Assembly: GCF_054482595.1 (NCBI RefSeq)
Contig: NZ_CM137008.1
DNA length: 64,000 nt
Reading direction: 5' to 3' (one strand)
In this document: positions 1 through 64,000 of the stretch, in pieces
How the letters are laid out: the number at the start of each line of letters is the position of its first letter
How positions within the stretch are numbered: position 1 is the stretch's first letter
Program-made: the position numbers and the translations under genes
Notes under the pieces: generated by a model
What the model was told of the DNA's origin: nothing
What the model saw: the letters and a program-made list of their open reading frames with translations, nothing else
The model's database searches: none

Positions 1-747
1 GGATGTTCCAGTGGAATTGGCCTGGAAAGCGCGCTCGAATTAAAACGCCAGGGTTTTCATGTGCTGGCAGGTTGCCGAAAACCGGATGATGTTGAGCGTA
101 TGAACAACATGGGATTTACCGGCGTGTTGATCGATCTGGATTCACCAGAAAGTGTTGATCGCGCAGCAGACGAGGTGATCGCCCTGACCGATAATTGTCT
201 GTATGGGATCTTTAACAATGCCGGATTCGGCATGTATGGCCCCCTTTCCACCATCAGCCGTGCGCAGATGGAACAGCAGTTTTCCGCCAACTTTTTCGGC
301 GCACACCAGCTCACCATGCGCCTGTTACCCGCGATGTTACCGCACGGTGAAGGGCGTATTGTGATGACATCATCGGTGATGGGATTAATCTCCACGCCGG
401 GTCGTGGCGCTTACGCGGCCAGTAAATATGCGCTGGAGGCGTGGTCAGACGCACTGCGCATGGAGCTGCGCCACAGCGGAATTAAAGTCAGCCTGATCGA
501 ACCCGGTCCCATTCGTACTCGCTTCACCGACAACGTCAACCAGACGCAAAGTGATAAACCAGTCGAAAATCCCGGCATCGCCGCCCGCTTTACGTTGGGA
601 CCGGAAGCGGTGGTGGACAAAGTACGCCATGCTTTTATTAGCGAGAAGCCGAAGATGCGCTATCCGGTAACGCTGGTGACCTGGGCAGTAATGGTGCTCA
701 AGCGCCTGCTGCCGGGGCGCGTGATGGACAAAATATTGCAGGGGTGA
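1..747 (+). CDS. ybbO: SDR-family NAD(P)-dependent oxidoreductase YbbO; 5' end lies before the window (frame open from nt 1)
   Basis: Frame 1 is open from nt 1 and encodes GCSSGIGLESALELKRQGF (Gly-rich dinucleotide-binding motif) followed by the ORF-track protein with the YAASK catalytic motif; stop at 745-747. Confidence 0.9.
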   Translation, partial: GCSSGIGLESALELKRQGFHVLAGCRKPDDVERMNNMGFTGVLIDLDSPESVDRAADEVIALTDNCLYGIFNNAGFGMYGPLSTISRAQMEQQFSANFFGAHQLTMRLLPAMLPHGEGRIVMTSSVMGLISTPGRGAYAASKYALEAWSDALRMELRHSGIKVSLIEPGPIRTRFTDNVNQTQSDKPVENPGIAARFTLGPEAVVDKVRHAFISEKPKMRYPVTLVTWAVMVLKRLLPGRVMDKILQG

Positions 748-765
748 GTTGAAGCGCGCGCTTAA

Positions 766-1662
<897 letters not shown>

Positions 1663-1724
1663 TATTCCGTTGATCGGCACATGAACCACAACGCCGGATG
1701 CGATGCTGCGCATCCGGCATCGCA

Positions 1725-2504
1725 TCATTTCTTCTTCAATTGCGTCACCACCAACTGGTGGCGCGAATTATAAAACTTACGATAGGTTAAATAGCAGGCA
1801 ATAATGGTCGACAAGCTGGCGGTTGAGAGCAGCATAAAGGTCACCATAATCTGATATTTAATCGCCTTCACCGGATCAATCCCGGCAAATATCAGCCCGG
1901 ACATCATTCCTGGTAAACTCACTAAGCCAACCGTTTTTGCTGAATCGACCGTCGGAATTAAAGCCGCGCGAATACTGTCGCGAATCAATATCGCTGAAGC
2001 CTGCTTCGGCGTCGCACCAAGACTCAGTTTCTCCTGAATCTGTTGCTGTTCGCTAATGACCCGTTGCCCTAAATTGTTGTAACACAACCCCACCGCTACC
2101 ATGGCGTTACCGGCAATCATCCCGGCGATAGGGATCACCTGCATCGGGATAAATTCAATCGACCCAGAGAGAATCAGCACCGCCAGGGTAATTCCCGCCC
2201 CGACCGTAATGGCAATAAACGATGAGATAAAAGCTTTAGCAATATATTTACTGCGTTTTTGCGCGTTCCACGCCGCATTAAAGCAGATAAATAACACCAT
2301 CAATAATGTCAGGCTGGCATCATCCACGCTGAAAATATACTTCAGCACATAGCCGACAATAATCAGCTGAATTATCGCTCGCCCGACGCTCCAGAAAATA
2401 TCTTTCTCCAGCGCCAGTTTTTCTTTATGGCTAATTAAGATTGCCACCACCACCAGCATTAATGCCAGTGCCAATGATTCGTTAGTAATATTATGCGAGT
2501 TCAT
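1725..2504 (-). CDS. fetB: ABC transporter permease FetB (YbbM), putative iron exporter
   Basis: Hydrophobic multi-TM protein directly downstream of and overlapping the fetA ATPase gene; start trimmed to MNSHNITNE. Confidence 0.85.
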   Translation of the reverse strand: MNSHNITNESLALALMLVVVAILISHKEKLALEKDIFWSVGRAIIQLIIVGYVLKYIFSVDDASLTLLMVLFICFNAAWNAQKRSKYIAKAFISSFIAITVGAGITLAVLILSGSIEFIPMQVIPIAGMIAGNAMVAVGLCYNNLGQRVISEQQQIQEKLSLGATPKQASAILIRDSIRAALIPTVDSAKTVGLVSLPGMMSGLIFAGIDPVKAIKYQIMVTFMLLSTASLSTIIACYLTYRKFYNSRHQLVVTQLKKK

Positions 2505-3168
2505 AGCGTGCTTCCTGCATTTCTCCGGCATGCGGTTGCAGTGTAATCACTTTATCCGCATGATTAATTTCGTCTTTATCGTGTGTCACCCACAGCACGG
2601 CAATATTTTGCTCGCGCACATAACGATGGATCATCTCATTAACGTTATGTTTATTACTTTCATCCAGCGCACTGGTGATTTCATCCAGCAATAAAACCTT
2701 CGGCATAAATTGCAGGTTACGAATCAGTGAGATGCGTTGTTTTTCACCACCAGATAGCTCGGCGATATTTTTCGTCAAAATGCTGTCCGGCAAAGCGAAG
2801 CGTTCGAGAAAATCGAGAAAAATGGCCGGGTCAGGCTGCTGGTTACGGATCTGCCAGGGAAAGATCAGATTATCGTATACCGTATCGCCAAACAGCGTCG
2901 GCGTCTGGGCGCAGTAAGAGACTTGCTGGCGGTAGATTTCTGGCTTTAGTGTGCTGACATCCTCACCTTCAAACAGTAACGTTCCGCTGGTTGGGCTGAT
3001 CAATGAAGCAACTATTTTTAGCAGCGTACTTTTGCCACAACCGGAAGGACCGGTAATTAACTTAAATTCGCCAGCACGCAGCGAAAAATTGATGTTATTA
3101 AGAATCTTCGCATCACCCGCCAGATATCCTACGTTTTGTAGCTGAAGCAAAGGACTATTTTCCTGCAT
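2491..3168 (-). CDS. fetA: ABC transporter ATP-binding protein FetA (YbbL)
   Basis: Walker A GPSGCGKST, ABC signature LSGGEKQR, Walker B LLLDE; 225 aa after trimming one Met. Confidence 0.9.
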   Translation of the reverse strand: MQENSPLLQLQNVGYLAGDAKILNNINFSLRAGEFKLITGPSGCGKSTLLKIVASLISPTSGTLLFEGEDVSTLKPEIYRQQVSYCAQTPTLFGDTVYDNLIFPWQIRNQQPDPAIFLDFLERFALPDSILTKNIAELSGGEKQRISLIRNLQFMPKVLLLDEITSALDESNKHNVNEMIHRYVREQNIAVLWVTHDKDEINHADKVITLQPHAGEMQEARYELA

Positions 3169-3313
3169 CACTGTTCCCTTTTTCTGATTTTTACTAAAAA
3201 CAGTTTATCCTTCGCAGGAATAAGGGGGAACTCTCTTTCAGTAATCAGGTATAATTTGTTTAATCAAGCAGCAATTTTGCTGATTATGGACGGTACAACA
3301 GGAGGTTTTTCCG

Positions 3314-4231
3314 ATGCTTATCTTTATCCCGATTCTCATTTTTGTCGCGCTGGTCATTGTCGGCGCGGGCGTCAAAATCGTGCCGCAGGGCTATCAATGG
3401 ACGGTAGAACGTTTTGGTCGCTATACCAAAACGTTACAGCCGGGGCTCAGTCTGGTGGTGCCGTTTATGGATCGCATTGGTCGCAAGATCAATATGATGG
3501 AGCAAGTGCTCGATATCCCTTCCCAGGAAGTTATCTCGAAAGATAACGCCAACGTTACCATCGACGCAGTCTGTTTTATTCAGGTGATTGACGCGCCGCG
3601 CGCGGCTTATGAAGTCAGCAATCTGGAGCTGGCGATCATCAACCTGACCATGACTAACATCCGTACCGTGTTGGGTTCAATGGAACTTGACGAAATGCTC
3701 TCTCAGCGCGACAGCATCAACTCACGCCTGCTGCGTATTGTCGATGAAGCCACCAACCCGTGGGGGATTAAAGTCACCCGTATTGAAATTCGCGACGTGC
3801 GCCCACCGGCAGAGCTTATCTCTTCAATGAACGCGCAGATGAAAGCGGAACGTACCAAACGCGCTTACATTCTTGAAGCGGAAGGGATCCGTCAGGCGGA
3901 AATCCTCAAAGCCGAAGGTGAAAAACAGTCGCAAATCCTGAAAGCGGAAGGCGAACGTCAGTCGGCGTTTTTACAGGCTGAAGCGCGTGAACGTTCCGCC
4001 GAAGCAGAAGCCCGCGCCACCAAAATGGTGTCTGAAGCTATCGCCTCCGGTGATATTCAGGCGGTGAACTACTTCGTAGCGCAGAAATACACCGAAGCGT
4101 TACAGCAGATCGGTTCCTCCAGTAACAGCAAAGTAGTGATGATGCCATTAGAGGCCAGCAGCCTGATGGGGTCGATTGCCGGGATTGCCGAGCTGGTGAA
4201 AGACAGCGCCAACAAACGGACTCAGCCATGA
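3314..4231 (+). CDS. qmcA: SPFH/band-7 (stomatin/prohibitin-family) membrane protein QmcA
   Basis: 305-aa ORF with N-terminal TM helix, SPFH core and charged coiled-coil tail ([27 protein letters not shown]). Confidence 0.92.
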
Positions 4232-4686
4232 TGGAGTTAATGGTCGTTCATCCACATATTTTCTGGCTCAGTCTCGGCGGTTTGCTGCTGGCAGCCGAGA
4301 TGCTGGGCGGAAATGGTTATTTGTTGTGGAGCGGCGTGGCAGCGGTGATTACCGGCCTGGTGGTCTGGCTGGTGCCGCTGGGTTGGGAGTGGCAAGGGGT
4401 AATGTTTGCCATCCTGACGCTGCTCGCCGCCTGGCTGTGGTGGAAATGGTTGTCGCGGCGGGTGCGCGAACAAAAGCACAGCGATAGTCATTTAAACCAG
4501 CGCGGGCAGCAGCTGATTGGCCGACGTTTTGTGCTGGAATCTCCGCTGGTCAACGGGCGCGGTCATATGCGCGTCGGTGACAGTTCATGGCCTGTCAGCG
4601 CCAGCGAGGATCTCGGTGCAGGTACGCATGTTGAAGTCATTGCGATAGAAGGGATAACCCTACATATCCGAGCCGTCTCGTCTTAA
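4228..4686 (+). CDS. ybbJ: NfeD-family membrane protein YbbJ, partner of QmcA
   Basis: 152-aa ORF with hydrophobic N-terminal half; its ATG overlaps the qmcA stop (ATGA at 4228-4231). Confidence 0.88.
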
Positions 4687-5094
4687 TCACCCTGCCCGAT
4701 GATGACAGCAGCCGGAGAGATTTTCGATAATCGGGCAGTCGGCGCTGTCATCGCCAGGGCAGGCATTCGCCAGTGCCAGCAGCTGGTCGCGCATGGATTG
4801 CAGCTCCTCAATGTGTCGTTCGATCTCCGCCACCTTCTCCAGCGTGCGCCGTTTGACGTCGGCGCTGTGCCGCTGCGGGTCGTTAAACAGATTCACCAGC
4901 TCGCCGCTCTCTTCCAGGTTAAAGCCCACCTGCCGTGCCTGGCGCAGTAAGGTCAGTTCGTTGAGATGCTGCTGCGTGTAGGTGCGATAACCGTTTTCGC
5001 TGCGCATCGGCGGCGTCACCAGCCCCTTCTCTTCATAGAAGCGAATGGCTTTGCTGGTCAGGCCGGTAATTTTTGCTACATCGCTGATGTTCAT
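4687..5094 (-). CDS. cueR: MerR-family copper-responsive transcriptional regulator CueR
   Basis: 135-aa ORF: N-terminal MerR HTH ([25 protein letters not shown]) and C-terminal metal loop [11 protein letters not shown]. Confidence 0.95.
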
Positions 5095-5218
5095 CGTTCG
5101 CGCAACGCCTCCTGTGCTTTGTTAAAGGGTTTCAACAGATATTCAAGCACGTTTTTTTGCCAGTGCGAATATCGACCGCCACCACAATAATACAGGAAGT
5201 ACTGCGCACAGAGAGATG

Positions 5219-6511
5219 TTATACGGTTTTATTGCGCTTCATGACCATTGCCACAATAAGGCTGAGTAAGAGTGAGCCAATAATCCATATCAACGCACGG
5301 CTACCCTGGGACCACAGACTGTAGATAAAGCCAACGATCACCAACAACATCACCAACGTACCAACGATAAGAATCGGCAACGAGGCGTGAATATCATGAC
5401 GCAGGCGGATCGCCACCACAAACACCGCCAGGTAGCAAATCAAAAAGGTGGCGCTGGCAACACTGGCGAGTGAGCCTAAATTTAGCGCCGCCGTCATCAG
5501 CATAATCAACACCACGACAATGATGTTGCCCCAGGTACTCTGCCGCCACAGGGATTTATTCATTAGCTTCGGCAGTTCGCGTTCGCTGCCCATGTTGTCC
5601 ATGATGTTAAACACGGCGAACAGGTTCGCGTTAATGGCTGAAGCCGTCGCCAGTAAAGCGCCGATGACGACGATCACATAACCCACATGTCCGAGCAGCG
5701 GAGAAGCAGCCTGCGCTACGGCGGTATCGGCATATTTTTCTAACTCTAATGCCGATACATCGCTAAGCAAAACCAGTGCCAGCGAGATATAAAGCAACGT
5801 GGTAACGCCAATCGCCACCAGAAACGCCCGCGGCATAATGACCTGCGGATCTTTCACTTTATCCGCCGCGTTCGCCATCATGCCAAAGCCCGCATAGGCA
5901 AGGAAGGTTATCCCGATACAGGAGAAGAACGCACCGGAGCTGGGGGGCGCAGAGACGGAAATATGCGCCGGTTGCAGCGACCAGACACCGGCAATAATCA
6001 GCAATAACAGGATCATCATTTTAATGCCGACGAGGATCACTTCCAGCCGCCCTACCGCATGGTTGCTTAAGGAGTTGAAAAGCGTCATCACCGCAATGAT
6101 CCCCAACGCGTAGAGCAAAATAAGGTGCTCCTCCTGGCTGCCTTCATGCAAAAACTGCACGGCATAAGCGCCAAAAGCACGGGCGACCATAGCGATGCTC
6201 ACCGCCAGCGTCAACAGGTACAGTAACGAGAGCGCCAGCGAAAAGACGCCGTTGCCTAATCCGCGACGAAAGAAGTCGATAATGCCGCCATTGCTGGGAT
6301 AGCTCGCCCCCAGACGCGCATAGGCATAACCGGAAAACATCGCCACAATACCGCCAAAAGCAAAGGCGACCCAGGTCGAGGCTTCCATTAGCAACGCAGC
6401 CTGCCCCAGCAGCGCGAAGATCCCCGCCCCCACCATTGCCCCAATACCGATGGAAACGACATTCCATAGACCGAGGGGTTTGTTACCGTTATTACCTTCC
6501 GTGTTCATCAT
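5219..6511 (-). CDS. ybaT: APC-family amino acid transporter YbaT
   Basis: 430-aa polytopic membrane ORF immediately downstream of glsA, forming the ybaS-ybaT operon. Confidence 0.9.
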   Translation of the reverse strand: MMNTEGNNGNKPLGLWNVVSIGIGAMVGAGIFALLGQAALLMEASTWVAFAFGGIVAMFSGYAYARLGASYPSNGGIIDFFRRGLGNGVFSLALSLLYLLTLAVSIAMVARAFGAYAVQFLHEGSQEEHLILLYALGIIAVMTLFNSLSNHAVGRLEVILVGIKMMILLLLIIAGVWSLQPAHISVSAPPSSGAFFSCIGITFLAYAGFGMMANAADKVKDPQVIMPRAFLVAIGVTTLLYISLALVLLSDVSALELEKYADTAVAQAASPLLGHVGYVIVVIGALLATASAINANLFAVFNIMDNMGSERELPKLMNKSLWRQSTWGNIIVVVLIMLMTAALNLGSLASVASATFLICYLAVFVVAIRLRHDIHASLPILIVGTLVMLLVIVGFIYSLWSQGSRALIWIIGSLLLSLIVAMVMKRNKTV

Positions 6512-6513
6512 GA

Positions 6514-7446
6514 TCAGCCCTTAAACACGTTATAGCCGAGTTGCTTAGCGACCGATGCCACCATTTTTTGACCGCGAACACTGTTGCCTTCTTCGTCCAG
6601 CGGTGGTGAGAACGCGGCAATTCCCATCACACCAGGGACGACCGCCAGAATACCGCCACCTACACCGCTTTTGCCCGGTAAACCAACGCGATATGCCCAG
6701 TCACCGGAGCGACCATACAGCCCTTCCATCATCATTTCGGCCAGAATGTACGGCACGTTATCGGCCTGAAGAACGCGTTTATGCGTCAGCGGATTCACTC
6801 CCCCCGCCGCCAGCGTCGCGCCAAGTGTTGCCAGTTCAACAGTATTGAGGAGCGTGGAGCACTGACGGGTGTACACGTCACAGGCTTCCATTGCATCACA
6901 ATAGAGATATCCGGCGGAGTACAGCAGCCAGGCAATGGCCCGGTTATGGAAGTTGGTTGTTTGTTCCGACTGGTTGACTTCGTCAGAGAGCGCTACCTGC
7001 TCACCAGCCAGTTGCTGTTGGATATGTAAAATTCGCTGCCAGCGTTGTTCAACATTTTCAGCGTTAATCAGGCTGGTGGTGGCAATGGCACCAGCATTTA
7101 CCAGTGGCGAAAGCGGTTTGCCGCCATGCAACTCTAAGGCGATAACTGAGTTAAAGGGCAATCCGGTCGGGTCAGCGCCAATTTTGTCCTGTACCGCCTG
7201 CGGGCCGACATCCTCTAACGCAAGGGCTAACGTACAGACTTTCGAGATGGATTCCAGCGCAAAGCGGTAATCACTGTCACCCGCACTATAGACCTTGCCA
7301 TCGCAGGTCACGATAGCCACTGCCGCCAGTTGACCAGGCACATTCGCCAGAAAGGGAATGTAGTCGGCATTTTGACCGCCGTTAAGTGAGTGAAATTGGG
7401 TGTAAGCCTGATCCACTGCCTGCTGTAATTTGTTTGCATCTAACAT
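6514..7446 (-). CDS. glsA: Glutaminase 1 (GlsA/YbaS)
   Basis: 310-aa ORF; matches the glutaminase family as recalled; upstream of ybaT with a 2-nt gap. Confidence 0.92.
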   Translation of the reverse strand: MLDANKLQQAVDQAYTQFHSLNGGQNADYIPFLANVPGQLAAVAIVTCDGKVYSAGDSDYRFALESISKVCTLALALEDVGPQAVQDKIGADPTGLPFNSVIALELHGGKPLSPLVNAGAIATTSLINAENVEQRWQRILHIQQQLAGEQVALSDEVNQSEQTTNFHNRAIAWLLYSAGYLYCDAMEACDVYTRQCSTLLNTVELATLGATLAAGGVNPLTHKRVLQADNVPYILAEMMMEGLYGRSGDWAYRVGLPGKSGVGGGILAVVPGVMGIAAFSPPLDEEGNSVRGQKMVASVAKQLGYNVFKG

Positions 7447-7637
7447 CTTTTGTTAACTCCTTTTTATAGATGCGGGAGGTAATTCCTCACCCCGGTGCCG
7501 ATTTTGAGGCATCCTGATTTAACTTAGCACCCGCAACTTAACTACAGGAAAACAAAGAGATAAATGTCTAATCCTGATGCAAATTGAGCCAATTTTTTAA
7601 TCTTTACGGACTTTTACTCGCCTGGTTTATTAATTTC

Positions 7638-7668
7638 TTGACCTTCCCCTTGCTGGAAGGTTTAACCT
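7638..7668 (+). promoter_or_regulatory. copA promoter with CueR operator dyad inside a long -35/-10 spacer
   Basis: TTGACC (7638-7643), then dyad ACCTTCCCCTTGCTGGAAGGT, then TAACCT about 19 bp downstream; classic MerR-type promoter geometry about 40 bp upstream of copA ATG. Confidence 0.85.
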
Positions 7669-7707
7669 TTATCACAGCCAGTCAAAACTGTCTTAAAGGA
7701 GTGTTTT

Positions 7708-10212
7708 ATGTCACAAATTATCGACCTGACCCTGGACGGCCTGTCCTGCGGTCACTGCGTTAAACGCGTGAAAGAAAGTCTCGAACAGCGCCCGGATGTG
7801 GAACAAGCGGATGTGTCTATCACTGAAGCGCACGTTACCGGGACTGCCAGTGCAGAACAGCTGATCGAAACCATCAAACAAGCGGGTTATGACGCATCTG
7901 TAAGCCACCCAAAGGCTAAACCGCTGGCGGAGTCATCAATCCCGTCGGAAGCACTGACAGCGGTTTCTGAGGCGCTTCCGGCAGCGACCGCCGATGACGA
8001 TGACAGCCAGCAGTTGCTGCTGAGCGGCATGAGCTGCGCCAGCTGTGTCACCCGCGTACAAAATGCGCTGCAAAGCGTACCGGGCGTCACTCAGGCACGG
8101 GTAAACCTGGCGGAGCGTACTGCGCTGGTGATGGGCAGTGCCTCCCCACAAGATTTAGTGCAGGCGGTGGAAAAAGCGGGCTACGGTGCGGAAGCGATTG
8201 AAGATGACGCTAAACGCCGCGAGCGCCAGCAAGAAACCGCCGTAGCTACGATGAAGCGCTTCCGCTGGCAGGCAATTGTTGCACTGGCTGTGGGTATCCC
8301 GGTAATGGTCTGGGGGATGATCGGCGATAACATGATGGTCACCGCTGACAACCGCAGCTTGTGGTTAGTTATCGGCCTGATAACCCTGGCAGTGATGGTT
8401 TTCGCCGGCGGCCATTTTTACCGCAGTGCATGGAAAAGCCTGCTGAACGGTGCAGCGACGATGGATACGCTGGTGGCGCTGGGAACGGGTGTGGCGTGGC
8501 TCTATTCGATGAGCGTCAACCTGTGGCCGCAGTGGTTCCCGATGGAAGCGCGGCATCTTTACTATGAAGCCAGTGCGATGATTATCGGTCTGATTAATCT
8601 CGGCCATATGCTGGAAGCGCGCGCACGTCAGCGTTCTTCTAAGGCGCTGGAGAAATTACTCGATTTAACCCCACCGACGGCGCGCCTGGTTACTGACGAA
8701 GGTGAAAAAAGCGTGCCTCTGGCGGAAGTGCAGCCAGGTATGTTGCTGCGCCTGACGACCGGCGATCGCGTGCCGGTAGATGGCGAGATTACCCAGGGCG
8801 AAGCATGGCTGGATGAAGCGATGCTGACGGGCGAACCAATCCCGCAGCAAAAAGGCGAAGGCGAAAGCGTCCATGCCGGGACAGTGGTACAGGACGGTAG
8901 CGTGCTGTTTCGTGCCAGTGCGGTTGGCAGCCATACCACGCTGTCACGGATCATTCGCATGGTGCGCCAGGCCCAGAGCAGCAAGCCAGAAATCGGTCAG
9001 CTGGCGGATAAAATCTCAGCCGTATTTGTACCTGTGGTGGTGGTGATTGCGCTGGTCAGTGCGGCAATCTGGTACTTCTTTGGTCCGGCACCGCAAATTG
9101 TTTATACCCTGGTGATTGCCACCACGGTACTGATTATCGCCTGTCCGTGTGCGCTGGGGCTGGCGACGCCGATGTCGATTATTTCCGGCGTCGGGCGGGC
9201 GGCTGAGTTTGGCGTGCTGGTGCGGGACGCCGACGCGCTGCAACGCGCCAGTACACTCGATACCGTCGTGTTCGATAAAACCGGGACGCTGACCGAAGGG
9301 AAGCCGCAGGTTGTCGCAGTGAAAACGTTTGCTGATGTTGATGAAGCGCAGGCATTGCGTCTGGCGGCGGCACTGGAGCAAGGTTCCAGCCATCCGCTGG
9401 CACGGGCGATCCTCGATAAAGCAGGTGATATGCAGCTGCCGCAGGTCAACGGTTTCCGCACATTGCGCGGGCTGGGCGTGAGCGGTGAAGCTGAAGGTCA
9501 TGCGTTATTGCTGGGCAATCAGGCGCTGTTAAATGAGCAACAGGTTGGTACCAAAGCTATCGAAGCGGAGATTACTGCTCAGGCATCGCAAGGAGCAACG
9601 CCTGTGCTGCTGGCGATTGACGGGAAAGCAGTAGCCCTGCTGGCTGTACGCGATCCGTTGCGTAGTGATAGCGTGGCGGCGCTGCAACGCCTGCATAAAG
9701 CGGGATATCGTCTGGTGATGTTGACCGGGGATAACCCAACCACCGCCAATGCGATCGCCAAAGAAGCCGGGATTGATGAGGTGATAGCCGGGGTGCTGCC
9801 GGACGGTAAAGCCGAAGCGATTAAACGCCTGCAAAGTGAAGGACGTCAGGTGGCAATGGTGGGCGACGGCATTAACGACGCGCCAGCGCTGGCTCAGGCG
9901 GATGTCGGCATTGCGATGGGTGGCGGCAGTGATGTTGCTATTGAAACCGCGGCGATTACCCTGATGCGCCATAGCCTGATGGGCGTTGCGGATGCGCTCG
10001 CTATTTCCCGCGCAACGCTGCGCAACATGAAGCAGAACCTGCTCGGCGCGTTTATCTACAACAGCATCGGTATTCCGGTTGCCGCCGGTATTTTGTGGCC
10101 GTTTACTGGAACACTGCTTAACCCGGTGGTTGCCGGAGCGGCAATGGCGCTCTCGTCGATTACCGTAGTGAGTAACGCCAACCGGTTGCTGCGGTTTAAA
10201 CCGAAGGAATAA
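7708..10212 (+). CDS. copA: Cu(I)-translocating P1B-type ATPase CopA
   Basis: 834-aa ORF; two N-terminal metal-binding domains (GLSCGHC, GMSCASC), CPC motif (IACPCALG), DKTGTLT phosphorylation site, GDGINDAP hinge. Confidence 0.97.
7908..7919 (+). other. copA: Programmed -1 ribosomal frameshift site in copA giving the short CopA(Z) product
   Basis: Slippery heptamer C_CCA_AAG at 7908-7914 in the copA zero frame (codons 68-69); -1 frame reads CCC AAA GGC TAA, stopping at 7917-7919. Confidence 0.7.
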
Positions 10213-10268
10213 GTACGTCATTGCGGATGCGCTGCTTTAGGGCGGCGCATTTGGCATCGACGCATGAC

Positions 10269-11010
<742 letters not shown>

Positions 11011-11032
11011 GAGATGAAGCGATGTTTTGGCC

Positions 11033-11326
11033 TTACGCGACCTTTTTTGCACGCTCTTCACGGCGTGCCAAATATTCAGCCACTGTTTCAATCCGTCCCA
11101 ATTCTTCCTGGGTACGCATGTTGTTTTCAACTTCCCAAAGATCAACTGCCGCCTGGAGGTTTAGCCAAAAATCGACTGTGGTATCAAAAACTTTCGCCAG
11201 ACGGAATGCCATTTCAGTGGTGAGTTTACGATTATTATTGATCAGTGTACTGACGTTATTACGATGAACATGCAGCAACTCTGCTAACTCATTGATTTTC
11301 AAAGCGAGCGGTTCCAGATTATTCAT
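11033..11326 (-). CDS. ybaQ: XRE/HigA-family HTH DNA-binding protein YbaQ
   Basis: 97-aa ORF with HTH (LHVHRNNVSTLINNNRKLTTEMAFRLAKVF); no toxin-like ORF adjacent. Confidence 0.88.
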   Translation of the reverse strand: MNNLEPLALKINELAELLHVHRNNVSTLINNNRKLTTEMAFRLAKVFDTTVDFWLNLQAAVDLWEVENNMRTQEELGRIETVAEYLARREERAKKVA

Positions 11327-11512
11327 AGAGAAGAATATCTCCGGGTGTCGTCGGTTTTCTTGTTGCCTGTTTCATAGTTTTTAACTGTTGCTTCCCTGTG
11401 AATAGCGATACAAGAACATACTGAATCATACAAACACATTAAACAAGTCCCCAACTCCATTTGCGCCATTCCTCCCCGCGCGCTAGCATGATATTTCACA
11501 AAGGGAGGTCGT

Positions 11513-12307
11513 ATGGATCTGTTGTACCGGGTAAAAACGCTTTGGGCCGCGCTGCGCGGTAATCATTACTCCTGGCCTGCCATCGATATCACCCTCCCCG
11601 GCAATCGCCATTTTCATCTGATTGGCAGTATTCATATGGGTAGCCACGATATGGCTCCCCTGCCCGCCCGTTTGCTCAAAAAGCTCAAAAACGCCGATGC
11701 GCTGATCGTCGAGGCGGATGTTTCCACCAGCGATACGCCTTTTGCTAATTTGCCTGCCTGCGAGGCGCTGGAAGAGCGTATTAGCGAGGAGCAATTACAA
11801 AATCTGCAGCACATTAGCCAGGTGATGGGCATTTCTCCGTCACTCTTTTCTACCCAACCGCTGTGGCAAATCGCGATGGTTCTTCAGGCGACGCAGGCAC
11901 AAAAACTGGGGCTGCGGGCAGAATACGGTATCGATTACCAGTTATTGCAGGCGGCGAAGCAACAACATAAACCCGTGATTGAACTGGAAGGGGCTGAAAA
12001 CCAGATTGCCATGTTGCTCCAGCTCCCTGACAAAGGACTGGCGCTGCTGGACGATACGCTGACCCACTGGCATACCAACGCACGGTTGCTGCAACAAATG
12101 ATGAGCTGGTGGCTGAATGCGCCGCCGCAAAATAATGAAATAACGCTGCCCAATACGTTCAGTCAGTCGCTGTACGATGTGCTGATGCATCAGCGAAATC
12201 TCGCCTGGCGGGATAAATTACGCGCCATGCCGCCGGGGCGATATGTGGTCGCGGTCGGTGCACTACACCTGTATGGAGAAGGGAATTTGCCGCAAATGTT
12301 GCGCTAA
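11513..12307 (+). CDS. ybaP: TraB/GumN-family protein YbaP
   Basis: 264-aa ORF with preceding SD (aaagggaggtcgt ATG); conserved position between ybaQ and ybaK. Confidence 0.88.
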   Translation: MDLLYRVKTLWAALRGNHYSWPAIDITLPGNRHFHLIGSIHMGSHDMAPLPARLLKKLKNADALIVEADVSTSDTPFANLPACEALEERISEEQLQNLQHISQVMGISPSLFSTQPLWQIAMVLQATQAQKLGLRAEYGIDYQLLQAAKQQHKPVIELEGAENQIAMLLQLPDKGLALLDDTLTHWHTNARLLQQMMSWWLNAPPQNNEITLPNTFSQSLYDVLMHQRNLAWRDKLRAMPPGRYVVAVGALHLYGEGNLPQMLR

Positions 12308-12389
12308 AAAAATGGCCAATATCGCTATTGGCCCGTCAAAGAGGAATTTCATTTTTTTATTATTATGCCGTCACTTTAAGCGACGGTGT
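12305..12389 (-). ncRNA. chiX: ChiX (MicM/SroB) Hfq-dependent small RNA
   Basis: Minus strand reads ACACCGTCGCTTAAAGTGACGGCATAATAATAAAAAAATGAAATTCCTCTTTGACGGGCCAATAGCGATATTGGCCATTTTTTT, matching recalled ChiX with its terminator hairpin and U-tract. Confidence 0.85.
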
Positions 12390-12495
12390 AACTCGATTGT
12401 CGCTCAATCTCACCATCCTGCCAATACTCTTAGGCAAGATGACTCTTTTTTTTGGACCGCCATCAGGCGTATGCTTGCTTCGTTTTTTTGTTTAA

Positions 12496-12990
<495 letters not shown>

Positions 12991-12995
12991 GCATT

Positions 12996-13019
12996 GTGCC
13001 GGATGCGAACATCCGGCAC
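12996..13019. terminator. Hairpin between convergent ybaK and ushA
   Basis: Inverted repeat gtgccggatg-cgaac-atccggcac followed by ttt; sits between the two stop codons. Confidence 0.6.
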
Positions 13020-13026
13020 TTTCGGA

Positions 13027-14679
13027 TTACTGCCAGCTCACCTCACCTTTCGGTTCATAAACACTCACATCCAGCGGCGAGCTTTTCTGGATATACGCTT
13101 TCAGCACTTCGGCATCAATAAAGCCGGTATTCACATAGCCCGGTTTGTTATCAAGGCGCGGATAGCCATCACCGCCGGTGGCATTGAAGTTTAATGTCGC
13201 CATACGGTAAGTTTTCGCTGGATCGACCGGTTCGCCTTTGATTTTAAGGTCGTTCAGTTTGCCGTCTTTCGACACAAAGCTAACGTTGGCAAATTGCGGG
13301 TAGGCACCTGAATCTGGCTTCATCTGCGCGACGGCGGTCAGGTAATCAATCACCTCTTTACCGGTCATGTCGGCATACACCACCACATTGCCGAATGGCT
13401 GCACTTTCAGCACGTTTTTATAGCTGATATCGCCTGCTTCGATAGAATCACGAATTCCGCCTCCGCTCATCACCGCAAAGTCGGCACCAGTGCGATCCAT
13501 TTGTGCTGCCAGAATTAACCGCCCCATATTGGTCTGTACAAAACGCACTTTGTCACGATCGCCTTCCAGACGACCATTGGTTTCGCCTATTTTCACTTCC
13601 AGCTGCGCTTTGCCTTTGTTCTGGAACGGTGATAACAGCGAGATCATTTGCTGGTTTTCAGCGATTTCAGGAGTGTAAAGCACGCGCTCGCTTTTCCCGT
13701 CTTCCCAGGTCACTTTCTTCTTCAGGTTCACCGGAATCAGCTGGTAGTTAACCATTTTCATTTCGCCATTACGAAACTCAAAATCAGCCCGTCCCACGTA
13801 TTTGCCCCACTCATGCGCCTGCACAATCCAGATGCCGTTTTGTTGATCTGGTTTGCATGGCGTACCCGGCACGTAATCGACCTGTTTTTTGTTTTCTGCC
13901 GCCATGCAGACCGGATCTTGCGAGTGACCACCGACGATCATCGCCAGCGATCCGGCAGGCAGCGCGCGTGCCATCTCCACATCGCCCGGTGCGTTAGAGC
14001 CGTGCTCACCATTATCGTAATGCCCCATATGGGTCGCCGCGATAATAATGTCTGGCTTTTCTGTCTGTTGCAGCTCCTGAATCACCAGCTTCGCTTCATC
14101 GGCGGGCTTACGAAATTCGACATCAGTGAAGTATTCCGGGTTACCAATTTTTGCTGTGTCATCGGTTGTCAGCCCAATGACGGCAATTTTCAGATCCTGA
14201 CGCTTAAACAGCGCCCACGGTTTAAACAGGCGCTCGCCAGTACTTTTCTGGTAGATATTCGCGGAAAGCAACGGGAACTTGGCCCACTTTTCCTGCTGGC
14301 GTAATACGGTGAGCGGATTATCAAATTCATGATTACCGATCGCCATCGCGTCATAGCCCACCAGATTCATACCGCGAAAATCAGGTTCGGCATCCTGTAA
14401 GTCAGACTCGGGCACGCCAGTGTTAATGTCGCCACCGGAAAGTAGCAGCACGCTACCGCCTTCAGCCGCAACCTCTTTGCGGATACCATCCACCAGCGTT
14501 TTTTGCGCCGCCAGACCATATTCGCCATATTCATTGCGCCAAAAATGCCCATGATGATCATTGGTATGCAGAACTGTAATTTTGTAGGTTTTATCCTGCT
14601 CATACGCCAGAGCAGTTTCACTCGCCAGTGTAAATGTGGTTAACAGCGCTAACGCCACGCCCCGCTGCAATAATTTCAT
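13027..14679 (-). CDS. ushA: Periplasmic UDP-sugar hydrolase / 5'-nucleotidase UshA
   Basis: 550-aa ORF with signal peptide (MKLLQRGVALALLTTFTLASETALA) and metallophosphatase motifs (HTNDHHGH, GNHEFD). Confidence 0.95.
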   Translation of the reverse strand: MKLLQRGVALALLTTFTLASETALAYEQDKTYKITVLHTNDHHGHFWRNEYGEYGLAAQKTLVDGIRKEVAAEGGSVLLLSGGDINTGVPESDLQDAEPDFRGMNLVGYDAMAIGNHEFDNPLTVLRQQEKWAKFPLLSANIYQKSTGERLFKPWALFKRQDLKIAVIGLTTDDTAKIGNPEYFTDVEFRKPADEAKLVIQELQQTEKPDIIIAATHMGHYDNGEHGSNAPGDVEMARALPAGSLAMIVGGHSQDPVCMAAENKKQVDYVPGTPCKPDQQNGIWIVQAHEWGKYVGRADFEFRNGEMKMVNYQLIPVNLKKKVTWEDGKSERVLYTPEIAENQQMISLLSPFQNKGKAQLEVKIGETNGRLEGDRDKVRFVQTNMGRLILAAQMDRTGADFAVMSGGGIRDSIEAGDISYKNVLKVQPFGNVVVYADMTGKEVIDYLTAVAQMKPDSGAYPQFANVSFVSKDGKLNDLKIKGEPVDPAKTYRMATLNFNATGGDGYPRLDNKPGYVNTGFIDAEVLKAYIQKSSPLDVSVYEPKGEVSWQ

Positions 14680-14896
14680 ACTTCTCTCCCTGACCTGATT
14701 TCAACGTGTTGAAAAATAGTATGACGCGACATCATAGACAAGTCTGCGTCCGGTGAAGATAAATCTGCATCCAGATTAGAAATTCTGTATTCGGCGTTGA
14801 GACTTCCTTCAGGCGACGCATACAGGTATGTTAGTCGGGTAATAATCACAAATAAGATCATTCTTTACATCGCAACCCTGAAAAAGTGACTTTCCT

Positions 14897-16117
14897 ATGG
14901 CAATGAGTGAACAACCCCAGCCTGTGGCGGGCGCGGCTGCGTCAACGACCAAGGCCCGAACATCGTTTGGTATTTTAGGTGCTATCAGCCTCTCACATCT
15001 GCTGAACGACATGATCCAATCGCTGATTCTGGCGATTTATCCGCTGCTTCAGTCAGAATTTTCTCTGACATTTATGCAGATTGGCATGATAACCCTCACC
15101 TTCCAGCTCGCCTCTTCGCTACTGCAACCAGTGGTCGGCTACTGGACCGATAAATATCCGATGCCGTGGTCGTTGCCAATTGGCATGTGCTTTACCTTAA
15201 GTGGTCTGGTGCTGCTTGCGCTGGCGGGCAGTTTTGGCGCAGTTCTGCTGGCGGCGGCGCTGGTCGGTACCGGTTCATCGGTCTTTCATCCGGAATCTTC
15301 TCGCGTAGCCCGTATGGCTTCCGGCGGGCGGCATGGCCTGGCGCAATCTATCTTTCAGGTCGGCGGCAACTTTGGCAGTTCCCTGGGACCCTTGCTGGCG
15401 GCGGTGATTATCGCGCCTTATGGCAAAGGCAACGTTGCCTGGTTTGTGCTTGCGGCACTGCTGGCGATCGTGGTGTTGGCGCAAATCAGCCGTTGGTACT
15501 CGGCACAGCACCGAATGAATAAAGGAAAACCCAAAGCGACGATTATCAATCCACTGCCGCGCAACAAAGTGGTACTGGCGGTCAGCATTCTGTTAATCCT
15601 CATTTTCTCGAAATATTTCTATATGGCGAGCATCAGCAGCTATTACACCTTTTATCTGATGCAAAAATTTGGATTATCTATCCAGAATGCTCAGCTTCAT
15701 CTGTTTGCCTTCCTGTTTGCCGTTGCGGCAGGTACGGTGATCGGCGGGCCTGTAGGGGATAAAATTGGGCGGAAATATGTGATTTGGGGCTCTATCCTCG
15801 GCGTTGCGCCGTTTACGCTGATTTTACCCTACGCCAGCCTGCACTGGACGGGGGTTTTAACGGTGATTATTGGATTTATCCTCGCTTCGGCATTCTCTGC
15901 CATTCTGGTTTACGCTCAGGAGCTGCTTCCGGGACGTATCGGTATGGTTTCTGGACTCTTTTTCGGTTTTGCTTTTGGTATGGGAGGTCTGGGAGCGGCA
16001 GTTCTGGGGCTTATCGCCGATCACACCAGTATCGAGTTAGTCTATAAAATCTGTGCTTTCCTGCCACTATTGGGGATGTTGACCATATTCCTGCCTGATA
16101 ACCGGCATAAAGACTGA
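14897..16117 (+). CDS. fsr: MFS transporter Fsr (fosmidomycin resistance)
   Basis: 406-aa ORF with 12-TM MFS architecture; conserved neighbour of ushA and ybaL. Confidence 0.9.
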   Translation: MAMSEQPQPVAGAAASTTKARTSFGILGAISLSHLLNDMIQSLILAIYPLLQSEFSLTFMQIGMITLTFQLASSLLQPVVGYWTDKYPMPWSLPIGMCFTLSGLVLLALAGSFGAVLLAAALVGTGSSVFHPESSRVARMASGGRHGLAQSIFQVGGNFGSSLGPLLAAVIIAPYGKGNVAWFVLAALLAIVVLAQISRWYSAQHRMNKGKPKATIINPLPRNKVVLAVSILLILIFSKYFYMASISSYYTFYLMQKFGLSIQNAQLHLFAFLFAVAAGTVIGGPVGDKIGRKYVIWGSILGVAPFTLILPYASLHWTGVLTVIIGFILASAFSAILVYAQELLPGRIGMVSGLFFGFAFGMGGLGAAVLGLIADHTSIELVYKICAFLPLLGMLTIFLPDNRHKD

Positions 16118-16123
16118 TTTCAT

Positions 16124-16157
16124 TGCAGCCAAAGGCAAACTTTGGCTGCATCGTTTT
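16124..16157 (+). terminator. Rho-independent terminator after fsr
   Basis: Hairpin tgcagccaaagg-caaa-ctttggctgca followed by tcgtttta. Confidence 0.65.
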
Positions 16158-16354
16158 ACAGTCGCCATAAGCCTTTCCTCTGTTAAACCGCCTTCTGTTT
16201 TCCGATCCGTGCTTTTTTTGCAGCTAATTCCATTTTTCTGCAAAATTCAATAATTATTCATGAACATCATCAATGAAATTGTCATAAACTATTACCTGTA
16301 ATTTTGGTTTTCCCGGCCAAAAATGGACAATAACCACCAGGAAAAGGAGACGGA

Positions 16355-18031
16355 ATGCATCACGCCACCCCGCTTATCACCACCATTGTTGGCGGCCTTG
16401 TGCTCGCCTTTATCCTCGGCATGCTGGCCAATAAACTACGTATTTCTCCTCTGGTGGGATATCTGTTAGCGGGTGTGCTGGCAGGACCATTCACTCCGGG
16501 CTTTGTTGCCGATACCAAGCTTGCGCCGGAACTGGCTGAACTGGGCGTCATTCTGTTGATGTTTGGCGTCGGTTTGCACTTTTCGCTGAAGGATTTGATG
16601 GCGGTAAAGGCCATCGCCATTCCCGGTGCGATCGCCCAGATAGCCGTGGCGACGCTGCTGGGTATGGCGCTCTCTGCCGTGCTGGGCTGGTCGTTAATGA
16701 CCGGTATCGTGTTCGGTTTATGTCTTTCCACCGCCAGTACCGTGGTGTTACTGCGCGCACTTGAAGAACGGCAATTAATTGACAGTCAGCGTGGGCAAAT
16801 CGCCATCGGTTGGTTGATTGTGGAAGACCTGGTAATGGTTCTGACGCTGGTGTTGCTGCCCGCAGTGGCAGGAATGATGGAACAGGGCGATGTGGGCTTT
16901 GCCACTCTTGCAGTCGATATGGGGATCACCATCGGCAAAGTGATCGCATTTATCGCCATTATGATGCTGGTAGGTCGCCGTCTGGTGCCGTGGATTATGG
17001 CACGCAGCGCGGCAACCGGTTCTCGCGAGCTGTTTACCCTGTCGGTGCTGGCGCTGGCGTTAGGGATTGCCTTTGGTGCGGTGGAGCTGTTTGATGTCTC
17101 CTTTGCACTCGGTGCGTTCTTTGCCGGGATGGTACTGAACGAGTCTGAACTGAGTCACCGTGCCGCCCACGATACGCTGCCATTGCGCGACGCGTTTGCG
17201 GTGCTGTTTTTTGTCTCCGTCGGGATGTTGTTTGATCCGTTAATTCTGATTCAGCAACCGCTGGCAGTGCTGGCGACGCTGGCGATTATTCTGTTTGGTA
17301 AGTCGTTAGCCGCATTTTTCCTGGTGCGACTGTTTGGTCACTCCCAACGTACGGCATTAACCATCGCCGCCAGCCTGGCGCAGATTGGTGAGTTCGCGTT
17401 TATCCTGGCGGGACTGGGAATGGCATTGAATTTACTGCCGCAGGCCGGACAAAACCTGGTACTGGCAGGGGCGATCCTGTCGATTATGCTCAACCCGGTA
17501 CTGTTCGCACTACTGGAGAAATATCTGGCGAAGACCGAAACGCTGGAAGAGCAGACGCTGGAAGAGGCAATCGAAGAAGAGAAACAGATCCCAGTGGATA
17601 TTTGCAACCATGCGCTATTGGTGGGTTACGGTCGTGTAGGCAGCCTGCTGGGGGAGAAATTGCTCGCCTCTGATATTCCGCTGGTGGTGATTGAGACGTC
17701 ACGAACCCGTGTTGATGAGCTGCGAGAGCGTGGGGTCCGCGCTGTATTGGGCAATGCAGCGAACGAAGAAATTATGCAACTGGCGCATCTGGAATGTGCA
17801 AAATGGCTGATCCTGACGATCCCCAACGGTTATGAAGCGGGTGAGATTGTGGCGTCTGCCCGCGCGAAAAACCCGGATATTGAGATTATCGCCCGCGCCC
17901 ATTATGACGATGAAGTGACGTATATCACCGAACGTGGCGCGAATCAGGTAGTGATGGGTGAACGTGAAATTGCCCGTACTATGCTGGAACTGCTGGAAAC
18001 GCCACCGGCGGGTGAAGTGGTGACGGGGTAA
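16355..18031 (+). CDS. ybaL: CPA2-family cation/proton antiporter with C-terminal TrkA-N (RCK) domain, YbaL
   Basis: 558-aa ORF; membrane domain plus Rossmann motif LLVGYGRVGSLLGEKL. Confidence 0.9.
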   Translation: MHHATPLITTIVGGLVLAFILGMLANKLRISPLVGYLLAGVLAGPFTPGFVADTKLAPELAELGVILLMFGVGLHFSLKDLMAVKAIAIPGAIAQIAVATLLGMALSAVLGWSLMTGIVFGLCLSTASTVVLLRALEERQLIDSQRGQIAIGWLIVEDLVMVLTLVLLPAVAGMMEQGDVGFATLAVDMGITIGKVIAFIAIMMLVGRRLVPWIMARSAATGSRELFTLSVLALALGIAFGAVELFDVSFALGAFFAGMVLNESELSHRAAHDTLPLRDAFAVLFFVSVGMLFDPLILIQQPLAVLATLAIILFGKSLAAFFLVRLFGHSQRTALTIAASLAQIGEFAFILAGLGMALNLLPQAGQNLVLAGAILSIMLNPVLFALLEKYLAKTETLEEQTLEEAIEEEKQIPVDICNHALLVGYGRVGSLLGEKLLASDIPLVVIETSRTRVDELRERGVRAVLGNAANEEIMQLAHLECAKWLILTIPNGYEAGEIVASARAKNPDIEIIARAHYDDEVTYITERGANQVVMGEREIARTMLELLETPPAGEVVTG

Positions 18032-18054
18032 ACGGTGGTTGCCGGATGTAAAAT

Positions 18055-18150
18055 ATGAAAAATATGTAGGCATGATAAGACGCGCCAGCGTCGCATCGGG
18101 CATCGAGAGCCAAATGCCAGATGCGGCGTGAACGCCTTATCTGGCCTACG
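18055..18150. repeat. REP pair (single BIME) downstream of ybaL
   Basis: gtaggcatgataagacgcgccagcgtcgcatcgggca and gccagatgcggcgtgaacgccttatctggcctac in inverted orientation. Confidence 0.85.
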
Positions 18151-18163
18151 AACCGACGATAAC

Positions 18164-19468
18164 TTAACGATCCCAGTAAGACTCTTCCAGGCTGTCTTCA
18201 CGCTCCGGCAAGCCGCGCGTTAAACGAGGTGAATGCTGGTTCAGTACCTGATAGCTCACACGGTTAGCATATTTACACACCTGCGCTAACGATGAATAAG
18301 TTAACCAGGTGAATTTATGTTTGCTGGAGTTTGGTACGTTGCTACGATGGTAGCTGTTGGCGGTAATGTCATGCAGCAACGCTGCCAATGCGCCATCCCC
18401 CGCTCCATTAGTGTTCATGATTTTTTCCGGCCCGCCCATGTACGGCGCAATGTGCGAATATACACGCAGCGGATTCTGGCAATCCTTGTGGCGCATGGCG
18501 CGGCTAAACTCATACTGGTTGAATTCCGCTATAGCGCCCGGCAGCAGCGGATGCTGGGTTTTACGTTTCGCTTCGTCTTCGGTAAAGCCCGCCATATACA
18601 AGCCGATTGGCCCGGCGGTGCACAGCACCAGATCTACCCAGTCCAGCGCCTTGTCAGATGCCAACAACGGATCGCTTTCTCCGGTCAACGCTTCGGCTTC
18701 ATCTTCGTTCATCGCAAGGATAGAAACGTGGTCTTTGAGGAATTGCTGCCACCACTGCGGATTCTCGGCAATGACAAACTTGGTGCCCAGCGTCAGCACC
18801 ACCGGTACGTTATATTTCTTCGCGTACTCAATGGCTTTCATGGTTGCTTCCGGCATGGGTTCACCCGGTTTGCAACGCACCAGATAAGAGGTGAGAACCA
18901 GTGCCGAGGCTCCGGCAATCACATCTTCCGGAATGCTTTCAGCCCGCAGCTGGTTCATGTGGCCTGGACTGATAGCAAAGGTACGTTCCCCGGACTCGCC
19001 AATCAGCGTAAAGCAACGACCAATCGGGCCATCCACGCCTTGTAGATAGTTAAGATCGGTACGGCTGGAAGTGTTACACAGGTAACGATAGGCATAACTG
19101 CCAATTTCAATATTGCTGCACATGACGCCCAGCAGCACCGAACGGTCGTCCGCGAGCACCGAGTAGTTGTGCATGGTGTTACCAATGGTGCCACCCGCAA
19201 ACTGATGGGTAATCAGGTTTTTCTGTTTTAGCTCCTGATAAAGCGCTTCGGCTACGTCATCCTCAATCACCAGTGAATGCCCGGCGCTTAATCCATAACG
19301 CTCAATGAATTCATCATCCACTTTCGCTTCAATATCGACCAGCGTCTGGTCAATACCTACGACCCAGGCGGCGCTGGTTTCGTTTTCTGGCTGGAATTGC
19401 TGAAGCAGCGGATCGCGTGCATTTACAGGGAAGTAATGTTTGGATTTACGTTTACCGGGAAATTTCAT
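18164..19468 (-). CDS. gsk: Inosine-guanosine kinase
   Basis: 434-aa ORF; PfkB/ribokinase-like family; conserved between ybaL and aes. Confidence 0.92.
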   Translation of the reverse strand: MKFPGKRKSKHYFPVNARDPLLQQFQPENETSAAWVVGIDQTLVDIEAKVDDEFIERYGLSAGHSLVIEDDVAEALYQELKQKNLITHQFAGGTIGNTMHNYSVLADDRSVLLGVMCSNIEIGSYAYRYLCNTSSRTDLNYLQGVDGPIGRCFTLIGESGERTFAISPGHMNQLRAESIPEDVIAGASALVLTSYLVRCKPGEPMPEATMKAIEYAKKYNVPVVLTLGTKFVIAENPQWWQQFLKDHVSILAMNEDEAEALTGESDPLLASDKALDWVDLVLCTAGPIGLYMAGFTEDEAKRKTQHPLLPGAIAEFNQYEFSRAMRHKDCQNPLRVYSHIAPYMGGPEKIMNTNGAGDGALAALLHDITANSYHRSNVPNSSKHKFTWLTYSSLAQVCKYANRVSYQVLNQHSPRLTRGLPEREDSLEESYWDR

Positions 19469-19619
19469 GGTTGTTTTTACGGGTGGTTAACTGAGCGGCG
19501 AATGTTAACACAATCTGACGGGAGCGCGCGAGACGCAGCCAGTTTCAATATCAGCAGGCGGGATCGCATTTTCATGGCAGTGGTTCCTTACAATGACGTA
19601 ATTTGAAAGGAGTTTTTGT

Positions 19620-20579
19620 ATGAAGCCGGAAAACAAACTACCTGTTCTGGACCTTATTTCTGCTGAAATGAAGACCGTTGTGAATACTCTTCAGCCGGAT
19701 TTACCGTCCTGGCCCGCAACGGGAACGATTGCTGAGCAACGACAGTATTACACGCTTGAGCGCCGATTCTGGAATGCGGGCGCTCCAGAAATGGCAACCA
19801 GAGCTTACATGGTTCCAACAAAATATGGGCAGGTGGAAACACGTCTCTTTTGTCCGCAGCCAGATAGCCCGGCGACGCTATTTTATTTGCATGGAGGCGG
19901 TTTTATTCTCGGCAATCTCGATACCCACGATCGCATCATGCGCCTGCTGGCAAGCTACAGCCAATGTACGGTGATTGGTATTGATTACCCCCTTTCACCT
20001 GAAGCGCGTTTTCCGCAAGCGATAGAGGAAATTGTGGCTGCTTGTTGTTATTTCCACCAGCAGGCGGAGGATTATCAAATCAATATGTCCCGCATTGGCT
20101 TTGCCGGTGATTCCGCAGGTGCCATGCTGGCGCTCGCCAGTGCGTTGTGGTTGCGTGATAAACAGATCGATTGCGGTAAAATTGCGGGTGTTTTGCTGTG
20201 GTATGGGCTTTACGGATTACGGGATTCCGTGACTCGTCGTCTGTTGGGCGGTGTCTGGGATGGCTTAACGCAACAGGATTTGCAGATGTATGAAGAGGCG
20301 TATTTAAGCAACGACGCGGACCGCGAGTCACCGTATTACTGTCTGTTTAATAATGATCTCACTCGCGAAGTTCCGCCCTGTTTTATTGCCGGGGCGGAGT
20401 TCGATCCGCTGCTGGATGACAGCCGTCTGCTTTACCAGACGTTAGCGGCGCATCAGCAGCCCTGTGAGTTCAAACTCTACCCAGGTACGCTGCATGCCTT
20501 TTTGCATTATTCACGAATGATGAAAACCGCCGACGAGGCTCTTCGCGACGGCGCTCAGTTCTTTACCGCTCAGCTTTAG
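19620..20579 (+). CDS. aes: Acetyl esterase Aes (HSL-family alpha/beta hydrolase)
   Basis: 319-aa ORF with HGGGF oxyanion motif and GDSAG nucleophile elbow. Confidence 0.95.
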
Positions 20580-21538
20580 CGATACGCGGCAACAAGATTA
20601 GCCATCATTTCGATATGTTCCGGCGTGGCATTAAGCGCTGGAATATATTCATATTTTTTCCCGCCGGCACCGAGGAAGACCTCACGGTTTTGCTCGGCAA
20701 TCTCTTCCAGCGTCTCCAGACAATCCGCAGCAAAGCCCGGGCACATCACCTGTATATGACCTACGCCTTTTTCTCCGAGCATTTTCAGCGTTTCGTCGGT
20801 ATAAGGCATCAGCCAGGGTTCCCGGCCAAAGCGCGACTGAAAGGTCATCATCACTTTTTCCGGTGCCATCCCCAGTGCGGAAGCCAGTTCGCGAGTCGTT
20901 GTGCGGCAACGTTGCGGGTAATCATCGCCTTCATCTGCATAACGCTGGGGAATGCCATGATAAGAGAGCAGCAGCAGATCCGGTTCGCCATGTTTGGCAA
21001 AAGAAGCGCGTACGCTGTTCGCCAGTGCATTAATGTAATCGTGGTTATCGGCGTAATCACGAATAAACGATATCCCCGGAATGCTACGTTTGCGCGCCAG
21101 AATGCGTGCCAGTTCATCCCATACCGCACCGACCGTAGAACAGGAGAATTGCGGATAAAGCGGCAGCACCACAATATGATCTACATGCTCTGCCAGGAGT
21201 TCATCGACGGCGCTTTCCAGTGATGGCGAGCCGTAGCTCATGCCCAGCGCTACGGGCGTATCCGGTAAACGTTGTGCCAACGCCTGCTGTTGCTGGCGGC
21301 TGTAAACCATCAGCGGCGAGCCGTCTTCCATCCAGACCGAGGCGTACAGCTTCGCCACACGCGGCGAGCGCAGCGGCAAAATCACGCCGCGCAGCAACGG
21401 CCACCATAACAACCGTGAGGTATCAACCACGCGTCTGTCGCTTAAAAATTGTTTCAGATAGCGTTTTACCGCTTCAGGTGTGGGGGCATCGGGCGTACCC
21501 AGGTTTGCCAGCAGGATACCGGTTTTAGTCTGACGCAT
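20576..21538 (-). CDS. hemH: Ferrochelatase
   Basis: 320-aa ORF; ferrochelatase family; its stop overlaps the aes stop by 4 nt (convergent). Confidence 0.93.
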
Positions 21539-21712
21539 TACCGCCTCTTATCGATTCAACTTGTTGATAATTGTAGCGGAAAAGTGAGGAAGAAGAACTA
21601 ATTGCTGTGAGAGGTCAAATCAGAAAAAGGAATAGCGCAGATTGAGGTTTTTGTAAAAGGCCGAATGAATATCCGGCCTGAGATTGCTGATAAGTTTGCT
21701 TGTGCGGGCCTG

Positions 21713-21758
21713 TTCCCCTCACCCTAACCCTCTCCCCGAGGGGGCGAGGGGACTGTCC
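21713..21758. repeat. GC-rich imperfect palindrome (Box C-like intergenic repeat) between hemH and adk
   Basis: cccctcaccctaaccctctccccgagggggcgaggggac: runs of CCCCTC / GAGGGG in dyad arrangement. Confidence 0.5.
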
Positions 21759-21773
21759 GTGCGCGCTTTCGAA

Positions 21774-22490
<717 letters not shown>

Positions 22491-22560
22491 TCAAGAAAGG
22501 CACCTGAGGCTGAAACGGTTAATGGCGAGATAATTTGCGGAAAGTGCAGATGATGAAAAG

Positions 22561-22593
22561 AAAAATGCCGGATGACACAAAGGTCATCCGGCA
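22561..22593 (-). terminator. Rho-independent terminator of htpG
   Basis: Minus strand: stem tgccggatgac, loop, gtcatccggca, then UUUUU (plus aaaaa at 22561-22565), just past the htpG stop. Confidence 0.8.
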
Positions 22594-22598
22594 TGACA

Positions 22599-24473
22599 TC
22601 AGGAAACCAGCAGCTGGTTCATACGACGAATAAACAGGTTCGGATCTTCCAGCGTGCCGCGTTCTGCCAGCAGCGCCTGATCCAGCAGCAGTTCTACCCA
22701 CTCGCTGAACTTCGCTTCATCTTCAGTATCTGCCGCACGTTTCACCAGTACGTGATCCGGGTTCAGTTCGAAGATGTATTTCACTTCTGGCACTTTCTGG
22801 CCCGCCGCAGCGAACAGTTTCGCCATCTGAGTGCTCATTTCGTCCGCGTCGGTCGAAACGATCGCTGGCGTATCGGTCAGACGGTGAGTCAGACGGACAT
22901 CTTTCACGCGCTCGCCGAGCAGGGCTTTCACACGGTCGATGAACGGAGTCAGTGCTTTCTCCGCTTCTTTCGCGCTCTCATCAACTTCGTCAGCCAGTTT
23001 TTCCAGCGACTCGTCAACTTTAGACACCGACTGGAACGGTTTACCGTCGAACTCAGTCAGATAGTTCATCATCCACTCATCGATGCGGTCGGAAAGCAGC
23101 AGAACTTCGATGCCTTTCTTACGCAGCAGTTCCAGGTGTGGGCTGCTCTTCGCTGCCGCATAGCTGTCTGCAGTGATGTAGTAGATTTTCTCCTGCCCTT
23201 CTTTCATGCGGGAAACGTAGTCTTCCAGAGACACGGTCTGCGCAGAAGAATCGGTATAAGTAGAAGCAAAACGCAGCAGTTTGGCGATCGCTTCCTGGTT
23301 AGCGAAATCTTCCGCCGGACCTTCTTTCAGTACCAGGCCAAACTGTTGCCAGAAGGTCTGGTATTTTTCCGCGTCGTCTTTCGCCAGTTTTTCCAGCATT
23401 TGCAGCACACGCTTGGTCAGCGCATTGCGCAGGTTACGCGTTACCGTGCTGTCCTGGAGGATTTCACGGGAAACGTTCAGCGGCAGATCGCTGGAGTCAA
23501 TCAGACCACGCACGAAGCGCAGATAGTTCGGCATGAACTGTTCTGCGTCGTCCATGATGAACACACGCTGGACGTACAGTTTCAGGCCGTGTTTATGATC
23601 ACGGTTCCACATATCCCACGGAGCCTGGGACGGGATGTACAGCAGGCTGGTGTACTCCTGCTTACCTTCAACGCGGTTGTGGCTCCAGGTCAGCGGATCA
23701 TTAAAGTCGTGGGCGATGTGTTTGTAGAACTCTTTGTACTCTTCATCGGTGATTTCCGACTTGTTACGAGTCCACAGCGCCTGCGCTTTGTTGATTTTCT
23801 CCCAGGAGATAACGGTTTCGCCGTCTTTCTCTTCGCGTTTTTCGATCTCTACCGGCAGCGCGATATGGTCGGAGTATTTGCTGATGATGGAACGCACGCG
23901 CCAGTCATCGAGGAACTCGTCTTCGCCTTCACGCAGATGCAGGGTGATTTCAGTACCACGATCTTCTTTGGTGATGTCGGCAACGGTATATTCACCTTCG
24001 CCAGCCGATTCCCAGAAGACGCCGTTTTCTGGTTTTTCGCCTGCCGCGCGAGTACGCACGGTCACTTTGTCGGCCACGATAAACGCAGAGTAGAAACCAA
24101 CACCAAACTGACCGATCAGCTGGCTGTCTTTCGCCTGGTCAGAACCCAGGGATTCGAGGAATGATTTGGTACCGGATTTAGCGATAGTCCCCAGATGGTC
24201 AATCACTTCGTCGCGGGTCATCCCCACGCCGTTATCGGAGATGGTCAGCGTGCGCTTGTCTTTATCGAAAGAGACACGAACGCGCAGTTCGCCATCACCT
24301 TCGTACAGGTCCGGGTTAGATAGCGCACGGAAACGCAGCTTGTCCGCCGCATCGGAGGCGTTAGAGATAAGCTCACGCAGGAAGATTTCTTTATTGGAAT
24401 AGAGAGAATGGATCATCAGGTGCAGAAGCTGTTTCACTTCTGACTGAAAACCACGAGTTTCTTGTCCTTTCAT
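22599..24473 (-). CDS. htpG: Hsp90-family chaperone HtpG
   Basis: 624-aa ORF; GHKL ATPase N-domain ([25 protein letters not shown]). Confidence 0.97.
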
Positions 24474-24524
24474 GTAGGTCTACCTCAATAATGCCATTTT
24501 AAGGTTAAAAACAGGATGAGGGAG

Positions 24525-24553
24525 AGATGGGGACAAGGGAGAATAATTTCAAG
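24525..24553 (-). promoter_or_regulatory. Sigma-32 heat-shock promoter of htpG
   Basis: Minus strand CTTGAAA (-35) ... CCCCATCT (-10), the sigma-32 consensus, upstream of htpG ATG. Confidence 0.8.
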
Positions 24554-24554
24554 C

Positions 24555-24576
24555 GAGAGCAGGTGATCCTGCTCTC
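24555..24576 (-). terminator. Hairpin after recR
   Basis: Perfect inverted repeat gagagcagg-tgat-cctgctctc immediately downstream of the recR stop. Confidence 0.6.
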
Positions 24577-24582
24577 GTTTGC

Positions 24583-25187
24583 TTAAAAACGAATCTTATG
24601 ACGCCCGGCAAGGGAGTGTGACAGCGTGGTGCCATCGACCATTTCCAGTTCGCCGCCAACCGGTACGCCATGAGCGATTCGGCTGGCTTCCACGTCATAT
24701 TGCGCGCAAAGCTCGGCAATGTAGTTAGCGGTAGCTTCACCTTCAACCGTGGGATTGGTGGCGAGGATCACTTCAGTGATTTTTTCCTCTGCCAGACGCT
24801 GTTCCAGACGATCAAGGCCGATATCATCCGGACCGATGCCGTCCAGCGGTGACAGGTGCCCCATCAACACAAAATAACGGCCTGAAAACTGCCCCGTCTG
24901 CTCAATGGCGTAGATGTCCGCCGGACTCTCCACCACACAGATTTGACCGTTTTCCTGACGACGCGGATTCGAACAGATGTTACAGACTTCCTGTTCGGTG
25001 AAAGTGCGGCAATCGGCGCAGTGGCCGATTTCCGACATCGCCCGGGTGAGCGCCTGCGCCAGACGCATCCCGCCGCTACGATCGCGCTGAAGCAGCGTGA
25101 ACGCCATACGCTGCGCCGACTTCGGGCCAACGCCCGGCAGACAGCGCAGTGCTTCCATAAGCTGTGTTAACAGCGGGCTGGTTTGCA

Positions 25188-25188
<1 letters not shown>
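24583..25188 (-). CDS. recR: Recombination protein RecR
   Basis: 201-aa ORF; N-terminal HhH, Cys4 zinc finger (CADCRTF...CNIC), Toprim domain; start overlaps ybaB stop (ATGA). Confidence 0.96.
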
Positions 25189-25532
<344 letters not shown>

Positions 25533-25569
25533 TCACGTTAAGGATGACGAACGTAAGCTGTGCTTACGA

Positions 25570-27501
25570 TCAAATGGGGCGGATACTTTCTTCATCCAGC
25601 TCCGCATCGAAGAACCGACGCAGGGTCTGAATATTATTATCCGCAATAATGGACTCGCGCGCCTGCGCAAGTTTTTCTTCGTATATCGCCTGACGCCACT
25701 CCAGCGGCGTACGCACCGCGGGATTATCATCTTCAACGATAGTCAGTTCAACCGTTGAACCTTTTAACGTGCTCAACGCTTCAGCCAGTTTTTGCTGTGC
25801 ACCGCGGTTGTTCAAATGCCGCTGAGAGGAGCGCAAATGCAGACATACTGCGTTGTCGCTCTCCTCTTTCCAGGCATTTAAGGCCACCTGTTCGACCAGT
25901 TTTGGTAGCGAAAGTTGACTCACCTGTGCCGCCCACGCGTCGCGCTCAATGGCTTCTGCCGCCAGCTTCGCCGCCAGTTCCGGCGTTTTTTCATGTTCCA
26001 GCGCTTTTTTCAGCGCCTTCGGCGTGGCGACCACTTCTTTTTGCTGCATCACTGGAGTGGTAGCCTTCCAGCGATACGCTTCTTTTTTGGCTGGCGCTTT
26101 TTCCAGCGCCGATGGCACCGGACGCGCCTGAACGCGATCGGTGACCGAAGCCAGTCTTTCCAGCGCAGCGTTATTCACCGGCCGCGCGCGGGTAGCGGCT
26201 GCCGGTTCACTCTTTTTTGCTTTGGTTGCTCCCTGCACGCGCTGCAACTGCTGGCGCGCCGCCAGCACCTGGCTGGTGGTTTCCGGGAGCGGTACAGTCG
26301 GTGCCTGCTGCGGCGCTGATTGCGGTTGCGGCGGCACCTGGGTTGGCGTCATTACTGCCGTTGGCGCGACGGGCGCAAAGGACTGGCGTGGCACTTCTGG
26401 CTCAGGCAGAGGCATACGTGGATGGAACGCCAGCGCGCGCAGCAGCGTCATCTCAACGCCCATGCGGCGGTCCGGCGCATACGGTAATTCTTTGCGACCA
26501 ATCAACAGCGTCTGATAGTAAAGCTGAATATCCGTCGGCGGTATGGTGCGCGCCAGTTCACGCATCCGCAGCTCAATGGCGGCCATGTCGTTGCCAAGTG
26601 CAGCAGGCGAAAGTTGTACCATCGCAATACGATGCAACAGGCCGAGCATTTCCACCAGCAACGCTTCCCACTCGATACCACGGGCAGCGGCTTCATTAAT
26701 CAGCGCCATTACGCGCTCGCCGTTGGCCTCGACCATCGCTTCAACCAGCGACAGCGCCTGATCGTCGTCAAGCGTACCCAGCATCGCACTGACTGCCTGG
26801 GTTGAAACCTGGCCGTCACCGCTGGCAATCGCCTGGTCGGTCAGACTTAAGGCATCTCGCAGGCTGCCTTCAGCGGCGCGCGCCAGCAATTGCAACGCCC
26901 GCGGCTCGTGAGCGATATGTTCTTCGTTGAGGATGTGCTCAAGTTGATGGCGAATTTGCTCGACATCCAGCGCCTTGAGATGAAATTGCAAACAGCGCGA
27001 CAAAATCGTCACCGGCAATTTCTGTGGATCGGTCGTCGCCAGCAGAAACTTAACGTGCTCCGGCGGCTCTTCAAGGGTTTTTAACAGTGCGTTAAAGCTG
27101 TGGCGCGACAGCATATGCACTTCGTCGATCAGATAAACTTTGAAACGACCACGCGCCGGAGCGTACTGGACGTTATCCAGCAGGTCGCGGGTATCTTCAA
27201 CTTTGGTGCGCGAGGCGGCGTCGATTTCAATCAGATCGACAAAGCGCCCCTGCTCGATTTCACGACAGTTATCGCACACGCCGCACGGCGTCGCGGTAAT
27301 GCCGGTTTCGCAGTTTAGCCCCTTCGCCAGCAGTCGGGCGATAGAGGTTTTTCCGACGCCACGGGTACCGGAAAAAAGATAAGCATGATGAATACGCCCT
27401 AACGACAAGCCGTTCGCCAGTGCGGTCAGCACATGTTCCTGGCCGACGACGTCAGCAAAGGTTTGTGGGCGCCATTTTCGGGCTAAGACCTGATAACTCA
27501 T
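25570..27501 (-). CDS. dnaX: DNA polymerase III subunits tau/gamma
   Basis: 643-aa ORF; AAA+ Walker A GTRGVGKTS, Walker B DEVH, zinc module CGVCDNC. Confidence 0.97.
   Translation of the reverse strand: MSYQVLARKWRPQTFADVVGQEHVLTALANGLSLGRIHHAYLFSGTRGVGKTSIARLLAKGLNCETGITATPCGVCDNCREIEQGRFVDLIEIDAASRTKVEDTRDLLDNVQYAPARGRFKVYLIDEVHMLSRHSFNALLKTLEEPPEHVKFLLATTDPQKLPVTILSRCLQFHLKALDVEQIRHQLEHILNEEHIAHEPRALQLLARAAEGSLRDALSLTDQAIASGDGQVSTQAVSAMLGTLDDDQALSLVEAMVEANGERVMALINEAAARGIEWEALLVEMLGLLHRIAMVQLSPAALGNDMAAIELRMRELARTIPPTDIQLYYQTLLIGRKELPYAPDRRMGVEMTLLRALAFHPRMPLPEPEVPRQSFAPVAPTAVMTPTQVPPQPQSAPQQAPTVPLPETTSQVLAARQQLQRVQGATKAKKSEPAAATRARPVNNAALERLASVTDRVQARPVPSALEKAPAKKEAYRWKATTPVMQQKEVVATPKALKKALEHEKTPELAAKLAAEAIERDAWAAQVSQLSLPKLVEQVALNAWKEESDNAVCLHLRSSQRHLNNRGAQQKLAEALSTLKGSTVELTIVEDDNPAVRTPLEWRQAIYEEKLAQARESIIADNNIQTLRRFFDAELDEESIRPI
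26205..26218 (-). other. dnaX: dnaX programmed -1 frameshift site that yields gamma
   Basis: Minus strand reads GCA AAA AAG AGU GAA: heptamer A_AAA_AAG in frame (..ATKAKKSEP..), with UGA in the -1 frame directly after. Confidence 0.9.
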
Positions 27502-27629
27502 TGGCAGGCTCTGAAACGCTGGAAGGTGGATTCACGAAGGGGTAATGCTAACACAGCCCCGTCAGAACGGCGAGGCTGAATGCACATCTTGTGCTGTCCG
27601 TAGCGTGGGCAGCACAAGACTGGCGATAA

Positions 27630-28181
27630 TTAATGGCCCGGGAACGGGACAAGGCTGTAGCTGGTAATGCCCTGTTTTTCGAGACGCTGTTCGCCGCCGA
27701 GATCGAACAGGTTGATAATGAACGCAGCGTCAGCCACTTCACCACCCAGACGACGGATCAGTTTAACGGTCGCTTCGATAGTGCCGCCGGTTGCCAGCAG
27801 ATCGTCCACCACCAGAACTTTGTCGCCCGGTTTGATGGCATCAACGTGGATCTCCAGCTGATCGGTGCCGTATTCCAGGTCGTAAGTTTCACTGATGGTT
27901 TCACGCGGCAGTTTGCCCGGTTTACGGACCGGTACAAAGCCAACGCCCAGACCCAGAGCTACCGGAGCGCCAAACAAGAAGCCACGCGCTTCGGTGCCGA
28001 CAACTTTGGTAATGCCCGCATTTTTGTAACGCTCAACCAGCAAGTCGATGCTGAGAGCGTAAGCTTTCGGGTCTTCCAGTAAGCTGGTGACATCGCGGAA
28101 AAGAATGCCGGGTTTTGGGTAGTCCTGAATGCTTTTGATGCTATTTTTGAGATACTCAAGCTGCTGTGCAGTCGCGGTCAT
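27630..28181 (-). CDS. apt: Adenine phosphoribosyltransferase
   Basis: Start trimmed to [15 protein letters not shown] (183 aa); PRPP-binding motif [13 protein letters not shown]. Confidence 0.95.
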
Positions 28182-28333
28182 AAGTGTATGCCTGCTTGTT
28201 ACGGTGGTACTCACGGCGCGTTTTAAACGTATCAAAAGTAACAGTTGTTTAACCTTTGACCGCCTGCGCCTGTGCTCGAAAACGCCAGAATGTACTGGCT
28301 GTACGCAATAATTGCAACTGCGATTGTTGTGCT

Positions 28334-28711
28334 TCAGTGCTTTTCTTGCTTTTCATCAATCACCGGAATTCGCCACATATAGAAAAGCAAACAGGCGAGA
28401 ATTACCAGCAACATGATGCGCACCCATGGCATCTGGACGAACCACAGAGAAATGGCAAACGTGAGCAAAATAAGCAAAATCGCCCGCGGTTTGACGCCGC
28501 GCGGCATCGCATGATGTTTCTGCCAGAAACGTAGATAGCTGCCAAACCATGAGCGGTACAGCAACCAGGCGTGAAAGCGCGGGGAAGAACGGGCAAAGCA
28601 CCAGGCCGCCAGCAGGATAAACGGCGTCGTCGGTAATACCGGTAATACCACGCCCAGCGTACCCAGCACTACCGCCAGCCAGCCAATGATGATTAAAATG
28701 ATTCGTTGCAT
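28334..28711 (-). CDS. ybaN: DUF454-family inner membrane protein YbaN
   Basis: 125-aa hydrophobic ORF, divergent from priC. Confidence 0.85.
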
Positions 28712-28780
28712 ATTGAGTGTTGTCAGCTTACAGAGTGGCTACTTTAGCATAACAATTATCATTTTCATTGAGGTCTTATC

Positions 28781-29308
28781 GTGAAAACCGCCCTGCTGCT
28801 GGAAAAACTGGAAGGACAGCTCGCTACGCTGCGTCAGCGTTGTGCCCCGGTAGCGCAATTTGCCACGCTAAGTGCCCGTTTTGACAGACACCTTTTTCAA
28901 ACCCGTGCGACAACACTGCAGGCTTGTCTCGATGAGGCGGGCGATAATCTGGCTGCGCTTCGTCATGCAGTTGAGCAGCAACAGCTGCCGCAAGTGGCCT
29001 GGCTGGCGGAACATCTGGCGGCACAACTGGAAGCCATCGCGCGTGAAGCCTCCGCCTGGTCATTGCGCGAGTGGGACAGTGCGCCACCGAAAATTGCCCG
29101 CTGGCAGCGTAAACGTATTCAGCATCAGGATTTTGAGCGGCGGCTACGTGAGATGGTTGCCGAACGCAGAGCCCGCCTGGCGCGGGTGACCGATCTCGTG
29201 GAACAGCAAACGCTGCATCGTGAAGTGGAAGCCTATGAAGCGCGCCTGGCACGCTGCCGCCATGCGCTGGAAAAAATCGAAAACAGGCTAGCGCGCTTAA
29301 CCCGCTAG
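28781..29308 (+). CDS. priC: Primosomal replication protein N'' (PriC)
   Basis: 175-aa basic, helical ORF in conserved position upstream of ybaM. Confidence 0.9.
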
Positions 29309-29321
29309 CAATGGAGAGAGT

Positions 29322-29483
29322 ATGTCACTGGAAAATGCCCCTGACGATGTCAAACTGGCTGTCGATTTGATTGTGCTGCTGGAAGAAAATCAGATCCCAG
29401 CCCGCACCGTGCTGCGCGCGCTGGATATTGTAAAACGCGATTATGAAAAGAAATTAACGCGCGATGATGAGGCGGAAAAGTGA
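29322..29483 (+). CDS. ybaM: Small protein YbaM (DUF2496), 53 aa
   Basis: Hand-translated: ATG at 29322 preceded by ggagag; encodes [53 protein letters not shown], stop at 29481-29483. Below the ORF-track size cut-off. Confidence 0.8.
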
Positions 29484-29509
29484 GAAATAAATGGGGCCGC
29501 TAAATGTCC

Positions 29510-29640
29510 CCTAAGATTGTGGGCAAACGCAAAACTGCCTGATGCGCTACGCTTATCAGGCCTACACCGCTCCTGCAATACATTGAATTCTTGCGGTTTC
29601 GTAGGCCGGATAAGGCGGTCACGCCGCATCCGGCATGAAC
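29510..29640. repeat. REP pair (BIME) between ybaM and mscK
   Basis: gcctgatgcgctacgcttatcaggcctac ... gtaggccggataaggcggtcacgccgcatccggca, two inverted REP units. Confidence 0.85.
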
Positions 29641-29694
29641 AACGCGCACTTTGTCAGTAATCTCGGGGCAACTAAATGTCGCCCCCTTTGGTTA

Positions 29695-32600
29695 TTACCC
29701 TACCGCTGGCGTCGGGTCATCGCCTTTGTAGTCGCGTTTGACTTCCGTCACCTCATCGCCCTTCTCGTTGTGCAGATGCACTTCAAGCTGGTTAAAGGCA
29801 ATGTTGATGTCGTTTTCACGGCACAGCTGATCGATAGTACGGTTCAGCTCATCGACAGTACGACTACGGTCACGCAGTTCACGCACATACAGACGCAGCT
29901 CATGATCCAACGTGCTGGCACCAAACGCCGTAAAGAAGACTTCCGGCATTGGTTCGTGCATCACCCTTGGGTGCTCAGTCGCCGCCTTCAGTAACACTTT
30001 ACGCACTTTTTCCAGATCGGAGCCATAGGCCACGCCGAGACGGATCACCAGACGCGTAGTAGTGTCAGTCAACGACCAGTTGATCAGACGCTCGGTAACA
30101 AACGCTTTGTTCGGGATGATCACTTCTTTGCGATCGAAATCGGTAATCGTTGTCGCACGAATACGGATCTTACTTACCGTCCCCGAGAAGCTACCAATGG
30201 TTACCGTATCGCCAATACGCACCGGACGTTCGAACAGAATGATCAAACCGGAGACGAAGTTACCGAAAATTTCTTGTAAACCAAAACCAAGACCTACGGA
30301 TAATGCTGCGGCCAGCCACTGGAGTTTATCCCAAGAGACGCCCAGCGATCCGAACACCGTCATCGCACCAACGGCAATAATGATGTAGTTAAGGATGGTA
30401 GTAATGGCATACGACGCGCCCTGACGCATATTCAGTCGCGAGAGCACCAGCACTTCCAGTAAACCAGGCAGGTTGCGAATCAACGCCCAGGCCACCATTG
30501 AGGCGATAATCGCAAACAACAGACTGCCCATGGTGACGTTTTTCACCACCGCAGCGCCAGCTTCAGTGCCGTTGTAATGCCAGAGCGTGATGCTGTCGAG
30601 ATAGCTGAACACGGTGATCAAATCGGACCAAATTGCCCAGAACATGACACCGAACAGCGCAAACATCAGCAACATGGTAATACGCAGCGTCTGCTGGTTA
30701 ACTTGCTCCAGTGCAATGGTGGGTTCTTCCGGCGGTTCGGCACCTTCTGCGCCCTCTTTCACCAGATTCTGCCGACGCGCCAGCGCACGACGCCAGGCGA
30801 TACGCCGCGCCGCTACGCTTAAGCCGCGCAATACCGTCTGGTAGAGCAAGTTCCAGATGATCACCAGATAAACGGTTTCAATCCAACGCCCGGAGAGGCG
30901 CAGCGTGGTGTAGAAATAACCCGTGGCAGTCAGCACCATCAATGCAATCGGGATAATCGACAGCACGGTAATGGTGACCAGTCGCATGGTGTGCGACTCT
31001 TTATCACGCCAGCTTTCGCGGCACATTGGCCATACCAGGAAGGCAATCAGCAGCAGGTTGAAGAAAATCATCGCCTGCCCCAGCACATCATCCATCAGAT
31101 GCAGCGGGGAAAGTTCTGCCACCACAGACCAGAAATGGATAGGCAGCAACGCGAGACTGATGCGGACAATTTGCCGACGCCAGTGGCTGGTCTGCTGCTC
31201 CGGCATGCCGAAGTGACGCACGGCAACGCCATTTTTCTCCAGTACCTTCCAGCACAGGCCAAACACCAGCCAGAAAATCGCCAGTTTTTTACTGAACGAC
31301 CATAGCAGTTCGCTGATGTTGAGCTGCATGGTCAACAGAATCAGGCCAACCGCGAGAATAATCAGGCACACCGGCAGCGCGCGGATCAGGTCGATAAGGA
31401 TCGCTTTTGGTGTGTTGAGCTGGCTATCGTTACGCAGGGAACCCACAGCGGAAGCCAGTTTCTGTTGATACGCTTTCAGCCAGCCCAGACGCCAGTGGAT
31501 CAGCCCGGCAATCAACAGCAGCGGCAAACCAGCGAGGAAAGCGATAAAAACGGCAGGCCAGGCTTTTTCCCAGTTCACCGTGATTTTCATCGACTTAAAT
31601 TCATCTTTCAGGCTTTGCGGGAACGCTTTGATCCAGTCCCAGTCCATTGGACGGTTACTGTTCACCCAAAAGATTTGCTGAGTCAGGATGGATTTCAGGT
31701 TTTTCGATACGCTCATTAACTGCTGCTGGTTGATTTGCAGGTTAATGGCCATCATCAGCTGGTTACCCAACTGTTTGTTGAGTTGATCCAGCAATTCGCG
31801 ACGCATATCAACCACTTGCAATAACGCATCGTGAACTTCGCTGTTGACTTCGTTGGTGTGACCTTCTTCCAGTTTGTTGACGAACGCATCGCTCTGGAAG
31901 AGTGCATCACGCTGCTGGTTAACTTCAAACTGTTCGAGACGCAAATCCGCGATGCGGTTGGTCATGTTTTCCAGTTCATCCGCCGAGGGCAGCGTTTGTT
32001 GTTGCTGGTAAAGGATACGAGACAACAGCAGGCTGCCCTTCAGGACGGCAATCTGCTCTTTAATATTGCGTTCCGATTGCAGCGCCCGCTCCAGCCAGTT
32101 TTTGACTTTAATGTTTTGCTGCATCAACTGATTACCGTTTTCAGTCGCGGTAATCAGACGCTGACTTAACTGCTGGTTAATTTCCAGTTCCTGTTTCACC
32201 AGCGGATTAGCCTGAATACGCGCGGCTTCATCCGGGGAGACGGCTTCCTGCGCCGTTTTTTCAGTTAAAGTCAGGCGCTTGCTGTTTACCGCTTCTTGCA
32301 ACAGCTGCAACTGGTGCTCCAGACGGGCGCTGTTCGCCGTCACGTAATCACGTTGCTTTTGCAAGGTATCCTGCAAGACGGTGTTCCCTTCCAGGCTTTT
32401 ACGCTGCTGGTCAATCTCCGCATTCAGCAACGCCTGCTGAGCCTGCATTAACACTTTCTGGCTGGGACGTAAGGCAGTCTCGCCGACATCAGTCCCATCC
32501 AGACGACTGCGAATTTGTTGCAGCTGCTGCGAAGCGTTATACATCGCATTTTGCACGCGTTCGGGCTGCGTCTGTAACGAAACCAGCTGGCTGTTATAAG

Positions 32601-33057
32601 ACGCCAGATCGTTTTGTGCGTTTTGCAAATCGTCCAGCGCCTGGGCAACGCGAGTTTCCAGCTGGCGCAACGAAAGCGTACTCAGAATTTTGCGCGTTTC
32701 TTCGTCGTTATCGACATCGCTAAGTGCTGTTAACGCCGCGGTCGCCTGGCGCATTTTTTCCGGCGCTTCAGCGACTTTTTGCCGTAGCTGAACTGTCTCT
32801 TCTTTTATGCGATCGATTTTATCGAGGGTGGCTAATGTATCTGTCAGATCCTGCTGCACCAGTTTGTCCTGAGCAGAAAGATCTTTTTGTTTATTTAGTG
32901 AGTCAAGTTGCGCCTGCAGGTCCGCTTTTGTCGGCAGATCACCATTCGATGACGCCCGCGCAAACGCCGTGTTCTGGCATAACAAGACAAAAACAAAAGC
33001 AATAAATGCTGAAAAAACAAAATGCCGTGATCGTTTGTAATACTGGAACATAGTCAT
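29695..33057 (-). CDS. mscK: Mechanosensitive channel MscK (KefA)
   Basis: 1120-aa ORF: signal peptide, long periplasmic coiled-coil region, multiple TM helices and C-terminal MscS-like domain. Confidence 0.95.
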   Translation of the reverse strand: MTMFQYYKRSRHFVFSAFIAFVFVLLCQNTAFARASSNGDLPTKADLQAQLDSLNKQKDLSAQDKLVQQDLTDTLATLDKIDRIKEETVQLRQKVAEAPEKMRQATAALTALSDVDNDEETRKILSTLSLRQLETRVAQALDDLQNAQNDLASYNSQLVSLQTQPERVQNAMYNASQQLQQIRSRLDGTDVGETALRPSQKVLMQAQQALLNAEIDQQRKSLEGNTVLQDTLQKQRDYVTANSARLEHQLQLLQEAVNSKRLTLTEKTAQEAVSPDEAARIQANPLVKQELEINQQLSQRLITATENGNQLMQQNIKVKNWLERALQSERNIKEQIAVLKGSLLLSRILYQQQQTLPSADELENMTNRIADLRLEQFEVNQQRDALFQSDAFVNKLEEGHTNEVNSEVHDALLQVVDMRRELLDQLNKQLGNQLMMAINLQINQQQLMSVSKNLKSILTQQIFWVNSNRPMDWDWIKAFPQSLKDEFKSMKITVNWEKAWPAVFIAFLAGLPLLLIAGLIHWRLGWLKAYQQKLASAVGSLRNDSQLNTPKAILIDLIRALPVCLIILAVGLILLTMQLNISELLWSFSKKLAIFWLVFGLCWKVLEKNGVAVRHFGMPEQQTSHWRRQIVRISLALLPIHFWSVVAELSPLHLMDDVLGQAMIFFNLLLIAFLVWPMCRESWRDKESHTMRLVTITVLSIIPIALMVLTATGYFYTTLRLSGRWIETVYLVIIWNLLYQTVLRGLSVAARRIAWRRALARRQNLVKEGAEGAEPPEEPTIALEQVNQQTLRITMLLMFALFGVMFWAIWSDLITVFSYLDSITLWHYNGTEAGAAVVKNVTMGSLLFAIIASMVAWALIRNLPGLLEVLVLSRLNMRQGASYAITTILNYIIIAVGAMTVFGSLGVSWDKLQWLAAALSVGLGFGLQEIFGNFVSGLIILFERPVRIGDTVTIGSFSGTVSKIRIRATTITDFDRKEVIIPNKAFVTERLINWSLTDTTTRLVIRLGVAYGSDLEKVRKVLLKAATEHPRVMHEPMPEVFFTAFGASTLDHELRLYVRELRDRSRTVDELNRTIDQLCRENDINIAFNQLEVHLHNEKGDEVTEVKRDYKGDDPTPAVG

Positions 33058-33184
33058 GATGAATGAAGGTTTCTGAACCTGAAGAACGACCTGAAAAAGT
33101 CAAACCGCAAGAATATCACGACGCAGTGAACCAGAATAGCAACGACGAAAATGTCCAGGAAAAATCCTGGAGTCAGATTCAGGG

Positions 33185-33832
33185 TTATTCGTTAGTGGCA
33201 GGATTACGAAGCGTGGGGCACAGGAGATACATCTCCAGTAAGATGGCGACGTAATCGCGGGCTTCTTTTTTAAGATCAAAAGATTGCGGGGCAAAGAGCC
33301 AGTTTTCCATCAGGCCGGAAATATAGCCGCGCATAATAATTGCTGCCCGACGCGTCATTAAATCCGCAGGCAACATTTTCGCTTCAATACAATGTTTTAA
33401 CGTTTGTTCTATACGGTCATAACTTTCCAGACAGAGATTACGTTGTGCCTGTTGCACAACAGCCATTTCTCCGACAAATTCGCATTTGTGGAATATAATC
33501 TCCATCAATAATCGACGTCGTTCTTCTGTCACCGTGGATTCAAGAACATGAATTAATATCTCTCTTAATACTGAGAGTGGATCGCCAGGGAATTTTGCCT
33601 GATACTCAAGCTCTAGTTCACCAATATTGGATTCTGACAGTTCCCAGATCTCACTGAACAAATCCGACTTGTCTTTAAAATGCCAGTAGATTGCACCGCG
33701 CGTAACGCCAGCTGCTTTTGCAATCTCGCCCAGCGAGGTGGATGATACCCCCTGCTGTGAGAAAAGACGTAGAGCCACATCGAGGATGTGTTGGCGCGTT
33801 TCTTGCGCTTCTTGTTTGGTTTTTCGTGCCAT
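33185..33832 (-). CDS. acrR: TetR-family repressor AcrR
   Basis: 215-aa ORF; N-terminal TetR HTH ([23 protein letters not shown]); divergent from acrAB. Confidence 0.96.
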
Positions 33833-33860
33833 ATGTTCGTGAATTTACAGGCGTTAGATT

Positions 33861-33884
33861 TACATACATTTGTGAATGTATGTA
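33861..33884. promoter_or_regulatory. AcrR operator palindrome in the acrR-acrA divergent promoter region
   Basis: Perfect 24-bp inverted repeat tacatacatttgtgaatgtatgta between the acrR and acrA starts. Confidence 0.85.
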
Positions 33885-33973
33885 CCATAGCACGACGATA
33901 ATATAAACGCAGCAATGGGTTTATTAACTTTTGACCATTGACCAATTTGAAATCGGACACTCGAGGTTTACAT

Positions 33974-35167
33974 ATGAACAAAAACAGAGGGTTTACGCCT
34001 CTGGCGGTCGTTCTGATGCTCTCAGGCAGCTTAGCCCTAACAGGATGTGACGACAAACAGGCCCAACAAGGTGGCCAGCAGATGCCCGCCGTTGGCGTAG
34101 TAACAGTCAAAACTGAACCTCTGCAGATCACAACCGAGCTTCCGGGTCGCACCAGTGCCTACCGGATCGCAGAAGTTCGTCCTCAAGTTAGCGGGATTAT
34201 CCTGAAGCGTAATTTCAAAGAAGGTAGCGACATCGAAGCAGGTGTCTCTCTCTATCAGATTGATCCTGCGACCTATCAGGCGACATACGACAGTGCGAAA
34301 GGTGATCTGGCGAAAGCCCAGGCTGCAGCCAATATCGCGCAATTGACGGTGAATCGTTATCAGAAACTGCTCGGTACTCAGTACATCAGTAAGCAAGAGT
34401 ACGATCAGGCTCTGGCTGATGCGCAACAGGCGAATGCTGCGGTAACTGCGGCGAAAGCTGCCGTTGAAACTGCGCGGATCAATCTGGCTTACACCAAAGT
34501 CACCTCTCCGATTAGCGGTCGCATTGGTAAGTCGAACGTGACGGAAGGCGCATTGGTACAGAACGGTCAGGCGACTGCGCTGGCAACCGTGCAGCAACTT
34601 GATCCGATCTACGTTGATGTGACCCAGTCCAGCAACGACTTCCTGCGCCTGAAACAGGAACTGGCGAATGGCACGCTGAAACAAGAGAACGGCAAAGCCA
34701 AAGTGTCGCTGATCACCAGTGACGGCATTAAGTTCCCGCAGGACGGTACGCTGGAATTCTCTGACGTTACCGTTGATCAGACCACTGGGTCTATCACCCT
34801 ACGCGCTATCTTCCCGAACCCGGATCACACTCTGCTGCCGGGTATGTTCGTGCGCGCACGTCTGGAAGAAGGGCTTAATCCAAACGCTATTTTAGTCCCG
34901 CAACAGGGCGTAACCCGTACGCCGCGTGGTGATGCCACCGTACTGGTAGTTGGCGCGGATGACAAAGTGGAAACCCGTCCGATCGTTGCAAGCCAGGCTA
35001 TTGGCGATAAGTGGCTGGTGACAGAAGGTCTGAAAGCAGGCGATCGCGTAGTAATAAGTGGGCTGCAGAAAGTGCGTCCTGGTGTCCAGGTAAAAGCACA
35101 AGAAGTTACCGCTGATAATAACCAGCAAGCCGCAAGCGGTGCTCAGCCTGAACAGTCCAAGTCTTAA
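33974..35167 (+). CDS. acrA: Multidrug efflux periplasmic adaptor AcrA (membrane fusion protein)
   Basis: Start trimmed to MNKNRGFTPLAVVLMLSGSLALTGC (lipobox LTGC); 397 aa. Confidence 0.95.
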   Translation: MNKNRGFTPLAVVLMLSGSLALTGCDDKQAQQGGQQMPAVGVVTVKTEPLQITTELPGRTSAYRIAEVRPQVSGIILKRNFKEGSDIEAGVSLYQIDPATYQATYDSAKGDLAKAQAAANIAQLTVNRYQKLLGTQYISKQEYDQALADAQQANAAVTAAKAAVETARINLAYTKVTSPISGRIGKSNVTEGALVQNGQATALATVQQLDPIYVDVTQSSNDFLRLKQELANGTLKQENGKAKVSLITSDGIKFPQDGTLEFSDVTVDQTTGSITLRAIFPNPDHTLLPGMFVRARLEEGLNPNAILVPQQGVTRTPRGDATVLVVGADDKVETRPIVASQAIGDKWLVTEGLKAGDRVVISGLQKVRPGVQVKAQEVTADNNQQAASGAQPEQSKS

Positions 35168-35186
35168 CTTAAACAGGAGCCGTTAA

Positions 35187-38339
<3,153 letters not shown>

Positions 38340-38356
38340 TACAACGTGTAATCACT

Positions 38357-38381
38357 AAGGCCGCGCAAGCGGCCTTTTTTA
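38357..38381 (+). terminator. Rho-independent terminator of acrAB
   Basis: aaggccgcgcaagcggcc followed by tttttt, 18 nt after the acrB stop. Confidence 0.85.
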
Positions 38382-38884
38382 TGCATAACCTACGAACATT
38401 AAGGAGTAATTGAACCACCAACTCAGGATCTCATACGAAAACCAGTATTAACCACGTATAAAATTCATAAAAAATACTGATTGTTAGTTAATTTATATTA
38501 AGTAGCGCTAATAGATTTAATAATCCATAATCATTTAGAGGCTATTCTTAATTATTTGCGGTAATTCTTTATTCATTCCTCGGTTATTACGTCATATTCA
38601 GAGCAATCCTGGTATTAGTGTCACCAATTTCATCTGGCGATAATCCTGAAATGTTATGAACAGTTCGAGCAAACTGCTTTTACCTGCTGCGGGTTAGTGC
38701 TAGTATGAAAAAGTGAGTCCTGTCCCGATTCCTTCCTAATTGTAATTTTTCGTAATAATGCGATGAAAACCTGCAAAGAGTGGCTTATAGTTAAGCTAAC
38801 AAACGAGAGGGCAAGTCCAGGTCAGTAAGTTTTTTCCATCCCGAAAGGTGTCCGTTAGTTCAACCGCTAAGAAGGGGACGCGTT

Positions 38885-39259
38885 ATGGATGAATACTCAC
38901 CCAAAAGACATGATATCGCACAGCTTAAGTTTCTCTGTGAAACCCTGTATCATGACTGTCTTGCAAACCTTGAAGAAAGCAATCATGGCTGGGTTAACGA
39001 CCCAACCTCGGCGATCAACCTCCAGTTGAATGAACTGATTGAGCATATTGCGACCTTCGCACTTAATTACAAAATTAAGTATAATGAAGACAATAAGCTC
39101 ATTGAGCAGATCGACGAATATCTGGATGACACCTTTATGTTGTTCAGCAGTTATGGTATTAATATGCAGGATCTTCAGAAATGGCGGAAGTCAGGTAATC
39201 GACTATTCCGTTGTTTTGTCAATGCGACGAAAGAGAATCCTGCGAGTTTATCTTGTTAG
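38885..39259 (+). CDS. tomB: Hha toxicity modulator TomB (YbaJ)
   Basis: 124-aa ORF immediately upstream of hha. Confidence 0.9.
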
Positions 39260-39284
39260 AATTATTACAACCATGGGTAGAAGT

Positions 39285-39503
39285 ATGTCCGAAAAACCTT
39301 TAACGAAAACCGATTATTTAATGCGTTTACGTCGTTGCCAGACAATTGACACGCTGGAGCGTGTTATCGAGAAAAATAAATACGAATTATCAGATAATGA
39401 ACTGGCGGTATTTTACTCAGCCGCAGATCACCGCCTCGCCGAATTGACCATGAATAAACTATACGACAAGATCCCTTCCTCAGTATGGAAATTTATTCGC
39501 TAA
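39285..39503 (+). CDS. hha: Haemolysin expression modulator Hha (H-NS co-regulator)
   Basis: 72-aa product [72 protein letters not shown], found inside the longer track ORF 39039..39503. Confidence 0.93.
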
Positions 39504-39673
39504 TAAATAATTCGCTTTCGGAGCTATAACCGGCTGTTTATTAAGAATTTTATACTTTTCACCATGAAGACATACCCTATGTGATCTTTATCACACAGAT
39601 GTAATGGGAACGTTCTCTTCACTGACTTTTCGTCTTACTGTGTTGCCGCATTTTCAGCAACCGGAGGTCAGTA

Positions 39674-40225
39674 ATGAGCACAGAAAAAGAAAAGATGATT
39701 GCTGGTGAGTTGTATCGCTCGGCAGATGAGACGTTATCTCGCGATCGCCTGCGCGCTCGTCAGCTTATTCACCGATACAATCATTCCCTGGCGGAAGAGC
39801 ACACATTACGCCAGCAAATTCTCGCTGATCTATTCGGTCAGGTGACAGAGGCTTATATTGAGCCAACGTTTCGCTGTGACTATGGCTATAACATTTTTCT
39901 CGGTAATAATTTTTTCGCCAACTTCGATTGCGTGATGCTTGATGTCTGCCCTATTCGCATCGGTGATAACTGTATGTTGGCACCAGGCGTTCATATCTAC
40001 ACGGCAACACATCCCATCGACCCTGTAGCACGTAATAGCGGTGCTGAACTGGGGAAACCCGTCACCATCGGTAATAACGTCTGGATTGGCGGACGCGCGG
40101 TCATTAACCCTGGTGTGACCATTGGTGATAACGTCGTGGTAGCCTCAGGTGCAGTTGTCACAAAAGATGTCCCGGACAACGTTGTCGTGGGCGGTAATCC
40201 AGCCAGAATAATTAAAAAATTGTAA
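39674..40225 (+). CDS. maa: Maltose O-acetyltransferase (hexapeptide-repeat family)
   Basis: 183-aa ORF with left-handed beta-helix hexapeptide repeats ([26 protein letters not shown]). Confidence 0.93.
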
Positions 40226-40340
40226 TCGGTTTTTCGCAACTGTTATGCAAAATTGTGGTAGATCTGTTACTTCCCCTCTACTATTCCCACGTTAAAATAG
40301 GGTGTTCCCTGGAAAGTTGCAGATACCACGAAGGCAAACG

Positions 40341-40811
40341 ATGACCGAAATACAACGCCTGCTGACCGAAACGATTGAGTCTCTGAATACCCGCGAAAAA
40401 CGCGACAACAAACCCCGCTTTAGTATCAGTTTTATCCGTAAACATCCGGGGCTGTTTATCGGTATGTACGTTGCTTTTTTTGCCACCCTGGCGGTGATGT
40501 TGCAGTCCGAAACGCTGTCAGGCTCTGTCTGGCTACTGGTTGTATTATTTATCCTGCTTAATGGTTTCTTCTTTTTCGATGTCTACCCACGCTACCGCTA
40601 TGAAGATATCGACGTGCTGGATTTCCGCGTTTGCTATAACGGCGAATGGTACAACACGCGCTTTGTACCTGCCGCGCTGGTTGAAGCCATCTTGAACTCT
40701 CCGCGTGTCGCGGATGTTCATAAGGAACAACTGCAAAAAATGATCGTCCGTAAAGGTGAACTGTCTTTTTACGATATTTTTACCCTCGCTCGCGCCGAAT
40801 CAACATCTTAA
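40341..40811 (+). CDS. ylaC: Inner membrane protein YlaC
   Basis: Start trimmed to [13 protein letters not shown] (156 aa); two predicted TM helices. Confidence 0.85.
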
Positions 40812-40968
40812 GTTAGGGTTACATACCAGGCGTAAAGCTCTGCGCCTGGTCAAATGACAATGATCGTTTCCACCCATCACTTCATGAAATACCAGCTCTA
40901 CCTCCTTATCTCCTGCCAGCCTTTTTCCACAATCAGATATACTTTCCCTACACTGTGTTAATAAGGAT

Positions 40969-42525
40969 ATGCTGGTGAGAACACGACATCTGGTCGGCCT
41001 TATTTCGGGAGTACTGATTCTTTCAGTATTGCTGCCTGTCGGCTTAAGCATCTGGCTGGCCCATCAGCAGGTAGAAACATCGTTTATTGAAGAGCTGGAT
41101 ACCTATTCCTCCCGCGTCGCTATTCGGGCCAATAAGGTGGCGACACAAGGGAAAGATGCGCTGCAAGAGCTGGAAAGATGGCAAGGCGCTGCCTGTAGCG
41201 AAGCCCATCTCATGGAAATGCGTCGGGTATCTTACAGTTATCGCTATATTCAGGAAGTGGTTTATATCGATAACAACGTTCCCCAGTGTTCGTCTCTGGA
41301 GCATGAAAGTCCGCCCGATACCTTCCCCGAGCCAGGTAAAATTTCGAAAGATGGTTATCGTGTCTGGTTAACATCGCATAACGATTTAGGCATTATCCGT
41401 TACATGGTCGCCATGGGAACGGCACATTATGTCGTCATGATCGACCCCGCTTCCTTTATTGATGTCATTCCCTATAGCTCATGGCAAATTGATGCCGCCA
41501 TTATTGGCAATGCCCATAACGTTGTCATAACCAGCAGCGATGAAATTGCTCAGGGAATTATTACCAGGCTACAAAAAACACCCGGTGAGCATATCGAAAA
41601 TAATGGAATCATTTACGATATCCTGCCCTTCCCGGAGATGAATATTTCGATCATCACCTGGGCTTCAACGAAAATGTTGCAGAAAGGCTGGCATCGGCAA
41701 GTCTTTATTTGGTTACCGCTCGGGTTGGTGATTGGCCTGCTGGCAGCGATGTTTGTGCTGCGTATTTTGCGCCGTATCCAGTCACCGCATCATCGGCTGC
41801 AGGATGCTATCGAAAATCGTGATATTTGCGTGCACTATCAGCCGATTGTCTCCTTAGCCAATGGCAAAATTGTCGGTGCTGAGGCACTGGCGCGCTGGCC
41901 GCAGACAGACGGTAGTTGGTTGTCACCAGATAGTTTTATTCCGCTGGCACAGCAAACGGGCCTTTCTGAGCCATTGACGCTACTGATTATAAGAAGCGTC
42001 TTTGAAGATATGGGCGACTGGCTGCGTCAGCATCCACAGCAGCATATTTCGATCAATCTTGAATCCACCGTGCTCACCTCGGAAAAAATCCCGCAATTGC
42101 TGCGTGAAATGATCAATCACTATCAGGTTAATCCCAGACAGATCGCGCTTGAACTCACTGAACGCGAGTTTGCCGATCCGAAAACCAGCGCCCCGATAAT
42201 TTCTCGCTACCGGGAGGCGGGCCATGAAATTTATCTTGATGATTTTGGTACGGGATATTCAAGTTTAAGTTATTTACAGGATCTGGATGTCGACATTCTG
42301 AAGATCGATAAATCTTTCGTTGATGCGCTGGAATATAAAAATGTCACGCCGCATATCATCGAAATGGCAAAAACACTGAAACTGAAAATGGTAGCGGAGG
42401 GAATCGAAACCAGTAAACAAGAAGAGTGGCTACGCCAGCATGGCGTGCACTACGGTCAGGGCTGGCTCTACAGCAAGGCATTACCGAAAGAAGATTTCTT
42501 ACGCTGGGCCGAGCAACATTTGTGA
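40969..42525 (+). CDS. pdeB: c-di-GMP phosphodiesterase PdeB (YlaB): CSS-motif sensor domain plus EAL domain
   Basis: 518-aa ORF; N-terminal TM/periplasmic region with Cys pair, C-terminal EAL motif (GAEALARW). Exact start uncertain by a few codons. Confidence 0.9.
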   Translation: MLVRTRHLVGLISGVLILSVLLPVGLSIWLAHQQVETSFIEELDTYSSRVAIRANKVATQGKDALQELERWQGAACSEAHLMEMRRVSYSYRYIQEVVYIDNNVPQCSSLEHESPPDTFPEPGKISKDGYRVWLTSHNDLGIIRYMVAMGTAHYVVMIDPASFIDVIPYSSWQIDAAIIGNAHNVVITSSDEIAQGIITRLQKTPGEHIENNGIIYDILPFPEMNISIITWASTKMLQKGWHRQVFIWLPLGLVIGLLAAMFVLRILRRIQSPHHRLQDAIENRDICVHYQPIVSLANGKIVGAEALARWPQTDGSWLSPDSFIPLAQQTGLSEPLTLLIIRSVFEDMGDWLRQHPQQHISINLESTVLTSEKIPQLLREMINHYQVNPRQIALELTEREFADPKTSAPIISRYREAGHEIYLDDFGTGYSSLSYLQDLDVDILKIDKSFVDALEYKNVTPHIIEMAKTLKLKMVAEGIETSKQEEWLRQHGVHYGQGWLYSKALPKEDFLRWAEQHL

Positions 42526-42566
42526 ATTTTTGGGCTGACGGCACGCCGCACAGCCCGTCACGCTAC

Positions 42567-42920
42567 CTATTCGTCGATGATTGACTCGAATCCGCCATAG
42601 ATCATTCGCTTGCCGTCAAACGGCATGGACTCGCCGAACTCTTTCATCCGTGGGTCCGACATCATCTTTTGATTAGCAGCGTCGCGGACCTCTTTTGAAG
42701 GGTATTCAATCCAGCTAAAGACAACCTCTTCATTCTCTTCCGCTTTCACCGCCATACGAAAATCGGTCACTTTGCCATCCGGTACATCGCTGGCCCAGCA
42801 TTCGACAATACGAAGCGCGCCAAACTCTTTAAACAATGGCGCAGCCTTAGCGGCCATTTCCCGATAGGCATCCTTTTTATCGGCAGGAACGGCAACCACA
42901 AAACCATCAACATACTTCAT
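42567..42920 (-). CDS. ybaA: DUF1428-family protein YbaA
   Basis: 117-aa ORF convergent with pdeB. Confidence 0.85.
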   Translation of the reverse strand: MKYVDGFVVAVPADKKDAYREMAAKAAPLFKEFGALRIVECWASDVPDGKVTDFRMAVKAEENEEVVFSWIEYPSKEVRDAANQKMMSDPRMKEFGESMPFDGKRMIYGGFESIIDE

Positions 42921-43030
42921 CAGACATACCTCCGAAGCGTACTGCGCAGCCAGACAATTCTTGCGACGTCAGTTGTGGTTAAAGTTTAGCCATGTTGGTT
43001 TTTTTTGACGAAACGGTGGGAGGCAGAAAT

Positions 43031-43144
43031 GGGTGGGGGCCCTGCCAGCTACATCCCGGCACACGCGTCATCTGCCTTGGCTGCTTCCTTCCGGACCTGA
43101 CCTGGTAAACAGAGTAGCGTTGCGGGAGAACCAACAGAGCCCCC
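43031..43144 (-). ncRNA. ffs: 4.5S RNA (signal recognition particle RNA)
   Basis: Minus strand reads GGGGGCUCUGUUGGUUCUCCCGCAACGCUACUCUGUUUACCAGGUCAGGUCCGGAAGGAAGCAGCCAAGGCAGAUGACGCGUGUGCCGGGAUGUAGCUGGCAGGGCCCCCACCC; ends +/-1 nt. Confidence 0.95.
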
Positions 43145-43220
43145 ATTGAGAGCGTTGAGAACCAACGCGCAGGCGCATTATCACTGCTGCCCCGGCTAAT
43201 TGCAACCCATCGCGTGCCAG

Positions 43221-43610
43221 ATGCTGGTTTCTTGCGCAATGCGACTTCACTCGGGCGTTTTTCCAGATTATGCTGAAAAATTACCTCAGGAAGAAAAGAT
43301 GGAAAAAGAAGATTCATTTCCCCAACGCGTCTGGCAAATCGTCGCCGCTATTCCCGAAGGCTATGTCACCACTTACGGTGATGTGGCGAAACTGGCGGGA
43401 TCGCCCCGCGCCGCGCGCCAGGTGGGCGGTGTGTTAAAGCGTCTCCCTGAAGGCAGCACCTTACCCTGGCACCGGGTGGTTAATCGCCACGGCACAATTT
43501 CGCTAACCGGACCGGATTTACAGCGTCAGCGACAGGCATTACTGGCAGAAGGTGTGATGGTATCGGGAAGCGGGCAAATCGACTTGCAGCGTTATCGCTG
43601 GAACTACTAA
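43221..43610 (+). CDS. atl: Alkyltransferase-like DNA-binding protein Atl (YbaZ)
   Basis: Ada/Ogt-like DNA-binding domain (PWHRVVNRHG) lacking the catalytic Cys context; start trimmed to MLVSCAMRL (129 aa), approximate. Confidence 0.82.
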   Translation: MLVSCAMRLHSGVFPDYAEKLPQEEKMEKEDSFPQRVWQIVAAIPEGYVTTYGDVAKLAGSPRAARQVGGVLKRLPEGSTLPWHRVVNRHGTISLTGPDLQRQRQALLAEGVMVSGSGQIDLQRYRWNY

Positions 43611-43630
43611 CCCTCTCCGGGCGGAGAGGG
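43611..43630. terminator. Hairpin between convergent atl and ybaY
   Basis: ccctctccg-ggcg-gagaggg dyad directly between the two stops; no flanking U-tract. Confidence 0.45.
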
Positions 43631-43640
43631 TTAACGTCGC

Positions 43641-44213
43641 TTAATATTGCGTAGGAGCTGGAACTGCCGAAGACGGATTCACCTGAGTTGGTGAAGTCGA
43701 AGGTACGGTAGTCGTTGCACCACCGCTGGCCTGAACCGGCACGGCGGTTTGCTGCACCGGCACCAATGTCAGGTCGGCTTTAGTTCCGCCCTTGTTGATC
43801 ACCGGCTGAACGGTATCGGTAATAAATACCAGTTTGTCATTCACGGTAATCGCCGCACTCAACAGAATACGCGCGTTCGGCTGAACATCTGCCGGATTAA
43901 ATGGCAGAACAAAGCTGAATGGTGACTGTTTACCTTCGGTACGCACCGCTTTCTGCGCCAGCACTTTTGACGGTGCATCGGCTAACGACGCGTCAGAAAG
44001 TGTCACGGTCAGCACAGCATCAGGCGGCAGTGCGACTTTCTGCCGGATCCAGACGGTACCGGAGACATTCGGTTGCTGGATAGCAGGTTGTTGTGTTGCT
44101 GAAATAGACGTATTTGCAGCCGGGGCTGGCGTCTGAATATCCGCGCTTTTATCTGCGCAAGCCGCCAACGCAATCGCAACCGCTAAACCACTGGCCATGT
44201 GCACGAGTTTCAT
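43641..44213 (-). CDS. ybaY: Outer-membrane lipoprotein YbaY
   Basis: 190-aa ORF; lipoprotein signal with lipobox LAAC; Thr/Pro/Gln-rich. Confidence 0.88.
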   Translation of the reverse strand: MKLVHMASGLAVAIALAACADKSADIQTPAPAANTSISATQQPAIQQPNVSGTVWIRQKVALPPDAVLTVTLSDASLADAPSKVLAQKAVRTEGKQSPFSFVLPFNPADVQPNARILLSAAITVNDKLVFITDTVQPVINKGGTKADLTLVPVQQTAVPVQASGGATTTVPSTSPTQVNPSSAVPAPTQY

Positions 44214-44430
44214 TCATTTCTCCTTATTATCAATGCACCAGCGGGCTAACTTTCCTCGCCGGAAGAGTGGTTAACAAAATAGTAACGTCAATAAGTGTGG
44301 CACACATCACGCATTTCTGCCTGTAATTAGCCCGTAATTCAGATTATTGCACCCATCGGACCAGTGGCAAATTTGCGTTATACTCAACTCACTTTGGCTT
44401 GCTGCGGCAGCTTTGTTACTGGAGAGTTAT

Positions 44431-45291
44431 ATGAGTCAGGCGCTCAAAAATTTACTGACATTGTTAAATCTGGAAAAAATTGAGGAAGGACTCTTTCGCG
44501 GCCAGAGTGAAGATTTAGGTTTACGCCAGGTGTTTGGCGGCCAGGTCGTGGGTCAGGCCTTGTATGCTGCAAAAGAGACCGTCCCGGAAGAGCGGCTGGT
44601 ACATTCGTTTCACAGCTACTTTCTTCGCCCAGGCGATAGTAAGAAACCGATTATTTATGATGTCGAAACGCTGCGTGACGGTAACAGCTTCAGCGCCCGC
44701 CGGGTTGCTGCTATTCAAAACGGCAAACCGATTTTTTATATGACGGCCTCTTTCCAGGCACCAGAAGCGGGTTTCGAACATCAAAAAACAATGCCGTCCG
44801 CGCCAGCGCCTGATGGCCTGCCTTCGGAAACGCAAATCGCCCAATCGCTGGCGCACCTGCTGCCGCCAGTGCTTAAAGATAAATTCATCTGCGATCGTCC
44901 GCTGGAAGTCCGTCCGGTGGAGTTTCATAACCCACTGAAAGGTCACGTCGCAGAACCACATCGTCAGGTGTGGATCCGCGCAAATGGTAGCGTGCCGGAT
45001 GACCTGCGCGTTCATCAGTATCTGCTCGGTTACGCTTCTGATCTTAACTTCCTGCCGGTAGCTCTACAGCCGCACGGCATCGGTTTTCTCGAACCGGGGA
45101 TTCAGATTGCCACCATTGACCATTCCATGTGGTTCCATCGCCCGTTTAATTTGAATGAATGGCTGCTGTATAGCGTGGAGAGCACCTCGGCGTCCAGCGC
45201 ACGTGGCTTTGTGCGCGGTGAGTTTTATACCCAGGACGGCGTACTGGTTGCCTCGACCGTTCAGGAAGGGGTGATGCGTAATCACAATTAA
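44431..45291 (+). CDS. tesB: Acyl-CoA thioesterase II
   Basis: Start trimmed to [20 protein letters not shown] (286 aa); double hot-dog fold family. Confidence 0.94.
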
Positions 45292-45295
45292 AAAA

Positions 45296-45330
45296 ATAGC
45301 CGGAGGTGAAAACCGTCCGGCTGTTTTTTG
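45296..45330. terminator. Bidirectional terminator between tesB and amtB
   Basis: aaaaaaat-agccggaggtg-aaaa-ccgtccggct-gttttttg: hairpin flanked by A-tract and T-tract. Confidence 0.8.
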
Positions 45331-45339
45331 CAGTGCTTG

Positions 45340-46626
45340 TTACGCGTTATAGGCATTCTCGCCGTGACTGTTGACATCCAGCCCTTCTCGCTCCTGCTCT
45401 TCCGGTACACGCAGACCAACCGTCAGATCCGCCAGTTTGTAGCCAATAAATGCCACCACACCGGACCAGACGATCGTAATGGCGATGCTTTCCAGCTGTA
45501 CCAGCAACTGATGGCCCATCGTCACGCCTTCAGCGAAGCCCACGCCACCCAGCGAACTGGCGGCAAAAATCCCAGTCATGATACAGCCGACAATGCCACA
45601 AACGCCGTGCACACCGAAGACATCGCAGGGATCATCCACCCGCAGCAAGCGTTTGAGCATAGTAACGCCCCACAAGCCCGCCAGACCAGCTACCACGCCG
45701 ATAATCAACGCGCCGCCAACCCCAATGTAGCCACACGCTGGCGTCACGCCGACCAGACCGGCAATCGCGCCAGAACACGCTCCCAGCAGAGAAGGCTTAC
45801 CACGCAGCGCCCATTCACCGAAGATCCAGCCAAGAATTGCCGCCGCCGTTGCGACCACAGTATTCACAAATGCCAGTGCCGCGATTTCATTCGCCGTGCC
45901 CGCTGACCCGGCGTTAAAGCCAAACCAACCAATATAGAGAATGGCAGTACCGGTGAAGACCATCGGCAGGTTGTGCGGTTTAAACGCCTCTTTACCGAAG
46001 CCCACGCGTTTTCCTATCAGATACGCGCCCACCAGACCGGCGATTGCGGCGTTAATGTGCACCACTGTGCCACCCGCGAAATCCAGCGCACCGTGAGAAG
46101 CCAGCAAACCACCGCCCCAGACCATATGCGCAATTGGAATGTAAGAGAGCGTCAGCCATACCACCACGAAAATCAACACAGCTGAGAAGCGGATTCGTTC
46201 CGCCAGCGCCCCAACTATCAAGCCTACGGTAATGCAGGCAAACGATCCCTGAAACGCTACGTGGATATACTGATAAATGCTGCCCATCACCGCCGTCAGT
46301 TCGATGTTTTTCAGCATCAGCCAGTTAATGTTGCCGAAGAAGTTGTTGCCCTCACCAAACGCCAGCGAGTAACCGTAAACCACCCAGAGAATACAGACCA
46401 GTGCGAATGTCACCGTCACCTGCGTCAGCATCGACAGAACGTTTTTGCCGCGAATCAACCCACCGTAAAACAGGGCAATCCCCGGAATAGTCATAAACAG
46501 CACCAGAGCAGTACAAATCATCATAAACGCATTGTCGGCTTTATCGGCCACCGCAGGTGCAGCCATTACCAGTCCCGGCAGCATCGCCAGTGAAGCAAGC
46601 CCAGTTTTTATCGTCGCTATCTTCAT
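45340..46626 (-). CDS. amtB: Ammonium transporter AmtB
   Basis: 428-aa ORF with signal peptide and 11-TM Amt/MEP architecture; downstream of glnK. Confidence 0.96.
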   Translation of the reverse strand: MKIATIKTGLASLAMLPGLVMAAPAVADKADNAFMMICTALVLFMTIPGIALFYGGLIRGKNVLSMLTQVTVTFALVCILWVVYGYSLAFGEGNNFFGNINWLMLKNIELTAVMGSIYQYIHVAFQGSFACITVGLIVGALAERIRFSAVLIFVVVWLTLSYIPIAHMVWGGGLLASHGALDFAGGTVVHINAAIAGLVGAYLIGKRVGFGKEAFKPHNLPMVFTGTAILYIGWFGFNAGSAGTANEIAALAFVNTVVATAAAILGWIFGEWALRGKPSLLGACSGAIAGLVGVTPACGYIGVGGALIIGVVAGLAGLWGVTMLKRLLRVDDPCDVFGVHGVCGIVGCIMTGIFAASSLGGVGFAEGVTMGHQLLVQLESIAITIVWSGVVAFIGYKLADLTVGLRVPEEQEREGLDVNSHGENAYNA

Positions 46627-46655
46627 TTTTCGTTCCTGTTGCTGTGTGCCAGAGA

Positions 46656-46994
46656 TTACAGCGCCGCTTCGTCGGCTTCGCCGGTACGAATACGAATGAC
46701 GCGTTGCAATTCAGCGACGAAGATTTTGCCGTCGCCAATTTTTCCGGTGTAAGCCGCCTTACTGACGATATCGATCACTTCATCGAGTTGGTCATCAGCA
46801 ATTGCCACATCAATTTTTACTTTTGGCAGGAAGTTGACGCTGTATTCCGCCCCCCGGTACAGCTCGGCATGCCCTTTCTGACGCCCGAAACCTTTCACTT
46901 CGGTGACGGTCAGGCCCTGAATACCAATGGAAGATAACGCTTCACGAACGTCTTCCAGCTTGAATGGTTTGATTATCACGGTCACCAGCTTCAT
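46656..46994 (-). CDS. glnK: Nitrogen regulatory protein PII-2 (GlnK)
   Basis: Start trimmed to MKLVTVIIKPFKLEDVREAL (112 aa); T-loop with Tyr51 (RGAEYSV). Confidence 0.95.
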   Translation of the reverse strand: MKLVTVIIKPFKLEDVREALSSIGIQGLTVTEVKGFGRQKGHAELYRGAEYSVNFLPKVKIDVAIADDQLDEVIDIVSKAAYTGKIGDGKIFVAELQRVIRIRTGEADEAAL

Positions 46995-47046
46995 AGATCC
47001 CCTCCGGTCAGAATTCGGTAATGGTTCTGCTACACGAAGAAGGTAT

Positions 47047-47062
47047 TGCAAGCGGTGTGCCA
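47047..47062 (-). promoter_or_regulatory. Sigma-54 (-24/-12) promoter of glnK-amtB
   Basis: Minus strand reads CTGGCACACCGCTTGCA (TGGCAC-N5-TTGCA), about 50 nt upstream of glnK ATG. Confidence 0.85.
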
Positions 47063-47174
47063 GAAATGAAAAACGAGAAAGAGAGCAGGAAGTTAAGAAG
47101 ATTGAAAATGAAAACGCACTATGACAGTGCACAGTGCGTTACATTTTTGCACCAACGATGAAATATTGCGCTAT

Positions 47175-50721
<3,547 letters not shown>

Positions 50722-50750
50722 GCGTTGTGTCCTGACCTGATTCTGGATAT

Positions 50751-51209
50751 TTATTCGATGGGTAAAGAAGTGGTGTATTTAATCTGTTCCATCGCGAAGC
50801 TGGAAGTGACGTCCGACAGCCCCGGCACGCTGTTTACCAGACGCTTATAAAACTCGTCGTAGCGTTTCATGTCGGCAACCTGGACGCGCATCAGATAATC
50901 GTATTCACCAGCCATGCGCCAGAACCCCAGCACTTCTGGCATTTCGGTAACCACCGTGACAAAGCGGCAATACCATTCGCTGCTGTGATGTTGCGTTTTT
51001 ATCAGCACAAAGGCGGTCAGGCCGAGGCCTATTTTTTCCGGATCCAGCAGGGCGACTTTGCCGATAAGGATACCGTCGTCCTCCAGCCGTTTCAGGCGCT
51101 TCCAGCAGGGGGTGGTTGTCAGATTAACGGCTTCAGCCAGTGCCTGCAAAGAGAGGGTGCAATCCTGCTGTAGTAAGGCCAGCAGCTTACGGTCAATTTT
51201 ATCTAACAT
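50751..51209 (-). CDS. decR: Lrp/AsnC-family transcriptional regulator DecR (YbaO)
   Basis: ORF-track start trimmed by 76 codons to [16 protein letters not shown] (152 aa): Lrp-type HTH plus RAM domain. Confidence 0.88.
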
Positions 51210-51361
51210 AGCCCTTCCACAGAGAATTTTTTTCTCTTTTAATTCTATTTTAAAGGTGAAATCGCGACAATTTATTCTGTGCGGTTTAAACACCATGGCA
51301 CAAAATGACAAACTCAACGCAAAAAAAACCGGGCAATTGCCCGGTGCTGGAAGGGATCTCG

Positions 51362-52180
51362 TTATTCGGGGGAATAAGGTAGATGTGGATAGTCCAACCA
51401 GTGCGTCAAATAGTGAGAGACAGCCTGATTTCGGCAATGTCCAATCACCGGTAAATGCGGGAGCTCCGCGCGCAGTTGCGGCATCGCATTGCCCATAATA
51501 AATCCGCTACCGACGCTGCCTAACATTTCGCGATCGTTCATCGCATCACCAAAGGCCATGCAATCGCGCAACGATAAACCTAAATGTTGGGTCAGCACCG
51601 TCAATGCAGCGCCTTTATTGCAGCCCACCGGCAGCACTTCGAGGCAATCCGTGGCGGAAAAACACAAATGTGCACGCTCGCCTAATGCTTCGTATAGCTG
51701 GATCTGCAAGCGTGTAAGATCGTCGTGATCGCCACAGAAGCAGATCTTGGTGACGCTGCCGAGTGGCATTTTTTTGACATCGATTATCTGATAACGAAAA
51801 CCGCTATAGACAAATGCCTGCAACAACGCAGGGATCTCTTTCCCGGTAAACCAACCGTCGTCATTGAAGATATGCATGCTGGCTCGGGTATCCCATTGCT
51901 GATACAGCACCAGCTCCGCGACATCCGCAGGTAAATCATCACGATGTAAAAGTTCACCTTCCAGAGAATGCACGCGCGTTCCGTTGCCGGTAATCAAATA
52001 TGCATCCAGCGATAGCGCCCCGAGAATATGCTGCATCTCCAGCGCATGACGCCCCGTGGCAAAAGTGAGGGTAATGTCGCGTTCACGCAGTCGCGCCAAA
52101 GTAGAGAGGGTTTTCTCACCTAAATGATGGTCAGGCATCAATAAAGTGCCATCCATATCAAATGCTGCCAGACGAGCCAT
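51362..52180 (-). CDS. cof: HAD-superfamily HMP-PP phosphatase Cof
   Basis: Start trimmed to [14 protein letters not shown] (HAD motif I DMDGT); 272 aa. Confidence 0.92.
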
Positions 52181-52279
52181 TTCTTTCTCCACTCTGTGAC
52201 ACGGTTAATGGTGATTGAGTATCACCTGATATATACGGAAGTAATAGTGAATAGTTAAATAATATTGTTCCGGGTTTAT

Positions 52280-53980
52280 ATGCGATTGCTCAACCGTCTT
52301 AACCAGTATCAACGTCTGTGGCAACCTTCAGCCGGAAAGCCGCAAACCGTCACCGTCAGCGAACTGGCCGAACGCTGTTTTTGCAGCGAACGCCATGTTC
52401 GTACGCTGTTGCGTCAGGCACAGGAGGCGGGATGGCTGGAGTGGCAGGCGCAGTCAGGACGCGGAAAGCGCGGACAATTACGCTTTCTGGTCACGCCGGA
52501 ATCGCTACGCAATGCGATGATGGAACAGGCACTGGAAACCGGAAAGCAGCAAGATGTGCTGGAGCTGGCGCAACTGGCCCCAGGTGAGCTGCGCACTCTG
52601 TTACAGCCGTTTATGGGCGGACAATGGCAAAACGATACACCCACGTTGCGTATTCCCTACTATCGCCCGCTCGAACCGCTACAACCAGGCTTTTTGCCCG
52701 GCCGTGCCGAGCAGCATCTCGCCGGGCAGATATTTTCCGGCCTGACCCGCTTCGATAATAATACTCAGCGCCCGATTGGCGATTTAGCGCATCACTGGGA
52801 AACCTCTACTGACGGGTTACGCTGGGACTTTTATCTTCGTTCAACCCTACACTGGCATAACGGCGATGCAGTAAAAGCCTCACACTTACACCAGCGATTA
52901 TTGATGCTGTTACAACTGCCAGCACTGGATCAATTATTTATTAGCGTGAAGCGTATTGAAGTCACCCATCCGCAGTGTCTGACCTTCTTTTTACATCGCC
53001 CCGATTACTGGCTTGCGCACCGGCTGGCGAGCTATTGCAGCCATCTGGCGCATCCGCAATTCCCACTGATCGGCACGGGTCCTTTTCGCTTAACACAATT
53101 CACAGCGGAACTGGTGCGCCTGGAAAGCCATGATTATTACCATTTACGTCATCCACTGCTTAAAGCGGTTGAGTACTGGATAACTCCGCCGCTTTTCGAA
53201 AAAGATTTGGGAACCAGCTGTCGGCATCCCGTGCAAATCACCATCGGCAAACCGGAGGAGCTGCAACGGGTCAGCCAGGTCAGTAGTGGCATCAGTTTAG
53301 GTTTTTGCTATTTAACGTTGCGCAAAAGTCCCCGACTCTCCCTCTGGCAGGCGCGAAAAGTGATCTCCATTATTCATCAATCCGGTTTATTACAAACGTT
53401 AGAAGTAGGAGAAAACCTGATCACCGCCAGTCATGCATTACTGCCAGGCTGGACTATTCCGCAATGGCAAGTACCGGATGAAGTCAAACTACCGAAAACC
53501 TTGACGCTGGTTTATCACCTACCGATAGAACTTCATACCATGGCAGAACGCCTACAGGCGACACTGGCAGCGGAAGGCTGTGAACTTACAATTATTTTTC
53601 ATAACGCAAAAAACTGGGACGACACGACCCTATTGGCACACGCAGACCTCATGATGGGCGACAGATTAATTGGCGAAGCACCGGAATATACTCTGGAGCA
53701 ATGGCTACGTTGCGATCCACTATGGCCACATGTTTTCGACGCTCCAGCATATGCACATCTGCAATCGACGCTGGACGCGGTGCAAGTAATGCCTGATGAG
53801 GAAAACCGATTTAATGCCCTGAAAGCGGTTTTTAGCCAGTTAATGGCAGACGCGACGCTGACGCCGCTGTTCAACTATCACTATCGCATTAGTGCCCCTC
53901 CCGGCGTGAACGGTGTGCGACTGACACCGCGCGGCTGGTTTGAATTTACCGAAGCCTGGCTTCCCGCGCCGTCGCAATGA
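52280..53980 (+). CDS. ybaE: SgrR-like protein: N-terminal HTH plus solute-binding-protein family 5 fold, YbaE
   Basis: Start trimmed to MRLLNRLNQYQRLWQ (566 aa); N-terminal region VTVSELAERCFCSERHVRTLLRQAQEAGWLEWQAQSGRGKRG resembles the SgrR HTH. Confidence 0.82.
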   Translation: MRLLNRLNQYQRLWQPSAGKPQTVTVSELAERCFCSERHVRTLLRQAQEAGWLEWQAQSGRGKRGQLRFLVTPESLRNAMMEQALETGKQQDVLELAQLAPGELRTLLQPFMGGQWQNDTPTLRIPYYRPLEPLQPGFLPGRAEQHLAGQIFSGLTRFDNNTQRPIGDLAHHWETSTDGLRWDFYLRSTLHWHNGDAVKASHLHQRLLMLLQLPALDQLFISVKRIEVTHPQCLTFFLHRPDYWLAHRLASYCSHLAHPQFPLIGTGPFRLTQFTAELVRLESHDYYHLRHPLLKAVEYWITPPLFEKDLGTSCRHPVQITIGKPEELQRVSQVSSGISLGFCYLTLRKSPRLSLWQARKVISIIHQSGLLQTLEVGENLITASHALLPGWTIPQWQVPDEVKLPKTLTLVYHLPIELHTMAERLQATLAAEGCELTIIFHNAKNWDDTTLLAHADLMMGDRLIGEAPEYTLEQWLRCDPLWPHVFDAPAYAHLQSTLDAVQVMPDEENRFNALKAVFSQLMADATLTPLFNYHYRISAPPGVNGVRLTPRGWFEFTEAWLPAPSQ

Positions 53981-54044
53981 ATAGCTGGTCCGGGTTAATC
54001 GCAGGCGTTACCATAACGCTTTTATTGTTCAAGCAGGATTATCT

Positions 54045-54740
54045 ATGAAACGTGCTGTCGTTGTGTTCAGTGGAGGCCAGGATTCCACCACCTGTCTGGT
54101 GCAGGCATTACAACAATATGATGAAGTCCATTGCGTGACGTTCGATTACGGTCAGCGACATCGCGCAGAAATCGACGTGGCACGCGAACTGGCGCTGAAA
54201 CTGGGAGCACGCGCGCATAAGGTTCTTGATGTAACGCTGCTCAACGAGCTGGCGGTCAGCAGCCTGACACGTGACAGCATTCCGGTGCCTGATTATGAAC
54301 CTGAAGCCGATGGCATCCCGAATACGTTTGTCCCAGGGCGTAATATTTTGTTCCTGACGCTGGCGGCAATATATGCGTATCAGGTAAAAGCAGAAGCCGT
54401 AATTACCGGCGTCTGTGAAACGGATTTCTCCGGCTACCCGGATTGCCGCGATGAGTTTGTGAAAGCACTAAACCATGCCGTCAGTTTGGGCATGGCGAAA
54501 GATATTCGTTTTGAAACGCCGCTGATGTGGATTGATAAAGCGGAAACCTGGGCGCTGGCAGATTATTACGGCAAACTGGATTTAGTCCGTAACGAAACGT
54601 TGACCTGCTATAACGGCATTAAAGGCGACGGTTGCGGTCATTGTGCGGCATGTAATTTACGCGCCAACGGTTTGAATCATTATCTGGCCGATAAACCGAC
54701 GGTGATGGCAGCGATGAAGCAGAAAACCGGGTTGAGGTAA
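54045..54740 (+). CDS. queC: 7-cyano-7-deazaguanine synthase QueC
   Basis: 231-aa ORF; PP-loop VVFSGGQDS; C-terminal Cys cluster ([16 protein letters not shown]). Confidence 0.95.
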
Positions 54741-54752
54741 TTATTCCGGGTG

Positions 54753-54781
54753 TCGCCGGATGCGGCTTGAGCATCCGGCAC
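54753..54781. terminator. Hairpin between convergent queC and fadM
   Basis: gccggatgc-ggcttga-gcatccggc inverted repeat in the 51-bp spacer. Confidence 0.6.
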
Positions 54782-54791
54782 CACAAAACGT

Positions 54792-55190
54792 TTACTTAAC
54801 CATCTGCTCCAGCTTTTCGCGCAATTCCCCTTCCAGAGCTAATGCTTTCTGCGTTTTAAGATCAATACAAACAAACGTAATAAGCGCATCCGCTACCACC
54901 TGCCCTTCCGGCTCCAGTGTAATGACCTGGCTTAAGATGCCGCTTTTACCGTTTAATTGCTGCAACTGACTGGTAATAGTTAACAGGTCGCTTAATACCG
55001 CTGGGCGACGATAGTTAATATTGATATTGACCACGACGAAGGCGATGTTATGGGCCGTCATCCACTGAAAACTGTCGCTATTTTCCAACCCATCCCAGCG
55101 GGCTTCTTCGAGAAATTCAAGGTAGCGGGCGTTGTTGACGTGCTGGTAAACGTCGAGATGATATCCACGAACTTTGATTTGTGTTTGCAT
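54792..55190 (-). CDS. fadM: Long-chain acyl-CoA thioesterase III (hot-dog fold) FadM/YbaW
   Basis: 132-aa ORF; 4HBT-type thioesterase (YHLDVYQHVNNARYLEF). Confidence 0.9.
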   Translation of the reverse strand: MQTQIKVRGYHLDVYQHVNNARYLEFLEEARWDGLENSDSFQWMTAHNIAFVVVNININYRRPAVLSDLLTITSQLQQLNGKSGILSQVITLEPEGQVVADALITFVCIDLKTQKALALEGELREKLEQMVK

Positions 55191-55231
55191 AGCGCAATAA
55201 CCTTACGTTGTTGTTATAAGTACAGAGGTCA

Positions 55232-57677
<2,446 letters not shown>

Positions 57678-57868
57678 GGTGTAACAACACTCCGCTGTAG
57701 ATGACTGTGTACCTCACGCAACGTATCGATGCGCGCAAAGGCCTATTGTGACAAGAAACGGGGGCAATTGTCAGCCCACAAGACACAGAAAGTCACCGAA
57801 TACAAATAAAAAAGGCACATCAGTAGATGCGCCCTTGAACTTCGTCACATCCCCACTGGGGACAACGC

Positions 57869-58141
57869 TTAGTTTACCGCGTCTTTCAGTGCTTTACCTG
57901 CACGGAAGCTCGGTACTTTAGCGGCAGCGATGGTGATCTCTTTACCGGTCTGCGGGTTGCGGCCAGTACGGGCAGCACGCTCTTTAACGGCAAAAGTACC
58001 AAAACCTACCAGTGCTACATCATCCCCTTCTTTCAGAGATTCAGTTACGGAAGCAATAATAGCATCTAACGCACGGCCAGCCGCAGCTTTAGAGATATCA
58101 GCCCCTGCAGCAATCTTGTCGATCAATTGAGATTTATTCAC
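57869..58141 (-). CDS. hupB: DNA-binding protein HU-beta
   Basis: 90-aa [30 protein letters not shown]...; HU/IHF fold with RNPQTGKEI arm. Confidence 0.97.
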
Positions 58142-58280
58142 TCTTCTCTTCCTCTTTATAATTTATATCGCACTTGAATCCTTCAAGGTACGAACGCGCA
58201 GCAGTTATATCAGGCCAGCCATCCCCTTACAACACCCCTTAATAAGGGCAAGCCCGATCCGCCATCTAACTTAGCGAGAC

Positions 58281-58325
58281 AAAAAAAGGCTGGCAAGCCC
58301 GAATTAGCCTGCCAGCCCTGTTTTT
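58281..58325 (-). terminator. Rho-independent terminator of lon
   Basis: Hairpin ggctggcaagccc...gcctgccagcc flanked by A-tract (58281-58287) and T-tract (58321-58325). Confidence 0.75.
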
Positions 58326-58349
58326 ATTAGTGCATTTTGCGCGAGGTCA

Positions 58350-60704
58350 CTATTTTGCAGTCACAACCTGCATGCCAGACGGTTCATTTTGCAGCGCCAG
58401 AGTCAGAACTTCCTCAATGCGCTTCACAGGATGAATGTCCAGATCGGCAATTACGTTGTCAGGAATCTCTTCCAGATCGCGTTTATTTTCGAACGGAATT
58501 AACACTGTTTTAATCCCGCCGCGATGCGCTGCCAGTAGTTTTTCTTTCAAACCACCGATCGGCAGTACCTGACCACGCAGAGTGATCTCACCGGTCATTG
58601 CCACATCGGCACGAACCGGGTTACCGGTCAGGCAAGAAACCAGCGCGGTGCACATAGCAATACCAGCACTCGGACCATCTTTCGGCGTCGCACCTTCCGG
58701 TACGTGGACGTGGATGTCACGTTTTTCGTAAAAATCAGGGTTGATCCCCAGTTTTTCCGCACGCGCACGAACCACCGTTAACGCCGCCTGAATAGACTCC
58801 TGCATCACTTCGCCGAGCGAACCGGTATAGGTCAGTTTGCCTTTACCCGGAACACATGCGGTTTCAATGGTCAGCAAGTCACCGCCCACTTCCGTCCACG
58901 CCAGACCGGTTACCTGACCGACACGGTTTTCGTTATCAGCGCGACCATAGTCGAAACGCTGAACACCGAGGTAGTCATGCAGGTTATCGCCGTTAATTTC
59001 GATATGTTTTAATGACTTATCGAGCAGTAACTGCTTAACCGCTTTGCGGCACAGTTTGGAGATTTCACGCTCCAGACCACGCACGCCCGCCTCACGGGTG
59101 TAGTAACGAATAATGCCGATAATGGCGCTATCGTCGACGGTCAGCTCACCTTTTTTCAGTGCATTACGTTCAATCTGCTTCGGCAGCAGGTGACGTTTGG
59201 CGATGTTCAGTTTTTCATCTTCGGTATAACCGGAGAGGCGAATCACTTCCATACGATCCAGCAGCGGTGCCGGAATGTTCATGGAGTTCGACGTCGCGAC
59301 AAACATCACGTCGCTGAGATCGTAATCCACTTCCAGGTAGTGGTCGCTGAACGCTACGTTCTGCTCTGGATCCAGCACTTCAAGCAGTGCAGAGGCCGGA
59401 TCGCCTCGCATGTCAGAAGACATTTTGTCGATCTCATCGAGCAGGAACAGCGGGTTTTTCACGCCCACTTTCGCCATTTTCTGGATCAGTTTACCCGGCA
59501 TAGAACCGATGTAAGTACGGCGGTGACCACGGATTTCCGCTTCATCACGCACGCCGCCCAGCGCCATACGGACATATTTACGCCCGGTGGCTTTGGCAAT
59601 GGACTGACCAAGAGAGGTTTTACCTACCCCCGGCGGCCCTACCAGGCAGAGGATCGGTCCCTTGATTTTGTTGACACGGCTTTGAACCGCAAGGTACTCA
59701 AGGATGCGATCTTTCACGCGCTCCAGACCATAATGGTCGGTATCAAGGATTTCCTGCGCCTGACGCAGGTCTTTTTTGACCTTGCTACGCGCATTCCACG
59801 GCACCTGTACCATCCAGTCGATATAACCACGCACTACGGTCGCTTCTGCCGACATCGGAGACATCATTTTCAGCTTCTGCAACTCTGCTTCCGCTTTCTC
59901 TTTTGCCTCTTTCGGCATCTTCGCCGCGTCGATTTTGCGCTTCAGGGCTTCGTTTTCGTCCGGCGCGTCGTCCATTTCACCGAGTTCTTTCTGAATAGCT
60001 TTCATTTGCTCGTTCAGATAGTACTCACGCTGGGATTTCTCCATCTGCTTTTTAACGCGGTTGCGAATGCGTTTCTCAACCTGCAGCAGATCGATTTCCG
60101 ATTCCATCATTGCCATCAGATATTCCAGACGTTCGTTAACGTCGGACATCTCCAGAACGGACTGTTTATCAGCCAGTTTCAGCGGCATATGTGCAGCAAT
60201 GGTATCCGCCAGACGCGCCGGATCGTCGATGCTATTCAGCGACGTCAGCACTTCTGGTGGGATTTTTTTGTTCAGCTTGATGTAGCCTTCGAACTGGCTG
60301 ATTGCAGTACGCACCAGCACTTCCTGTTCTCGCTCATCAATAGTCGGCGACTCCAGATACTCCGCCTTCGCAGAAAAGTGTTCGCCATTGTCAGAGAGCG
60401 CAGAAATACGCGCGCGCTGTAACCCCTCGACCAGCACTTTGACGGTGCCGTCAGGCAGTTTCAGCATCTGCAATATAGAGGCCACGGTCCCGACGGTGAA
60501 AAGATCGTTTACACCCGGCTCATCCGTTGAAGCTTCTTTCTGCGCGACCAGCATAATTTTTTTATCATGGTCCATCGCCGCTTCCAGACAACGGATAGAT
60601 TTTTCCCGCCCGACAAATAAGGGGATGACCATGTGCGGATAAACCACCACATCGCGCAGCGGCAATACGGGGATTTCAATGCGTTCAGAACGCTCAGGAT
60701 TCAT
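58350..60704 (-). CDS. lon: ATP-dependent Lon protease
   Basis: Start trimmed to [23 protein letters not shown] (784 aa); Walker [10 protein letters not shown]; catalytic Ser in PKDGPSAG. Confidence 0.97.
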
Positions 60705-60787
60705 AGAGCTCTCTCTTAGTTTAATTTCCGCCAGGTAATCAGATGACACGACTGTGCTTCACGCCATCTATTAACATGTACGTCAGT

Positions 60788-60816
60788 ATATGGGGATGTT
60801 TCCCCCACATTCAACG
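60788..60816 (-). promoter_or_regulatory. Sigma-32 heat-shock promoter of lon
   Basis: Minus strand GCGTTGAATGTGGGGGAAACATCCCCATATACTGACG: TTGAA (-35) and CCCCATAT (-10). Confidence 0.8.
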
Positions 60817-60864
60817 CCGAGAATAGAGGAAAAATTAAAGGGGAGATAAAATCCCCCCTTTTTG
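60808..60864 (+). ncRNA. Candidate small RNA in the clpX-lon spacer (possibly SraA), ending at a plus-strand terminator
   Basis: Plus-strand hairpin aaaggggagataaaatcccccc followed by tttttgg at 60836-60864; position matches my recollection of sraA in the clpX-lon intergenic region, antisense to the lon promoter. Confidence 0.35.
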
Positions 60865-60891
60865 GTTAACTAATTGTATGGGAATGGTTAA

Positions 60892-62166
60892 TTATTCACC
60901 AGATGCCTGTTGCGCTTCCGGCTTGCCATAAATCAGCAACGGTTTGCTTTGACCATCAATTACCGACTCGTCGATAACCACTTTTTCGACATCTTCCATG
61001 GACGGCAGATCGTACATGGTATCGAGCAGTGCGGCTTCTACGATGGAACGCAGGCCACGGGCACCGGTTTTACGCGCCATCGCTTTCTTAGCGATAGCAT
61101 CCAGCGCCTCGTCACGGAATTCCAGATCCACGCCTTCCAGATTAAACAGCGCCTGATACTGCTTGGTCAGGGCGTTTTTCGGCTCTTTGAGGATCTGAAT
61201 CAGAGCTTCTTCGCTCAGTTCATTCAACGTTGCGACAACCGGCAGACGACCAATAAACTCAGGGATAAGACCAAACTTGATCAGATCTTCCGGTTCAACC
61301 TGCGCCAGCAGCTCGCCTTCGCTTGCTTTGTCGGACTTCGCTTTTACCGTCGCGCCAAAACCAATGCCGGAGCCGGTTTCTACACGATGGGAAATCACTT
61401 TATCCAGACCGGCAAACGCACCGCCACAAATAAACAGGATCTTAGAGGTATCAACCTGCAAGAATTCCTGCTGCGGATGTTTACGCCCACCTTGCGGTGG
61501 AACAGCAGCTACCGTACCTTCGATCAGTTTCAACAGTGCCTGCTGTACGCCTTCACCGGAAACGTCACGGGTAATAGACGGGTTGTCTGACTTACGAGAA
61601 ATCTTGTCGATTTCATCGATGTAGACAATCCCGCGCTGCGCTTTCTGTACGTCGTAATCGCACTTCTGCAACAGCTTCTGAATGATGTTTTCAACGTCTT
61701 CGCCCACATAACCGGCTTCGGTCAGCGTGGTTGCGTCGGCCATGGTGAACGGGACGTCCAGCAGGCGCGCCAGCGTTTCAGCCAGCAGCGTTTTACCGGA
61801 ACCAGTCGGACCGATCAGCAGAATGTTACTTTTGCCCAACTCGACACCATTGCTGGTATCGCCGTTGCGCAGACGTTTGTAATGGTTGTATACCGCGACC
61901 GCCAGCACTTTTTTCGCCTGTTCCTGGCCGATAACGTAATCGTCCAGGTGGTTACGAATTTCATGCGGCGTCGGTAGCGCACTGCGTTCACGATGCGGTG
62001 CAACTTCTTTAATCTCTTCGCGAATGATGTCGTTACATAAATCAACACATTCGTCGCAGATATACACGGATGGACCGGCAATCAGCTTGCGCACTTCATG
62101 CTGGCTTTTGCCGCAAAAAGAGCAATACAGCAATTTGCCTGAGCCATCTTTGCGTTTATCTGTCAT
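60892..62166 (-). CDS. clpX: ATP-dependent Clp protease ATP-binding subunit ClpX
   Basis: 424-aa ORF; N-terminal zinc-binding domain (CSFCGK...CDEC), Walker A GPTGSGKT. Confidence 0.97.
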
Positions 62167-62291
62167 GGGTCAAAACCTCTTCTTTGTACTTTGTGCCGCA
62201 CACGACGACGCAAATGCCATTCTCAGGCGCAAGCCGCTTACAGCGTTGTGCCGCCCTGGATAAGTATAGCGGCACAGTTGCGCCTCTGGCA

Positions 62292-62915
62292 TCAATTACG
62301 ATGGGTCAGAATCGAATCGACCAGACCGTATTCCACCGCTTCAGGGGCGGAAAGGAAGCGATCGCGCTCGGTATCACGTTCAATCTGTTCTAATGATTGA
62401 CCCGTATGAAGCGCCATAAGTTCATTCATACGCCCTTTAACTTTCAGAATTTCACGGGCATGAATTTCGATATCGGTCGCCTGGCCCTGGTAGCCGCCCA
62501 ACGGTTGGTGAATCATCACGCGCGAATTCGGCAGGCAAAAACGTTTACCTTTTGCCCCTGCGGTCAGCAAGAAAGCGCCCATCGAGGCCGCCTGGCCCAT
62601 ACAGATGGTGCTGACATCAGGCTTGATAAACTGCATGGTGTCATAGATAGACATCCCGGCAGTAATCACCCCGCCTGGAGAGTTAATGTACAGATAGATA
62701 TCTTTTTCTGGGTTTTCTGCTTCCAGGAACAGCATCTGCGCCACAATCAGGTTAGCCATGTGGTCTTCAACCTGGCCAGTTAGAAAAATGACGCGTTCCT
62801 TAAGTAGACGAGAATAGATATCAAAAGAGCGCTCACCTCGTGAGGTCTGTTCAATGACCATCGGCACCAGCGCCATATGGGGTGCAAAGTTATCTCGTTC
62901 GCCGCTGTATGACAT
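62292..62915 (-). CDS. clpP: ATP-dependent Clp protease proteolytic subunit ClpP
   Basis: 207-aa ORF; catalytic Ser motif GQAASMGA. Confidence 0.97.
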
Positions 62916-62983
62916 TTCCGTCTCCTGGATAAAATTGAAAAAACCTGCTGTACCGATTGTAACCTTATGGACGGATTATCAGC

Positions 62984-63014
62984 TAGTCCCTGTGTTATGG
63001 GTACGGCATCACCA
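62984..63014 (-). promoter_or_regulatory. Sigma-32-type promoter of clpP
   Basis: Minus strand GCTTGAAATATGGTGATGCCGTACCCATAACA: CTTGAAA (-35) and CCCATAAC (-10). Confidence 0.7.
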
Positions 63015-63084
63015 TATTTCAAGCATAACAATCTTTTGTTGTTACGCTAACACCGAAAGAGGCTTTTCGCACGGTTCCATGCAA

Positions 63085-63118
63085 AATTCATGACAAAAAA
63101 AAGCCCACCACCTGGCGG
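63085..63118 (-). terminator. Putative terminator downstream of tig
   Basis: Minus strand GC-rich hairpin (gcccgtcaccgccaggtggtgggc) followed by UUUUUUUU (plus A8 at 63085-63092). Confidence 0.6.
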
Positions 63119-63160
63119 TGACGGGCCTTTGTGCGAATTTAGCGCGTTATGCTGCGTAAA

Positions 63161-64000
<840 letters not shown>

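Follow-up and report, generated by a model that had tools for sequence, protein, structure and literature searches.

The copA promoter of an Escherichia coli genome read as a CueR-dependent promoter with a 19-bp spacer

Which promoter drives copA in this E. coli genome, and does the inverted repeat inside it belong to the copper sensor CueR? The question was raised by positions 7638 to 7668 of a window of 64,000 nucleotides (the whole stretch of DNA that we analyzed), where the original prediction had placed a MerR-type copA promoter with a long spacer and a CueR dyad. The 19-bp spacer, the published core box, and identity with K-12 all bear that prediction out. We are highly confident that the feature is PcopA, the CueR-dependent sigma-70 promoter of the E. 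coli copper-export ATPase gene, working by distortion of its spacer. It is an already known feature, the CueR-activated copA promoter, unchanged from K-12. Its parts and the two genes concerned are located as follows.

7638–7643, plus strand: −35 hexamer TTGACC, matching TTGACA at five of six positions
7644–7662, plus strand: spacer of 19 bp, by direct reading
7663–7668, plus strand: −10 hexamer TAACCT, matching TATAAT at three of six positions
7641–7661, no strand assigned: CueR operator, a perfect 7-N7-7 dyad (ACCTTCC-CCTTGCT-GGAAGGT) with 0 mismatches
7642–7647 and 7655–7660, no strand assigned: CueR core box, CCTTCC and GGAAGG, centered on 7651, an exact match
7675, plus strand: putative transcription start (+1), within about 1 nt, from published structural numbering
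7697–7701, plus strand: Shine–Dalgarno sequence AGGAG, 6 nt 5′ of the copA ATG
7708–10212, plus strand: copA, the regulated target, a Cu(I)-exporting P1B-type ATPase of 834 aa (equivalog model NF007952, 1744.7 bits against a cut-off of 1316; RefSeq annotation)
4687–5094, minus strand: cueR, a Cu(I)-sensing MerR-family activator/repressor of 135 aa (NCBIfam NF007590, 308.6 bits against a cut-off of 244)

The two hexamers had been predicted to lie about 19 bp apart, and direct reading of bases 7400 to 7900 in the 64-kb window (sequence cTTGACCttccccttgctggaaggttTAACCTttatcacagcc) gave exactly 19 bp, with the promoter 40 bp upstream of the copA ATG at 7708. This is the sole arrangement of TTGAC, a 19-bp spacer, and TAnnnT on either strand of the window. 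The features that mark a MerR-type promoter were all found: recognizable hexamers 19 bp apart as against the usual 17 ± 1 bp; a dyad within the spacer that overlaps the −35 hexamer by 3 bp (ACC, 7641 to 7643, is common to both) and ends 2 bp 5′ of the −10 hexamer (TT, 7661 to 7662, lies between the core box and the −10); and a cognate MerR-family gene, cueR, in the same genome. A standard sigma-70 scan returned no promoter with a 16–18 bp spacer in 7300 to 7900. That scan took spacers of 16–18 bp only and at least four of six matches per hexamer, and with a −10 matching at three of six it was blind to the copA promoter. The missing call is as expected of a promoter that works poorly unless activated, with a spacer 2 bp too long, a three-of-six −10, and a five-of-six −35.

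The original prediction drew the dyad as ACCTTCCCC-TTG-CTGGAAGGT. Its place in the spacer was right, and its 9-3-9 form was not: only seven of nine positions are complementary in that form, and the true symmetry is 7-N7-7. The core, CCTTCC-N7-GGAAGG, is exactly the box defined by Shi et al. 2021 (PMC8169799), who cite Yamamoto and Ishihama 2005. The gene downstream, copA, serves copper homeostasis, as is characteristic of the CueR regulon. To place the transcription start, we relied on the CueR-induced kinks at −30, −24, and −18 (PDB 6LDI, reviewed in PMC9909328). These are symmetric about the dyad center at 7651, which would correspond to −24; the −10 hexamer would therefore span −12 to −7, and we infer a +1 at about 7675, 7 nt past the −10, the distance given in the original prediction.

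Sensor and target had both been predicted to be readable in the window, and both gene products indeed scored above their equivalog cut-offs. A further CueR model, TIGR02044, also exceeded its cut-off on the cueR product (207.5 bits), and the ZntR and MerR models fell far below theirs. Residues 1 to 135 of the window CueR match the CueR chains of PDB entries 1Q05, 4WLW, 6LDI, and 6XH7, which include CueR–DNA and CueR–RNAP–PcopA complexes. Its translation contains C112 and C120 of the CueR Cu(I) site, together with S77; the roles of these three residues were reportedly described by Changela and colleagues in 2003. The sigma-contact residues S32, E33, and T38 are all present as well. The cueR gene lies on the opposite strand, as predicted, and its start is 2,544 bp from the −35 hexamer, i.e. 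about 2.5 kb, a correction to the predicted 2.4 kb.

The window species is E. coli: the segment was found in 5,422 of 5,426 complete E. coli genomes, where it is annotated as lying between glsA and copA. The gene order is fetB-fetA-qmcA-ybbJ-cueR-ybaT-glsA-copA-ybaQ-ybaP-ybaK. Compared with K-12 MG1655, the 261-bp glsA–copA intergenic region has four differences, all of them 5′ of the promoter, and the stretch from the −35 hexamer through the copA ATG is 100% identical. Experiments on K-12 PcopA therefore apply directly to the window sequence. Strain W2-5 is identical to the window over the queried 7300 to 7800. E. coli genomes are 95–100% identical over the intergenic region, too alike to reveal selective conservation.

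Several other features of the locus were seen along the way. A programmed −1 frameshift in copA is indicated by a slippery C CCA AAG at 7908 to 7914, with GGC TAA in the −1 frame and a stop at 7917 to 7919. It would give a 70-aa CopA(Z) chaperone, in agreement with the two-piece “soluble Cu(+) chaperone” CDS of K-12. The gap between copA and ybaQ holds a tandem array of REP/BIME-type palindromes at 10269 to 11011 (7.4 copies of a 101-bp unit, 97% match), which is the source of a ladder of spurious 76-aa ORFs. Strain W2-5 has no such array, and about 114 bp separate its copA from ybaQ; array copy number thus varies among strains. At about 5091 to 5188 (positioned by correspondence with positions 2792 to 2889 of our locus L003), RefSeq annotates a short, frameshifted, incomplete “hypothetical protein” pseudogene that overlaps the cueR 5′ end in the cueR–ybaT gap.

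The K-12 promoter has been dissected by genetics, crystallography, and cryo-EM, and CueR footprinting or ChIP signal, as well as loss of copper induction in arm mutants, have been reported. PcopA and CueR of E. coli K-12 were reportedly studied by Outten in 2000, by Stoyanov in 2001, and by Petersen and Moller in 2000, and the structures 4WLS, 4WLW, 6LDI, and 6XH7 belong to this system. Shi et al. 2021 solved cryo-EM structures of CueR with sigma-70 RNAP and PcopA (−40 to +14), and they describe a 19-bp spacer, an inverted repeat that overlaps the −35 by 3 bp, and a box 2 bp from the −10 (PMC8169799). All of these positional details agree with the window coordinates. In the same study, RNAP bound PcopA poorly without CueR, and the CueR dimer bent and undertwisted the spacer, giving a −35 to −10 distance of 55.4 Å compared with 55.0 Å in a 17-bp promoter. 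Shifting the box by 1 bp reduced or abolished activation, and a copper-induced 250-bp PcopA–lacZ fusion, in cells given CuSO4, served to report promoter activity in vivo (PMC8169799). Apo-CueR represses the promoter further, and MerR-type regulation needs long spacers (reviewed in PMC9909328).

The mechanism that we propose for the window joins these findings with our own. The anatomy, the K-12 identity, the regulator, and the cross-species conservation were observed, while distortion, apo-CueR repression, and copper inducibility would carry over from the identical K-12 sequence. At 19 rather than 17 bp, the hexamers would be too distant and out of phase for the RNA polymerase holoenzyme to engage both, and basal transcription would therefore be low. 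A CueR dimer would sit constitutively on CCTTCC-N7-GGAAGG in the spacer, on the side of the helix opposite the polymerase, and in its metal-free form it would keep the DNA in a conformation that adds to the repression. Upon binding of Cu(I), Ag(I), or Au(I) at C112/C120, the dimer would kink and undertwist the spacer. [quoted passage not shown]

If the dyad is a CueR operator, other CueR targets should carry it. The original prediction had suggested cueO for this comparison and named absence from other targets as the result that would count against it. The gene lies outside the window, and we fetched the K-12 upstream region, which reads cTTGACCttcccgtaaggggaaggacTATGCT. Its promoter consists of TTGACC, 19 bp, and TATGCT, and contains CCTTCC-N7-GGAAGG, placed relative to the −35 exactly as at copA (locus L001, 608 to 638). 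The dyad is thus present at another CueR target.

Beyond E. coli, a DNA-pattern scan for TTGACCTTCC-N7-GGAAGG over a collection of genomes from 100,044 species returned at least 124 sites in at least 120 loci. The matches listed came from Alpha-, Beta-, and Gammaproteobacteria and some Clostridia. Since the pattern fixes the −35 and the arms, independent evidence comes only from the −10, the spacing, the flanks, and the downstream gene. TAnnnT stood exactly 19 bp past TTGACC in 59 of the 124 matches listed; at the free offsets of 17, 18, and 20 to 25 bp, it stood in 0, 0, 0, 2, 0, 0, 3, and 2 of them. The first downstream ORF was of a copper or MerR type in 80 of the 124 matches listed (48 CopA-like, 9 CueO-like, 8 small HMA/CopZ-like, and 15 MerR-family), a test that took the first ORF of at least 50 aa by crude calling and probably inflates the “other” class. 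At control pseudo-sites displaced by 3–4 kb in the same loci, 8 of 199 ORFs belonged to the CopA, CueO, CopZ, or MerR families. In the opposite direction, 16 of 115 ORFs among the matches listed did, most of them a divergent cueR. Sites at both copA and cueO were found in E. albertii, Citrobacter werkmanii, Pantoea sp. IMH, and Rahnella bruchi.

We aligned the copA upstream regions of 12 Enterobacterales, in which the promoter is a conserved island between flanks that are otherwise unalignable. TTGACC, which is part of the search pattern, is invariant in all 12. Past the pattern, the invariant columns are a C before TTGACC, CC after CCTTCC, and TTTA-C-CT, which includes the −10. The −10 itself, outside the search pattern, is conserved as TA(A/C/T)(C/G)CT, and AGGAG is largely conserved across genera.

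Matches in Clostridia (Oscillospiraceae, Faecalibacterium, and Lachnospiraceae, from both MAGs and isolates) form an observation of their own. There, TTGACCTTCC-N7-GGAAGG, with a good TAnnnT 19 bp on, precedes MerR-family genes of about 211–223 aa whose products compare with CueR at E values of about 1e-9 to 1e-15 (loci L006, L012, L018, L021, L051, L062, L071, L081, L083, L095, and L122). The arrangement suggests that Firmicutes have MerR-type regulators which control themselves through a CueR-like operator.

Two further elements were noted, one a candidate regulatory box 5′ of the promoter and the other a phage attachment core that overlaps it.

7603–7617, minus strand: CpxR-type direct repeat, GTAAA-AGTCC-GTAAA (a perfect GTAAA-N5-GTAAA), centered about 65 bp 5′ of the putative +1
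7628–7656, no strand assigned: 29-bp attB core TATTAATTTCTTGACCTTCCCCTTGCTGG of a P2-like prophage lineage of other E. coli, empty in the window

GTAAA-N5-GTAAA has no other match in the 64 kb, where 0.06 were expected. It fits the published CpxR motif (PMC9600279), and CpxR control of copA has been reported (PMC11005409). Judging from the motif, CpxR may bind at 7603 to 7617. The adjoining base, 7618, is T in the window and C in K-12, and the box is not conserved in E. albertii.

The attachment core came to light from a few E. coli genomes that matched the window only up to 7656, inside the dyad. In strain EC0026B, a degraded P2-like prophage of 9,862 bp lies between glsA and copA, carrying an integrase, an HTH repressor, a gpA fragment, ParM, portal and tail genes, Ogr/Delta, and a methyltransferase. 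The 29-bp core, which takes in the −35 together with three quarters of the CueR operator, is found at both prophage ends (attL and attR; locus L127, 234 to 262 and 10125 to 10153). At attR, the complete −35, dyad, and −10 are regenerated before copA, and phage DNA takes up everything 5′ of 7628. The attL end retains only TTGACC and the left half-site, after which comes TTTTTTAAGTAC. A second strain, 24A16CRGN010, has the same junction (locus L126, about 3682 to 3710) with an integrase that is 82% identical. Integration of a P2-like prophage at the copA promoter is thus well supported by two elements that share a junction. Of 5,426 E. coli genomes, 12 have a phage arm of the EC0026B type (five of these are derivatives of one strain), and 21 lack one-piece coverage of the promoter. 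A P2-like prophage is integrated in the copA promoter in about 12 to 21 of the 5,426. In 24A16CRGN010, we also noted that the gene beside ybaT (L126, 1 to 1272) is annotated as a TolC-family outer-membrane protein, not cueR, and that glsA has an internal stop; the cueR side of that locus may be rearranged.

Megablast of the integrase region against sequenced phages gave only a partial match of 8%, and the closest integrases of sequenced phages are about 50% identical at the protein level; thus, no sequenced phage with this attP was identified. No description of a prophage integration site between copA and glsA was found in the searchable literature. Integration would duplicate the core, rebuilding the CueR promoter at attR, and would replace the upstream DNA, including the CpxR-type box, with phage DNA. 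We entertain, with more doubt than belief, the idea that the copA core promoter and CueR operator double as a P2-like att site, and that lysogeny uncouples copA from Cpx while keeping CueR control. The uncoupling, like the notion that this att site is undescribed, is speculative. If true, lysogeny would selectively remove the envelope-stress (Cpx) input to copA and leave copper (CueR) control in place. An att site within the promoter is a modest lead: lysogeny might change which regulatory signals reach a host stress gene while leaving the gene active.

How far could the dyad be explained otherwise? It might be an inverted repeat that arose by chance in a weak sigma-70 promoter of the ordinary kind, with no role for CueR, and repeats of this general kind do occur at the chance rate: the window holds four perfect generic 7-N7-7 inverted repeats where about 3.9 are expected, and the CueR pattern at three or fewer mismatches, found four times compared with 1.77 expected, is not enriched. 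The exact CueR box, with 14 specified bases, is however expected about 2.5 × 10−4 times per window and is present once. The copA site alone has 0 mismatches, and the next best in the 64 kb has three. Furthermore, cueO carries the same box in the same register, the sequence is identical to the K-12 promoter of the CueR–DNA and CueR–RNAP structures and of the functional assays, and many genera conserve the box together with the 19-bp spacing and the copper genes downstream. An origin by chance is extremely unlikely in our view. Alternatively, the symmetric sequence could be primarily a phage attB recombination target whose likeness to an operator is secondary. The core at 7628 to 7656 does lie over the −35 and much of the dyad, and in other E. 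coli strains P2-like prophages with two integrases have their junction there. Yet it is occupied in no more than the 12 to 21 or so genomes given above, and it lacks the right half-site, which argues that dyad symmetry is not what the phage copies. Moreover, genera in which we saw no such phage still conserve the dyad at copA and cueO. Operator and att roles are compatible, conserved host sequence being a common target of phages, and CueR regulation at the unoccupied K-12 site is published, so attB survives only as an additional role; that it is the primary one seems very unlikely.

The dyad might also act through secondary structure, as a hairpin, terminator, or cruciform, or another MerR paralogue such as ZntR might use it. 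Its G+C-rich 7-bp arms and 7-nt loop, followed by TTTAACCTTT, do look superficially like a terminator. The terminator scan, however, made no call at the dyad, and glsA upstream is divergent, which means that no transcript needs terminating here; on the scan and the gene orientation, we rejected the terminator or hairpin. Being 5′ of the putative +1, the dyad would be absent from the copA mRNA. Across genera, the arms are invariant and the central 7 bp vary, a weak point since the search pattern fixed the arms. The box is, moreover, the CueR-specific one of the literature, and we give almost no credence to structure or a paralogue as the explanation. A CueR operator in a CueR-dependent promoter is the reading that we retain, and none of our observations speaks against it.

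With that reading, we have re-identified one of the best-characterized metal-responsive promoters, and very little of it is new. It is of use as a positive control, in that a reading of the sequence by itself correctly recognized a MerR-type promoter with a long spacer, along with the operator and the unlinked regulator. Comparison across species shows, in addition, that a −35, the dyad, TAnnnT at exactly 19 bp, and a copper gene together make a robust, transferable signature.

Set beside known systems, the feature is closest to PcopA and CueR of K-12, with the same regulator, the same neighborhood (qmcA-ybbJ-cueR-ybaT-glsA-copA-ybaQ), and an identical sequence from −35 to ATG. The window differs from K-12 by the four upstream substitutions, one of them beside the CpxR-type box at 7618, and by the strain-specific BIME array 3′ of copA; none of these differences falls within the promoter. 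The E. coli cueO promoter is alike in its TTGACC −35, 19-bp spacer, and dyad register. It differs in its −10 (TATGCT compared with TAACCT) and in its central 7 bp (CGTAAGG compared with CCTTGCT), and the flanking base of each arm differs too, leaving a perfect dyad of 6-N7-6 only.

At their divergent cueR–copA loci, Enterobacter sp. Ag1, Superficieibacter, Pantoea, and Photorhabdus have the same island, with the −35, the dyad, the 19-bp spacer, and a TAnnCT −10. In Enterobacter sp. Ag1 (locus L042, 3040 to 3160) and at four further loci (L024, L097, L102, and L055), cueR is divergent and starts about 10–20 bp from the copA −35, whereas E. coli has glsA and ybaT between sensor and target, an arrangement that may be the derived state. 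Finally, Pmer with MerR (Tn501, Tn21) and PzntA with ZntR, the archetypes of the long-spacer MerR type, share the design, in which a dyad lies in a 19–20 bp spacer, the regulator sits opposite RNAP, and activation is by distortion (PMC9909328). They differ from PcopA in their operator sequences and in the metals sensed, which are Hg(II) for MerR and Zn(II), Cd(II), and Pb(II) for ZntR.

Follow-up and report, generated by a model that had tools for sequence, protein, structure and literature searches.

The copA Locus and Its Promoter

The window, the whole 64,000-nt stretch of DNA that was analysed, is E. coli chromosome. Its positions 7600-8200 are 100% identical to many E. coli chromosomes in sequence comparison, and K-12 MG1655 (NC_000913.3) shows no difference from it over 7810-8060. 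On the plus strand lies copA, with a zero-frame coding sequence at 7708-10212 (ATG at 7708, stop codon at 10210-10212) for a protein of 834 aa, in which Pfam recognizes two HMA domains, an E1-E2_ATPase domain and a Hydrolase domain. RefSeq names it 'copper-exporting P-type ATPase CopA', and the product, with both HMA domains at its N-terminus, is a P1B-type ATPase that exports Cu(I). The first of these heavy-metal-associated domains, MBD1 (Pfam PF00403), comprises residues 8-62 and is encoded at 7729-7893 (plus strand).

The copA promoter occupies 7638-7668 (plus strand) and consists of a -35 element TTGACC (7638-7643), a 19-nt spacer and a -10 element TAACCT (7663-7668), the spacer holding a dyad, the perfect 7-nt inverted repeat ACCTTCC/GGAAGGT (7641-7647/7655-7661). 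We take this layout to be that of a CueR (MerR-type) copper-activated promoter. In strain 120899, which is 100% identical over 7600-8200, cueR lies near copA, together with glsA and ybaT on one side, while ybaQ and ybaP are found on the other. A scan for consensus sigma-70 promoters upstream of copA, allowing 16-18 nt spacers only, found nothing, and it misses the copA promoter because the MerR-type spacer measures 19 nt. The pump and the shorter product CopA(Z) would both be expressed from the same copper-activated promoter, probably in dependence on CueR.

The K-12 RefSeq record contains a two-piece joined CDS (511168..511379, 212 nt) for a 'soluble Cu(+) chaperone' (YP_009518752.1); most RefSeq E. 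coli records, for example that of strain 120899, have no CopA(Z) annotation. Since 7810-8060 is identical and K-12 carries the joined CDS annotation, the locus in the window is the characterised K-12 site, with the same gene, site, heptamer, -1 stop and 70-aa product. Compared with K-12, copA of the window strain has six base differences in the part encoding MBD1, one of which turns residue 4 from Thr (K-12) into Ile (window strain), but none in the frameshift cassette. The K-12 site for programmed -1 ribosomal frameshifting (-1 PRF) that leads to CopA(Z) was reportedly described by Meydan et al. (Mol Cell 65:207) and by Drees et al. (Mol Microbiol 106:635), both in 2017. The site is thus the already-described programmed -1 ribosomal frameshift of E. 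coli copA, real and not new. The first-pass annotation had matched it to the described copA frameshift that frees the first metal-binding domain, and the K-12 identity, the joined CDS and the literature bear this out; a real recoding site had been recognized from raw sequence.

Anatomy of the Frameshift Site

The slippery heptamer C_CCA_AAG stands at 7908-7914 (plus strand) in the X_XXY_YYZ register, at zero-frame codons 68-69 of copA, where the first-pass annotation had placed it, and directly past the first metal-binding domain as it had stated, given the Pfam HMA limits of residues 8-62. The zero-frame codons are H67 CAC (7906-7908), P68 CCA (7909-7911), K69 AAG (7912-7914) and A70 GCT. Read from 7908, the -1 frame runs CCC AAA GGC TAA, and its stop TAA, read in the sequence at 7917-7919 (plus strand), marks the end of CopA(Z); this frame had been correctly given, but the accompanying count of two more codons was loose, since GGC is the sole new sense codon after the slip. 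The CopA(Z) coding region extends over 7708-7919 (plus strand), with the zero frame at 7708-7914, a -1 slip and then 7914-7919 (GGC TAA). Its predicted product, earlier put at roughly 70 aa, has exactly 70 aa by translation (MSQII...SHPKG), i.e., one complete HMA/CxxC domain plus a Gly. The geometry leaves a 6-nt spacer, GCUAAA (7915-7920, plus strand), between the heptamer and stem 1 of the downstream structure, and this spacer measures 4-6 nt in all relatives.

The heptamer string alone does not exceed chance: the window has 4 copies of CCCAAAG vs. 8.2 ± 3.3 in shuffles, and 21 in-frame X_XXY_YYZ heptamers are found within the 42 long ORFs of the window. Of the in-frame heptamers in the window, just two end in AAG, that of copA at 7908 and that of dnaX at 26212, and both are followed by a -1 stop one codon on. 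What is non-random is not the string itself but its context, namely species conservation, synonymous suppression and the downstream structure. About 52 of 80 Enterobacteriaceae carry a Shine-Dalgarno (SD)-like GGAG 12 nt 5' of the heptamer. This GGAG is absent in Escherichia, and an upstream SD-like stimulator as in dnaX was rejected as a required part of the cassette.

Conservation Across Relatives

Orthologues came from 80 Enterobacteriaceae species and from 12 distant relatives (Proteus, Providencia, Erwinia, Pantoea), the latter at 49-68% identity. The protein homologue search returned mostly short N-terminal CopA fragments, whose loci were used only as DNA sources; many of them belong to genomes whose copA appears as two separate ORF calls, divided far 3' of the frameshift site, and these splits bear no relation to the PRF site. 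In 92/92 orthologues the heptamer is present as CCCAAAG or CCCAAAA, together with a -1 TAA or TGA at the same offset, so that the conservation which the first-pass annotation had proposed to check across the Enterobacteriaceae holds in 80/80 and, beyond them, in 12/12 distant relatives. CCCAAAG is the form in 77/80 Enterobacteriaceae and 7/12 distant relatives, CCCAAAA that in 3/80 and 5/12, respectively. Under the fixed -1 stop the zero-frame residues 70-71 vary (AK, AD, AN, SK, SE, TE, PN, SD, PD, PE, PK).

Codon choice in the cassette is fixed to an unusual degree, with CCA for Pro68 (81/81), GCT for Ala70 (74/74) and the rare CTT for Leu90 (81/81), and the rare codons CTT, ACA, TCG and GCT are all fixed within it. 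Synonymous variation in copA is lowest at codons 66-92 (rank 1 of 673 windows), where the mean synonymous entropy is 0.13; the gene averages 1.10 and does not fall below 0.81 elsewhere. Of interest here are single codons as well: 17 of the 23 informative codons in this stretch have zero variation vs. 24/604 gene-wide (hypergeometric p = 7.7e-23). The suppression reaches a few codons 5' of the heptamer (codons 64, 66, and 67). Among E. coli genomes, 5344/5422 (98.6%) have an identical 83-nt cassette, compared to 1810/5416 (33%) for a control 83-mer 120 nt upstream. At the nucleotide level, heptamer, -1 stop and both stems of the downstream structure are under strong purifying selection.

The Downstream Pseudoknot

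The structure on the plus strand downstream of the heptamer has an H-type pseudoknot arrangement that starts after the 6-nt spacer and consists of a 6-bp stem 1 (S1, 7921-7926/7958-7963) and a 9-bp stem 2 (S2, 7944-7952/7974-7982). The 5' arm of S1, CCGCUG (7921-7926), is invariant in 71 distinct Enterobacteriaceae sequences, and its 3' arm, CAGCGG (7958-7963), lies within the loop of S2. The arms of S2 are GUCGGAAGC (7944-7952), for which every cell pairs in alignment A2, and GCUUCCGGC (7974-7982). Duplex energies are -9.2 kcal/mol for S1 and -14.4 kcal/mol for S2. S1 can be drawn with an extension to 8 bp in E. coli (AACCGCUG/CAGCGGUU); the outer two pairs are not conserved, and the 6-bp core was kept.

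In the 71 distinct close sequences 15/15 pairs form, and the two S2 pairs that vary in alignment A2 do so on one side only, with pairing kept; among close Enterobacteriaceae the pseudoknot is invariant and lacks compensatory covariation. When the distant relatives are added, 91% of cells pair vs. 21-49% with the partners slid, a contrast that is inflated by the derivation of the structure from the E. coli sequence. Changes on both sides occur in 9/15 pairs vs. 2.8 ± 1.2 in shuffles, 0/500 of which reach 9, and this covariation comes from 12 distant sequences, with L088, L091, and L093 imperfectly aligned in alignment A3. Compensatory variants of S1 are found in Erwinia rhapontici (ACGCUG/CAGCGU), Pantoea (CCGUUG/CAACGG) and L092 (CCACU/AGUGG), and those of S2 in Proteus (CAACUGGAA/UUCCAGUUG), L085 (GACCGGAAC/GUUCCGGUC) and L086 (GCCGGAAU/AUUCCGGC). 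The geometry of the pseudoknot is kept in relatives.

Nested minimum-free-energy folding gives z = -0.7 vs. shuffles for both 7915-8000 and 7919-7985 by a method that cannot score pseudoknots, and the 5' arm of S2 belongs to the nested minimum-free-energy hairpin. The nested fold is uninformative in a GC-rich region whose two stems, S1 and S2, form a pseudoknot, and comparative evidence was therefore used for the structure. The fold of 7915-8000 that the first-pass annotation had suggested is no more stable than shuffles in its nested form, where pseudoknots are not scored, but the comparison recovers a conserved pseudoknot at 7921-7982, in the place (about 7920-7990) where a stimulatory structure had been expected. 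Both points on which the earlier reading had been made to depend, a conserved downstream structure and the retention of heptamer and -1 stop in orthologues, came out in its favor. Searching Rfam with 7850-8050 yielded no family at gathering score and only noise at E <= 10, and Rfam 15 appears to hold no copA PRF family. S1 and S2, with stems assigned here by comparison, form a candidate PRF-stimulating pseudoknot.

Could the RNA structure at 7921-7982 mainly serve another purpose, such as the formation or stabilization of a short copA transcript or the attenuation of transcription or translation into the pump part, with frameshifting as a secondary effect? The title of the Drees 2017 paper names 'differential transcript formation' next to frameshifting as coordinating CopA(Z), and the synonymous suppression 5' of the heptamer would fit such a purpose as well. 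However, there is no intrinsic-terminator-like site on the plus strand in 7440-8300, S2 is not followed by a U-run, and the 6-nt spacing suits a PRF stimulator, as does the fact that heptamer, -1 stop and stems are strictly conserved together; stimulation of -1 PRF by the pseudoknot has been shown both in single-molecule assays and with reporters (PMC6182138). We regard this explanation as very unlikely, while a dual role of the structure is conceivable.

An in-frame X_XXY_YYZ heptamer could also have come to lie near a -1 stop by chance and be biologically idle, for which the unexceptional count of the string, the commonness of slippery-pattern heptamers in frame and the non-significant nested fold might be cited. 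Against this, heptamer and -1 stop persist through amino-acid changes in every orthologue, the suppression of synonymous change is extreme, both stems covary, and published experiments and the RefSeq annotation back a function. Conservation, synonymous suppression and covariation effectively refute an accidental origin of the site, which is extremely improbable.

RNA polymerase slips efficiently only on homopolymer runs of about 7 or more. That RNA polymerase rather than the ribosome slips at CCCAAA to yield the truncated product has a vanishingly small probability: both mechanisms can produce -1 products at repetitive sites and sequence alone cannot formally separate them, but the runs here are three C and three A only, the conserved feature is a two-tRNA X_XXY_YYZ register with a structure at ribosomal spacing, and the literature describes ribosomal frameshifting (PMC9548414, PMC7558416).

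Mechanism and Literature Support

The locus almost certainly carries a programmed -1 ribosomal frameshift cassette from which E. coli copA yields both the pump and CopA(Z). At C_CCA_AAG the P site of the ribosome would be occupied by tRNA-Pro paired with CCA and the A site by tRNA-Lys paired with AAG, while the pseudoknot 6 nt downstream would block the mRNA entrance. A fraction of the ribosomes would then slip back by one base, their tRNAs re-pairing with CCC and AAA, read GGC and terminate at the UAA at 7917-7919 to release the 70-aa CopA(Z), and ribosomes that do not slip would go on to complete the 834-aa Cu(I) pump.

Efficient -1 PRF in copA leading to the 70-aa CopA(Z) is on record (PMC9548414, PMC5009743, PMC7558416), and for E. 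coli copA a drop-off in ribosome profiling and an independent confirmation have been described (PMC9548414). The copA pseudoknot is reported to stimulate -1 PRF efficiently, as seen with single molecules and with reporters (PMC6182138), and slippery sequence, pseudoknot and nascent chain are said to do so jointly (PMC7558416). The gene is counted among the well-characterised PRF cases, and copA, dnaX, and prfB are the only three well-characterised frameshifted chromosomal genes of E. coli without a link to mobile elements (PMC10861913). The efficiency of frameshifting, its stimulation by pseudoknot and nascent chain, and the protection from copper by CopA(Z) are reported in this literature, with Meydan et al. 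and Drees et al. cited for the frameshift, and are taken from it here. The present analysis adds the order-wide occurrence of heptamer and -1 stop, the sharp trough in synonymous variation and the compensatory changes in both stems.

The CopA(Z) Product

The 70-aa product described as CopA(Z) (PMC5009743) matches PF00403 with a score of 51.7 bits, the match spanning positions 3-62 of the 62 in the profile. In translation, the Cu(I)-binding motif of MBD1 is C14-G-H-C17, a CxxC motif, and the PDB sequence matches of the product include CopZ chaperones, e.g., 6ff2 and 1cpz. Chaperones of the CopZ/Atx1 type (Enterococcus hirae CopZ, 1cpz; 6ff2) resemble CopA(Z) in having about 70 aa, one HMA domain and a CxxC motif, and they share with it the reported role of passing Cu(I) on to the CopA pump (PMC7558416). 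In contrast to these stand-alone proteins, CopA(Z) has no gene of its own and is the first domain of the pump, freed by recoding. CopA(Z) is reported to be a soluble CopZ-like Cu(I) chaperone, with copper binding and a role in copper tolerance described in the literature. The copA frameshift accounts for the origin of the 'missing' CopZ chaperone in enterobacteria.

Comparison With Other Frameshift Systems

The window contains a second -1 PRF element, that of dnaX (A_AAA_AAG), at 26173-26237 on the minus strand (Rfam RF00382, 96.8 bits). Like copA, dnaX is a chromosomal -1 PRF gene with a heptamer that ends in AAG and is decoded by the single tRNA-Lys, and in both genes a -1 stop one codon past the slip gives a truncated functional product and an RNA structure lies downstream. 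The stimulators of dnaX are an upstream internal Shine-Dalgarno sequence and a simple stem-loop. By contrast, copA in Escherichia has no upstream SD-like element and has a pseudoknot instead, and the dnaX element has an Rfam family while that of copA has none. For human ATP7B, a homologue of copA, -1 PRF was claimed by analogy in the same paper as the bacterial site; subsequent work traced the ATP7B claim to a reporter artefact, with a site that is not conserved (PMC9548414). The copA site passes the same kind of conservation test that the claimed ATP7B site failed.

We consider it somewhat more probable than otherwise that the cassette is an ancient feature of several Enterobacterales families, situated in the linker between the N-terminal HMA and the pump-attached HMA domain(s), and that lineages with multiple HMA domains release chaperones with two or three of them. 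The literature searched, to which the original copA frameshift paper did not belong, yielded no description of multi-HMA CopA(Z) products. The predicted frameshift product of Proteus vulgaris, with the heptamer CCCAAAA at codons 204-205, has 206 aa (roughly 22 kDa) and three HMA domains, and those of two relatives have 139-140 aa and two HMA domains. Lineages with extra N-terminal HMA domains often use C_CCA_AAA rather than C_CCA_AAG.

Identity and anatomy of the copA recoding site

The copA gene, which encodes the Cu(I)-exporting P-type ATPase, starts at ATG 7708 and forms an ORF of 834 codons (7708-10212, plus strand). The segment 7600-8200 is found in 5422 of 5426 complete E. coli genomes and matches many E. 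coli chromosomes at 100% identity, which annotate it as copA, copper-exporting P-type ATPase; in one identical strain glsA, ybaT and cueR lie to one side of the gene, ybaQ and ybaP to the other. Counted from the ATG, codons 67-69 are CAC (7906-7908), CCA (7909-7911) and AAG (7912-7914), all on the plus strand and followed by GCT as codon 70, and therefore the slippery heptamer C_CCA_AAG (7908-7914, plus strand) has the X_XXY_YYZ register on which tandem -1 slippage depends. From 7908 the -1 frame reads CCC AAA GGC TAA, with the stop at 7917-7919 (plus strand), and the shifted product, CopA(Z), comprises residues 1-69 plus Gly, or 70 aa. The first-pass annotation had placed the heptamer in codons 68-69, within 7908-7919, and predicted a product of about 70 aa, both of which hold; the -1 UAA is likewise present, but after a single new sense codon (GGC) and not two.

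The CopA(Z) recoding site is already known. In the RefSeq record of K-12 MG1655 a second copA CDS of two joined pieces (511168..511379) is described as 'soluble Cu(+) chaperone' (YP_009518752.1). The window shows no differences from K-12 from about 7810 to 8060, and just six base differences further upstream, in the part coding for the first HMA metal-binding domain (MBD1). The site is therefore the annotated K-12 site itself, and its identification with the described copA frameshift was correct. CopA(Z) is without annotation in most RefSeq E. coli records, for example that of strain 120899, and Rfam 15 contains no family for the copA element.

Conservation of the heptamer and the -1 stop

From one scan of species-representative genomes came 80 copA loci of Enterobacteriaceae, with 78-98% identity across their first 231 residues. 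They carry CCCAAAG (77/80) or CCCAAAA (3/80) at the homologous position and, at an unchanged offset, the -1 stop TAA or TGA (80/80). The stop is kept despite variable zero-frame residues 70-71 (AK, AD, AN, SK, SE, TE, PN, SD), codon 70 ending in T and codon 71 starting with AA or GA in every case. Among more distant N-terminal CopA fragments obtained by protein search (49-68% identity), all 27 that were read contain PK[A/S/T/P][K/E/D/N] after an HMA domain, followed by PL or rarely by TL or PR. At the DNA level, 12 distant loci (Proteus vulgaris, Providencia rustigianii, Erwinia rhapontici, another Erwinia, a Pantoea and seven others) all retain the heptamer, as CCCAAAG in seven and CCCAAAA in five, and here too TAA or TGA stands at the unchanged -1 offset. 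Every relative that the search could reach has the cassette of heptamer, -1 stop and pseudoknot.

A conserved downstream pseudoknot

Four invariant alignment blocks are pairwise complementary and define, on the plus strand, the stems S1 (CCGCUG 7921-7926 / CAGCGG 7958-7963) and S2 (GUCGGAAGC 7944-7952 / GCUUCCGGC 7974-7982). Since the 3' arm of S1 lies within the loop of S2, the two stems make up an H-type pseudoknot, with a spacer of 6 nt after the heptamer, loops of 17 (L1), 5 (L2) and 10 nt (L3), and duplex energies of -9.2 (S1) and -14.4 kcal/mol (S2). The stimulatory structure that the first-pass annotation expected at about 7920-7990 is thus present as a conserved pseudoknot at 7921-7982. 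In the folding it proposed, the nested minimum-free-energy fold includes S2 and has a stability no greater than that of shuffles (z = -0.7), the tool being unable to evaluate pseudoknots.

All 15 pairs form in each of 71 distinct close sequences, 13 being invariant and two varying on one side only with pairing retained (GC to GU; UG to CG or UA). S1 is kept in 12/12 distant loci (5-11 bp, starting 4-6 nt past the heptamer), and an automated search returned a non-overlapping S2 of 5-11 bp in 10/12; in the other two it chose overlapping arms, of which L087 can be drawn by eye as CCGGAA/UUCCGG and L090 is weak. Compensatory changes are seen in S1 (ACGCUG/CAGCGU in Erwinia rhapontici, CCGUUG/CAACGG in Pantoea, CCACU/AGUGG in locus L092) and in S2 (CAACUGGAA/UUCCAGUUG in Proteus, GACCGGAAC/GUUCCGGUC in locus L085, GCCGGAAU/AUUCCGGC in locus L086). 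In a 24-sequence MAFFT alignment scored against the E. coli-derived structure, with L088, L091 and L093 imperfectly aligned, 91% of cells are paired, vs 21-49% when partners are slid by 1-3 columns, and two-sided changes occur at 9/15 pairs, vs 2.8 +/- 1.2 in shuffles, of which 0/500 reached the observed value. Over S2, Proteus has changed residues (QLE...IPV vs SEA...LPA) with pairing retained, which points to selection on the RNA.

The pseudoknot may additionally help to make a short transcript, a role to which the title of Drees 2017 points; however, no terminator-like site was found, and the heptamer-to-stem spacing and co-conservation fit a stimulator of programmed ribosomal frameshifting (PRF).

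Product, mechanism and promoter

The anatomy of copA fits canonical tandem -1 slippage, in which tRNA-Pro would exchange CCA for CCC and tRNA-Lys AAG for AAA, with the pseudoknot at the mRNA entrance resisting unwinding; the slipped ribosome would then terminate at UAA. Transcriptional slippage as the source of the truncated product is unlikely, nucleotide runs at the heptamer being only three long. Ribosomal frameshifting in copA is reported to be efficient and to yield the 70-aa product (PMC5009743), the pseudoknot is reported as an efficient stimulator for which S1 and S2 variants have been described (PMC6182138), and a protective chaperone function has been assigned to CopA(Z) (PMC6771820); according to PMC9548414, ribosome profiling of E. 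coli copA shows a drop-off, and Drees 2017 confirmed the frameshift independently.

The 70-aa product amounts to a whole HMA domain (PF00403, 51.7 bits, profile positions 3-62 of 62) and contains the metal motif C14-G-H-C17. Among its sequence relatives in the PDB are CopZ chaperones that stand alone as well as metal-binding domains of ATPases. Orthologues differ in the last residue of the product (G, I, N, D, A or V) but keep its end position. Upstream, a promoter of CueR-type layout (7638-7668, plus strand) has -35 TTGACC and -10 TAACCT separated by a 19-nt spacer, within which lies the perfect 7-nt inverted repeat ACCTTCC/GGAAGGT (7641-7661); a generic sigma-70 scan misses this promoter because the spacer is long. 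This is the layout expected for a CueR operator, and both copA products would therefore presumably be copper-induced together.

Chance expectation and synonymous-site constraint

The bare heptamer is no more frequent than by chance: CCCAAAG occurs four times in the window vs 8.2 +/- 3.3 in shuffles, and the 42 long ORFs contain 21 in-frame X_XXY_YYZ heptamers. It is the context that carries weight. Among these ORFs only copA (7908) and dnaX (26212), the two -1 PRF sites known in E. coli, have in-frame heptamers ending in AAG, each with a -1 stop one codon past it. The dnaX element (26173-26237, minus strand; Rfam RF00382, 96.8 bits) has the heptamer A_AAA_AAG (26212-26218, minus strand) at codon 429 of a 643-aa ORF. 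It shares with copA the AAG-ending heptamer and immediate -1 stop, whereas its stimulators are unlike those of copA.

In an alignment of codons 1-700 from 81 copA genes, analyzed in 27-codon windows, codons 66-92 rank first of 673 with a mean synonymous-codon entropy of 0.13 (windows clear of the cassette: gene-wide mean 1.10, minimum 0.81). Synonymous variation is zero at 17/23 informative codons in 66-92 vs 24/604 gene-wide (hypergeometric p = 7.7e-23), and the fixed codons include rare ones (Leu90 CTT 81/81, Thr84 ACA 62/62, Ser80 TCG 77/77, Ala70 GCT 74/74, Pro68 CCA 81/81), those still varying (74, 75, 82, 86-88) lying in the pseudoknot loops. Among E. coli genomes, 5344/5422 have an unchanged 83-nt cassette (7903-7985), and 1810/5416 an unchanged control 83-mer 120 nt upstream (7780-7862). 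The comparative data exclude a chance heptamer without a role.

An SD-like GGAG (codons 63-64, GCG GAG) is located 12 nt 5' of the heptamer in about 52/80 Enterobacteriaceae copA (L007-L082), equivalent to window 7896-7899; Escherichia is without it and has GCA TCT. Codon 64 is GAG in 68/68 sequences with Glu there. In those genera GGAG might be a dnaX-like upstream stimulator.

Relatives with several HMA domains and neighboring features

Some relatives have extra N-terminal HMA domains, and the cassette then follows the third (Proteus vulgaris LR590468.1, L083:2109-2120) or second domain (L085:1911-1922; L086:1908-1919), with C_CCA_AAA instead of C_CCA_AAG as heptamer. The predicted -1 products have 206 aa and three HMA domains in Proteus vulgaris, 140 aa and two in L085, and 139 aa and two in L086 (Pfam). 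No description of multi-HMA frameshift products was found in the literature searched, which consisted of papers other than the primary copA paper. In several public assemblies (L083 to L088) copA is called as two neighboring ORFs, and the split falls 60-330 codons past the frameshift site (349 aa + 631 aa in Proteus vulgaris), because of which the N-terminal protein search gave mainly short 'partial cation transporter' entries. Assembly indels or pseudogenes probably account for these splits, which are unrelated to the PRF site.

Just past the copA stop (10212), a tandem array (10269-11011; 7.4 copies of a 101-bp unit, 97% identity) carries REP/BIME-like palindromes with seven minus-strand matches to Rfam naRNA4, and gives rise to a series of spurious ORFs of 76 and 50 aa; a further naRNA4 copy lies at 18069-18146. 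The length of the copA-ybaQ gap depends on the strain: K-12 has 316 bp, whereas strain 120899, with 100% identity to the window over 7600-8200, has 114 bp. At the Rfam gathering threshold, the known small RNAs sroB/ChiX (12306-12389, minus strand), SRP RNA (ffs; 43040-43136, minus strand) and sraA (60776-60871, plus strand) were found; their positions fit the order of genes around copA in K-12.

Follow-up and report, generated by a model that had tools for sequence, protein, structure and literature searches.

The copA-ybaP interval of the window, a stretch of 64,000 nucleotides of an Escherichia coli chromosome, is very probably what remains of a type II toxin-antitoxin (TA) module, higB-1/ybaQ, that was integrated in the chromosome and is now in decay, and the locus is most likely functionless. 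Its copy of ybaQ is most probably an inert pseudogene. The genes follow one another in the order copA (7708-10212, + strand), a REP/BIME array, ybaQ (- strand), ybaP (11513-12307, + strand, TraB/GumN family), ybaK and ushA, copA being the convergent and ybaP the divergent neighbour of ybaQ. The present analysis shows the frameshift of ybaQ, the lack of both toxin and operator, the occurrence of intact pairs elsewhere and the conservation of their operator, while the repression of higB-1 and the essentiality of ybaQ in toxin-bearing strains are taken from the literature. That ybaQ is an orphan antitoxin whose higB-1 partner has been lost is already known (Rousset et al. 2020; RASTA-Bacteria 2007), and the sole local addition is the lineage-specific pseudogenisation of ybaQ. 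The importance of the locus beyond its annotation is slight; the main decay steps are already published.

An earlier note, made from the sequence alone, had described a 97-residue helix-turn-helix (HTH) protein of the HigA type. An ATG-to-stop ORF of 97 amino acids does exist at 11033-11326 (- strand) and its family assignment holds, but the real gene is longer and frameshifted. ybaQ normally encodes 113 residues (342 nt), and alignment with the K-12-like and B2 alleles places its start ATG at the equivalent of 11375. The gene (113 codons plus stop) therefore spans 11033-11375 (- strand) and is, at 343 nt, one nucleotide longer than normal. The surplus nucleotide, an A (TATGAATaATCTGG, at about 11319-11320) that the K-12-like and B2 alleles lack, follows codon 18 and creates a premature TAA at 11319-11321. 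The 5' fragment (11319-11375, - strand) comprises codons 1-18 (MKQATRKPTTPGDILLYE) and this stop. A tblastn search recovers YbaQ split over two frames, residues 1-18 at 11375-11322 and residues 20-113 at 11317-11036, and the 97-codon ORF (- strand) consists of residues 20-113 preceded by three out-of-frame codons (MNN). The 97-residue HTH protein is an artefact: the longest ATG-started ORF called in a frameshifted gene. In strain XH990, 100% identical across the whole 1,831-bp locus, PGAP annotates ybaQ as frameshifted. To note, prfB-type sites are the yardstick for judging programmed +1 frameshifting at the GAA-TAA position; this candidate was rejected, as the site lacks both a slippery P-site codon and an internal Shine-Dalgarno sequence at the correct spacing.

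The family of the protein is clear for both forms. The Pfam HTH_3 domain is matched with an E-value of 6.5e-8 by the 97-residue ORF and of 3e-11 by the intact 113-residue form, and the TIGR02607 model (HigA family addiction module antitoxin; curated cutoff of 47.7 bits) with 82.3 and 105.3 bits, respectively, which places both in the HigA family. The shorter form, however, spans only positions 15-80 of the 81 positions of the TIGR02607 model, and the window holds no uninterrupted frame for the whole HTH domain including helix a1, the frame shifting after codon 18. The structure of the 113-residue protein has been solved (PDB ID 2EBY). In the AlphaFold (AF2) model (mean pLDDT of 87.7; block mean of 93 for residues 11-20), helix a1 covers residues 11-23, and the 97-residue ORF lacks residues 1-19, including 9 of the 13 residues of this helix. 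Among 14 homologues, G12, D13, L15, E18 and Y19 are invariant, while Q3, A4, R6, K7, P8 and T9 are nearly so. The product of the 97-residue ORF would thus be non-functional, and the stand-alone regulator contemplated in the earlier note is unlikely for this allele, because the ORF represents just the 3' portion of a frameshifted gene of 113 codons.

Could the 97-residue ORF nevertheless be expressed by reinitiation and act as a stand-alone XRE-type regulator or a residual antitoxin? Its start ATG overlaps the TAA of the 18-codon leader (ATGAATAA), an arrangement in which termination-reinitiation could give rise to a protein shortened at its N-terminus, and this ATG is preceded, at a distance of 12 nt, by a GGAG. 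Helices a2-a5 and those of the C-terminus are preserved in the ORF, its TIGR02607 score is still 82 bits, intact orphan alleles are under purifying selection, and YbaQ was picked as a transcription-factor candidate for ChIP-exo in K-12 (PMC6237786). Such a role is nonetheless improbable: no stretch of the N-terminus is better conserved than the missing residues 1-19, which contain all five invariant positions and form most of the core helix a1 in the model; the gene is a pseudogene according to PGAP and the allele is rare (15-17 of 5,426 genomes); finally, the window offers neither a cognate operator nor a toxin to act on.

The absence of a toxin gene, already remarked on in the earlier note, was borne out by every search. 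No HigB/RelE-like ORF adjoins ybaQ in the window. Searches by tblastn with the cognate HigB-1, run on the entire window as well as on 10200-11520, returned chance matches only (best E-values of 0.2-0.3), and Pfam scans of the small flanking ORFs and of the ORFs within the BIME array gave no toxin match. The toxin gene placed immediately upstream in a single operon, as in HigBA modules, is therefore missing from the window, and the pseudogene fragments that had been expected as a possibility between 10200 and 11520 are not found there with the cognate HigB-1 as query: the segment is replaced. The 186 bp that had been given for the spacer to the divergent ybaP are correct when counted from the ATG of the 97-codon ORF to the ybaP start (11513), but the true ybaQ-ybaP spacer measures 137 bp, since the full ybaQ starts at 11375. 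Alignment indicates that, in both the window and K-12, 77 bp (11376-11452, - strand) stand in for 410 bp of the toxin-bearing haplotype, which comprise the promoter, the operator, higB-1 and a spacer. The remaining, ybaP-proximal 60 bp (11453-11512) are common to all haplotypes and their end, ...GGCGCAAATGGAGTT, forms a shared left junction. The same 77-bp filler is found in K-12-like strains and at loci L004, L005 and L009.

The filler probably carries the promoter of the orphan ybaQ, and a hand-read candidate, TTGGGG-N18-TATGAT, may be proposed in the ybaP-ybaQ spacer; scans of this spacer for promoters, terminators and inverted repeats returned nothing at the thresholds of the tools. The possibility that the filler is a decayed 3' end of the toxin gene was considered and rejected: MAFFT aligns it to the toxin segment with ~50% identity, and local and anchored global alignments are no better than those of shuffled sequences. 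Likewise, the mutual similarity of the fillers of the window type, the toxin type and the L022 type is not significant. As the filler resembles the toxin segment no more than shuffled sequence does and neither tblastn nor Pfam detects any HigB fragment, the toxin segment must have been cut out or replaced and did not decay in situ.

A minimum of four unrelated sequences begin at exactly the same junction (...GGCGCAAATGGAGTT) beside the ybaP upstream region. Besides the higB-1 module and the 77-bp filler, they include a derivative with ybaQ deleted and, at L022 (strain DETEC-P649), a GC-rich filler of 429 bp extending to the copA stop. This junction lies at 11452/11453 in the window, L001:2578, L021:1583 and L022:1579.

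Intact pairs are found at the same position in other strains. In SCU-116, the interval from ybaP to ybaQ holds a 100-residue ORF whose annotation is RelE/ParE-family toxin. This ORF is situated 35 bp upstream of ybaQ and matches PF05015 (HigB-like toxin) over its full length with an E-value of 8e-32; the intact toxin-ybaQ pair between ybaP and copA is seen at locus L001. Of 5,426 E. coli genomes, 1,267 (23%), among them ATCC 11775, CFT073 and ST131 strains, contain the toxin segment and 4,833 (89%) contain ybaQ. By difference of these two counts, ~3,560 genomes possess an orphan ybaQ, while ~590 have no ybaQ. The suggestion of the earlier note that ybaQ could be the remnant of a TA module is thereby upheld, and the pairing of ybaQ orthologues with a toxin in relatives, on which it had made this suggestion depend, extends beyond this locus. 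A scan of species-representative genomes identified 17 loci, 13 of which are located away from copA-ybaP, and a HigB-1-like ORF lies directly upstream of the YbaQ homologue at all 13, one of the toxins being frameshifted. These loci belong to Trabulsiella, Citrobacter, Enterobacter, Kluyvera, Sodalis and Erwinia, as well as to Escherichia sp. ESNIH1, Escherichia sp. E1V33 (as a second copy), E. albertii and a Caldilineaceae MAG. Neither ybaP nor copA flanks any of them, and the pair thus behaves like a mobile module. Plasmids also carry it: 92 plasmids of PLSDB encode a toxin 80% identical to HigB-1, and in the one inspected (pF8704-2_2, L023) a YbaQ-like antitoxin, 78% identical, adjoins the toxin behind the same operator. 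The top-listed matches among these plasmids are from Salmonella and E. coli and measure ~75-95 kb; a further ~2,100 plasmids encode more distant toxin homologues.

A single motif, aTGCAC-TTGnGCACnGTGCa-N3-4-GTGCr-nTAnnAT, precedes the toxin at each of the 14 chromosomal loci as well as on the plasmid examined. In it, nested palindromes overlap a -35 box (TTGnGC) and a -10 box (TAnnAT), and the DNA flanking it is unrelated between loci. The motif is the putative autoregulatory site expected of higB-1/ybaQ, and the candidate YbaQ operator sequence reads ATGCACTTGCGCACAGTGCA. The window has no match to it with up to 3 mismatches allowed, and thus no palindromic operator of this kind overlapping an operon promoter, the other feature of HigBA modules. 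At the E. albertii NBRC 107761 locus (L019:2560-2640), the first part of the toxin homologue includes a tandem run of ATGACCA (ATGACCAATGACCAATGACCAATGACCAATGACC), a short way past the conserved operator; this run may be a slippage-prone tract.

A history of the locus can be proposed from these observations, in which the order of events, the module first and the loss of the toxin afterwards, is deduced. The intact module would be of the HigBA type with the toxin gene first, a single promoter driving higB-1 and then ybaQ. This promoter would contain the conserved palindromic operator (TGCAC-TTGnGCACnGTGCa-N3-4-GTGCr-nTAnnAT), and YbaQ, through its XRE-type HTH, would both repress it and neutralise the HigB-like toxin. 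In a first decay step, the 410 bp of promoter, operator and higB-1 would have been replaced by 77 bp of unrelated sequence, leaving an orphan ybaQ, the state of K-12 and of roughly two thirds of E. coli. In a second step, the insertion of a single A after codon 18 would have ended the ybaQ frame after 18 codons, with only the 97-codon ORF left, devoid of most of helix a1. Loss of the antitoxin would be tolerated because no toxin remains to be neutralised. Other lineages exhibit further damage: small deletions affect the 3' end of ybaQ at copA-ybaP in a cryptic Escherichia lineage (L009:3270-3330), whose genome (Escherichia sp. E1V33, L009/L010) harbors a separate intact pair elsewhere with an antitoxin 79% identical to YbaQ, and ybaQ is deleted in L021-type genomes. 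The locus thus represents a within-species TA decay series, from the intact pair, through the excision of toxin and operator, to an antitoxin that is frameshifted, truncated or deleted.

The main steps of this series have been documented by Rousset et al. (bioRxiv 10.1101/2020.05.25.114553), who found ybaQ to be essential only in 5 of 18 strains, B2 and F strains with higB-1 upstream. The same authors described the YbaQ motif in the higB-1 promoter, the derepression and overexpression of higB-1 upon ybaQ knockdown in S88, the absence of higB-1 from most phylogroups including K-12, with retention of ybaQ, and the loss of both genes in phylogroup D. The counts and haplotypes obtained here agree with their account. 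The B2/F higB-1/ybaQ module occupies the same locus and has the same antitoxin gene, three residues differing once the frameshift is corrected; the window, in contrast, lacks the toxin, the promoter and the operator, and its ybaQ is frameshifted in addition, a further decay step apparently outside their account. YbaQ had been reported in 2007 as the first solitary antitoxin of E. coli (RASTA-Bacteria, PMC2374986). It was solitary there as it is here, but it was assigned to a VapB profile with no partner, whereas the partner is now recognised as HigB-like.

Several modules of known structure can be compared with higB-1/ybaQ. E. coli and Proteus vulgaris HigBA (PDB IDs 2ICP/2ICT and 4MCX) share the same kind of HigA-type HTH antitoxin (E-values of 3e-9 and 3e-6) and the inverted gene order with the toxin first. 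They belong to different subfamilies, however, YbaQ possessing extra C-terminal helices (residues 86-112 in the model), and K-12 HigB (YgjN) is encoded at a locus unrelated to ybaQ. The closest solved toxin to HigB-1 is 6F8S_B (E-value of 3e-14), with 6F8S_A as a related XRE antitoxin (E-value of 3e-10). These structures, PDB IDs 6F8S and 6F8H, we take to be GraTA of Pseudomonas putida. The toxin-first order and the HigB-like and HigA-like folds are common to both systems, but their sequences are distant, their operators differ, and GraTA is complete and functional, unlike the toxin-less pseudogene of the window.

The intact orphan alleles have a different appearance. K-12 and B2 ybaQ differ by 5 synonymous and no nonsynonymous changes, K-12 and L005 ybaQ by 10 synonymous and 3 nonsynonymous ones (dN/dS of ~0.09). 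Such alleles look constrained on this evidence, and orphan ybaQ may therefore have a function that was lost in the lineage of the window, rather than being junk everywhere. Why it stays under purifying selection in most strains is a question already raised in the literature. One conceivable answer, which we consider a long shot, is that intact orphan YbaQ is kept as an "anti-addiction" factor against plasmid HigB-1-like toxins, neutralising them or repressing their genes via the shared operator. If so, frameshifted lineages such as that of the window would have lost protection against plasmid toxins. In a weaker variant, the reinitiated 97-residue fragment may keep a regulatory role.

On the other side of ybaQ, the REP array downstream of the gene is as the earlier note had reported. 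Tandem Repeats Finder (TRF) delineates it at 10269-11011, between the copA and ybaQ stops, as 7.4 copies of a 101-bp period with 97% matches; it lies 21 bp downstream of ybaQ and amounts to ~8 units when a partial unit from ~10220 is counted. Tandem units with inverted REP palindromes between the convergent copA and ybaQ identify it as a BIME/REP array. Between 10222 and 11007, 7 units score above the Rfam gathering threshold for naRNA4 (RF02564), a REP-derived nucleoid-associated RNA, on the - strand, which is also the ybaQ strand. In UTAK-1 (H83, NZ_CP157165.1), an IS621 (IS110-like) transposase is annotated inside the array, at the equivalent of ~10220-11010.

The number of units varies from 0 to 8 among E. 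coli genomes, and in a spread sample of 60 genomes it follows the toxin. All 13 toxin-bearing loci possess a REP-less ybaQ-copA spacer of 57 bp, a hairpin terminator, and their ybaQ stop is TAG, while each of the 39 toxin-less ybaQ loci contains at least one unit (1, 2, 3 as in K-12, 4, or 8 as in the window) and has TAA as the ybaQ stop. This association, together with the start of the REP-containing segment exactly at the third base of the ybaQ stop (TAG in one form, TAA in the other), would fit the suggestion that the array is the mark left by the rearrangement in which the toxin was lost. Several pieces of evidence make this very improbable: the toxin site lies upstream of ybaQ, towards ybaP, and the array downstream, on opposite sides of the gene; outside the 60-genome sample, locus L005 is toxin-less with an intact ybaQ and no REP, and L004 has a single REP; at L021, the first 30 bp of the filler remain, fused to the final 21 nt of ybaQ, beyond which comes the REP-less spacer; and the copy number ranges from 1 to 8 among toxin-less strains. 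Since L021 retains the start of the filler, the ybaQ end and the REP-less spacer, it is a ybaQ deletion that arose from a toxin-less, REP-less ancestor. Based on L005, L021, L004 and the copy-number range, the loss of the toxin was one event and the gain or amplification of REP units another, the two being linked by descent; the association is best read as linkage within phylogroups, and the adjacency of the array does not imply a causal link. The stop codons compared are at 11033-11035 in the window (TAA, with REP) and at L001:3328-3330 (TAG, without REP), and the REP-containing segment takes over a portion of the right arm in the hairpin of the copA/ybaQ terminator.

The insertion in ybaQ is shared with other sequenced strains. 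A 40-nt probe able to seed on the insertion allele only yielded 15 exact and 2 one-mismatch matches among 5,426 complete E. coli genomes; the strains concerned differ in host, country and laboratory of origin. The change, AATATC to AATAATC, is outside any long homopolymer. A second probe, across S40N and A43T, matched 20 genomes, which delimit the rare allele that bears the insertion. A sequencing or assembly error masking an intact 113-residue orphan antitoxin as in K-12 might be imagined, single-base indels being a common assembly error and ybaQ being otherwise undamaged, but it is hardly credible given the presence of the insertion in these independent genomes, its sequence context and its confinement to so rare an allele. 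With 15-17 independent complete genomes sharing it, the insertion is a genuine rare mutation of the lineage. The nearest intact allele is that of L004, from which the ybaQ of the window differs, the insertion aside, by one synonymous and one nonsynonymous change. The window allele additionally has D24A. An argument for relaxed selection from D24A and A43T was weakened by the finding that both changes also occur in the intact L004 allele.

Follow-up and report, generated by a model that had tools for sequence, protein, structure and literature searches.

The window analysed here, a stretch of 64,000 nt (contig NZ_CM137008.1 of assembly GCF_054482595.1, with position 1 as its first letter), carries the small RNA gene chiX on the minus strand between two protein-coding genes of the plus strand, ybaP and ybaK, and the 3′ end of the small RNA meets the stop codon of ybaP. 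The genes and elements of this locus are the following:

11513..12307, plus strand: ybaP, encoding a TraB/GumN family protein of 264 aa (ORF list; annotation of an identical genome and of K-12)
12305–12307, plus strand: TAA stop codon of ybaP, convergent with ChiX (ORF list)
12306..12389, minus strand: ChiX (SroB/MicM/RybC), 84 nt, start at 12389 and 3′ end at 12306 (RF00368, K-12 identity, K-12 Term-seq)
12306..12312, minus strand: U7 tail of ChiX, preceded by an A at 12313 (sequence; Term-seq 3′ end)
12314..12333, minus strand: terminator stem-loop of ChiX, GGCCAAUA / GCGA / UAUUGGCC, 8 bp (terminator scan, minus strand only)
12334..12345, minus strand: seed UCCUCUUUGACG, ChiX nt 45–56 (complement of chiP; most conserved part of the Rfam consensus)
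12353..12364, minus strand: A-rich linker of four consecutive ARN triplets, ChiX nt 26–37 (triplet count)
12368..12386, minus strand: 5′ stem-loop, ChiX nt 4–22, 8 bp and a 3-nt loop (minimum-energy and centroid folds)
12396..12401, minus strand: putative −10 hexamer GACAAT, 6 nt upstream of the start at 12389 (consensus scan)
12419..12424, minus strand: putative −35 hexamer TTGGCA (consensus scan; conserved across Enterobacteriaceae in the alignment)
12511..12990, plus strand: ybaK, encoding a Cys-tRNA(Pro)/Cys-tRNA(Cys) deacylase, divergent from the ChiX promoter (ORF list and annotation)
13027..14679, minus strand: a 550-codon ORF (ORF list)

The original prediction had placed ChiX on the minus strand of the ybaP-ybaK spacer, and alignment to the corresponding Rfam family confirmed the identity of the RNA, its strand and its location. 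RF00368 (sroB) matches 12306..12389 on the minus strand with 82.1 bits against a gathering score of 44, over model positions 1–83 of 83 and without truncation (E = 1.8e-10 for the 64-kb window against 4227 Rfam families), and it is the sole Rfam family with E ≤ 1 within 12200–12520. The segment 12250–12530 of the window is identical to E. coli K-12 MG1655 in 281 of 281 aligned bases, with chiX (b4585), its promoter and both flanks included; in the K-12 annotation (K-12 position = 519593 − window position), the “small regulatory RNA ChiX” (b4585) occupies 507204..507287 (plus) and ybaP occupies 507286..508080 (minus), in agreement with the Rfam match. SroB, RybC, MicM and ChiX are synonyms for one RNA between ybaK and ybaP (table in PMC3384567), and this position of ChiX is also given in PMC4355480 and PMC3384567. 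Of 5426 complete E. coli genomes, 5422 carry exactly one copy of ChiX with its promoter (135 nt), at least 99% identical in 5213 of them, and the stretch around it matches many complete genomes of the species at 100% identity; in these, ybaP, ybaK and ushA are annotated. There was no evidence that contradicted the identity of ChiX, and its identity in sequence to the K-12 gene argues that it would be expressed in this strain as well.

The plus strand between 12300 and 12395 reads ...TGCGC TAA AAAAA T GGCCAATA TCGC TATTGGCC CGTCAAAGAGGAATTTCATTTTTTTATTATTATGCCGTCACTTTAAGCGACGGTGT... The 84-nt RNA of the opposite strand folds with −24.1 kcal/mol (z = −3.9 against dinucleotide shuffles), and its seed is unpaired in the centroid fold. 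This seed is perfectly complementary, over all 12 nt, to CGUCAAAGAGGA in the leader of K-12 chiP, a stretch that ends 7 nt before the AUG, and a run of this length was reached by only 2 of 1000 shuffles. The sequence features of class II sRNAs, namely the U7 tail and four consecutive ARN triplets, are present in ChiX, and the motif ATAA..A..AA within the linker is conserved in the alignment. The ARN linker is a putative Hfq distal-face site, as in class II sRNAs generally. Upstream of the RNA, the combination of TTGGCA, a 17-nt spacer and GACAAT was the sole promoter-like match of the consensus scan in 11400–13100, and the block TTG-AGCGACAAT was nearly invariant in the Enterobacteriaceae of the alignment; this element probably functions as a sigma-70-type promoter in the strain studied, which would place the start of ChiX at 12389.

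What is known of the expression of ChiX, its 3′ end, its binding to Hfq and its regulatory circuit comes from published work on K-12, where the sequence is the same. The discrete minus-strand transcript expected from the original prediction is documented there, with a dominant Term-seq 3′ end at 507287 (plus) in all three growth conditions (445,279, 552,306 and 955,394 reads); Adams et al. (2021, Supplementary file 1, PMC7815308) assign this end to chiX as “primary” and to ybaP as “antisense”. ChiX is the dominant partner in Hfq RIL-seq of K-12, according to PMC10954441 and to a 2025 RIL-seq preprint, among whose listed pairs chiP.5UTR/chiZ-chiX is one of the top ones, with 56,797 chimeras. 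At the same time, the termination of ChiX is incomplete, since a Rho termination region lies antisense inside ybaP, at K-12 position 507468 (plus), approximately 12125 in the window (Adams et al. 2021, Supplementary file 2, PMC7815308). The upstream and downstream reads of this region were 1492 and 22 without treatment and 2100 and 115 with bicyclomycin, corresponding to a Rho score of 3.7 (p = 4e-10; PMC7815308). An RNA named “ybaP.AS”, located at 507307–507377 (plus), or 12216–12286 in the window, was found in chimeras with ArcZ in the 2025 preprint (23 chimeras, odds ratio 51). These data outline one further feature:

12125..12305, minus strand: ChiX read-through tract, antisense in ybaP (Rho region and Hfq-bound “ybaP.AS”)

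The longest run of pairing between ArcZ and this tract was 7 nt, a length matched by 28% of shuffles. The SMRT-Cappable-seq operon tables (PMC6131387) contained no entries for ybaP, ybaK or chiX.

The overlap between ChiX and ybaP amounts to 2 nt (12306–12307), the AA of the TAA being the last two U of the tail; as the 3′ end mapped in K-12 corresponds to 12306 of the window, the two genes share exactly these two positions. The sequence, the K-12 annotation and the Term-seq 3′ end thus agree with the earlier claim that the U-tract overlaps the ybaP stop codon, and the location given for it stood, although the RNA ends at 12306 and not at 12305, and the hairpin reaches 12333 and not 12330. Since the published K-12 annotation and 3′-end table contain the same overlap, it was already on record; both ChiX and its 2-nt overlap with ybaP are known features of the K-12 annotation.

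The conservation of this arrangement was followed by scanning one genome per species for AAATTCCTCTTTGACNGGCC, which yielded at least 120 loci, one of them an evident chance match in a “Lindowbacteria” MAG. Note that the scan pattern demanded an exact seed followed by GGCC, so that the comparative sample is biased. The loci listed span Enterobacteriaceae, Yersiniaceae, Erwiniaceae, Hafniaceae and Morganellaceae, and the five outlier loci that were checked all gave an RF00368 match above the gathering score. YbaP could be placed by tblastn in 116 informative loci among those listed, with the window counted, and these displayed ybaK-chiX-ybaP synteny. The exact 2-nt overlap, with the TAA in the U-tract, was found in at least 88 of the 116 loci listed (63 Enterobacteriaceae, 21 Yersiniaceae, 3 Erwiniaceae and one MAG). 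Among the same 116, a 1-nt overlap with a TGA stop was found in at least four (Pantoea), a 17-nt overlap that places the stop codon in the hairpin arm in at least four (Kosakonia, Phytobacter diazotrophicus and two other Enterobacteriaceae), and an 87-nt overlap in at least one (Phytobacter massiliensis). In at least 19 of the 116 loci listed, the genes lie 3–230 nt apart (Buttiauxella, Pantoea/Erwinia, Rouxiella, Hafnia, some Yersinia, Rahnella, Pluralibacter and Superficieibacter), and in Proteus ChiX is not located beside ybaP (PMC4355480). To judge from these sequences, the ChiX/ybaP overlap is old and common, yet dispensable, as the arrangements vary across the loci listed and the overlap is lost in some clades.

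The structure of the RNA was conserved in the same sample. In 40 representatives, 99.1% of the cells of the terminator helix were paired, against 23–52% in slid-partner controls, and three pairs showed compensatory changes on both sides; the GGCC arm of the helix was preset by the search pattern and is therefore uninformative for covariation. The 5′ hairpin, which was judged by folding each sequence separately because the MAFFT alignment was out of register there, folded in all 69 distinct sequence versions from other species (mean z = −3.4). It is thus extremely improbable that the spacer contains no gene but a chance hairpin followed by a T-run. Terminator-like sites are generally frequent, with 2.2 of them expected in the 1.7-kb region scanned, but such an explanation is refuted by the covariance-model score, by the covariation and by a K-12 gene of identical sequence that has been annotated and mapped in experiments, and is also contradicted by the conservation of the 5′ hairpin and by the 12-nt complement between seed and chiP.

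Taken together, we read 12306..12389 (minus) as chiX, an 84-nt sRNA gene whose overlap with the ybaP stop codon is neutral compact packing, and assign a probability of about 0.96 to this joint reading. The 2-nt overlap is probably a matter of dense gene arrangement and not a separate device, and in our reading it persists because the U-tail and the C-terminus of YbaP are both constrained. Alternatively, selection for coupling could explain why 76% of the loci, across three families, retain an overlap of exactly 2 nt.

The anatomy described above and the seed-chiP complementarity found here fit the following course of events. The sigma-70-type promoter would drive an 84-nt RNA in which a 5′ stem-loop is followed by the ARN linker, the single-stranded seed of 12 nt and the Rho-independent terminator. 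In established ChiX work, Hfq is bound by the U-tail together with the A-rich linker, and the seed pairs with the ribosome-binding site of chiP (ybfM), by which the chitoporin is silenced. When chitosugars are present, decoy RNAs from the chbBC intergenic region and ChiZ titrate ChiX. ChiX has been described as a constitutive, Hfq-dependent RNA that pairs with the chiP/ybfM leader and silences the chitoporin, and that is countered by the chbBC intergenic RNA and ChiZ (PMC7815308, PMC4355480).

A further suggestion of the original prediction, that the ChiX hairpin may also terminate ybaP transcripts, was not supported as far as a canonical bidirectional intrinsic terminator is concerned, as the ybaP strand has no U-tract. 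Past the hairpin, this strand continues with CGTCAAAGAGG, whose first 8 nt contain a single T, as is also true of each of the 78 distinct versions, against 5–8 T over the same distance on the ChiX strand; a U-tract is hardly possible on the ybaP strand because these bases are complementary to the ChiX seed. The terminator scan called the hairpin site on the minus strand and not on the plus strand, and the hairpin has approximately −11 kcal/mol on the ybaP strand. As a canonical terminator of ybaP farther downstream, the spacer offers a single plus-strand candidate, at 12464–12477 with an adjoining T-run, which has a 5-bp stem that includes a G-U pair and was set aside. One ybaP-sense RNA that bears on this question was obtained from Hfq-CLASH data, where it forms a single half-read assigned to “ybaP” (Iosub et al. 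2020, supplementary file 8), mapped here to the plus strand:

12273..12342, plus strand: ybaP-sense fragment that runs from the last part of the CDS across the stop codon and the complete hairpin into 9 nt of anti-seed (one Hfq-CLASH hybrid)

Because this fragment spans the hairpin, at least some ybaP RNA includes it; the end of this single read, 9 nt past the stem, fits a hairpin-linked 3′ end or simple trimming.

By analogy with other convergent genes, a collision- or pause-type stop for ybaP is conceivable. The ChiX hairpin would then end most ybaP transcripts in a non-canonical manner and insulate ybaK from ybaP: the polymerase would pause at the hairpin and be stopped by head-on collision with the traffic from the ChiX promoter or, in a variant of this mechanism, 3′ exonucleases would trim the ybaP RNA back to the hairpin. 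Such a mechanism is favoured by the exact overlap of the convergent transcription units at a stable hairpin, by the very high transcription of ChiX seen in K-12 Term-seq, by the position at which the CLASH fragment stops and by the neighbouring ushA gene, whose Term-seq 3′ end lies 5 nt past a hairpin that lacks a U-tract and abuts the ybaK stop codon. A model for hairpin-centred bidirectional terminators of E. coli that differ from intrinsic ones, in which hairpin pausing is combined with head-on and trailing polymerase collisions at convergent pairs and no U-tract is needed, has been described (Wang et al., bioRxiv 10.1101/2022.10.23.513370). We nevertheless regard a shared terminator of this kind as a tentative possibility that is more doubtful than probable, given the single T in 8 nt on the ybaP strand, the non-significant plus-strand fold of 12280–12400 (z = −1.8) and the origin of the CLASH support in one read with a possibly trimmed end. 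Moreover, in the curated K-12 Term-seq lists no 3′ end of ybaP sense falls at 5070xx–5072xx, which is a weak negative as ybaP may be too weakly expressed, the K-12 minus-strand RIL-seq signal discussed below, if real, reaches 507215, well past the hairpin, and the separation of the two genes in at least 19 of the 116 loci listed indicates that coupling is dispensable.

The opposite possibility, that ybaP and ybaK are at least partly co-transcribed across chiX, would yield an RNA perfectly complementary to ChiX, and the ybaP 3′UTR or intercistronic RNA could act as a cis-encoded anti-ChiX sponge or be cleaved as a duplex. The content of the CLASH fragment, with the CDS end, hairpin and 9 nt of anti-seed, would agree with this, as would the RNA “ybaP.EST3UTR” of K-12 (507215–507289, minus strand, that is, ybaP-sense and anti-ChiX), for which many Hfq RIL-seq chimeras were reported, among them 540 with ArcZ and up to 3391 with SdsR (McQuail et al. 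2023, PMC10954441). The consensus scan of 11400–13100 found no promoter-like site for ybaK on the plus strand, although this is a weak negative, and in Proteus cibi, where ChiX is found at another place, 35 nt separate ybaP from ybaK, in line with an ancestral operon. However, the authors of PMC10954441 themselves treated ybaP.EST3UTR as ChiX; its signal is approximately 0.2% of that of ChiX, with borders that match ChiX, as those of a ChiX-templated artefact would. It is also absent among the table entries examined from the independent 2025 RIL-seq preprint, and Term-seq gave no anti-ChiX 3′ end. A sponge effect is unlikely, as ybaP mRNA would be vastly outnumbered by ChiX. These points make read-through across chiX improbable, and they point toward a ChiX-templated artefact or a duplex-protected fragment as the source of the ybaP.EST3UTR signal. 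Mis-mapping through the near-palindromic hairpin was rejected as a source of the minus-strand RIL-seq signal, since a hand comparison gave about 6 mismatches per 25-mer, flanks included. RNAduplex energies for the pairing of ArcZ and SdsR reached significance neither with ChiX nor with the anti-ChiX strand (z from −1.4 to +0.6), and the longest Watson-Crick runs were matches of A-runs with the U-tail only. As a separate observation, the CLASH read shows that some ybaP-sense RNA spanning the hairpin does exist, and in this respect it points to a real ybaP.EST3UTR RNA. A combined view, in which the position of the terminator on the stop codon is functional, with ChiX transcription and the hairpin insulating ybaK from the ancestral operon and with leaked, Hfq-associated ybaP RNA, perfectly complementary to ChiX, tying ybaP to the ChiX pool, would be quite improbable. 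Neutral packing of chiX against the end of ybaP is the reading that we retain.

The discovery value of this locus is small, as ChiX has been studied since 2003–2009. At the same time, the PGAP annotation of a 100%-identical genome and eight further records contain only ybaP here and no chiX feature, so that ORF-based inspection of E. coli genomes overlooks an sRNA that is among the most abundant ones bound by Hfq. In practice, deletion or tagging of the 3′ end of ybaP will damage the terminator and U-tail of ChiX and could derepress chiP and disturb Hfq occupancy. Additionally, the end of the ybaP transcript offers a small test case for the collision model of bidirectional termination.

Compared with K-12 ChiX (b4585), the gene, promoter, flanks, neighbours, 2-nt ybaP overlap and seed-chiP complementarity are all the same in the window, and only the wider locus differs, by a longer REP array and a frameshifted ybaQ. 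With the chbBC and ChiZ decoys of ChiX, a ybaP read-through RNA would have in common that it carries GUCAAAGAGGA, complementary to the ChiX seed; these decoys, however, are trans-encoded, inducible and experimentally validated, whereas for an anti-ChiX RNA from ybaP there are hints from the RIL-seq and CLASH data. Bidirectional terminators between convergent E. coli genes are reportedly compiled in a SEnd-seq list by Ju et al. from 2019, and a full-text literature search for bidirectional terminators together with ChiX found nothing. The collision-type bidirectional terminators (Wang 2022) resemble ChiX/ybaP in that convergent units, one of them highly expressed, meet at one hairpin; they differ from it in that only the ChiX-side 3′ end is mapped here, the ChiX side being a perfectly canonical intrinsic terminator and the ybaP side having no U-tract.

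The closest architectural counterpart is arcZ/arcB of E. coli K-12, where arcZ (3350577..3350697, plus) and arcB (from 3350689, minus) overlap by 9 nt. Like ChiX, ArcZ is an Hfq-dependent sRNA with a terminator end that reaches into the 3′ end of a protein gene convergent with it, so the ChiX/ybaP arrangement is not unique; ArcZ belongs to another sRNA family and its overlap is larger. ArcZ is processed and is regulated by ArcA/ArcB. ChiX, in contrast to ArcZ, has been described as constitutive (PMC4355480).

All the PGAP-annotated E. coli records examined that match window positions 12306-12389 (H1 and H11-H18) list only ybaP there and carry no chiX feature; among the records examined, chiX was annotated solely in the curated K-12 record. 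The Rfam scan also returned four matches elsewhere in the window, as follows.

26173-26237, minus strand: dnaX frameshift element (96.8 bits)
43040-43136, minus strand: 4.5S/SRP RNA (68.1 bits)
60776-60871, plus strand: sraA (106.7 bits)
18069-18146, minus strand: an isolated naRNA4/REP unit (69 bits)

Transcripts reading through the ChiX terminator enter ybaP in the antisense direction (window 12125-12305, minus strand), and a Rho termination region has been mapped to K-12 507468 (Adams et al. 2021, PMC7815308). An Hfq-bound RNA designated ybaP.AS (K-12 507307-507377) has been described as forming chimeras with ArcZ in a 2025 RIL-seq preprint; pairing of ArcZ with this read-through tract did not reach significance in the pairing test. 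On the strand antisense to ChiX, a feature labelled ybaP.EST3UTR (window 12304-12378, plus strand) yielded abundant chimeras in one RIL-seq study, which renamed them ChiX (McQuail et al. 2023, PMC10954441). This signal may come from a genuine RNA antisense to ChiX or may be artefactual.

The arrangement of ChiX and ybaP differs in some other species. In Phytobacter massiliensis (L026:824-910), the ybaP TAA within the U-tract is gone, with TTG replacing TTA, and the ybaP frame extends antisense across the entire ChiX gene, giving an 87-nt overlap and ending a short distance 5' of the ChiX start. The ChiX sequence nevertheless retains a score of 75.9 bits for RF00368. In Proteus cibi (L091) and P. 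faecis (L065), ChiX was found at 58-66 bits outside the ybaP-ybaK interval; in P. cibi, ybaP and ybaK are neighbours separated by 35 nt, and ChiX lies approximately 2.3 kb away. The move of Proteus ChiX to a site beside copA has already been published (PMC4355480). In the multiple alignment of the ChiX loci (A2), the 5' hairpin seen in enterobacterial ChiX is missing from the Proteus RNA, and a TATAAT box lies shortly ahead of the seed.

Columns 1-45 of the same alignment contain a conserved block, AAAAAA-TAGTAnnATCTTGCGCAATAGTATTGGCAG, located 5' of the ChiX -35 hexamer and common to Enterobacteriaceae, from which E. coli partly departs.

12425-12451, minus strand: conserved block upstream of ChiX

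The block includes a TAGTA direct repeat and could be a UP element, a regulator site or a divergent ybaK promoter.

Directly beside the ChiX case, the convergent ushA and ybaK genes are separated by 36 nt (window 12991-13026), and K-12 Term-seq places the ushA 3' end at 506602, corresponding to window position 12991 (PMC7815308). The hairpin GTGCCGGATGTTTGCATCCGGCAC, which has no U-tract and adjoins the ybaK stop, sits 5 nt before this 3' end and looks like a non-canonical terminator, possibly common to both genes.

On the other side of ybaP, two features were distinguished.

10324-11007: tandem array of seven naRNA4/REP units (RF02564) within the copA-ybaQ spacer (10213-11032)
11033-11375, minus strand: ybaQ, a HigA-family antitoxin-like regulator

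The units repeat with a period of 101-102 nt, and the spacer is approximately 820 nt long, compared to approximately 315 nt in K-12, so the array is about five units larger in this strain. In a genome with the same sequence over this region, the annotation gives ybaQ as a pseudogene with a frameshift; the intact ybaQ ORF in the window comprises 97 aa, and the K-12 CDS is 342 nt (113 codons).

The K-12 arcZ locus (3350577-3350697), which lies outside the window, resembles the ChiX/ybaP arrangement in that the sRNA terminator overlaps the end of a convergent CDS: arcZ shares 9 nt with the 3' end of arcB, and sRNA terminators placed over convergent CDS ends are thus recurrent in E. coli.

Follow-up and report, generated by a model that had tools for sequence, protein, structure and literature searches.

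Two compact convergent gene junctions of Escherichia coli, aes/hemH and ybbJ/cueR, and the predicted ends of their transcripts

The stretch of DNA analysed here, 64,000 nucleotides of contig NZ_CM137008.1 (assembly GCF_054482595.1), is referred to below as the window. It is 100% identical to Escherichia coli chromosomes, in which RefSeq gives the names aes, hemH, ybbJ and cueR to the four genes that concern us. These form two pairs, each converging tail to tail:

4228 to 4686, plus strand: ybbJ (NfeD family) coding sequence, stop codon TAA at 4684–4686
4687 to 5094, minus strand: cueR (Cu(I)-responsive MerR regulator) coding sequence, stop codon TGA, the complement of 4687–4689
19620 to 20579, plus strand: aes (acetyl esterase; b0476 in MG1655) coding sequence, 319 aa, stop codon TAG at 20577–20579
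20576 to 21538, minus strand: hemH (ferrochelatase) coding sequence, 320 aa, stop codon TAA, the complement of 20576–20578
20576 to 20579, both strands: coding overlap TTAG, which reads TAG on the plus strand and TAA on the minus strand, the central TA being common to both stops

How closely do the members of each pair approach one another? An earlier, sequence-only reading had assigned aes and hemH a 3′ overlap of 4 nt and had placed cueR directly against ybbJ. The list of open reading frames and direct reading of the sequence agree with it on both counts: the overlap occupies 20576–20579, and the ybbJ stop ends at 4686 while cueR runs from 4687, a spacer of 0 nt. The TTAG of aes/hemH conforms to the pattern [T/C]TA[A/G] of the 4-nt stop/stop convergent overlap. 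The ybbJ/cueR junction, in which TAA is followed immediately by TCA, does not. In MG1655, whose 455–519 kb region aligns with the window in reverse orientation at ~98.5–98.9% identity, the geometry of both junctions is identical (hemH 498055..499017 and aes 499014..499973; cueR 513993..514400 and ybbJ 514401..514859). The HemH homologs are PF00762 ferrochelatases; hemH itself is induced through OxyR in response to peroxide.

How unusual is such an arrangement? In the survey of Lillo & Krakauer (2007, PMC2174442), E. coli has 58 convergent overlaps, and their modal length is 4 nt, a size favoured by the pairing of stop codons across complementary strands; 4-nt stop/stop overlaps have been studied statistically since the 2000s. 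The aes/hemH overlap, whose TTAG holds one stop per strand, is a textbook member of the set. It resembles the set also in that the predicted termination signal of at least one member of the pair falls inside the coding sequence of the partner, as is the case for at least one gene in 21 of the 58 published overlaps. The ybbJ/cueR pair differs from the set in that its genes abut without overlapping, although some relatives show the 4-nt form. The 11 convergent pairs of protein genes in the MG1655 counterpart of the window have spacers of −4, 0, 30, 36, 41, 48, 51, 62, 132, 211 and 315 nt. Neither junction exceeds what is expected from chance or background. Elsewhere in the window an sRNA and a coding sequence form a third convergent junction with zero spacer: chiX (Rfam sroB; 12306–12389, minus strand) converges on ybaP, with a 2-nt overlap in the MG1655 annotation.

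Both pairs have also appeared in print. Among the 165 convergent excludons of Sanmartin et al. (2025; ExcludonFinder, PMC12288877) are hemH-aes and cueR-ybbJ, an excludon being called when it is seen by RNA-seq in at least 50% of 58 MG1655 transcriptomes. A spacer of 0 nt or less makes a pair pass this coverage threshold almost automatically. The short or zero spacing of our two pairs, and terminators that lie inside the neighbour's transcription unit, are typical of convergent excludons. The defining trait of the excludon is mutually exclusive expression by way of overlapping transcription; what has been seen in both pairs is transcript overlap. The same authors report higher synteny for excludon pairs as a class, and state that validation by p19 capture of dsRNA is not feasible for convergent pairs. 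Searches for gene-specific literature on antisense transcription or terminators at the two pairs returned the ExcludonFinder paper only, or nothing, and the TERMITe supplements mention none of aes, hemH, ybbJ and cueR. Convergent junctions of this kind are thus a common, annotated and published arrangement, and already known.

What does the arrangement imply for the 3′ ends of the four transcripts? Since there is no intergenic DNA, the 3′-end signals lie within the coding sequence of the partner. It had been argued from the sequence that each transcript necessarily enters the neighbouring gene on its antisense strand. For complete aes, hemH, ybbJ and cueR transcripts this is right: the pairs are spacer-free, and the RNA-seq excludons (PMC12288877) and the Rho sites discussed below (PMC7815308) support it. 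The companion argument, that neither junction has room for an intrinsic terminator, is correct for the intergenic DNA and goes too far beyond it, since terminators can sit inside the coding sequence of the partner. A candidate of this kind lies in hemH, and a rho-independent terminator within the partner is recorded for 23 of the 116 convergently overlapping E. coli genes (PMC2174442). An intact mRNA cannot have a sharp 3′ end short of the partner's stop codon, since that end would fall within or at the stop codon of its own gene. The curated Term-seq table of Adams 2021 (PMC7815308), searched by coordinate prefix, has no entry near either junction; local read counts are low, which makes this absence uninformative. 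A scan at the Rfam gathering thresholds found no family at either junction.

Where, then, might the aes transcript end? Two hairpins are predicted on aes-sense RNA within hemH:

20612 to 20659, plus strand: T1, a candidate intrinsic terminator of aes, consisting of a 15-bp stem (20612–20649) followed by CAUAUUUUUU (20650–20659)
20674 to 20708, plus strand: T2, a second hairpin on aes-sense RNA inside hemH, from a consensus fold

T1 lies 33–80 nt past the aes stop, in hemH codons ~293–309, and so within the last 28 codons of that gene. It was picked up by the terminator scan with a stem of −20.5 kcal/mol, and ranks 7th of the non-redundant hairpin-plus-T-tail candidates of the whole 64-kb window, alongside evident gene-end terminators. 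It combines a stem-loop with a U-run downstream of a stop codon, but its form is less than ideal: the U6 lies 4 nt beyond the stem, whose base is rich in A-U and G-U pairs. The fold is strongly asymmetric, at −21.1 kcal/mol on the aes-sense strand versus −8.3 kcal/mol on the hemH-sense strand. With so weak a hairpin on the opposite strand, and with CCAUCAUUUC rather than an A-tract before the stem, T1 is not a bidirectional terminator.

Is the stability of these hairpins greater than the hemH protein sequence requires? T1 surpasses its synonymous recodings in stability by a modest margin (z = −2.1; 82 of 2000 recodings at least as stable). In 9 Escherichia and Citrobacter sequences all 15 of its 15 pairs are kept or wobble-shifted, and there is no double compensatory change among them. 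Conservation of its synonymous sites is weak, at rank 21 of 303 windows or about the 7th percentile of hemH. The T2 region stands out further. Windows of 42 nt across 20657–20710 reach z = −3.4 to −4.7, and the 1% quantile of the 1575 windows of this size, drawn from a synonymous-recoding control scan that spanned 18 neighbouring genes, is z = −2.97. The two most extreme of the 1575 are found 84 nt away from the stop codons of aes and hemH. Within aes itself, ~80 nt before its stop, there is a further terminator-like hairpin at 20450–20508 on the plus strand (−16.1 kcal/mol), followed by CUUUUUGCAUUA.

On hemH-sense RNA, which enters aes in the antisense direction, the candidate signals are of two kinds:

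20515 to 20557, minus strand: H1, a GC-rich hairpin with UUUUCAUCAUU, a weak candidate intrinsic terminator or 3′ stem-loop 20–60 nt past the hemH stop
20096 to 20336, minus strand: a tract rich in C and poor in G along the path of hemH read-through, with C/G of 1.6–2.6 at +240 to +440

The core stem of H1 folds at −11.6 kcal/mol and the 39-nt segment at −17.6, against only −10.2 on the aes-sense strand. None of 2000 synonymous recodings was as stable (z = −3.5). The hairpin is kept in Escherichia and broken in Citrobacter. A second hemH-sense hairpin, H2, is formed by the same palindrome as the aes-sense hairpin at 20450–20508; among its pairs is one with changes on both sides. Further along, Adams 2021 (supplement 2, PMC7815308) places a Rho region at MG1655 position 499332 on the plus strand, antisense to aes (Rho score 4.07, p = 6e-10). 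By coordinate mapping this peak falls at about 20261 in the window, ~315 nt past the hemH stop. The Rho regions of that study are drops in coverage sensitive to bicyclomycin, taken from data with and without the drug, and their positions are coarse.

The same study (PMC7815308) lists another Rho region at MG1655 position 498060, 5 nt into hemH (about 21533 in the window, minus strand; score 4.0, p = 1e-17), as well as a 3′ end from Term-seq that lies 116 nt upstream of hemH. A strong Rho region together with an upstream 3′ end hints that the adk-hemH leader may be subject to control by premature termination.

The ybbJ/cueR junction is organized differently:

4691 to 4763, both strands: an imperfect palindrome within the final 26 codons of cueR, which forms a long hairpin on either strand
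4099 to 4447, minus strand: the cueR read-through path over ybbJ into qmcA, with C-rich tracts (C/G up to 2.7) at +240 to +400

The palindrome begins 4 nt past the ybbJ stop and ends at the cueR stop. Its energy is −41.2 kcal/mol in the ybbJ sense and −39.1 kcal/mol in the cueR sense, and both values exceed those of synonymous recodings (z = −3.8 and −3.3, respectively). For excess stability the terminal window of cueR is second of 1016 control windows of 78 nt. As there is no U-run on either strand, the palindrome is not a bidirectional intrinsic terminator, and neither the terminator search nor the folds gave a good intrinsic terminator after ybbJ or after cueR. In 8 genera the core of the hairpin is retained, and in Superficieibacter and Kosakonia it is disrupted; across these relatives no pair is altered on both sides, the changes being wobble-preserving and single. 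The strongest outlier of the same 78-nt recoding scan lies elsewhere, at about 13606–13683 on the plus strand, antisense to ushA (z = −5.4), where the fold is −29.7 kcal/mol antisense to ushA versus only −13 on the sense strand.

On the cueR side, Adams 2021 (supplement 2, PMC7815308) reports a Rho region at MG1655 position 514988 on the plus strand, antisense to qmcA (Rho score 15.4, p = 2.7e-12). It maps to about 4099 in the window, ~588–590 nt past the cueR stop. For both hemH and cueR read-through, therefore, a published Rho region is found with the C-rich tracts that we computed just upstream of it, as for a Rho-dependent terminator. The study contains no Rho region on the aes-sense or the ybbJ-sense strand, where local read counts are low.

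How stable have these junctions been in evolution? The aes/hemH comparison covers Escherichia and Citrobacter, the search for HemH homologs having returned almost only Citrobacter. C. sedlakii and four further Escherichia lineages have the same spacer of −4 nt, and in two more Citrobacter it measures 0 and +2 nt. Within E. coli, 263 genomes (~5%) carry a divergent aes/hemH class of 80–90% identity. The one member of this class that we inspected, GmF052, has lost 13 nt (CTTTACCGCTCAG) before the aes stop; the deletion gives an Aes of 322 aa and a 26-nt overlap with hemH (positions 1564–1589 of locus L025, corresponding to 20560–20600 in the window). E. albertii has the 13-nt aes deletion in common with GmF052, together with further frameshifts, and its aes reads as what is probably a pseudogene.

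The ybbJ/cueR junction varies more widely. The contiguous zero-spacer form is present in 3204 of 5421 matching E. coli genomes and absent from the other 2217 (~41%). Three variant strains were inspected in all, GmF052 at aes/hemH and two at ybbJ/cueR, and in both of the latter the additional DNA is inserted exactly between the two stop codons: 829 nt in NQ3 and 2.56 kb in strain 729. The junction at 4686/4687 is a polymorphic insertion site. The NQ3 insert holds REP-like sequence and a frameshifted ORF, and the islet of strain 729 codes for three hypothetical proteins as well as an autotransporter adhesin of the YadA family. The last inserted ORF of either strain ends 0–3 nt from the cueR stop (loci L023, L024 and L026). 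The ybaQ-copA spacer (10269–11011) contains 7.4 tandem copies of a 101-nt unit, with seven matches to Rfam naRNA4 (REP325), compared with only ~2.4 copies in MG1655, and a single further naRNA4 copy lies at 18069–18146.

Among related genera the ybbJ/cueR spacer takes the following values:

−4 nt: Klebsiella, E. kobei, Yokenella and Scandinavium
0 nt: E. coli and Trabulsiella
+5 nt: Citrobacter
+126 nt: Superficieibacter, with a canonical-looking terminator

In E. cancerogenus, C. amalonaticus, Phytobacter and Kosakonia other genes stand between ybbJ and cueR. The 126-nt spacer of Superficieibacter (positions 1966–2091 of locus L016) starts AAAGCUGG...CCAGCUUUU, an A-tract, hairpin and U-tract in succession, and the cueR of this genus is without the terminal palindrome. 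To judge by its sequence the spacer looks like a canonical two-way terminator. In Phytobacter and Kosakonia it is a DUF3142 gene, not ybbJ, that converges on cueR, with overlaps of 11 nt (L021, 1907–1917) and 47 nt (L022, 1865–1911), respectively; the gene beside it, of 715–731 aa, has no Pfam match. Neither YbbJ nor Aes has a conserved C-terminal tail.

How are these observations best explained? We consider it probable that these are two ordinary compact tail-to-tail junctions, and that the overlap of their transcripts is a tolerated by-product of tight packing rather than a dedicated switch. The geometry would have arisen by neutral drift of stop codons at the ends of unconstrained C-terminal tails, a sequence such as TTAG providing a stop on each strand. 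The variation among strains at both junctions fits neutral drift better than it fits a tuned device. A scheme of termination can be put together from the sequence and from the published genome-wide data, in which T1, H1 and the cueR hairpin are predictions. The aes RNA would most likely end at T1 (20612–20659). The hemH RNA would pass the weaker H1 with its short U-run, and according to the published data it is stopped by Rho some 315 nt into antisense aes. The cueR RNA crosses the whole of ybbJ, its Rho stop lying ~590 nt downstream and antisense to qmcA. For ybbJ there is no canonical terminator, but its RNA would at once fold the cueR-terminal hairpin, which may pause the polymerase or block 3′ exonucleases. 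With termination taking place inside the partner or by Rho, overlapping complementary 3′ ends are unavoidable, and such overlap is seen in RNA-seq.

Could the junctions be something else? It is scarcely credible that they are artefacts of annotation, in which a mis-called stop or frame makes genes appear to touch. Stop codons are unambiguous ends of open reading frames, the RefSeq and MG1655 annotations are concordant, and the ortholog lengths are kept across genera (HemH 320 aa in all, CueR 132–138, YbbJ 150–154). We rejected this explanation on the strength of those conserved lengths. If the pairs were functional convergent excludons, the obligatory 3′ overlap would itself regulate, transcription of one gene lowering the other through cleavage of the mRNA duplex by RNase III or through head-on collision of polymerases; this is the mutual antisense interference for which the earlier reading saw potential. 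Both pairs were called in at least half of the MG1655 transcriptomes, the excludon class has the higher synteny already mentioned (PMC12288877), tight junctions persist over several genera, and collision of polymerases at stem-loops drives termination in vitro (Wang et al., bioRxiv 10.1101/2022.10.23.513370). Yet at a spacer of 0 nt or less the RNA-seq call is close to automatic, and dsRNA validation failed for the convergent class (PMC12288877). Nor is there an evident functional link between the partners, haem synthesis with an esterase in the one case and a copper regulator with a membrane NfeD protein in the other. Read counts for all four genes are low in the published data (PMC7815308), each junction is disrupted or changed in many strains and several genera, and the strong intramolecular hairpins would compete with an intermolecular duplex. 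On balance we regard such regulation as quite unlikely.

What of the hairpins themselves? The cueR palindrome, and to a lesser degree T1/T2 and H1/H2, may be selected structures that stand in for an intergenic bidirectional terminator, a possibility that we hold to be doubtful. Their role would be to define or protect both convergent mRNA 3′ ends, or to position polymerase collisions. Stated for cueR, the tentative proposal is that 4691–4763 would be a selected, U-tract-less, two-strand intragenic 3′-end element serving cueR and any convergent mRNA, and the stacked hairpins at aes/hemH may play the same role. Selection of this kind would explain why ybbJ, the islet ORFs and the DUF3142 genes all end a few nucleotides from the cueR stop. 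In every hairpin-bearing genome examined a convergent ORF, be it ybbJ, an islet ORF or DUF3142, lies no more than 11 nt from that stop, and Superficieibacter, lacking the palindrome, has its spacer and canonical-type terminator. The palindrome's high rank among control windows and its folding on both strands point the same way. There is also precedent: Rho-dependent transcripts end just past stable stem-loops without a U-run (Dar & Sorek 2018, PMC6061677), and positioned collisions need a nascent stem-loop (bioRxiv 10.1101/2022.10.23.513370). On the other hand, the cueR hairpin shows no compensatory substitutions, and its presence tracks the protein motif DDSAD...SGCCH, so that protein constraint and shared ancestry could account for its conservation. 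Kosakonia, with an overlapping convergent gene and no hairpin, weakens the rule that tight junctions and hairpins go together. The regions were picked after inspection, a bias that the control scan of the genome region lessens. A shared 3′-end element is in any case compatible with passive packing and does not exclude it.

The comparison with known systems is close in some respects. Like the bidirectional terminators and collision sites of Wang, Watters, Ju & Liu (bioRxiv 10.1101/2022.10.23.513370), cueR offers a two-strand stem-loop at a convergent boundary; unlike those terminators, the hairpins here lie inside coding sequence, the U-run of T1 is one-sided and the cueR palindrome has none. 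The protective 3′ stem-loops of PMC6061677 resemble what we find on the Rho-dependent hemH and cueR read-through RNAs, where C-rich tracts are preceded by stable hairpins without a U-run (H1/H2 and the cueR palindrome). They differ in that the hairpins described here are predicted from sequence and also encode part of a protein, either that of the opposite gene or that of the gene itself.

These zero-spacer convergent genes are a worked example of termination signals placed inside each other's codons. Junctions of this sort are evolutionarily fluid and can act as insertion sites. The 3′ sequence that the partners share carries a measurable RNA-structure signal beyond the needs of the protein sequence, and this excess structure, above all in the cueR palindrome, is the one mildly new finding. 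Together with the higher synteny of excludon pairs (PMC12288877), the excess stability of the embedded hairpins leaves room for selection on the overlap itself. If the cueR element is what the more tentative proposal takes it to be, it would be an intragenic variant of the known bidirectional terminators.

Follow-up and report, generated by a model that had tools for sequence, protein, structure and literature searches.

The GC-rich palindrome between adk and hemH is an already known element, a catalogued copy of the E. coli repeat called BoxC, PIT or TMECO, and is neither a new element nor the terminator of adk. It is very probably a dispensable structured repeat that lies in the adk 3′ untranslated region (UTR) and was brought in together with a derived allele of the intergenic spacer. 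That it has no dedicated function is less certain than its identity with the catalogued copy. What we add to the published description is how frequent the two spacer alleles are among 5,426 genomes, which of them outgroups show to be ancestral, and where the element lies relative to the mapped 3′ end of the adk RNA.

Identity and anatomy of the adk-hemH element

The window, that is the whole 64,000-nucleotide stretch analysed, carries the gene order aes (+ strand), then hemH, adk, and htpG (all – strand). The adk coding sequence, delimited by its open reading frame (ORF) and translation, occupies 21774–22418 with its stop codon at 21774–21776, and hemH, the ferrochelatase gene downstream of it, occupies 20576–21538 with its start at 21538. 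At adk-hemH the window is identical to E. coli K-12 MG1655, in whose annotation adk lies at 497,175–497,819, and coordinates were converted by setting 21774 to 497,819 and 21538 to 498,055. A 256-aa ORF on the + strand (21684–22454) covers the element and runs antisense to adk.

The 235-bp spacer between hemH and adk houses the 39-mer cccctcaccctaaccctctccccgagggggcgaggggac at 21715–21753, within 21713–21758, where the original prediction had placed a GC-rich palindromic sequence. Its claim that the element lies just downstream of adk also holds, the element beginning 23 nt past the adk stop codon. The predicted CCCCTC/GAGGGG dyad is formed by CCCCTC at 21715–21720 pairing with GAGGGG at 21738–21743, and an inverted-repeat search returned an 11-nt arm pair (21714–21724 and 21742–21752) with 91% complementarity.

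A full-text literature search for BoxC, PIT, and TMECO led to the study of Holder et al. (2015, NAR 43:10126, PMC4666352), who list 23 TMECO copies in MG1655 in their Table 1 and equate the TMECO motif with what was earlier named BoxC and later PIT. TMECO no. 6 in the same table is CCCTCGCCCCCTCGGGGAGAGGGTTAGGGTGAGGGG, type “A mm”, at MG1655 497,843–497,878 on the + strand, and their Supplementary Table S2 places it 23 nt from adk and 176 nt from hemH. The reverse complement of the adk-hemH element has this same sequence and these same MG1655 coordinates. The name PIT is said to stand for potential intrastrand triplex elements, a usage attributed to Hoyne and Maher in 2000, and the name BoxC reportedly dates from the 1990s. 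The RepRanger paper on REP sequences does not mention the element.

The 36-nt TMECO/PIT core occupies 21715–21750 on the – strand, as defined by the published table, a pattern match, and a check of its base triads. Read in the adk sense, it consists of one C-rich block, CCCTCGCCCC (21750–21741), followed by the loop CTC, and two G-rich blocks, GGGGAGAGGG (21737–21728) and GGGTGAGGGG (21724–21715), separated by the loop TTA. The three-block pattern published for TMECO, CCCTCNCCC-N3-6-GGGNGAGGG-N3-GGGNGAGGG (Holder et al. 2015, PMC4666352), has one match in the 64-kb window, at 21716–21750 on the – strand, and none in 100 dinucleotide-preserving shuffles. Blocks 1 and 2 pair in Watson-Crick fashion at 9 of 10 positions, the exception (position 6) being a G.A mismatch that corresponds to the published “mm”, while blocks 2 and 3 offer 10 of 10 allowed purine-motif third-strand contacts (G*G, A*A, and T*A). 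With TTA as its second loop and one mismatched triplet, the element belongs to type A (“A mm”). Because the core at 21750–21715 maps exactly onto the coordinates of TMECO no. 6, the element is a catalogued family member and not a look-alike, an identification that we regard as close to certain and as going beyond mere resemblance to BoxC.

As originally proposed, the sequence is a member of a dispersed E. coli intergenic repeat family and is far from unique in the genome. Of 5,426 complete E. coli genomes, 5,407 were matched by a 71-nt query (21696–21766), at 74,124 places in all, with a median of 15 and a range of 1 to 26 places per genome; only 38 places were on plasmids. BoxC loci in E. coli number about 60. 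Since copies at other loci align to positions 7–67 of this query (about 88–95% identity), the full repeat unit, core plus short conserved flanks, measures about 60 bp (21702–21762, – strand). An alignment of ten type-A copies from K-12, namely the adk-hemH copy and nine others taken at their Table 1 coordinates, showed a nearly invariant 36-nt core and conserved flanks, the 5′ one (..gcaCGgACGGTC) about 12 nt long and the 3′ one (AAcag..gca) a few nt. Every one of these copies is intergenic, and each follows the stop codon of at least one neighboring gene. Six sit between convergent genes, two (pstA-pstB and yihS-yihR) are antisense to the local transcript, and one adjoins fabI. A chance GC-rich palindrome unique to this spacer was rejected outright on the shuffles, the number of copies, and the published catalogue entry. 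No RNA family applies: a search of 20500–23000 against Rfam gave chance-level E-values only, the best match at the element being Antizyme_FSE, whose 19 bits fall short of the gathering score of 40 (E = 0.99).

The original prediction had also pointed to a dyad of the same flavor, ccctctccg/gagaggg, between atl and ybaY. The dyad is present at 43611–43630 as the hairpin CCCTCTCC-GGGC-GGAGAGGG (predicted fold –19.7 kcal/mol, z = –3.4), but the likeness to BoxC did not stand. It shares an 8–11-nt word with BoxC, yet has only two blocks, the third being absent, and does not match the three-block pattern; when a 351-bp query comprising the dyad and its flanks was searched, the number of places per genome had a median of 1 and never exceeded 2, and 80% or more of the query was covered in 5,393 of 5,426 genomes. 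Membership in the BoxC family was ruled out on these two grounds, two blocks only and single-copy status, and the dyad is instead a conserved single-copy hairpin. It fills the 21-bp gap between two convergent stop codons, TAA of atl at 43607–43609 and TTA of ybaY at 43631–43633 (– strand), and is probably a bidirectional hairpin shared by the two convergent genes. The perfect palindrome TAACCCTCTCC-GGGC-GGAGAGGGTTA extends over 43607–43633, its outer TAA and TTA being the atl and ybaY stop codons themselves. The window does not come from MG1655 itself: over 43450–43800 it has 99.1% identity with K-12 strains but matches a BL21(DE3) derivative and strain E2865 at 100%.

The element within the adk transcript

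Transcription of adk passes through BoxC and stops 61 nt later at a separate hairpin and U-run. This 3′-end signal (21654–21679, – strand), located by folding and by Term-seq, consists of the hairpin AGGCCGGAU-AUUC-AUUCGGCCU at 21679–21658 and UUUU at 21657–21654. The hairpin lies 35 nt beyond the BoxC core, is followed by UUUUA, and has a predicted free energy of –13.2 kcal/mol (z = –5.0 against shuffles). It had been fixed beforehand that an RNA 3′ end at about 497,937–497,941 would point to the downstream hairpin and one at about 497,880–497,890 to BoxC. The curated Term-seq 3′ ends of Adams et al. (2021, PMC7815308; supplementary file 1) are at MG1655 497,939 and 497,940 (+ strand), in a printed context that breaks between ...CAGGCCGGATATTCATTCGGCCTTTTA and CAAAAACCTC. 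These positions correspond to 21654 and 21653 of the window, 61 nt downstream of the BoxC core. No 3′ end at 497,8xx appears in the curated table, and the Rho-region file of the same study has no entry at 497,8xx or 497,9xx (Adams et al. 2021, PMC7815308). The two ends are classed there as “orphan” and placed at –116 relative to hemH (supplementary file 3; Adams et al. 2021, PMC7815308), in line with a hemH ATG located 116 nt beyond the mapped adk RNA 3′ end. With the mapped end 61 nt beyond the core, the adk 3′ UTR measures 120 nt and includes BoxC, and BoxC is not the terminator. What was published as an orphan 3′ end at 497,939 is thus where this UTR stops. The hairpin and UUUU at 21654–21679, which correspond to MG1655 497,914–497,939, exist only in the longer of the two spacer alleles described below.

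The suggestion in the original prediction that BoxC might act as a terminator therefore fails, and we give practically no credence to rho-independent termination of adk transcription at BoxC. Its GC-rich hairpin, 23 nt past the adk stop codon, would be well placed for this role, but the sequence that follows the core, GAACAGGCCCGCAC, has no U-run, and the mapped 3′ ends belong to the other hairpin. Eight other type-A copies likewise have no curated 3′ end in the Term-seq table over the roughly 20 nt that follow them, which is weak evidence because several of the genes concerned are poorly expressed. Published tests also speak against termination, earlier work cited in Holder et al. (2015, PMC4666352) having found PIT elements without promoter or terminator activity. 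A promoter and terminator consensus scan found nothing in the hemH-adk spacer; the scan requires at least five T residues and so missed the hairpin and UUUU at 21679–21654, and its negative result was therefore not counted against this signal.

Folding of the adk 3′ UTR predicts a hairpin at the element. The 61-nt BoxC unit gives a predicted RNA fold of –32.1 kcal/mol (z = –2.5) in the adk sense and of –35.0 kcal/mol (z = –3.2) on the opposite strand, and for the core alone, folded as single-stranded DNA, the value is –10.5 kcal/mol (z = –2.2). Folding of the 101-nt adk 3′ region as a whole reached only z = –1.6, a value that is uninformative until BoxC and the downstream hairpin are folded separately. 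The adk-hemH copy would accordingly be expected to form a stable hairpin in RNA. For the family as a whole, not for this copy, an isolated TMECO strand was found by CD and NMR to form a stable intrastrand triplex, double-stranded TMECO DNA stays duplex, and no DMS protection was detected in vivo (Holder et al. 2015, PMC4666352). BoxC DNA that becomes transiently single-stranded may fold into a hairpin, or into an intrastrand purine-motif triplex of the kind seen in vitro for the family.

The original prediction had named RNA stability as a second possible role. By this account the BoxC hairpin would slow 3′-to-5′ exonucleases, as REP does, or would modulate read-through into hemH. Transcription of the element inside the adk 3′ UTR, the strength of its predicted RNA hairpin (–32 kcal/mol), and the finding that each of the ten K-12 type-A single copies follows the stop codon of at least one gene are consistent with such a role. 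Against it, a protected decay intermediate would be expected to end at the base of the BoxC hairpin, and the curated table has no 3′ end there; 46% of E. coli genomes and E. albertii lack BoxC here; and copies occur in both orientations to transcription, as the antisense ones in pstA-pstB and yihS-yihR illustrate. Holder et al. (2015, PMC4666352) also found no relation of TMECO to gene class or to distance from genes. A dedicated 3′-UTR function for this copy is, on balance, very doubtful.

Two alleles of the adk-hemH spacer

The adk-hemH spacer exists as two alleles in a ratio near 54:46 (5,426 complete E. coli genomes), of which comparison with outgroups identifies the BoxC allele as derived. 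The long allele, with BoxC and a 235-bp spacer, was found in 2,912 genomes, and the short allele, without BoxC and with a 131-bp spacer, in 2,507; together they account for 5,419 of the 5,426 genomes (BoxC form about 54%, short form about 46%). K-12 and BL21 carry the long form, and O157:H7 strains the short form.

Both alleles and the outgroups have the hemH-proximal 77 bp of the spacer in common (21539–21615). The corresponding query positions 1–77 were matched in all 5,425 genomes and were the only match in genomes that lack the long spacer. Alignment of the long and short forms defines a 158-bp segment specific to the long allele (21616–21773), which includes BoxC and the terminator hairpin; the short allele has in its place 54 unrelated or strongly diverged bp with the hairpin GCAGAUCUGC-UCUCGG-GCAGGUCUGC (predicted fold –20.5 kcal/mol). 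The 30 nt that adjoin the shared region are about 60% identical between the two alleles, and three positions in the last 30 nt of adk differ between them. The non-BoxC part of the long-specific DNA (21612–21701) is single-copy and confined to 2,913 genomes, in 2,900 of which its identity is 99% or higher; for short alleles, identity varies between 94.7 and 100%. Recombination from a diverged lineage, and not any property of BoxC, could have brought in the long allele.

Outgroup spacers were reached through HemH homologs and then aligned. In E. albertii the spacer is the 131-bp short allele. That of E. marmotae measures 190 bp and combines the short-type hairpin with a REP inserted directly past the adk stop codon; Citrobacter has a 141-bp spacer with a REP-like hairpin of its own, and a further relative has one of 128 bp. 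The hemH-proximal 77 bp are conserved in E. albertii, E. marmotae, and Citrobacter. As E. albertii is short and E. marmotae keeps the short-type hairpin, the short type is ancestral and the BoxC form a later replacement; on the evidence of these aligned sequences, the outgroup comparison shows the BoxC-containing spacer to be the derived state, in which an ancestral 54-bp segment with a plain hairpin was replaced. The site directly after the adk stop codon holds a different structured element in each lineage: BoxC, a plain hairpin, a REP, or a REP-like hairpin.

Judged by its distribution among genomes, BoxC is dispensable at adk-hemH. From this dispensability follows the proposal that the copy has no function of its own, and the adk-hemH BoxC would then be a dispensable passenger with no dedicated role in the expression of adk or hemH. 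Allele-specific DNA starts 78 nt upstream of the hemH ATG, so the alleles could differ in upstream regulatory sequence. A TACAAT hexamer on the – strand at 21570–21575, about 32 nt upstream of the hemH ATG and within the 77 bp common to all alleles and outgroups, may be the hemH –10 element, to judge from its sequence. Induction of hemH by OxyR has been reported (PMC8115020); a scan of both spacer alleles with the OxyR consensus gave a best match of 12 of 20 positions, which 74 of 300 shuffles equaled or bettered. The adk gene is a standard MLST locus, and the flank on its 3′ side is sharply different in the two spacer alleles.

Possible mobility, distribution, and comparison with known systems

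Other BoxC loci vary in a similar manner. At tauD-hemB, a BoxC spacer is present in 3,600 genomes; in others, of which E2348/69 is an example, the spacer measures 39 bp and holds a simple hairpin. The BoxC copy at zntA-tusA is close to fixation, and in some strains a REP cluster has been added beside it. Neither adk-hemH nor tauD-hemB, the two loci inspected for this, yielded a clean empty site or a target-site duplication; whole-spacer replacements were found instead. The alternative allele at both loci is a different spacer with its own hairpin, unlike what a MITE-like element would leave. Whole-spacer replacement at the two loci agrees with the raised variability that Holder et al. (2015, PMC4666352) reported around TMECO sites. 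Folding of BoxC may make such sites prone to rearrangement, the link between structure and instability being correlative, and this would fit the whole-spacer replacement polymorphisms at adk-hemH and tauD-hemB. In E. coli MDP9-27, the tauD-hemB spacer is longer by 51 bp at the 5′ edge of BoxC; these bases resemble a truncated BoxC at their start (GTCaCCTCG) and a BoxC 5′ flank at their end (GCACGGACA). The sequence suggests that two BoxC copies were joined here by recombination or slippage.

The family extends far beyond E. coli. A pattern scan across species used one genome per species, and the matches listed span five genomes, with Enterobacteriaceae not among them. The betaproteobacterium Mitsuaria (now Roseateles) chitosanitabida has at least 140 BoxC-pattern copies, with GCTTGC as the first loop and tcttcgggct as the 3′ flank. 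Among the matches listed, a Methylomirabilota MAG has several copies, often as inverted pairs; a gammaproteobacterial Candidatus Contendobacter MAG has copies of which one is almost identical to E. coli type A; and one more MAG has a BoxC-pattern family. Inverted pairs about 30–230 nt apart are common in the distant families among these matches. The blocks are the same in the distant families while loops and flanks are lineage-specific (again among the matches listed), a sharing of blocks that is partly by construction, since 8 of the 9 positions in every block are set by the scan pattern. The 71-nt query also matched 475 of 72,556 plasmid records, including records from Klebsiella, Rhizobium, Sinorhizobium, Azospirillum, and Aeromonas, many of which are megaplasmids or mislabeled chromosomes, and only 3 of 50,697 phage records. 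Two of the phage records, MG065686.1 and MG065691.1, are 174-kb Campylobacter phages with three BoxC-like matches each (88.5% over 52 nt); such matches are odd for phages this AT-rich, and contamination or a chimeric assembly may explain them.

This distribution bears on whether BoxC is a non-autonomous mobile element, or the site of a conserved enzyme as REP is for RAYT, with the adk copy as an insertion. The family is multi-copy and dispersed, varies from 1 to 26 copies between strains, shows the same three blocks in high-copy families of the betaproteobacterium, the gammaproteobacterial MAGs, and the Methylomirabilota MAG, and has matches on plasmids and chromids of Klebsiella, Rhizobium, Sinorhizobium, and Azospirillum, all of which would suit mobility. 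The absence of clean empty sites and target-site duplications at adk-hemH and tauD-hemB argues against it, as do the near absence from phage records and the lack of any identified associated gene; to our knowledge, no transposase is associated with BoxC. Holder et al. (2015, PMC4666352) found no association of TMECO with transposons, phages, or plasmids. Taken together, we consider mobility of this kind unlikely.

The preferred reading, a dispensable repeat carried in with its spacer, leaves one feature to account for. Identity of the blocks across distant phyla, as read from the sequences, suggests a sequence-specific constraint that a purely passive passenger does not explain. By analogy with REP, which is the recognition site of RAYT transposases, BoxC might be the recognition or processing site of a widespread mobilizing or DNA-binding protein, and the adk copy its footprint. 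The same blocks with lineage-specific loops and flanks would fit such a site, a proposal to which we assign a low probability. Conservation of the three blocks across phyla is nevertheless the most useful lead on the role and spread of BoxC.

Comparison with known systems places the adk-hemH element squarely in the BoxC/PIT/TMECO family, from which it shows no difference at the level of the element: it has the three blocks and the type-A TTA second loop with a mismatched triplet, is intergenic, belongs to a multi-copy dispersed set, and occupies a strain-polymorphic locus. With intrinsic terminators it shares a GC-rich hairpin soon after a stop codon, but it is without a U-run and the mapped 3′ end lies elsewhere, at the hairpin and UUUU of 21679–21654. 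REP and BIME sequences resemble BoxC in being short, GC-rich, dispersed extragenic palindromes, often located past stop codons and co-transcribed in 3′ UTRs; the REP of E. marmotae takes the same spot after adk as BoxC does, and a REP cluster adjoins the zntA-tusA BoxC in strain FY10. The sequences are nevertheless unrelated, BoxC being built of three blocks (one C-rich and two G-rich) and REP of a simple stem, and E. coli has about 15–25 BoxC copies but hundreds of REPs. Finally, blocks 2 and 3 of BoxC constitute a purine-rich mirror repeat with 10 of 10 third-strand contacts, like the mirror repeats that form H-DNA or purine-motif triplexes; the BoxC triplex differs in being an intrastrand fold of one strand and not a structure within duplex DNA, and its formation in vivo was not detected by Holder et al.

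Follow-up and report, generated by a model that had tools for sequence, protein, structure and literature searches.

The dnaX frameshift element ranks among the principal models in the study of ribosomal frameshifting, and it sets the 1:1 ratio of tau to gamma in the clamp loader of the replicative polymerase. In Escherichia coli K-12, approximately 50% of ribosomes shift at dnaX and terminate one codon later (PMC5009743). The sole tRNA-Lys of E. coli (mnm5s2U34) serves both AAA and AAG codons and its pairing with AAG is comparatively weak, hence the dnaX site is highly shift-prone (PMC5009743). A Shine-Dalgarno (SD) tract acts as a major stimulator of this shift (PMC5009743), whilst a hairpin at the mRNA entrance inhibits translocation and A-site tRNA binding, its deletion having reduced frameshifting in vitro from approximately 60% to approximately 25% (PMC7282821).

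Frameshifting in IS911 and the IS3 family, and in HIV-1 gag-pol, likewise involves an X_XXY_YYZ heptamer and a 3' RNA structure, and IS elements often also carry a 5' SD-like stimulator, as does dnaX (PMC5009743; PMC7282821). In the IS911/IS3-family and HIV-1 cases, however, shifted ribosomes extend into a new ORF to give a fusion protein, at lower efficiency, whereas in dnaX the shifted ribosome meets a stop one codon on, giving a truncated product at approximately 50%. The dnaX genes of Thermus thermophilus and Caulobacter crescentus arrive at the same outcome, tau plus a shorter gamma, via transcriptional slippage and ClpXP proteolysis, respectively (PMC5009743).

Here we describe the dnaX locus in a 64,000-nucleotide stretch of contig NZ_CM137008.1 (RefSeq assembly GCF_054482595.1), referred to below as the window. 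It is as good as certain that this locus carries the programmed -1 ribosomal frameshift cassette of E. coli dnaX; no observation speaks against this reading, though single tests are of limited strength. Relative to the K-12 cassette (Rfam family RF00382), the gene, the heptamer and its phase, the Glu-stop of the -1 frame, the AGGGAG tract at 10 nt, the AGUGA linker and the hairpin are all the same, with no difference found within the element itself; the 16 of 1509 compared bases that differ in the surrounding gene, the nearest to the element being at CDS positions 1128 and 1440, represent ordinary strain variation. The element is real, very probably functional and already known, and is a textbook and ordinary example of its kind. 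Its parts are as follows.

25570..27501, minus strand: dnaX zero-frame ORF encoding tau, 643 aa (ORF list; NCBIfam NF005942; 100% identity to RefSeq E. coli dnaX copies)
26207..27501, minus strand: gamma-coding span, 431 aa, read in the zero frame up to codon 430 and as GAG-UGA in the -1 frame thereafter (simulated -1 shift)
26173..26237, minus strand: whole frameshift cassette, Rfam RF00382, DnaX ribosomal frameshifting element (covariance-model match)
26229..26234, minus strand: putative internal SD-like stimulator AGGGAG, exactly 10 nt 5' of the heptamer (position, spacer)
26212..26218, minus strand: slippery heptamer A_AAA_AAG, formed by the last base of Ala428 with Lys429 and Lys430 (sequence, phase)
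26207..26212, minus strand: -1 frame codons GAG (Glu431 of gamma) and UGA stop (simulated -1 shift)
26177..26206, minus strand: putative 3' stimulatory stem-loop (Rfam consensus structure; minimum free energy (MFE) and centroid folds)

The dnaX reading frame and its recoding signal

A first-pass annotation of the window had identified the gene as dnaX, and this was confirmed by a profile search in which residues 1-643 matched NCBIfam NF005942 ('DNA polymerase III subunit gamma/tau') with 982 bits against a cutoff of 613. The protein begins MSYQVLARKWRPQTF, and its ORF is the sole long ORF that crosses the frameshift site, which falls at codons 428-430 of 643, approximately two-thirds of the way along dnaX. 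The whole gene is 100% identical to copies in several RefSeq genomes of E. coli.

The minus-strand sequence from 26220 to 26206 reads GCA AAA AAG AGU GAA, preceded by ..ACCAAA and followed by CCG, and places the codons GCA at 26220-26218, AAA at 26217-26215, AAG at 26214-26212, AGU at 26211-26209 and GAA at 26208-26206, so that the frame and coordinates initially given for this segment agree with both the sequence and the ORF. The distance 27501-26220 = 1281 = 3x427 makes GCA codon 428, so that the heptamer opens on the third base of a codon (26218). The same codon arithmetic bears out the placement of A_AAA_AAG at ..AKKSEP.. in slippery phase, and a scripted check returned the phase A_AAA_AAG, matching X_XXY_YYZ of the zero frame.

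In the -1 frame the heptamer leads directly into GAG (26212..26210) and UGA (26209..26207), and the 5-nt linker AGUGA occupies 26211..26207 on the same strand. AGUGA is the linker named as wild-type in PMC7282821. The UGA that the first-pass annotation had noted after the heptamer in this frame is present one codon on, from which a gamma of 431 aa is predicted, with a C-terminus of ..KAKKE after scripted translation of the -1 shift. The simulated product and the joined gamma CDS in K-12 MG1655 agree in length, the 1295-nt span together with one re-read base giving 432 codons with the stop. The span originally marked for the element, 26205..26218, takes in the heptamer and the -1 stop, with two more bases.

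The -2 (equivalent to +1) frame also closes after the heptamer, at a UGA 12 codons on (26177..26175, minus strand). This stop shares a base with the hairpin, namely the last one of the 3' arm, and a stop at this place was found in 63 of 75 species sequences and is therefore not universal.

When searched against Rfam release 15, the cassette matched RF00382 with 96.8 bits (gathering score 35; E = 5.8e-20) over model positions 1-65 of 65, with the same hairpin. These 65 nt are identical to those of K-12 MG1655, in which the frameshift has been shown experimentally (PMC5009743; PMC7282821), and the earlier description of the site as intact accordingly stands. A second assertion, that such an element is invisible to ORF-based annotation, is correct for a bare ORF caller and incorrect for current annotation, given that RefSeq/PGAP labels exactly these 65 nt 'DnaX frameshifting element' and that the K-12 MG1655 record carries a tau CDS and a separate gamma CDS joined from two pieces. 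Annotation of the window should likewise carry the joined gamma CDS (27501..26212 and 26212..26207) besides the tau ORF.

Matches to dnaX were retrieved from 5424 of 5426 complete E. coli genomes, and in 5372 of these 5424 the 65-nt element was at least 99% identical. The remaining 52 genomes had 95-99% identity within the element, and may be artefacts of assembly or labelling, or else carry rare variants of a recoding signal that is essential. The same may apply to the two genomes that returned no dnaX match, and to two further genomes in which the match was situated on a plasmid-labelled record. The element described here adds nothing new, being identical to that of K-12, essentially fixed across E. 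coli, represented by an Rfam family and annotated by RefSeq; its practical value is one of quality control, in that the dnaX recoding signal is intact in this strain.

Conservation of the cassette among Enterobacteriaceae

A protein-guided scan with one genome per species was utilised to collect 80 dnaX loci of Enterobacteriaceae, with DnaX identities ranging from 79% to 99%. The in-phase A_AAA_AAG was kept in all 80 species, as was the Glu-stop ('E*') of the -1 frame. Across the genera sampled, including Salmonella, Citrobacter, Enterobacter, Klebsiella, Cedecea and others, the heptamer, its phase, the Glu-stop, the CCGGC/GCCGG lower stem and the spacings were the same as in the window (80/80).

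Lys429 was encoded by AAA and Lys430 by AAG in all 81 sequences, and in none had these synonymous codons been exchanged, whilst the amino acids beside the heptamer vary, codons 426-428 and 436-438 being subject to residue changes. Such invariance of the Lys codons amid changing residues indicates a constraint at the RNA level that would overlie a weakly constrained segment of the protein. Of 645 nine-codon windows of dnaX, that of codons 426-434 ranked first for low synonymous diversity, with 0.074 where the mean over the gene was 0.419. The depression extended from approximately codon 423 to codon 441, corresponding to the region from the SD tract to the 3' stem arm, after which diversity was at background.

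The first-pass annotation had suggested looking for an SD-like element about 10 nt 5' of the heptamer, and AGGGAG is situated at exactly 10 nt. No rRNA gene is present within the window, and the duplex was computed with the textbook anti-SD sequence, that is, the established 3' end of 16S rRNA. A 6-bp duplex of -7.4 kcal/mol is predicted; as a duplex of this energy or better is formed by 9.6% of 22-nt windows of dnaX, its energy is weak as a stand-alone test, and it is the fixed 10-nt spacing and the conservation that count. In 76 of the 80 species an SD pattern was matched 10-11 nt upstream of the heptamer. In the four species that the pattern missed, the tract reads AGGGGG (twice), AAGGAA or AGGGTG, and a duplex with the anti-SD is nonetheless predicted, at -5.4 to -9.4 kcal/mol. 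Synonymous diversity is likewise low where the AGGGAG tract lies, at codons 423-424.

The 3' hairpin and a longer-range fold

Folding of about 26140-26205 had been suggested as a check for a stem-loop, and a hairpin was found in the upper part of that stretch, at 26177..26206, beginning 5 nt 3' of the heptamer. The predicted structure has 11 bp in all and is bulged. Its lower stem of 6 bp (ACCGGC/GCCGGU) is followed by an unpaired A, then by an upper stem of 5 bp with a bulged C (GCCGC/GCG-c-GC) closed by the loop UACCC. The hairpin was both the MFE and the centroid structure in folds of 81 nt and of 35 nt, with a predicted energy of -19.1 kcal/mol. Relative to shuffled sequences, the hairpin alone (35 nt) gave a modest z-score of -2.14, and the 81-nt context was no more stable than its shuffles (z = -0.63), the latter not being significant because the whole region is G+C-rich. 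The 81-nt z-score was accordingly set aside in judging the hairpin, for which conservation and the covariance model are the stronger tests.

Conservation was assessed with an alignment of 75 species sequences. In this alignment 92.7% of cells were paired for the canonical hairpin, and the closing pair was A-U in 66 sequences, G-C in eight and G-U in one. Six of the 10-11 stem pairs were invariant, and are thus uninformative on covariation. From these sequence comparisons, support for the hairpin from covariation appears real but thin, since the compensatory closing pair is confined to eight sequences with very similar hairpins, which are likely to be close relatives, and may represent a single event. 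These eight sequences include those of Cedecea and Buttiauxella species, and part of them carry a stronger AGGAGG at 11 nt.

A single consensus for the upper stem was rejected, as two registers exist: 26 and 22 sequences were unpaired at columns 44-57 and 45-56, respectively, and the same numbers pair in the shifted register 44-58 and 45-57. The upper stem was hence judged by folding each sequence separately. All species sequences that were folded gave a hairpin in this position, with predicted energies of -18.4 to -23.9 kcal/mol that clustered near -19. Two architectures of the upper stem were apparent within the Enterobacteriaceae, the one being the bulged 5 bp with a 5-nt loop that is found in the window, and the other, present in many other members of the family, consisting of 4 bp with an 8-nt loop. 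The latter is the Enterobacter/Lelliottia type.

The two architectures are nearly equal in predicted stability, at approximately -19 kcal/mol. One could imagine that the stability or geometry of the hairpin is kept constant by selection whilst the sequence turns over, and that the gamma:tau ratio is thereby held at a set point, though we consider the idea unlikely. If true, it would be at most a comparative confirmation, as programmed efficiency is already found in the literature on the dnaX hairpin.

It was also considered that the true 3' stimulator might be a longer-range structure, pairing across 26210..26141, rather than the local 30-nt hairpin. Such a structure was the MFE of folds of 72 nt and 112 nt (-32.8 and -53.5 kcal/mol; z about -2), yet its ensemble frequency was low in both (0.06 and 0.04), and several of its pairs are broken in most species, namely 33-104 in 42 of 75 sequences, 41-98 in 45 and 50-90 in 55. 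Covariation of pair types was no better than in shuffles (364/500), although the structure was derived from the window's own sequence, and synonymous constraint had returned to background after codon 443, a point inside the longer-range structure. The local hairpin, by contrast, is the structure utilised by both the Rfam family and published work. The longer-range pairing was therefore rejected as a conserved stimulator on the basis of the 75 species sequences, and the chance that it is the true stimulator is very slight. With 72-112 nt of 3' context (26100..26211, minus strand), the MFE structure consisted of this longer-range pairing followed by two further local hairpins.

Routes to gamma and other RNA elements of the window

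For each sequence element of the cassette, our analysis of the window showed directly that it is present and conserved, and what its phase and spacing are. For slippage itself, its approximately 50% efficiency and the roles of the SD tract and hairpin, the case is strong but indirect, as it derives by analogy from literature on the identical K-12 sequence. By this analogy, ribosomes would reach A_AAA_AAG with tRNA-Lys on AAA in the P site and on AAG in the A site, and on the heptamer both tRNA-Lys could slip back by one base and pair anew with AAA AAA. During elongation, the 3' end of the ribosome's 16S rRNA would pair with AGGGAG, 10 nt upstream, whilst the G+C-rich hairpin 5 nt downstream, at the mRNA entrance, would slow translocation and A-site tRNA binding. 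Shifted ribosomes would then release a gamma of 431 aa that is without the C-terminal domains of tau, and those that do not shift would continue to produce tau of 643 aa. No tRNA genes were found within the window.

The heptamer might alternatively be a chance Lys-Lys codon pair that has no recoding role, with the conservation nearby reflecting protein-coding constraint on tau alone. The motif AAAAAAG is indeed common: the window contains 21, where 13.7 +/- 4.1 would be expected, and 5 of 100 shuffles reached that number. For this reason its count was dropped as evidence and weight was instead placed on phase and context. Two further copies are within dnaX itself (first bases 26088 and 26010). 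Their phase is 0, which is not slippery, leaving the copy at the frameshift site as the only one of the gene in X_XXY_YYZ phase. It is the complete cassette, rather than the bare heptamer, that is above chance, with its Rfam match of E = 5.8e-20 and its retention in 80 of 80 species, the -1 Glu-stop included. Furthermore, a constraint on tau alone sits poorly with AAA/AAG codons fixed in 81 of 81 sequences, at the lowest synonymous diversity of the gene, between flanking residues that vary. Experiments on the identical K-12 sequence have already refuted a chance origin (PMC5009743; PMC7282821), and we regard it as wholly implausible.

Gamma could also be generated by RNA polymerase slipping on the A run during transcription or by proteolysis of tau, with the heptamer incidental, since both routes exist in other bacteria (PMC5009743) and stops are near in both non-zero frames (one codon on in -1, 12 in -2), but this is equally implausible, as the run in the window is A6 where described slippage involves runs of nine A or T (PMC5009743), the conserved SD-like tract and the hairpin, at fixed distances of 10 nt and 5 nt, suit a ribosome and not an RNA polymerase or a protease, and gamma is known to arise from this very sequence by ribosomal frameshifting. 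The window thus differs in mechanism from the dnaX genes of T. thermophilus and C. crescentus, having A6 instead of A9 together with ribosome-directed stimulators.

Besides the frameshift cassette, Rfam searches identified the following RNA elements in the window.

10324..11007, minus strand: seven head-to-tail copies of Rfam RF02564 (naRNA4/CssrE, a REP-type palindromic element), with a 101-nt period and 79-89 bits
18069..18146, minus strand: a lone RF02564 copy, 7 kb from the array (Rfam)
12306..12389, minus strand: sroB small RNA (Rfam, 82.1 bits, above gathering score)
43040..43136, minus strand: 4.5S/SRP RNA (Rfam, 68.1 bits, above gathering score)
60776..60871, plus strand: sraA small RNA (Rfam, 106.7 bits, above gathering score)

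The order of sraA, sroB and the 4.5S RNA relative to dnaX agrees with the K-12 map of the E. coli chromosome in reverse orientation. Some of the RF02564 copies also score on the plus strand, as expected for palindromic REP units.

Follow-up and report, generated by a model that had tools for sequence, protein, structure and literature searches.

The acrR/acrAB efflux locus of Escherichia coli with its control region in wild-type form: an AcrR operator lying across a bidirectional promoter

Background

For intrinsic multidrug efflux, E. coli relies chiefly on the AcrAB-TolC pump. Operators of the TetR/QacR type are palindromes that overlap the promoter of a divergent efflux gene and are bound by a TetR-family repressor encoded next to them. 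Marboxes of class I, in the sense of Martin et al. 1999, are said to lie upstream of the -35 element in an orientation opposite to that of transcription. Bidirectional promoters of the Warman et al. 2021 type reportedly have divergent transcription starts ~18 bp apart (10-23 bp) and one pseudo-symmetric -10 region.

A 24-bp AcrR-binding site of the acrAB promoter has been published (PMC9769551) and is described as two 10-bp inverted repeats with a 4-bp spacer, bound by a dimer of dimers (PMC10597343). The operator of E. coli K-12 acrAB is attributed to Su, Rutherford & Yu 2007, as cited in these two papers. Electrophoretic mobility shift assays and in vitro transcription with AcrR are on record for a sequence identical to the one described here (PMC9769551, PMC10597343, PMC12825309). 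AcrR represses both the acrA and the acrR RNAs, and SoxS activates acrA, so lowering acrR transcription by polymerase competition (PMC12825309). According to PMC11642870, which cites Martin et al. 1999, the acrAB marbox coincides with nucleotides 1-20 of acrR, and full up-regulation of acrAB requires retention of the marbox nucleotides in acrR (PMC11642870). In the acrAB leader of Salmonella Typhimurium, the CsrA sites are a primary AAGGA and a secondary TCGGA (PMC5727465). Lesions of acrR or of the spacer next to it are a recognised route to raised resistance, and both IS5 insertions and point mutations in acrR have been published.

The present analysis concerns a contig (NZ_CM137008.1) of RefSeq assembly GCF_054482595.1, of which a stretch of 64,000 nucleotides, here called the window, was analysed as a whole. 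With a probability of roughly 0.96, the window carries the wild-type control region of the E. coli acrR/acrAB multidrug-efflux locus, with its operator and a bidirectional promoter. The essentials of this control region are already known, having been published for the identical sequence. Protein binding and regulatory outcome rest on that published work, and the analysis given here supplies sequence identity, anatomy and conservation. The cross-species footprint adds that the operator tolerates variation at its four central bases, and it shows a fourth island of conservation, 33907-33922, that is only partly explained.

Identity of the locus and comparison with wild-type E. coli

The spacer between acrR and acrA is 141 bp long (33833-33973), and the two genes are divergent. 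The coding sequences of the locus are:

33185-33832, minus strand: acrR coding sequence, 215 aa, TetR-family repressor; open reading frame matching the NCBIfam equivalog NF007949 (AcrR) at 419 bits, cut-off 271
33974-35167, plus strand: acrA coding sequence, 397 aa, ATG at 33974; NCBIfam NF011604 at 885 bits, cut-off 765
35190-38339, plus strand: acrB coding sequence, 1049 aa; NCBIfam NF011706 at 2422 bits, cut-off 2150

An initial annotation had named this an acrR/acrAB locus. The name is well founded: the equivalog matches of AcrR, AcrA and AcrB exceed their cut-offs, and the DNA of the locus is 100% identical to that of many E. coli genomes annotated acrR/acrAB. On the far side of acrR lies mscK (29695-33057, minus strand), with 48 nucleotide differences from K-12 and two residue changes in MscK (Q497E, A722S). 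The mscK substitutions cluster at ~30826-30955, more densely than those of neighbouring genes, and may mark a small recombination patch.

The window was compared ungapped with positions 480000-490500 of K-12 MG1655. Over its 141 bp the spacer shows 0 differences. The acrR gene is full length and carries 3 nucleotide differences (33248, 33347 and 33518), while acrA carries 2 and acrB 25; all of these are synonymous and leave AcrR, AcrA and AcrB with the K-12 protein sequence and no internal stop. No indel relative to MG1655 occurs from 29093 to ~39558, and the alignment contains no IS element or frameshift in acrR or the spacer. At 39559, in the hha-maa intergenic region and shortly after the end of hha (39285-39503), a T-run (TACTTTT-CACC) is shorter than its K-12 counterpart by a 1-bp deletion; the Hha and TomB proteins are the same as in K-12.

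Such an alignment to a wild-type reference had been proposed with the initial annotation as a way to find changes that might raise efflux, and it was a sensible test. Since it yielded no spacer substitution, AcrR amino-acid change, IS insertion or frameshift, there is no sign of up-regulation acting in cis or through AcrR. As far as can be read from the sequence, nothing cis-acting or acrR-borne in the window would predict raised efflux; marR, soxR and rob lie outside the window. The negative result means that the species-wide wild type is present throughout, in the operator, the marbox, the promoter and the leader as well as in AcrR, AcrA and AcrB.

Of 5426 complete E. coli genomes, 5379 match the 1-kb region at 99% identity or more, many of them at 100%. 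A 100-bp core extending from the marbox to the acrR -35 (33813-33912) reaches at least 99% identity in 5419 of 5423 complete E. coli genomes; in a sample of evenly spaced rows, 38 of 40 stand at 100%. A contiguous match to acrR plus spacer is lacking in ~40 of 5423 complete E. coli genomes, one of which has an IS481-family transposase abutting the spacer and another of which matches 37% of the query.

Loss of lon stabilises MarA and SoxS. In the window lon lies at 58350-60704 (minus strand) and encodes a protein identical to that of K-12. The clpX-lon intergenic region, 187 bp with the lon promoter, has 0 mismatches to K-12 and no insertion; together with the gene it takes up 58350-60891.

The AcrR operator and the bidirectional promoter

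The most conspicuous element of the spacer is an inverted repeat:

33861-33884, no strand assigned: AcrR operator TACATACATTTGTGAATGTATGTA, with arms at 33861-33870 and 33875-33884 and a TGTG centre at 33871-33874

The arms found by the repeat finder are 10 nt each, 100% complementary and 4 nt apart. The initial annotation had placed this repeat correctly, at 33861-33884 between the divergent acrR and acrA, and had called it a perfect 24-bp palindrome. The repeat is indeed present, but its real structure is 10+4+10, with a centre that is not palindromic, as TGTG has no self-complementarity. The further proposal that the repeat is the AcrR operator is borne out by a letter-for-letter match to the published 24-bp AcrR site (PMC9769551, PMC10597343). 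With the four central bases left free, the pattern occurs 1 time in the 64-kb window, against 0.01 expected from dinucleotide-preserving shuffles. An intact cognate AcrR (215 aa, identical to K-12) is encoded beside it.

Promoter elements and cappable-seq start sites were taken from Table S2 of PMC12825309 and placed on the window by exact match. The 54-bp fragment of that table corresponds to 33859-33912, as an exact and single match, and gives the following features:

33859-33864, plus strand: acrA -35 element TTTACA, seen in the promoter scan; the hexamer mutated in the 'acrA down' construct (PMC12825309 Table S2)
33883-33888, plus strand: acrA -10 element TACCAT, from the consensus scan and PMC12825309 Table S2
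33889..33884, minus strand: acrR -10 element TATGGT, preceded by TGC at 33892..33890 (PMC12825309 Table S2)
33883-33892, no strand assigned: shared -10 region, in which TACCAT and TATGGT overlap at 33883-33889
33894, plus strand: acrA transcription start G, singly marked 'g' in PMC12825309 Table S2, 6 nt past TACCAT
~33877 (+/-1-2 nt), minus strand: acrR transcription start, from marked bases in PMC12825309 Table S2 whose formatting was lost; it gives a 45-nt leader
33912..33907, minus strand: weak predicted acrR -35 element CTGCGT, changed to TTGACA in the 'acrR up' construct (PMC12825309)

The acrA promoter was recovered independently by the consensus scan. The starts of acrA (33894, plus strand) and acrR (~33877, minus strand) are 17 bp apart and have a -10 region in common, and this arrangement of overlapping -10 elements fits the criterion for a bidirectional promoter of the Warman et al. 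2021 type. Counted from the two starts, the operator extends from -33 to -10 for acrA and from +17 to -7 for acrR. It thereby overlaps the core promoter, from the acrA -35 (33859-33864) to the -10 (33883-33888), together with the acrR start, and this position explains the published repression of both RNAs by AcrR.

The arrangement suggests the following mechanism. A single bidirectional sigma-70 promoter with its shared -10 at 33883-33889 directs transcription of acrAB to the right, starting at G 33894, and of acrR to the left, starting at ~33877. The operator lies over the acrA promoter from its -35 to its -10 and also over the point where acrR transcription begins. AcrR bound there blocks RNA polymerase both ways, so that acrAB is repressed and acrR autoregulated, and the binding of a ligand to AcrR would lead to its release.

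The spacer also contains a direct repeat, 33830-33847 and 33863-33880, the copies of which are 78% identical. The left copy, CATATGTTCGTGAATTTA, adjoins the acrR ATG. It looks like the central and right-hand portions of the operator, and TTTACA recurs at 33844-33849. The left copy was considered as a second, degenerate AcrR half-site and rejected, as conservation within the spacer is lowest there (0.57-0.60). The direct repeat is probably due to chance or a relic.

The activator site

A single marbox is found at the locus, on the far side of the operator from acrA:

33813-33832, minus strand: marbox (MarA/SoxS/Rob site) ATGGCACGAAAAACCAAACA, acrR codons 1-7, nt 1-20 of the gene

Sites were judged by the 20-bp degenerate consensus AYnGCACnnWnnRYYAAAYn, to which the site at 33813-33832 (minus strand) has 0 mismatches. 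In the form AYNGCACNNWNNRYYAAAY(N), the consensus has one zero-mismatch match in the 64-kb window (33814-33832, minus strand), against 0.03 expected. Counted from the start of acrA transcription (33894), the centre of the marbox is at about -71.5, which puts the site upstream of the acrA -35 and within the transcribed part of acrR. The consensus runs on the strand opposite acrA, and this is the class I geometry.

Because the marbox lies within the first acrR codons, complete deletions of acrR, or changes close to its start codon, also remove or alter the activator site (PMC11642870). The point for annotators is that the marbox is to be sought in the first codons of acrR, not between the operator and acrA.

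Conservation across Enterobacterales

Loci for comparison were picked by a back-translated AcrR helix-turn-helix motif (10 residues), with one genome per species, and not by the spacer; 34 other Enterobacterales loci with divergent acrR and acrA were retained. In 26 of the 34 species the operator keeps a constant distance of 29 nt to the acrR ATG. It has 0-3 mismatches in most species, nearly all of them within the four central bases, where the variants TGTG, TATG, CGCG, CACG, CGAG, GATG, CATG and CGTG occur. Column conservation over the 34 species is 0.99 in the left arm, 0.71 in the centre and 0.92 in the right arm. The acrA -35 scores 0.96, the -10 0.91 and the marbox 0.95, against 0.57-0.70 in the intervening stretches.

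The marbox has 0-1 mismatch in 33 of the 34 species, even with an AcrR that is only ~50% identical. In cases where the amino acid is the same, acrR codons 2-7 (33814-33831) keep the same codon 172 times out of 195, against 529 out of 1331 for codons 8-60 (34 species). The GCA codon and the Arg codon CGA are nearly fixed across species. The frozen synonymous sites in codons 2-7 fit a marbox superimposed on the coding sequence, although constraints of translation initiation may contribute.

Islands of conservation were defined in 24 species, with the loci of Morganellaceae, Budvicia and Rosenbergiella left out. The spacer has four of them: the -35/operator/-10 block; 33907-33922; 33932-33947, with a conservation of 0.87; and a stretch from TCGGA to the Shine-Dalgarno sequence (33954-33969), with a conservation of 0.956.

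The conserved block and the acrA leader

The features of the acrA leader are:

33894-33973, plus strand: acrA leader, 80 nt, from the start G 33894
33907-33922, no strand assigned: conserved block ACGCAGCAATGGGTTT, 16 bp, +14 to +29 of the acrA leader and -30 to -45 of acrR
33953-33957, plus strand: TCGGA motif, read from the sequence; matches the secondary CsrA site of Salmonella (PMC5727465)
33963-33966, plus strand: acrA Shine-Dalgarno sequence GAGG, 7 nt before the ATG; conserved

Averaged over the 24 species, which come from several Enterobacterales families, the block ACGCAGCAATGGGTTT has an identity of 0.969, the level of the operator/-10 block; over the full 34 species the figure is 0.83. 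The weak predicted acrR -35 covers no more than the first 6 bp of the block, and the model of a bidirectional promoter with an operator accounts for the block only partly. The block may be extended acrR promoter context, may bind some other factor or may have a role in the leader. That it forms a separate, undescribed cis-element, whether a site through which a factor affects the transcription of acrR or one that works at the RNA level in the acrA leader, is a tentative suggestion and a rather unlikely one. In the literature, a search by sequence matched ACGCAGCAATGGGTTT only as a primer, in two listings, and a search for natural small RNAs acting on the acrA mRNA found synthetic ones only.

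A small hairpin spanning the block (33903-33924) shows no compensatory changes or covariation, its outer pairs break in many species, and it was rejected as a supported structure. A PhoP-box-like GGTTTA-N5-TTTTGA (33918-33934) was also rejected, since its second half is not conserved across species.

Downstream of the block, the 80-nt acrA leader has the TCGGA motif and the ribosome-binding site, at which CsrA acts in Salmonella. From this likeness we infer that CsrA may bind the E. coli acrA leader at TCGGA. The sequence AAGGA is absent from the leader (33894-33973), in which the ribosome-binding region reads CGAGGT. The leader (33894-33990) does not fold unusually: its minimum free energy of -12.1 kcal/mol corresponds to a non-significant z-score of -0.58. 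In an Rfam scan that covered the entire window, neither the spacer nor its surroundings matched an RNA family.

Other features of the window

The same Rfam scan reported several elements elsewhere in the window, each at the place equivalent to that in K-12. These are sroB/ChiX sRNA (12306-12389, minus strand), a lone REP/naRNA4 match (18069-18146), the dnaX frameshift element (26173-26237, minus strand), 4.5S SRP RNA (43040-43136, minus strand) and, in the clpX-lon gap, sraA (60776-60871, plus strand).

The gap between copA and ybaQ contains a tandem array (10269-11011) with a 101-bp unit, 7.4 copies and a 97% match. Each unit consists of a REP pair and matches the Rfam family naRNA4 (RF02564) at 79-89 bits. 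MG1655 has ~2.4 copies of the unit at the same place (508581-508818), and the window is ~505 bp longer there. The adjacent ybaQ (11033-11429, minus strand), which encodes a HigA-family antitoxin or regulator, has a 1-bp insertion (T) near 11320 relative to K-12 that splits the gene into a 36-aa N-terminal open reading frame and one of 97 aa. Genome XH990, which is 100% identical, annotates ybaQ as a frameshifted pseudogene. The allele is uncommon: over 11000-11520, only 42 of 5422 E. coli genomes reach an identity of 99% or more.

Alternative readings

A perfect 10-bp inverted repeat with a 4-nt loop could in principle fold, and the repeat might be taken for a hairpin in RNA, serving as a terminator or leader structure, or for a palindrome arisen by chance, and not for a protein operator. 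However, both arms are present in neither transcript, as the acrA mRNA begins downstream of the repeat, at 33894, and the acrR mRNA inside it, at ~33877. The arms are also invariant in the 34 species without compensatory changes, which is the pattern of a protein site and not of a paired stem, and with 0.01 occurrences expected per window a chance palindrome is no better placed; neither explanation is credible to any appreciable degree. The initial annotation had expected sites of the MarA/SoxS/Rob type at about 33885-33937, between the operator and acrA. Activator sites are a general expectation in a divergent spacer, and this stretch includes the strongly conserved block at 33907-33922. However, the best marbox-like site lying wholly within it has 5 mismatches, which is background, since ~2.4% of window positions score at least as well. 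The stretch holds the shared -10, the acrA start G, the beginning of the acrA leader and the acrR -35. It is located downstream of the acrA start, where an activator of the MarA type could not recruit polymerase to this promoter. The genuine marbox is the one at 33813-33832, across the operator, and the expected layout is very unlikely to be right.

A third reading is that a regulatory lesion, such as a frameshift or IS insertion in acrR or a substitution in the operator or spacer, derepresses AcrAB in this genome. Lesions of this kind do occur, as the ~40 of 5423 genomes without a contiguous match and the published IS5 insertions and acrR point mutations attest. The window, however, offers none: the spacer is that of MG1655 to the letter, acrR has only its 3 synonymous differences at full length and with no internal stop, the alignment is free of indels over 29093-39558, and lon and its promoter are identical to those of K-12. 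A lesion of the locus can hardly be entertained, and the wild-type control region, with its operator and bidirectional promoter, is the reading adopted here.

Comparison with described systems

The closest described system is the AcrR operator of E. coli K-12 acrAB, to which the window corresponds in the 24-bp sequence, the 10+4+10 architecture, the position between acrR and acrA and the AcrR protein. Operator and spacer show no difference from K-12, while the host genome differs elsewhere, with ~1-1.5% substitutions over the window. The same agreement holds for the bidirectional PacrA/acrR promoter (PMC12825309), of which the -35, the shared -10 and the starts are all the same in the window, with no difference detected. 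The acrAB marbox of PMC11642870 is likewise represented by the same 20 nt, in acrR codons 1-7 and upstream of the acrA -35, again with no difference in the window.

The window resembles the acrAB leader of Salmonella Typhimurium (PMC5727465) in the length of the spacer, 141 bp, in having TCGGA and in the conservation of the ribosome-binding region. It differs in that AAGGA, the primary CsrA site of Salmonella, is missing from its acrA leader, in which the ribosome-binding region has the sequence CGAGGT.

The AcrR site resembles operators of the TetR/QacR type in being palindromic, in overlapping the promoter of a divergent efflux gene and in having the gene of a TetR-family repressor adjacent to it. 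The 24-bp AcrR site is said to take two dimers (PMC10597343), like that of QacR, whereas the TetR operator is 15 bp long and takes a single dimer.
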